A stretch of DNA of 8,629 bases from a virus. This document shows positions 1 to 8,629 of the stretch, in pieces. How positions within the stretch are numbered: position 1 is the stretch's first letter; every line of letters begins with the position of its first letter. A model generated the notes under the pieces. It saw only the letters and a list, made by a program, of their open reading frames with translations. It was not told where the DNA came from and ran no database searches. The stretch lies in the UHGV virus genome UHGV-1435958. One strand, written 5' to 3'. The position numbers and the translations under genes were made by a program.

Positions 1-85
1 GAGGCGAGCACCAAGCTCAGCTTTCATCTCATTAATTGCTGACTTTGTTTCTTTTTCCAGAAGCAACTTACGTAACCTGTCTTGC

Positions 86-202
86 TCATCCTTTTATAAC
101 CTTTTGTTCTCTATCGCTTTTTCTCGATTTCATTTCTGACGATATGATAGTGTAAATCGATACTACAAGCGCAGCTAAAGCGATGGCATCACTTGTTGTC
201 AT
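86..202 (-). CDS. Small hydrophobic peptide (38 aa), hypothetical
   Basis: Not in the ORF track; found by manual translation: MTTSDAIALAALVVSIYTIISSEMKSRKSDREQKVIKG. Its ATG overlaps the TAA stop of the upstream zinc-ribbon ORF (TAATG on the minus strand at 204-200). AAGGA lies 8 nt upstream. Hydrophobic N-terminal stretch followed by a basic tail. Confidence 0.35.
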   Translation of the reverse strand: MTTSDAIALAALVVSIYTIISSEMKSRKSDREQKVIKG

Positions 203-477
203 TATTTGATCCTTATATTCTTACTTCCCTTAAATGCCTTTTTGAGCATGTCGTTAAACTGTTTTTGAATGTCTTTTGTTAACTCTTCTTTTATTTCATC
301 TACATGAGCGTCAATACTCACCCCGTTTTCTTGGATTAACTCATCATTAGTAAATTCTTTCCCGCAGCCTACACATCTAACGACTTCAGACTCTTCCTCG
401 TGTTCCATCTCTGTATTTCCGCACACAGGACATAGCAGGGTAATGTTTCTATTGTATTTCTCAGGATTCAGTTTCAT
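202..477 (-). CDS. Zinc-ribbon protein (91 aa), hypothetical
   Basis: ORF track. Two CxxC pairs (CPVCG ... CVGCG) 15 residues apart, followed by an acidic/helical C-terminus. Good RBS (AGAGGAAA) just upstream of the ATG on the minus strand. Confidence 0.5.
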   Translation of the reverse strand: MKLNPEKYNRNITLLCPVCGNTEMEHEEESEVVRCVGCGKEFTNDELIQENGVSIDAHVDEIKEELTKDIQKQFNDMLKKAFKGSKNIRIK

Positions 478-505
478 ATGTTTCCTCTCTTCTACGTTTT
501 ATTGA

Positions 506-928
506 TTACCAGTAATATGAATTTCTTCTGTGCCACCAATAAAGCAGGCCATATCCGACAATAAGAATCCCGAAGAACATCAGAGACATTCCCCAGCCAG
601 TTCCATACCACGAAACCATATCATCGAAAACCAGCCCACCCGTTTCACGAACTCCGGCAGCTTCCTTAAGAATTGGCTTGAATATCGGAATCAGAAGGGC
701 GATCGCCAGTGGAGCACCCCAGCGAACAAGACCAGTTTCCATTTTGATACCGAAAAAGATCCCCGCACCGACAACAAGCAGCCAGACTATCAGGCCAGGC
801 GCAGTTTCCAGTGCTGTTTGCCATTCAACATCGAAAGTTTTCATTAGCCAGGCTACAACAGCCAGGCAGAAAGCAAATACGCCTACAACAACCAGTTCAA
901 CGCCGCTTGTTCCGTTATTTCTACTCAT
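506..928 (-). CDS. Polytopic inner-membrane protein (140 aa, about 4 predicted TM segments), hypothetical
   Basis: ORF track. Four hydrophobic stretches of 13-20 residues (e.g. VELVVVGVFAFCLAVVAWLM, GMSLMFFGILIVGYGLLYWW). AAAGGA RBS a few nt upstream of the ATG. The overlapping + strand ORFs have no RBS and low-complexity composition. Confidence 0.55.
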   Translation of the reverse strand: MSRNNGTSGVELVVVGVFAFCLAVVAWLMKTFDVEWQTALETAPGLIVWLLVVGAGIFFGIKMETGLVRWGAPLAIALLIPIFKPILKEAAGVRETGGLVFDDMVSWYGTGWGMSLMFFGILIVGYGLLYWWHRRNSYYW

Positions 929-963
929 CCTTTTGATCCTTTGTTACTGTTCAAAATTCGCAC

Positions 964-999
964 AATAAAAAACGTGCAGTGTTGGTAATACTGCACGTT
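964..999 (-). terminator. Rho-independent terminator downstream of the minus-strand regulator gene
   Basis: Perfect 10-bp inverted repeat AACGTGCAGT (971-980) / ACTGCACGTT (990-999) with a 9-nt loop. On the minus strand it is followed by TTTTATT (complement of 964-970). A second small hairpin GTACCA-ttcg-TGGTAC lies at 1001-1016, directly after the stop codon. Confidence 0.55.
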
Positions 1000-1016
1000 T
1001 GTACCATTCGTGGTAC

Positions 1017-1199
1017 TTAATCCTTTTGTTTGGCAGACATGAGATCTTCTGCTGCATCTTTAGAGTAGTTATCAATCAGATAACCTAAAATCTCTGTCCA
1101 TGTAATTGTTTTTCCTAGTTTTACACTGGCATTTATAGCCAGTCGTTCTAGTTTCATTTTTCTTTCTTCCGTCACGTTATAAGTCGTGCGCTTTGCCAT
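1017..1199 (-). CDS. Small DNA-binding regulator, ribbon-helix-helix-like (60 aa); candidate prophage repressor
   Basis: ORF track. Basic N-terminus with a short alternating stretch (KRTTYNVTEE) followed by two predicted helices, a pattern typical of RHH (Arc/CopG-type) proteins. Transcribed divergently from gII. Own terminator downstream. Confidence 0.45.
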   Translation of the reverse strand: MAKRTTYNVTEERKMKLERLAINASVKLGKTITWTEILGYLIDNYSKDAAEDLMSAKQKD

Positions 1200-1246
1200 T
1201 TTTTACGCTCGTTCAATGCAATATTTGAAGTGAGTATACATGCTCA

Positions 1247-1325
1247 TGAACTCATATCATCCAATCCTCTTGAACTCACTAGCTCACTGGTGTAATGTTA
1301 AAACACTAATGAACTACTGAACTCA
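1247..1325. promoter_or_regulatory. Divergent promoter/operator region with repeated TGAACTCA octamers
   Basis: TGAACTCA at 1247-1254, 1271-1278 and 1318-1325, plus TGAACTAC at 1310-1317. Candidate sigma70 promoter for gII: TTGAAC (1270-1275), 17-nt spacer, TAATGT (1293-1298). TATACT-like -10 on the minus strand (complement of 1233-1238) upstream of the regulator gene. Confidence 0.4.
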
Positions 1326-1368
1326 TGTGTTAGTAAGTCGTCATTTTTGTAATTTTGAGGATTTATTC

Positions 1369-2421
1369 GTGATCGATTGGCTTACCGGGATTTTCCCTTG
1401 CACACACAAACCGCTTCCGGCGGGGAGTGTTGTCAGCGTTGATGCTGACGGTGCAATTGAGTGGGAAACCGTTAAGCGACTGACTGTTCGCGGTTCGCAT
1501 GAAGCAACGATGAAAGTACGATCGATAGGATCTAATGGCGAAGGTAAAGCGACACATTTGTACATTGATGGTAATCCTTCCAAGTTTCTGCAGGGGCATT
1601 CTGTTGTTGGGTCGGATGATATACAAGGGCTCATGTTGACGGTCTATGCCAGGATTTTATCCTTATTGAATATTCCTCATGATTTAGCGTCTTATAAAGC
1701 CGTTATGGCAGGTCAGTATAAAATTTCACGTATTGACATTAATTACATGTATTCATTATCTACGCTGGAAAATGTCAGATCATGGCTTTATGCCGCCGAA
1801 TTTAAAGCTAAAACACGCCATGGTCGCGCATGTGGGAAAGGCGGTACAGTTTATTTAGGTAAAAACTCCCGTCGATGGAGTCTGAAATTTTATTCAAAAT
1901 ATGATGAACACGTTTCTGGTAAAAAAGGGCACCAGATAGCCGAAGAGTTTGTACGAGCCGGGTTACTGGACTGGACGAAAGATAAATTACGTATTGAATT
2001 AACATTAAGAACAACTGAGCTTATTGATTTAAATTTAACGCTTGGCGCTAACTGGAATATGAAAACACCACGTCAATTATTCTCTGAATATGTAGGGAGA
2101 ATAGCAATGAATCAGAATGCTATTTTAAGTGATGAAAAAATAACGAAACTGCCAAGAAAAATACAGTCAACTTATTTACTTTGGAAACAAGGGGCTAACA
2201 TGAAAGAAATGTTACCTCATAACACTTTTTATCGCCATAGAAGAGAATTGCTTTCGTTCGGTATCGATATTAATTTCTATTGTGATTCACCAGACTCTAA
2301 TAACGTTGTTCCGCTAATAAGAACGCTGGAAGCCAAGCCAGCGGAAATCCCCTTATGGATTTATGAGAAAGGTTTTATTTTCGATTACAACCGTATTTCG
2401 CACGCCAGTAGCTGGCATTAA
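1369..2421 (+). CDS. gII: Replication initiator protein (gene II-like rolling-circle nickase)
   Basis: ORF open from 1327 (GTG). I prefer the GTG at 1369 because GAGGA sits 7 nt upstream and the product then begins MIDWL (M13 pII begins MIDML). Recalled M13 pII motifs KVLQGHNVFG and NNVVPLVRF appear here as KFLQGHSVVG and NNVVPLIRT. Confidence 0.8.
   Translation: MIDWLTGIFPCTHKPLPAGSVVSVDADGAIEWETVKRLTVRGSHEATMKVRSIGSNGEGKATHLYIDGNPSKFLQGHSVVGSDDIQGLMLTVYARILSLLNIPHDLASYKAVMAGQYKISRIDINYMYSLSTLENVRSWLYAAEFKAKTRHGRACGKGGTVYLGKNSRRWSLKFYSKYDEHVSGKKGHQIAEEFVRAGLLDWTKDKLRIELTLRTTELIDLNLTLGANWNMKTPRQLFSEYVGRIAMNQNAILSDEKITKLPRKIQSTYLLWKQGANMKEMLPHNTFYRHRRELLSFGIDINFYCDSPDSNNVVPLIRTLEAKPAEIPLWIYEKGFIFDYNRISHASSWH
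2107..2421 (+). CDS. gX: Gene X-like protein: in-frame internal restart within gII, co-terminal with pII (104 aa)
   Basis: In-frame ATG at 2107 preceded by GGGAGA at a 6-nt spacing. Product starts MNQNAILSD, compared with M13 pX MNIYDDSAVLD. An alternative in-frame ATG at 2059 has no RBS. Confidence 0.5.
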   Translation: MNQNAILSDEKITKLPRKIQSTYLLWKQGANMKEMLPHNTFYRHRRELLSFGIDINFYCDSPDSNNVVPLIRTLEAKPAEIPLWIYEKGFIFDYNRISHASSWH

Positions 2422-2432
2422 AGGAAAGTAAT

Positions 2433-2750
2433 ATGTCTAATTATGGTCTTTTCGTTAAGGGTAAAATGTTGGGAGCCCGCCAACGTAATAAAGTTAATGG
2501 TCAGGGCTATTATAATGAAATTGGTATTGGCCTTGAAATACCTGATGGTTTTGGTGGTACAAAGCAGGATCAAATTATTATTCGAGTTTCTCAGGCTCTC
2601 GTTAACGCAGGTCTAATGAACCAGGCGAATGCTTTCATTGGGAAATTAGTTCAAATTCCTGTCTATGTCCGTGCGTGGTCAATGGAGGGTAGGGAAGGTG
2701 TAACTTATAATGTTGCTTCCGATGGTGGCATCGCAGAGATCAAAGGTTAA
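2433..2750 (+). CDS. Putative ssDNA-binding protein occupying the gene V position (105 aa)
   Basis: ORF track. AAGGAAAG RBS 5 nt upstream. Assigned by position between gII and gVII only; I could not align it by eye to M13 or IKe gVp. Confidence 0.5.
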   Translation: MSNYGLFVKGKMLGARQRNKVNGQGYYNEIGIGLEIPDGFGGTKQDQIIIRVSQALVNAGLMNQANAFIGKLVQIPVYVRAWSMEGREGVTYNVASDGGIAEIKG

Positions 2751-2752
2751 AT

Positions 2753-2839
2753 ATGGACGATGTTATTCAAATTTTGATAGCGTCTGGCATCGTTATTTCT
2801 TTTGGCCTCGGCGCGATTACTGCGGGGATCTTTCGTTAA
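2753..2839 (+). CDS. gVII: Minor coat protein pVII-like (28 aa)
   Basis: Manual translation: MDDVIQILIASGIVISFGLGAITAGIFR. Small hydrophobic peptide between gV and gIX; the tail resembles M13 pVII (ISVVLCFALGIIAGGQR). Its stop overlaps the gIX start (TAATG). Confidence 0.6.
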   Translation: MDDVIQILIASGIVISFGLGAITAGIFR

Positions 2840-2934
2840 TGTATATCGTTTATTTCTTCGGGGCTTATACCTTTGGTTTTGCCCTTTTCTATGCGGTCGG
2901 TTCATTTAAATCATTTTCTGACCGATTAATGTAA
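2839..2934 (+). CDS. gIX: Minor coat protein pIX-like (31 aa)
   Basis: Manual translation: MYIVYFFGAYTFGFALFYAVGSFKSFSDRLM, compared with M13 pIX ending YFTRLM. This is the C-terminal part of track ORF 2710..2934, restarted at the ATG that overlaps the gVII stop. Confidence 0.6.
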   Translation: MYIVYFFGAYTFGFALFYAVGSFKSFSDRLM

Positions 2935-2953
2935 CCTTAATGGAGTTATTCCT

Positions 2954-3196
2954 ATGAAAATTCTGTCTACTGTTAAATATAAAATTGCTCTGGCTTCAAC
3001 TGCGCTTTTTATTTCTGCAAGTTCTTTTGCGGCTGAAGGCGCTACAGGTGGTACTGATTATGCAGGTCAGGCAATGGATGCTTTGTTGACTCAGGCAAAT
3101 GATCTCATTGGTAAAGTATGGCCTGTTGTTGTTGCTGTGGTTGGCGCTGGGCTTGCCATTCGTATTTTCAAAAAATTCTCTTCAAAAGCGGTTTGA
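2954..3196 (+). CDS. gVIII: Major coat protein precursor pVIII (80 aa; predicted 26-aa signal peptide, 54-aa mature protein)
   Basis: GGAG RBS 8 nt upstream. Signal peptide ending SSFA followed by AEG, amphipathic N-terminus, hydrophobic core, basic tail [12 protein letters not shown]; closest to the IKe/Ff pVIII pattern. Confidence 0.85.
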
Positions 3197-3205
3197 ATTT
3201 CACTC

Positions 3206-3230
3206 AGGGGCACTCGTTGCCCCTTTATTA
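3206..3230 (+). terminator. Rho-independent terminator after gVIII
   Basis: AGGGGCA (3206-3212), loop ctcgt, TGCCCCT (3218-3224), followed by TTATTA. Ff phages have a strong terminator at the same position. Confidence 0.6.
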
Positions 3231-3242
3231 AAGCGGGTTACT

Positions 3243-4562
3243 ATGAGAAGGAAAATATTAATTCTTTCCGCTGTCCTCATTTCTCCTTTTTCACATGCTG
3301 AGTCATGGGAAAGCATTACTAAATCCACTTATCAAAGTTCTGCCTATGCTGAAAGTAAGCAAATAACCAATCAGGATGGCTCTAAGATAACGGTTTACTA
3401 TATTGATGCTGCTATGCAGGCCTCCGCTTGTCAGGGTGCTAAATCCAGTGCTCAGAGTGTATTTACTCGGATTAAACCAACTTATGAGGGTATCTGGCCT
3501 GATTCTGAATTCCGTCTTGTTTTTACTGGCGATTGTACTTACAGCGATTCACCAGGGCAGAAGGATAAATATTGGTCTTTAACGGCTTATATTGTTGGTA
3601 ATATTCAGCGTTCTGTTCCTGATGAAAAACCTACTGACCCGACACCAGAAGAAATTTGTGAAGCGAAGCCGCCAGAAGAAGGTGTATTTAATAATGTTGA
3701 TTCATATGATGGTGGTCGCTATATCTACTATAACGGCTGTGAATATGAGGCTACTGGTGTCATTGTTTGTCAGGGTGATGGTACTGTTTGCGCTGCAACA
3801 TGGAAGCCTACAGGTGCTGTAGCTGACCCCTCTGATAAACCCTCAACCCCCCAAAATGGTGGTGGTGAGTCTGGCGGTGGTGAGTCCGGCGGTGGTGAGT
3901 CCGGCGGTGGTGAGTCCGGTGGTGGTGAGTCCGGTGGTGGTGAGTCCGGTGGTGGTGAGTCTGGCGGTGGTGAGTCCGGTGGCGGTAGTTCTGGCGGTAG
4001 TTCTGGCGGTAGTTCTGGCGGTGGCTCTAGTGGTTCCAGTCTTTCTAAAGGTGATATTCAGTCTGCGATCGAAGGTGCTTCACCCAAAATAGCCAGCGAT
4101 ATTCATGATAAATTAACGGAGAAAGACACTTCATCAGATGATAAAAAAAATGCCGATGAACAAACCAGGAATAATATAAATCGTCTTGACGATTCCATTA
4201 ACAATCTTACGCGGGGGGCTGGCCGTTTTGCTGACCCTTCAGGTGGTGATTCTCGTTATGGAAAGGGCGACTCTGAATTAGATGGCGCTTCTACTTTAGC
4301 TGATTCTGAATTGGGAATTGAAAAGGATTCTCACGGTGCTTTATGGGAAGCATTTTTAAATAAAGGTGCTATGCTGCCTAATTTACCCAATGGTAACGGC
4401 TGCTCTGATTTTATTATTTTTCCCGGAGAGGTTTATCAGATTGATATTGGTTGCGATAAATTACTGACTATTAAAGATGTTCTTTCATGGGTTTTTTATT
4501 GCCTTACGTTCTGGTATGTCTTTACTTCTTTAACTTCATTGCTTCGCAAAGGGGGTGAGTGA
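3243..4562 (+). CDS. gIII: Minor coat/adsorption protein pIII (439 aa)
   Basis: Track ORF 3099..4562 starts inside gVIII; the real start is taken as the ATG at 3243, after the terminator, giving signal peptide [20 protein letters not shown]-terminal membrane anchor resembles the M13 pIII C-terminal domain ([28 protein letters not shown] here). Long Gly-rich linker. Confidence 0.85.
3858..4040 (+). repeat. Tandem 15-nt repeats encoding (GGGES)x8 followed by GGSS-type repeats (Gly/Ser linker of pIII)
   Basis: Eight consecutive near-identical 15-nt units ggtggtgagtcYggY from 3858 to 3977, then ggcggtagttct-type units to about 4040. In frame with gIII. Confidence 0.9.
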
Positions 4563-4903
4563 TGCCTTTATTATTAGGTATTCCTGCATTGTTGCGTTTT
4601 CTTATTGGTCTTGTTCCTTTGTTTATTGGCTATGTGGCGAGTTTTTTAGCTCGACTTGCTACCAGAACAGGATTAATCGCCTTTGCATTGGTCGCATTAA
4701 TTACAACAACTGTTACGCTTTTAATGCAGTACCTTGCTGAGGTCATGTATAACGGTTTACCTGCTGATTTCTCCCATTTAATGGCGTCTGTATTGCCTGA
4801 CCATTTTCAGGCGTGTGTTAACGTTATTATGGTTACTCGTATCAGTGTTTTTGTTTTCGATTTAAAACAAAAATTTCTTGATTATGCAAACAGGGTGATT
4901 TAA
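4562..4903 (+). CDS. gVI: Minor coat protein pVI (113 aa)
   Basis: ATG at 4562 overlaps the gIII TGA stop (TGATG); GGGGGTGAG RBS upstream. [14 protein letters not shown]... and the C-terminal FVFDLKQKF closely parallel M13 pVI (MPVLLGIPLLLRFL..., IFIFDVKQKI). Confidence 0.85.
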   Translation: MPLLLGIPALLRFLIGLVPLFIGYVASFLARLATRTGLIAFALVALITTTVTLLMQYLAEVMYNGLPADFSHLMASVLPDHFQACVNVIMVTRISVFVFDLKQKFLDYANRVI

Positions 4904-5998
4904 ATGGCGGTTTATGTAGTAACAGGCAAATTAGGCTCAGGCAAGACACTTGTTAGTGTTTCCAGAATACAGGAAAGACTTGCTAAGGGTTGTCCTGTTG
5001 CCACTAATCTTGATCTTAAATTGCATAATATGCCTATGGTTGGGCGTTATGCGAAAAAAACGCGCGTTATTCGCATTCCTGACAAGCCTTCATTAAATGA
5101 TTTACTTGCTATTGGTATTGGGAATACATCTTACGATGAATCCCGTAATGGCCTCCTTGTACTTGATGAATGTGGTACTTGGTTTAATTCCCGCTCATGG
5201 GGTGATAAAGACAGACAACCTGTTATTGACTGGTTTTTACATGCCAGAAAATTAGGCTGGGATATTATATTTTTGATTCAGGATATTTCGATAATGGATA
5301 AGCAAGCTCGTCTGGCGCTTGCTGAGCATGTTGTTTATTGTCGCCGTTCAGATAAATTAAACATTCCTTTTGTTGGCTCCATTATGAATTTGGTTTCAGG
5401 GGCGAGATTTTCTTTACCAAAGGTACACTTTGGCATTGTCAAATATGGTGATAATGTTAATTCAATCACTGTTGATAAATGGATATATACAGGAAAATCT
5501 CTTTATTCTGCTTACAATACCAAACAAGCGTTCACAGATAATTATCCTCATGGCGCATTTTCGCTTTTGCCACCATTTATCACGCACGGTCAATTTTCTG
5601 TTCACAGAGGATTTAATTATTATATGCGCCTCACTAAAATTTATTTTCGCAAATCGAACCGTCTTATATTAATGCTTTCTTTTTTGGCGCTGGGGCTTGC
5701 GTTTGGTTTCTGGCTCCAGTCTGGAAAGAATGTTGATGAAATCTCAGCTATTAAATCTGCTTATGCTGAACAGGCGAGGGCGGTAACGCCTGATTCGTCC
5801 AGTGACTTACCCCGACTTTCTATTAATTCTTTTTCACAACTTGGCTTTGACGTTTCCGTTACGTTTGTTGATGCAAAAGGTATGAAATATCAGTATTTTG
5901 ATTTGATTAAAGATGGTTATTCCGTTGATATTAAAGATGCCTGTCGTGTTGTTATTAGAAAAGGCCGTTATTTACAGACTGTTACCTGTCAGGAGTAA
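4904..5998 (+). CDS. gI: Assembly ATPase pI (Zot-like, 364 aa)
   Basis: Starts MAVYVVTGKLGSGKTLVSV (M13 pI starts MAVYFVTGKLGSGKTLVSV); Walker A motif GSGKT; LVLDECGTWFN and WFLHARKLGWDIIFL blocks conserved. ATG immediately after the gVI stop. Confidence 0.9.
   Translation: MAVYVVTGKLGSGKTLVSVSRIQERLAKGCPVATNLDLKLHNMPMVGRYAKKTRVIRIPDKPSLNDLLAIGIGNTSYDESRNGLLVLDECGTWFNSRSWGDKDRQPVIDWFLHARKLGWDIIFLIQDISIMDKQARLALAEHVVYCRRSDKLNIPFVGSIMNLVSGARFSLPKVHFGIVKYGDNVNSITVDKWIYTGKSLYSAYNTKQAFTDNYPHGAFSLLPPFITHGQFSVHRGFNYYMRLTKIYFRKSNRLILMLSFLALGLAFGFWLQSGKNVDEISAIKSAYAEQARAVTPDSSSDLPRLSINSFSQLGFDVSVTFVDAKGMKYQYFDLIKDGYSVDIKDACRVVIRKGRYLQTVTCQE
5624..5998 (+). CDS. gXI: Gene XI-like protein: in-frame internal restart within gI (124 aa)
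   Basis: In-frame ATG at Met241 of pI, the same relative position as M13 pXI (MKLTKIY in M13, MRLTKIY here), followed by a hydrophobic segment. The RBS is weak (AGAGGA 13 nt upstream). Confidence 0.45.
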   Translation: MRLTKIYFRKSNRLILMLSFLALGLAFGFWLQSGKNVDEISAIKSAYAEQARAVTPDSSSDLPRLSINSFSQLGFDVSVTFVDAKGMKYQYFDLIKDGYSVDIKDACRVVIRKGRYLQTVTCQE

Positions 5999-6005
5999 TA
6001 TTATT

Positions 6006-8629: not shown

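What the first reader, a model, noticed from the sequence alone, without database searches (positions are those of the whole stretch)
86..928. Minus-strand accessory cassette: polytopic membrane protein, zinc-ribbon protein and a translationally coupled hydrophobic peptide
Three co-oriented small genes with good RBSs sit on the strand opposite the phage core, a place where Ff phages have only the intergenic origin region. None resembles a known inovirus structural or replication protein. A membrane protein plus a zinc ribbon plus a small hydrophobic peptide is the kind of compact module that could mediate superinfection exclusion, a toxin/immunity function or a host-directed function. The stop/start overlap between the zinc-ribbon gene and the 38-aa peptide implies obligate co-expression. 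A further minus-strand ORF appears to start at 27..25 and run off the 5' end. This is the region I consider most likely to hold undescribed biology.
Basis: inference. Interest (0 to 1): 0.7.

Follow-up and report, generated by a model that had tools for sequence, protein, structure and literature searches.

The report
Filamentous prophage cargo genes, one broken
The three small reverse-strand ORFs are the already-noted but uncharacterised accessory arm of a filamentous E. coli prophage: a conserved four-helix membrane protein plus a mobile two-gene module (zinc-ribbon protein and a 159-aa membrane-anchored protein), and the "38-aa peptide" is only the stump of that second gene, cut short here by a one-base insertion.

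Summary
The window is a dif-integrated UPphi-type inovirus prophage of E. coli, and 86-928 is its attL-proximal accessory arm. This arm probably corresponds to ORFs h3-h5 of Shapiro & Putonti 2020, described there as of unknown function.

- **The "38-aa peptide" is not a gene.** It is codons 1-37 of a 159-aa gene, truncated by a +1 insertion at 92-95. That insertion is absent from every relative examined. The "further ORF at 27..25" is Met59 of the same gene.
- **The cassette is two units.** The 140-aa four-TM protein is a phage backbone gene. Sequence identity with roughly 38 sibling E. coli prophages stops exactly at its stop codon (~505), beyond which they carry other cargo.
- **The zinc-ribbon and 159-aa genes form an autonomous pair.** The zinc-ribbon protein belongs to the ECs_2282 family. 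The pair is translationally coupled, found together in 49 of 50 loci across Proteobacteria, and mostly sits on ICEs, conjugative plasmids and defence-rich islands.
- **All three frames are under purifying selection** (dN/dS 0.0-0.25).
- **No characterised family, defence model or solved structure matches.**

The most likely function is a mobile-element conflict module (phage exclusion or abortive infection), with a toxin-antitoxin-like addiction module as the main rival. Both are inferences from context alone. Interest is moderate.

The parts
506..928 (-). 140-aa polytopic inner-membrane protein; probably h3 of UPphi phages. It is a backbone gene of the prophage's regulatory arm, not part of the swappable cargo.
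   Evidence: ORF. Matches phrog_4174 full length, function unknown. No Pfam or NCBIfam hit. Four hydrophobic helices by hydropathy and AF2, although the model is poor at pLDDT 63. dN/dS 0.04-0.25. Only 38 cluster representatives among 1.84 billion proteins. Present in E. coli prophages whose identity to the window stops at ~505, in Y. enterocolitica prophages and in a 9.5-kb episomal CUS/Ypf-like phage.
202..477 (-). 91-aa cytoplasmic zinc-ribbon protein (CxxC at C16/C19, CxxC at C35/C38), followed by an acidic helix and a near-invariant C-terminal tail AFKGSKNIRIK. First gene of the mobile pair.
   Evidence: NCBIfam NF047912 ECs_2282_CxxC scores 65.2 bits against a cut-off of 37. The four Cys residues and K86-N87-I88 are invariant in 36 homologues. 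No hydrophobic segment. PDB profile search finds only generic eS27-type ribbons. Lies directly upstream of the 159-aa homologue in 49 of 50 loci.
1..202 (-). First 67 codons of the 159-aa gene, the second gene of the pair. The start ATG is at 202-200 and the gene runs off the left edge of the window. It is disrupted here by a +1 insertion after codon 37.
92..95 (.). Frameshift site: TTTT on the + strand (AAAA in the coding sense) where all relatives have three bases.
   Evidence: No exact match to the 43-mer across this site in 5,426 E. coli genomes.
86..202 (-). Apparent 38-aa ORF. It is codons 1-37 of the 159-aa gene plus an out-of-frame Gly and stop, not an independent gene.
478..505 (-). 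28-nt spacer carrying the zinc-ribbon gene's RBS (GAGAGGAAA). Its upstream end, at ~505-513, is the recombination boundary between the phage backbone and the variable cargo slot.
   Evidence: About 38 E. coli genomes match the window only from 499-513 rightwards and carry different genes to the left of that point.
963..1016 (-). Two hairpins followed by a U-run: an intrinsic-terminator-like element between the 60-aa gene and the 140-aa gene.
   Evidence: RNA fold gives -21.6 kcal/mol, z = -4.0, with an 11-bp stem followed by UUUUUUAUU. The simple scan missed it because the loop is 9 nt.
1017..1199 (-). 60-aa gene at the head of the minus-strand arm, a repressor candidate with a ribbon-helix-helix-like sequence. 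The CUS/Ypf-like lineage has a 148-aa HTH regulator in its place.
   Evidence: ORF. phrog_2503, function unknown. The replacement is seen in L002 and L069. The repressor role is inferred from position only.
8039..8066 (+). Exact 28-bp E. coli dif site, the right prophage junction (attR). It places the finding at the opposite, attL-proximal end of the prophage.
   Evidence: 0 mismatches, none expected by chance. The hybrid attL lies ~70 nt beyond the stop of the 159-aa gene in UM146, outside the window.

Best explanation
**Shown**
The region is the attL-proximal accessory arm of a dif-integrated UPphi-type (IKe/I2-2-like) filamentous prophage of E. coli. It holds two separable units.

1. A backbone gene for a 140-aa four-helix inner-membrane protein. 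It sits just downstream of the phage's small regulator gene and a terminator-like hairpin.
2. A variable cargo slot between that gene and attL. Here it holds a two-gene operon:
   - a 91-aa ECs_2282-family zinc-ribbon protein;
   - overlapping it by one base, a 159-aa protein. This protein has one N-terminal hydrophobic helix, a conserved leucine-rich helix and an Ig-like beta-sandwich.

In this window the 159-aa gene is broken after codon 37 by a one-base insertion. That insertion created the illusory 38-aa 'peptide'.

The pair is an autonomous mobile module found across Gamma-, Beta- and Alphaproteobacteria. It occurs on ICEs, conjugative plasmids and genomic islands.

**Inferred**
- The 159-aa protein is anchored in the inner membrane with its helix and beta-sandwich in the cytoplasm.
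- There it binds the zinc-ribbon protein, possibly through the latter's invariant C-terminal tail.
- The pair acts as a mobile-element conflict system, giving phage or foreign-DNA exclusion of the abortive-infection type. The soluble zinc-ribbon protein would sense or restrain, and the membrane protein would oligomerise through its zipper-like helix and disturb the membrane when triggered.
- The 140-aa protein is most likely a phage-lifestyle membrane factor, for example immunity against superinfection by related filamentous phages. It is independent of the pair.
- In this particular prophage copy the pair is probably inactive, unless the extra base is a sequencing error.
For: **Anatomy**
- ORFs.
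- Frameshift.
- Prophage identity and dif. Literature match to UPphi901 in PMC7307601: GGGES repeats in g3p, three reverse ORFs next to dif, h3 in 221/229 prophages against h4/h5 in 56-57/229. ECONIH2, named in the paper as carrying them, matches window 1-1300 at 95.8%.

**Two units**
- The identity break falls at ~505, with alternative cargo beyond it: 94+262 aa, 363 aa, or 54+105+257 aa.
- The 140-aa gene occurs without the pair.
- The pair occurs without inovirus genes in about 40 loci.

**Obligate pairing**
- The zinc-ribbon gene is directly upstream in 49 of 50 loci. Of 49 junctions, 34 overlap by 1 or 4 nt.

**Selection**
- dN/dS is 0.0-0.25 for all three genes.

**Structure**
- AF2 pLDDT 87.6, with a helix at 3-59 and a beta-sandwich.
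- Hydropathy of 1.85 over residues 6-24.
- Invariant L46, L48, K50, E51.
- Invariant KNI tail in the zinc-ribbon protein.

**Conflict-type context**
- Next to a SIR2-STAND NTPase, a type I R-M system and AAA_13.
- Between an SNF2/DUF4391/MTase/Res cluster and traI in a Proteus SXT-like ICE. This is the position of defence hotspot 5 (bioRxiv 10.1101/2020.12.16.423150).
- In ICE cargo beside an AAA_13 ATPase and Hypoth_Ymh, near the integrase.
- Beside a BrxR/WYL regulator.
- Beside a TrlF ATPase and a CAAX protease on a Serratia plasmid.
- On 93 plasmids, 85 of them conjugative.
- Neighbour scan finds integrases, transposases, methylases, AAA_21, SLATT_4 and AGS_C.
- Inovirus hypothetical genes can exclude unrelated phages (PMC6813254).
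Against: - There is no experimental datum for any of the three proteins.
- None matches a PADLOC 2.0 defence model convincingly. The best is the zinc-ribbon region against PDC-S64 at 27 bits.
- The beta-sandwich is a generic fold with no catalytic hint.
- Membrane orientation rests on a weak positive-inside bias and on the assumption that a Cys4 zinc protein is cytoplasmic.
- The defence association is guilt by association in a modest sample and was not scored statistically. Many neighbours are ordinary mobile-element or metabolic genes.
- The alternative cargoes in the same slot also lack any defence annotation, so the slot cannot be called a defence hotspot.
- The pair is almost absent from sequenced viruses: 0 of 50,697 phage records and 5 IMG/VR contigs.
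- The mapping of h3-h5 to these three genes is inferred from text. The figures were not available.
Confidence: 0.55

Rival explanations
1. The zinc-ribbon/159-aa pair is a toxin-antitoxin-like addiction module. It would stabilise the prophage, plasmids and ICEs by post-segregational killing: a small labile zinc-ribbon antitoxin encoded first, then a membrane-acting toxin.
For: - The gene order (small protein first), the translational coupling and the compact size fit type II TA architecture.
- 85 of 93 plasmid hosts are conjugative plasmids.
- Neighbours include ParDE and TacAT modules.
- The zinc-ribbon protein has a faint resemblance to the MqsA zinc-finger antitoxin: TIGR03830, E = 0.001.
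- Inactivating lesions hit the downstream gene only, which would be the toxin. These are the frameshift in the window and the E32* nonsense allele in L057.
- Inoviruses often carry TA pairs (PMC6813254).
Against: - No TA family model reaches threshold. MqsA scores 18.9 bits against a cut-off of 61.8.
- The 159-aa protein has no known toxin fold.
- The zinc-ribbon protein has no recognisable DNA-binding domain for autoregulation.
- Two lesions are too few to show counter-selection.
- TA and abortive-infection defence are not mutually exclusive, so this rival overlaps the best explanation.
Confidence: 0.2
2. The genes serve the filamentous phage's own life cycle or host manipulation rather than inter-element conflict. 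Examples would be control of virion extrusion, membrane-stress management during chronic secretion, receptor or Tol masking, or a host fitness or virulence trait.
For: - The position corresponds to the accessory regions of CTXphi, YpfPhi and CUS-1, which are linked to host phenotypes (PMC4266046, PMC7307601).
- The 140-aa protein is almost confined to inovirus prophages and is kept in 221/229 UPphi prophages (PMC7307601).
- A membrane location suits the envelope-spanning assembly machinery.
Against: - For the pair: about 40 of 50 loci have no inovirus genes at all, and only about a fifth to a quarter of UPphi prophages carry it (PMC7307601). It therefore cannot be needed for the phage cycle.
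- For the 140-aa protein this reading is not excluded, and it is in fact what the best explanation proposes. One homologue sits on a T4SS contig without phage genes.
Confidence: 0.15
3. One reading: one three-gene cassette whose last product is a translationally coupled 38-aa hydrophobic peptide, obligately co-expressed with the zinc-ribbon protein.
For: The ORF is present in the window with an RBS and a 1-nt overlap.
Against: - All relatives read through to 159 aa.
- The allele is unique among 5,426 genomes.
- Sequence downstream of the stop continues in the conserved frame of the same protein.
- The 140-aa gene and the pair assort independently.
Confidence: 0.03

Closest known systems
ORFs h3, h4 and h5 of UPphi901 and related 'UPphi viruses' (Shapiro & Putonti 2020, Virus Evol, PMC7307601)
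   Same: The phage type is the same: an IKe/I2-2-like core, gII/gV like YpfPhi, GGGES repeats in g3p, and dif integration, often in tandem. It also has three reverse-oriented ORFs next to dif. One is near-universal (221/229) and two are present in about a quarter (56-57/229), with other ORFs in their place elsewhere. This matches my independent counts.
   Different: The paper treats them as three novel ORFs without homologues and offers no analysis. Three points are new here: h4/h5 form a coupled pair spread far beyond inoviruses, h4 is an ECs_2282-family zinc ribbon, and this window's h5 is frameshifted. The one-to-one mapping is inferred from the text and from strain ECONIH2, not from the figure.
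attL-adjacent accessory ORFs of CUS-1 (orf1, orf1a) and YpfPhi (YPO2271, YPO2272) (Gonzalez 2002; Derbise & Carniel 2014, PMC4266046)
   Same: The position is the same: between attL and the repressor, on the strand opposite the core genes. The content is variable and the function unknown. A CUS/Ypf-like prophage in ST131 carries the very same arm at 95% DNA identity.
   Different: YPO2271/2272 are described as unrelated to the CUS-1 ORFs. Whether orf1/orf1a equal the genes here could not be checked, because the paper is not held.
NCBIfam NF047912, ECs_2282 family putative zinc-binding protein
   Same: The 91-aa protein scores above the curated cut-off and has the four invariant cysteines.
   Different: The family is defined by sequence only. 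No function, partner or structure is attached to it.
Lambda RexA/RexB and similar prophage-borne abortive-infection pairs (established knowledge, not tested here)
   Same: Both are two-gene prophage cargo expressed from the lysogen's regulatory arm, combining a cytoplasmic component with an inner-membrane component. Both are proposed to exclude other phages through the membrane.
   Different: There is no sequence or fold relationship. RexB is polytopic, whereas the 159-aa protein has a single hydrophobic helix plus a beta-sandwich. Activity is unproven here.
Cargo hotspots for defence genes on mobile elements: SXT/R391 ICE hotspot 5 (LeGault et al., bioRxiv 10.1101/2020.12.16.423150). Also P2/P4 prophage hotspots (recalled from memory, not checked).
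   Same: There is a fixed slot at a backbone boundary with interchangeable small gene sets. The pair itself sits in the hotspot-5 position of a Proteus ICE.
   Different: None of the alternative cargoes in the inovirus slot matches a known defence family. The defence character of the slot is therefore conjecture.
Inovirus superinfection-exclusion genes (Roux et al. 2019, PMC6813254; Pf PfsE recalled from memory)
   Same: These are small inovirus accessory proteins of unknown family. Some block unrelated phages when expressed alone.
   Different: They come from a different host and different phage families, with no homology tested or found.
MqsA-type zinc-finger antitoxins (type II TA)
   Same: Both have a small CxxC...CxxC protein encoded first in a coupled two-gene operon.
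   Different: The score is far below the family threshold (18.9 against 61.8 bits). There is no HTH domain, and the partner is not an MqsR-like RNase.

Membership tests
ECs_2282 family zinc-binding protein (NCBIfam NF047912) | Whole-protein score above the curated cut-off of the family HMM | tested here: met
   65.2 bits against a cut-off of 37, E = 3.6e-18, covering profile positions 1-60 of 60. RefSeq gives the identical protein WP_000773941.1 this name.
ECs_2282 family zinc-binding protein (NCBIfam NF047912) | Two CxxC pairs forming a Cys4 zinc ribbon | tested here: met
   C16, C19, C35 and C38 are invariant in 36 homologues. Zinc binding itself was not tested.
UPphi viruses (Lineavirus-like dif-integrating inoviruses, PMC7307601) | Core genes related to IKe/I2-2, with gII/gV related to YpfPhi | tested here: met
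   The only phage-database DNA hits are gene IV of IKe and the Erwinia PEar phages at about 80%. gII and gV are 86% and 93% identical to those of a CUS/Ypf-like prophage, while its other core genes show no match or only weak similarity (gene IV 27%).
UPphi viruses (Lineavirus-like dif-integrating inoviruses, PMC7307601) | Integration at dif, with a dif copy at the prophage end | tested here: met
   Exact 28-bp dif at 8039-8066. Hybrid attL beside hipA in UM146.
UPphi viruses (Lineavirus-like dif-integrating inoviruses, PMC7307601) | Two novel genes h1/h2 between gene IV and dif | tested here: inconclusive
   Two ORFs at 7341-7649 and 7767-8000 occupy that position and match only function-unknown PHROGs. 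Strain ECONIH2, named in the paper, matches the window at 97.9%. The reference sequence of UPphi901 itself was not available for comparison.
Known anti-phage defence systems (PADLOC-DB 2.0.0) | Significant match of the component proteins to a system's HMMs | tested here: not met
   The 140-aa and 159-aa proteins have 0 families. The 91-aa protein gives only zinc-ribbon-level hits inside much larger profiles: PDC-S64 at 27 bits, HEC-08 and Cas12f. Newer model sets could not be searched.
Type II toxin-antitoxin systems | Toxin or antitoxin domain recognised by Pfam or NCBIfam above threshold | tested here: not met
   The MqsA-family model TIGR03830 scores 18.9 bits against 61.8. The 159-aa protein matches no toxin family.
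Type II toxin-antitoxin systems | Toxicity of one partner, neutralised by the other | not testable with these tools
   Requires expression experiments.
Holins / small phage membrane-lysis proteins | Match to a holin family, with lysis-cassette neighbours | tested here: not met
   Only a weak hit of residues 1-63 to phrog_1350 (E = 0.003). There is no endolysin or spanin nearby, and inoviruses do not lyse.
Inovirus structural, assembly or replication proteins | Match to Pfam or PHROG families for gII, gV, coat proteins, gI (Zot) or gIV | tested here: not met
   None of the three proteins matches. All such genes are found on the + strand instead.

The most novel reading that the evidence does not exclude
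The zinc-ribbon protein and the 159-aa membrane-anchored beta-sandwich protein form a previously unrecognised, widespread two-gene anti-phage or anti-mobile-element system. It is carried on conjugative plasmids (including ColV virulence plasmids), on ICEs and in defence islands. The attL-proximal slot of dif-integrating filamentous prophages would then be a cargo hotspot that trades such systems, making inoviruses vehicles of host immunity.
Probability: 0.35. Interest if true: 0.65.

Novelty: new member of a known kind. Interest (0 to 1): 0.42.

Why it matters
Filamentous prophages at dif are common in extraintestinal pathogenic E. coli, Salmonella, Klebsiella and Yersinia. Their accessory ends are where CTXphi carries cholera toxin, yet in UPphi and CUS phages these genes are complete unknowns.

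This analysis changes the question in two ways. First, the arm is a backbone membrane gene plus an exchangeable cargo slot. Second, one cargo is a coupled gene pair shared with about 90 plasmids (mostly conjugative) and with many ICEs across Proteobacteria. The question therefore moves from three orphan phage ORFs to a defined, testable two-gene module of the mobilome.

If the pair proves to exclude phages or plasmids, it would add a new small membrane-linked system to the defence catalogue. It would also give chronic filamentous phages a role in host immunity. If the pair proves to be an addiction module, that would help explain the stable carriage of these prophages.

There is also a practical lesson. 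Small 'coupled peptides' read from a single sequence should be checked against relatives for frameshifts.

Tried and rejected
- **Phage-database searches for the arm.** Megablast of window 1-1300 found nothing. The whole window matched only about 190 nt of gene IV. tblastn of the 159-aa and 91-aa proteins found nothing.
- **Family searches.** Pfam, NCBIfam and PADLOC give no informative family for the 140-aa and 159-aa proteins. PHROGs match, but all are function-unknown.
- **PDB profile searches of all three families.** Nothing beyond generic zinc ribbons.
- **AF2 of the 140-aa protein.** Confidence was too low (pLDDT 63) to justify a fold search.
- **Exhaustive profile search for distant relatives of the 140-aa protein.** Only 38 representatives, none with a Pfam domain.
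- **Alternative cargoes of the slot scanned for defence or Pfam families.** Nothing found.
- **Idea that 113-115-aa database versions of the 159-aa protein mark recurrent frameshifts.** Mostly rejected. They are contig-end fragments or alternative start calls. Only L057 has a true nonsense codon.
- **Idea that the extra base marks programmed frameshifting.** Rejected, because no relative has it.
- **Initial assumption that the window is CUS-1.** Corrected to UPphi-type. The CUS/Ypf-like lineage is L002 and L069.
- **Literature searches for ECs2282 and the RefSeq accessions.** No papers. Gonzalez 2002 is not held.
- **Promoter scan.** No convincing sigma-70 promoter between the terminator and the 140-aa gene, so how the arm is transcribed is unresolved.
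Full report
**What the window is**

The + strand carries a complete inovirus core:
- gII at 1327-2421, matching Phage_CRI and G2P_X_C
- gV
- the major coat gene
- a g3p with GGGES repeats
- gVI
- a Zot-type gI
- the secretin gIV

The only phage-database DNA similarity is about 80% over 190 nt of gene IV of IKe and the Erwinia PEar phages. An exact 28-bp E. coli dif site lies at 8039-8066.

The left 1,300 bases match 163 of 5,426 complete E. coli genomes, nine of them over the full length. In UM146 the element sits between hipA and the fim-like cluster. A hybrid dif (attL) lies about 70 nt beyond the last minus-strand gene.

This matches the 'UPphi viruses' of Shapiro & Putonti (PMC7307601):
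- an IKe/I2-2-like core
- gII/gV like YpfPhi
- variable GGGES repeats
- tandem integration at dif
- two novel genes (h1, h2) before dif
- 'three ORFs in reverse orientation' next to dif

The paper reports h3 in 221 of 229 prophages and h4/h5 in only 56-57, with other ORFs in their place elsewhere. Strain ECONIH2, which the paper cites as carrying the three ORFs, matches window 1-1300 at 95.8%. I therefore equate h3 with the 140-aa gene and h4/h5 with the next two genes. This is an inference from the text, because the figures are not held.

**Checking the observation**

The ORFs at 506..928 (140 aa), 202..477 (91 aa) and 86..202 (38 aa) are present, as are the 1-nt TAATG overlap at 202 and an ATG at 27..25.

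Alignment with UM146 (99%) and with a different prophage in ST131 strain MB1159 (95%) shows a single extra base in the window, TTTT at 92-95 against TTT. Without it, the ORF starting at 202 is a 159-aa protein. RefSeq annotates this protein as WP_000213483.1.

The window's '38-aa peptide' equals its residues 1-37 followed by Gly and a stop. The ATG at 27..25 is its Met59, and the window ends at its codon 67. So the hydrophobic peptide and the 'further ORF' are two pieces of one broken gene.

A 43-mer across the site has no exact match in 5,426 genomes. The single near-hit carries a gap. Five further alleles lack the extra base. The insertion is therefore private to this sequence. It is either a recent inactivating mutation or a homopolymer error, and I cannot tell which.

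**Are the frames real?**

Each protein has a family of constant length:
- 72 hits for the 159-aa protein, mostly exactly 159 aa, from Salmonella to Pantoea, Serratia and Yersinia
- 48 hits for the 140-aa protein
- 97 hits for the 91-aa protein, reaching Proteus, Agarivorans and Vibrio

Pairwise Nei-Gojobori dN/dS against relatives with dS from 0.07 to above 2 is:

| Gene | dN/dS |
|---|---|
| 140-aa | 0.04-0.25 |
| 91-aa | 0.0-0.10 |
| 159-aa | 0.06-0.20 |

**The cassette is two units, not one**

*First line of evidence.* A whole-window search finds 47 E. coli genomes covering at least 80% of it. Only about nine include window 1-505. About 38 start matching at 499-513, which is exactly the stop codon of the 140-aa gene.

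To the left of that point these prophages carry other genes:
- 94-aa plus 262-aa proteins in one
- a 363-aa protein in another
- 54, 105 and 257-aa ORFs in Y. enterocolitica
- a frameshifted copy of the 363-aa gene in a 9.5-kb circular episome of the CUS/Ypf-like lineage

The 140-aa gene is thus backbone. The stretch between it and attL is a variable cargo slot shared by two inovirus lineages.

*Second line of evidence.* The 140-aa family is tiny and nearly confined to these phages. It has 38 representatives among 1.84 billion proteins. It occurs on five plasmid records, three of which are the phage itself, and on one T4SS contig.

*Third line of evidence.* A scan of one genome per species with the 159-aa profile gave 39 loci in Gamma-, Beta- and Alphaproteobacteria and a few other taxa. 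Together with loci fetched by exact-protein look-up, 49 of 50 have a zinc-ribbon gene immediately upstream. Only six have the 140-aa gene or any inovirus gene.

Of the 49 junctions, 34 overlap (27 by one base, 7 by four) and 13 are spaced by 0-7 nt. It joins the zinc-ribbon protein to a 159-aa protein.

**What the proteins look like**

*The 91-aa protein.* It passes the curated threshold of NCBIfam NF047912, the ECs_2282 family (65.2 against 37 bits). It has four invariant cysteines, an acidic helical middle and a nearly invariant C-terminal AFKGSKNIRIK. It has no hydrophobic segment. Against the PDB it resembles only generic eS27/aIF2beta-type ribbons.

*The 159-aa protein.* It has no Pfam or NCBIfam family. 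AlphaFold2 with 38 homologues gives a confident model at pLDDT 87.6. The model shows one continuous helix at 3-59 followed by a seven-stranded beta-sandwich at 63-158.
- Residues 6-24 reach a hydropathy of 1.85.
- L46, L48, K50 and E51 are invariant.
- Foldseek against viral models finds only uncharacterised membrane proteins.
- There is no catalytic signature.

I infer a bitopic inner-membrane protein with the helix and sandwich in the cytoplasm. This rests on the basic residues after the hydrophobic segment and on a Cys4 zinc partner. The orientation was not tested.

*The 140-aa protein.* It has four hydrophobic helices, but the model is poor at pLDDT 63.

**Context of the pair**

Outside inoviruses the pair lies:
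- beside a SIR2-STAND NTPase, a type I R-M system and an AAA_13 protein in a Chromatiales MAG
- between an SNF2/DUF4391/methylase/Res cluster and traI in a Proteus mirabilis SXT-like ICE, the position LeGault et al. define as defence hotspot 5 (bioRxiv 10.1101/2020.12.16.423150)
- in the cargo of an ICE (integrase, ParB_N, DUF932, DUF2958, DUF736) next to an 892-aa AAA_13 ATPase and a Hypoth_Ymh protein, with a near-identical copy in Hydrogenophaga, Variovorax, Stutzerimonas and others
- next to a BrxR/WYL regulator
- among ParDE, TacAT and DUF4238 genes in Klebsiella
- on 93 plasmids, 85 of them conjugative, including pColV-C1 and a Serratia plasmid where it adjoins a TrlF ATPase and a CAAX protease

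A batch scan of 120 immediate neighbours is topped by phage integrases, transposases, resolvases and DNA methylases. It also includes AAA_21, SMC-like ATPases, SLATT_4 and AGS_C.

The pair is nearly absent from viruses: none in 50,697 phage records and five IMG/VR contigs, three of them this same phage. It is therefore a mobilome cargo module that an inovirus has picked up, not a phage invention.

**Most likely mechanism**

*Shown:* a coupled two-gene unit under purifying selection, mobile between element types, and often among conflict genes.

*Inferred:* a conflict system in which the soluble zinc-ribbon protein binds the cytoplasmic part of the membrane-anchored partner. The invariant tail and the sandwich are the obvious candidate surfaces. 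On a trigger, the partner would be released or activated, oligomerise through its zipper-like helix and perturb the membrane, aborting infection or blocking entry. Lambda RexAB is the textbook analogue in logic, though not in sequence.

The chief rival is an addiction (TA-like) module. It is favoured by the antitoxin-first gene order, the plasmid bias, a faint MqsA-type zinc-finger resemblance, and the fact that both inactivating lesions seen hit the downstream gene. The two readings overlap biologically.

For the 140-aa protein, the near-universal presence in UPphi prophages and the position right after the regulator and a terminator-like hairpin suggest a phage-lifestyle membrane function, such as immunity to related filamentous phages. 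This is conjecture.

**Comparison with what is known, and novelty**

The ORFs themselves have been published as unknown (PMC7307601). The equivalent region of CUS-1 and YpfPhi is also known to be variable and unexplained (PMC4266046). Roux et al. showed that some inovirus hypothetical genes exclude other phages and that inoviruses carry many TA pairs (PMC6813254).

No defining feature of any characterised defence, TA, holin or inovirus structural family is met (see the membership table). Only the sequence-defined ECs_2282 family and the UPphi phage group are met.

What is new here:
- correction of the gene model
- separation into a backbone gene and a cargo slot
- recognition of the pair as a widespread autonomous module
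- a structural outline of its second protein

I file it as a new member of a known kind, namely uncharacterised cargo modules of mobile elements and candidate conflict systems, with moderate interest.

**Limits**

- All functional statements rest on context.
- The defence association was not scored statistically.
- The co-fold could not be run.
- PADLOC models date from 2023.
- The promoter of the arm was not found.
- The source strain of the window is unknown, so the status of the frameshift is open.

Noticed in passing
window 7341-7649 and 7767-8000 (+): Two small genes lie between gene IV and dif, probably h1/h2 of UPphi phages. They match only function-unknown PHROGs (phrog_4115, phrog_5435). 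The 77-aa product has two CxxC pairs (CDRC...CQHC), so it is a second small zinc-finger-like protein in the same prophage.
   Followed up: partly
window ~3850-4010 (+), within the g3p gene (annotated in UM146 as the region equivalent to window 3242-4534; the longer listed ORF is 3099-4562): There is a run of eight GGGES repeats followed by GGSS-type repeats in the attachment protein. GC rises to about 0.52 there. The literature reports that the copy number varies between strains (PMC7307601).
   Followed up: no
window 963-1016 (-): Two adjacent hairpins and a U-run lie directly after the 60-aa gene (dG -21.6 kcal/mol, z -4). The 95%-identical segment shared with the CUS/Ypf-like prophage of ST131 extends through this element and ends at ~1018-1027, where the two lineages switch to different regulators (60-aa against a 148-aa HTH).
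   Followed up: partly
L054 2277-3351, L055 2292-3383, L013 8462-9676, L069 across the origin: These are alternative cargoes in the same slot after the 140-aa gene: 94+262 aa, 363 aa (frameshifted in the episome L069), and 54+105+257 aa. None has a Pfam or PADLOC match, so they are a small reservoir of unknown genes.
   Followed up: partly
L003-L005 8517-8900; L062 9511-9882: In the Klebsiella and pColV clade of the pair (about 38-62% identity), a third conserved gene of 123-127 aa follows the 155-159-aa gene. It has no PADLOC match (Klebsiella copy only) and no Pfam hit on record, and it is absent from the inovirus version.
   Followed up: no
L015 (JARKOR010000214.1): A contig labelled as a 'Candidatus Nanosynbacter' MAG carries this E. 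coli-type prophage at 99-100% protein identity. It is almost certainly a mis-binned enterobacterial contig.
   Followed up: no
NZ_CP092647.1 (E. coli EC5502): This record has 16 separate matches to the window's left arm, and a copy with an indel pattern near the frameshift site that differs from all other genomes. It may be an unusually long tandem array or an error-prone assembly.
   Followed up: no
L057 ~1459-1461: An independent nonsense allele (GAA to TAA, E32*) of the 159-aa gene occurs in another E. coli prophage copy. With the window's frameshift, that makes two different lesions in the N-terminal third of this gene.
   Followed up: partly
L023-L031: An identical or near-identical copy of the pair (43% to the window's) occurs with the same ICE backbone in Hydrogenophaga, Variovorax, Stutzerimonas, a Rhizobiaceae MAG and a 'Bacteroidetes' MAG. 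This suggests very recent broad-host-range transfer, or mis-binning in the MAGs.
   Followed up: no
window 8152-8629: Beyond ~8151 the window no longer matches UM146 and most other genomes, but it does match strain MB51 through to 8629. The chromosomal flank to the right of dif therefore differs between strains.
   Followed up: no

Follow-up and report, generated by a model that had tools for sequence, protein, structure and literature searches.

An on/off cassette governing a filamentous phage is already known from the cholera-toxin phage CTXphi, and the 60-aa system described here would be a further case of that kind. The rstR repressor alleles of CTXphi fall into two size classes, one of ~330–354 bp (ET, class, 232, ZJ and ZHJ) and one of 180–204 bp (calc, 5 and 6), and in lux reporter assays all eight repress their cognate rstA promoters in an allele-specific manner (PMC11509585, Table 2). 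For instance, rstR-6 lowers ig2-6 from 2.2e5 to 1.9e4, and nothing is stated in the same paper about the fold of the small alleles (PMC11509585). The UPphi filamentous phages, for their part, have been described as having structural genes like those of IKe and I2-2, gII and gV genes common to Ypfphi and CUS-1, and GGGES repeats in gIII; the description mentions three reverse-strand ORFs, which it leaves unexplained, and names no regulator, promoter or repressor (PMC7307601).

The DNA analysed here, a stretch of 8,629 nucleotides that we refer to as the window, is a UPphi-type filamentous (inovirus) prophage of E. coli integrated at dif, and it fits the published UPphi group (PMC7307601). Its genes run in the order gII, gV, gVII, gIX, gVIII, gIII, gVI, gI and gIV, and it is 98–99.5% identical to prophages of 47 complete E. 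coli genomes, e.g., that of UM146, where it adjoins hipBA. Prophages of this type were identified in 47 of 5,426 complete E. coli genomes (~1%, at ≥80% coverage), as well as in Salmonella, Klebsiella and relatives. The right prophage end carries a 28-mer, GGTGCGCATAATGTATATTATGTTAAAT (8039–8066), that exactly matches the E. coli dif sequence. An ORF starting past dif (8210–8629) bears the annotation of a site-specific integrase in strain MB51, with another integrase gene following it there, which suggests that another element adjoins dif. Just 3' of gIV there is a hairpin (7272–7315) whose loop, GGGTAGGTGCGTGAGCCC, is conserved with that of the annotated 'morphogenetic signal' of I2-2 and whose stems differ from those of I2-2 by apparently compensatory changes; this hairpin is probably the packaging signal. 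At the other end, otherwise near-identical prophages differ in the accessory genes found left of the regulator (1–928 of the window and the left flanks of L001 and L002): in the window and UM146 a 140-aa membrane ORF (phrog_4174, common to the window and CUS-1) accompanies a Zn-ribbon protein of the ECs_2282 family, and MB51 has a Doc-family toxin.

A first-pass annotation of the window had drawn attention to a 60-aa basic protein resembling ribbon-helix-helix (RHH) proteins and transcribed away from gII. This ORF is indeed present at 1017–1199 on the minus strand, divergent from and immediately upstream of the replication gene gII (starting at 1369, plus strand), and an RHH fold is predicted for its product, a hypothetical protein in the annotation of RefSeq relatives. 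Comparison with the homologs in L006, L009, L011 and L017 gave pN values of 0.05–0.13 against saturated pS values of 0.7–0.9 (pN/pS 0.06–0.15), and the closer homologs of L015 and L016 gave pN/pS ratios of 0.02–0.04; with ratios this low, the ORF is under selection and encodes a real protein. An exhaustive profile search identified 77 clusters of the family at 50% identity, nearly all of 50–90 aa, and a scan of genome contigs with the regulator returned only four loci, the pattern being too specific. The AlphaFold2 model of the monomer, built on a 57-sequence alignment, had a pLDDT of 94.5, with residues 1–10 extended, and helices at 11–28 and 34–59 connected by a G-K-T turn. The protein thus has the N-terminal beta-strand followed by two helices within ~45–60 residues by which RHH proteins are recognized, and it is structurally similar to solved RHH proteins. 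Profile methods were less informative: there was no match to a curated RHH profile, searches of the ORF and region against Pfam, NCBIfam and Rfam assigned no family, and the sole library match was to phrog_2503 of PHROGs, of 'unknown function'. ParG was matched by only 4 of the 57 family members (E ≥ 0.019), and the RHH matches in HMM searches against PDB sequences were all sub-threshold (ParG, E = 0.07; TTHA0139, E = 0.19). An RHH fold is supported by the structural model.

The layout of the locus had been likened to an RstR-type repressor and its operators, a likeness that our comparisons among loci bear out and to which they add a sequence relationship. The 60-aa protein is ~41% identical to features annotated as rstR in CTXphi and pre-CTXphi variants (pairwise BLASTP, E = 4e-14), and a tblastn search of deposited phages identified the rstR features of GQ466611 ('environmental RstR'), KR063268 and GU942563 with E-values of 4e-6 to 6e-6; these RstR-annotated homologs lie divergent from rstA. 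In addition, the family profile hit P0125, a 91%-identical relative of a CTXphi RstR-annotated protein, with a library-wide E-value of 3.6e-5. No homology was found to the classical and El Tor RstR proteins, which are of the Cro/cI helix-turn-helix type: the 60-aa protein has no match to HTH_3 or related Pfam families, and its predicted fold is different. The rstR-6 primers encode MKKKYTSLRV... and ...NTQKTDLKR, both of which fit the 60-aa family, and judging from only these ~19 primer-encoded residues rstR-6 probably belongs to it; looking for rstR-6 in viral contigs by primer sequence and by protein search did not find it.

The proposed target of the regulator, gII (1369–2421, plus strand), encodes a replication initiator with Phage_CRI and G2P_X_C domains (Pfam, E = 9e-70) that is 86% identical to the gII protein of CUS-1 and 56% identical to that of I2-2. 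Its start is almost certainly GTG 1369 and not GTG 1327, since a Shine-Dalgarno sequence (GAGGA, 1357–1361) precedes the former, PGAP calls the same start in UM146, and both the Phage_CRI match and the homology to the CUS-1 and I2-2 gII proteins begin there. With this start the divergent control region, bounded by the regulator ATG at 1199 and the gII GTG at 1369 and containing both predicted promoters and three candidate operator clusters, measures 169 bp (1200–1368) rather than the 127 bp given earlier, and an octamer at 1318 falls 44 bp upstream of gII, in the predicted 5' leader, instead of marking the edge of the ORF as had been stated. All genes upstream of gII are on the other strand, so gII would need a promoter within the control region. 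The predicted gII promoter (1270–1298, plus strand), read from the sequence, has a –35 box TTGAAC (1270–1275), a 17-bp spacer and a –10 box TAATGT (1293–1298). A strict consensus promoter scan left it uncalled, and the –10 box of the window is weak; TTGAAC, the spacing of 17 and GTG-TAnnnT are kept in L006, L009, L011 and L013 with better –10 boxes (TATTAT, TAGTAT). The predicted regulator promoter (1233–1260, minus strand) has a –35 box ATGATA (1260–1255), a 16-bp spacer and a –10 box TATACT (1238–1233); it was the sole promoter-like site called in the strict scan of 900–1450, its –35 box is poor, and relatives retain its GAGTATAC box. From these two promoters, transcripts would start near 1305 (plus strand) and near 1226 (minus strand).

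The three exact TGAACTCA octamers (1247–1254, 1271–1278 and 1318–1325) and the one variant, TGAACTAC (1310–1317), that the first-pass annotation had reported are all present, and shuffling shows them to be non-random: chance alone predicts 0.30 copies of TGAACTCA in the window, counting both strands, four copies were reached in 0 of 200 shuffles, and when the intergenic region alone was shuffled, not one of 100,000 trials yielded three or more. In line with what had been claimed, the octamer at 1271 overlaps the predicted gII –35 box, TTGAAC at 1270–1275, 17 bp from TAATGT. Elsewhere in the window there is a single further exact copy (7859, minus strand), inside a conserved ORF (7767–8000), beside the near-copy TGAGTTCAaTGAGTTT in a 9-bp register (7859–7875); it could be a chance occurrence or a distal regulator site. 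A separate observation concerns MB51 (L002), in which an IS1A interrupts the gII gene (4415–6244) of an otherwise intact prophage, the regulator and octamers being unchanged.

The octamers proved to be parts of larger composite sites made up of two or three abutting 8-bp units. Cluster S1 (1239–1254) consists of the units CATGCTCA and TGAACTCA and lies in the spacer of the regulator promoter, its TCATGA core being invariant in nine diverged loci; cluster S2 (1271–1286) consists of TGAACTCA and CTAGCTCA and lies over the –35 box and spacer of the gII promoter, with TTGAACTCA invariant in 9/9 diverged loci and a perfect palindrome, TGAACTCATGAGTTCA, in L009. Cluster S3 (1310–1333), at ~+6 to +29 of the predicted gII transcript, has the three tandem units TGAACTAC, TGAACTCA and TGTGTTAG, and three abutting units are found there in all diverged loci. 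The unit can be written TGA-NN-TCA with AC or GT at its centre, so its two forms are reverse complements, and AC↔GT double changes in several lineages have flipped a unit to its reverse complement with the site retained. Across nine aligned diverged control regions, the mean identity was 0.85 in site columns (25/56 invariant) vs 0.59 in the others (11/80 invariant; Mann-Whitney p = 2e-8, Fisher p = 7e-5), the site limits for this test having been set after the alignment was seen. Distant members of the family retain the three clusters with different unit sequences, such as CTGTTATGC in L070 and a perfect tandem of three CTGAGTAA units in L073, and I2-2 has the three-unit tandem GATACGTG, TATACACG, TATACATC. 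A blastn search with the region gave no match among deposited phages. A prediction that regulators with equal putative DNA-facing residues (R, T, S, T) share operators failed, P0083 having CTGAGTAA and the I2-2 type GTATACAC, so that no simple residue-to-base recognition code can be claimed.

In comparisons among related loci, the octamers follow the regulator and not the replication protein, as seen from a regulator swap in CUS-1, from retention of the sites whatever the Rep protein, from their absence in loci with the same gII and another regulator, and from the conservation of the site columns given above. CUS-1 (UTI89) and the window share gII (80% DNA identity), the 140-aa ORF and, left of the regulator, a hairpin; their similarity breaks off at ~1003 and resumes exactly at the gII start codon. 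In the interval CUS-1 encodes a helix-turn-helix protein of 148 aa, and its 171-bp intergenic region is unrelated to that of the window and contains inverted repeats of its own, which indicates that regulator and control region form a cassette swapped exactly between the candidate origin hairpin and the gII start codon. Regulator homologs with 78–88% identity occur beside another Phage_CRI lineage (~27% identical to the gII of the window and accompanied by an Ff-type gV; L006–L013) and beside a Rep_trans (RstA-type) initiator (L017 and L029), and a more distant homolog occurs beside a REP_ORF2-G2P protein. The loci of the 78–88% homologs have TGAACTCA or its reverse complement TGAGTTCA at the same offsets from the regulator ATG (~42–48, 66–72 and 113–119), the exception being S1, which is degenerate in L017 and L029, and the sequence around the sites is diverged, as are synonymous sites. 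Octamers and regulator thus co-occur across four Rep backgrounds (three besides that of the window), and the layout with the regulator divergent from the Rep gene recurs in 20+ related loci with four Rep types.

Loci with the gII lineage of the window give the same picture. Among 35 such loci, 13 carry a 60-aa-type regulator and the other 22 do not share it, I2-2 with its distant homolog being counted among the latter; all 13 have three octamers and all 22 have none, although many of these loci are near-identical and the counts overstate the number of independent events. Conservation of the octamers in related prophages was one of the points on which the first-pass annotation had said its reading could be refuted, and in these 13 regulator-bearing loci all three copies are kept. 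The remaining 22 have their own repeats instead and encode, besides the I2-2 homolog, 20 helix-turn-helix regulators (at least three alleles) and one 62-aa protein; judged by sequence, then, the intergenic repeats change with the repressor allele, other alleles having other repeats at equivalent positions. The 62-aa protein (phrog_5219; E. coli 700481, L005, 2694–2882, minus strand) is a third regulator type in the same slot, with its own ATCTAAGAACTTATA repeats, and its N-terminus, MPTKHINDVQ, fits the primer-encoded start of rstR-calc, MATKHIKDST. An hhalign comparison of the 60-aa family with this 62-aa regulator found no relationship.

Based on these observations, we propose, with a probability of roughly three in four, that the 60-aa protein is an RHH repressor that binds the tandem 8-bp units over the gII promoter and its own, and that the ensemble is a portable immunity cassette. 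The protein, which we assume to act as a dimer, would read the 8-bp quasi-palindrome TGA(AC/GT)TCA through its N-terminal beta-ribbon (K3–E11, invariant among close homologs), and as the units are arranged head-to-tail at 8-bp spacing, neighbouring dimers could bind cooperatively. Occupation of S2 (–35 box and spacer) and S3 (first ~30 nt of the transcript) would block transcription of gII/gX/gV and the downstream operon, and with gII blocked there would be less rolling-circle replication and virion output; the integrated copy would be kept quiet and immunity would be allele-specific. S1, lying within the divergent promoter of the regulator itself, would provide negative autoregulation, so that the placement of the three clusters over the promoters predicts both gII repression and negative autoregulation. 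Regulator, operators and both promoters would together make up one ~365-bp cassette (about 1004–1368), exchanged between inoviruses with unrelated Rep proteins.

Two phages whose deposited genomes are those of free phages also have homologs of the regulator. In If1 (U02303, L079) an intact, unannotated 67-aa homolog with 58% identity is encoded in the 'major intergenic region' (1980–2183), and the annotated 'intergenic region' of I2-2 (X14336, L003) holds another unannotated homolog (2725–2918, minus strand), in which a 1-nt insertion breaks the frame relative to the intact 65-aa homolog P0138 of contig L069; either the old sequence contains an error here or the gene is a true pseudogene. Elsewhere in If1, 'ORF348, eryA-like' and a 147-aa ORF (216–1914) resemble by eye an IS200/IS605 TnpB/TnpA insertion. 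Homologs in If1 and I2-2 imply that the module is not tied to integration and may be a general throttle on gII, episomal phages included. The earlier label of a 'lysogeny switch' therefore stands, on comparative grounds, as far as a regulator with operators over the gII promoter is concerned, and its switch wording goes beyond the evidence. These free-phage copies, together with the intact copy in the I2-2-like L069, where no accessory genes were called in the fetched stretch, and the poor –35 box of the regulator promoter, would also fit a protein that binds the octamers mainly to govern copy number or gII dosage of the replicating episome, as CopG does in rolling-circle plasmids, rather than as a switch for maintaining lysogeny, or that partly activates its own promoter. 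We consider this unlikely as an account of the module: a governor role is compatible with immunity, and the same repression would silence dif-integrated prophages; moreover, the gene at the equivalent position in CUS-1 and Ypfphi is a cI/RstR-like helix-turn-helix repressor, and in CTXphi arrays it is as the immunity repressor that the homologs are annotated. There is also a precedent for control from the host, gII expression in Ypfphi being under the host regulator RovA (PMC4266046), and the octamers might by analogy be sites for a host transcription factor, with the 60-aa protein having another job. This is very improbable given that the sites travel with the regulator allele across Escherichia, Salmonella, Brenneria, Scandinavium and Providencia, and that a change of regulator allele brings other repeats, also within E. 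coli; in addition, a LexA-box scan of the intergenic region found none.

The remaining alternative, already raised in the first-pass annotation, is that the octamers are gpII-binding sites of the plus-strand origin, as in the Ff phages, whose origins have short gpII-bound repeats next to the nick site, upstream of gII. Comparison across Rep types and regulators largely refutes it, leaving it scarcely credible: the octamers do not covary with the initiator lineage, being missing in 22/22 loci of the same gII lineage that have another regulator and present beside both the ~27%-identical Phage_CRI lineage and the Rep_trans initiator. A different element does track the gII lineage, namely a hairpin on the far side of the regulator gene (972–998, plus strand; ACGTGCAGT-GTTGGTAAT-ACTGCACGT), followed by the inverted repeat GTACCAttcgTGGTAC (1001–1016); the DNA fold of 972–1016 has a free energy of –17.3 kcal/mol (z = –5.4). 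Almost all gII loci of lineage A, CUS-1, I2-2 and L005 among them, have this hairpin on the distal side of the regulator gene irrespective of which regulator they encode, and loci of the other Phage_CRI lineage have a different conserved element in its place. The hairpin loop, GTTGGTAATACTG, is similar to the M13 nick region (GTTCTTT^AATAGTG), which would put the nick between T986 and A987, and M13 too has a second inverted repeat after this region. The octamers, rather than adjoining such a nick-site hairpin, are ~250 bp from it with the regulator gene in between. We infer that 972–1016 is a better candidate than the octamers for the plus-strand origin of this gII lineage and lies outside the switch. 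Read on the minus strand, the hairpin precedes T6 and might thus double as a terminator for the regulator transcript.

If the 60-aa protein is the repressor proposed above, then the ORF and its sites provide a concrete point at which phage production would be controlled, as would immunity between UPphi and CUS-1/Ypfphi phages residing together; these phages have the replication module in common and different regulators. More tentatively, and with rather less than even confidence, we speculate that the phrog_2503 proteins are inovirus immunity repressors of an RHH class not described before, with a shared operator grammar of three clusters of abutting 8-bp units, its cassette shuffled among at least four unrelated Rep families in Enterobacterales, Vibrionaceae and Pasteurellaceae. 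To such a class would belong the small 'environmental' rstR alleles of CTXphi and the unannotated copies of If1 (intact) and I2-2 (frameshifted), and loss or retention of the repressor would help decide whether a phage is productive or quiescent. The comparison suggests, in addition, that the rstR alleles of CTXphi, dimorphic in size, represent two or more unrelated folds, and it draws attention to regulator genes missing from the annotation of the If1 and I2-2 reference genomes.

Several known systems resemble the proposed one to differing degrees. MetJ with its met-boxes, and Arc and Mnt of phage P22, are alike in fold and operator grammar only, MetJ binding tandem 8-bp boxes, and they gave no homology signal. 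CopG (pMV158) and omega (pSM19035) are closer to the role proposed for the 60-aa protein, both being very small RHH repressors of replication-gene promoters, and the short repeats bound by omega adjoin one another in series, whichever way each is oriented, an arrangement comparable to the 8-bp units of the window; however, neither has detectable homology to the 60-aa protein, CopG is co-transcribed with rep rather than divergent from it, and the omega units are 7 bp. An omega-like RHH ORF has been predicted in the inovirus PMBT54 (PMC10534721). El Tor and classical RstR, YPO2273 of Ypfphi and the 148-aa regulator of CUS-1 (which matches HTH_3, E = 1.6e-9) occupy the same slot with the same logic, i.e., a divergent repressor, the Rep promoter and allele-specific repeats, but these helix-turn-helix repressors are of the Cro/cI type (110–150 aa), with an unrelated fold, other inverted repeats and no similarity to the 60-aa protein. 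The small rstR alleles of CTXphi and pre-CTXphi differ from the window in their Vibrio host, in having RstA (Rep_trans) as the Rep protein and in their operator sequence; like the 60-aa protein, they encode ~60–65 aa and are divergent from the Rep gene, and the pre-CTXphi intergenic region, like that of the window, has three repeat clusters (GCATGCAATAT). From these comparisons, the 60-aa element would be RstR-like in its working and is homologous to some proteins that bear the RstR name, while standing outside the classical RstR family.
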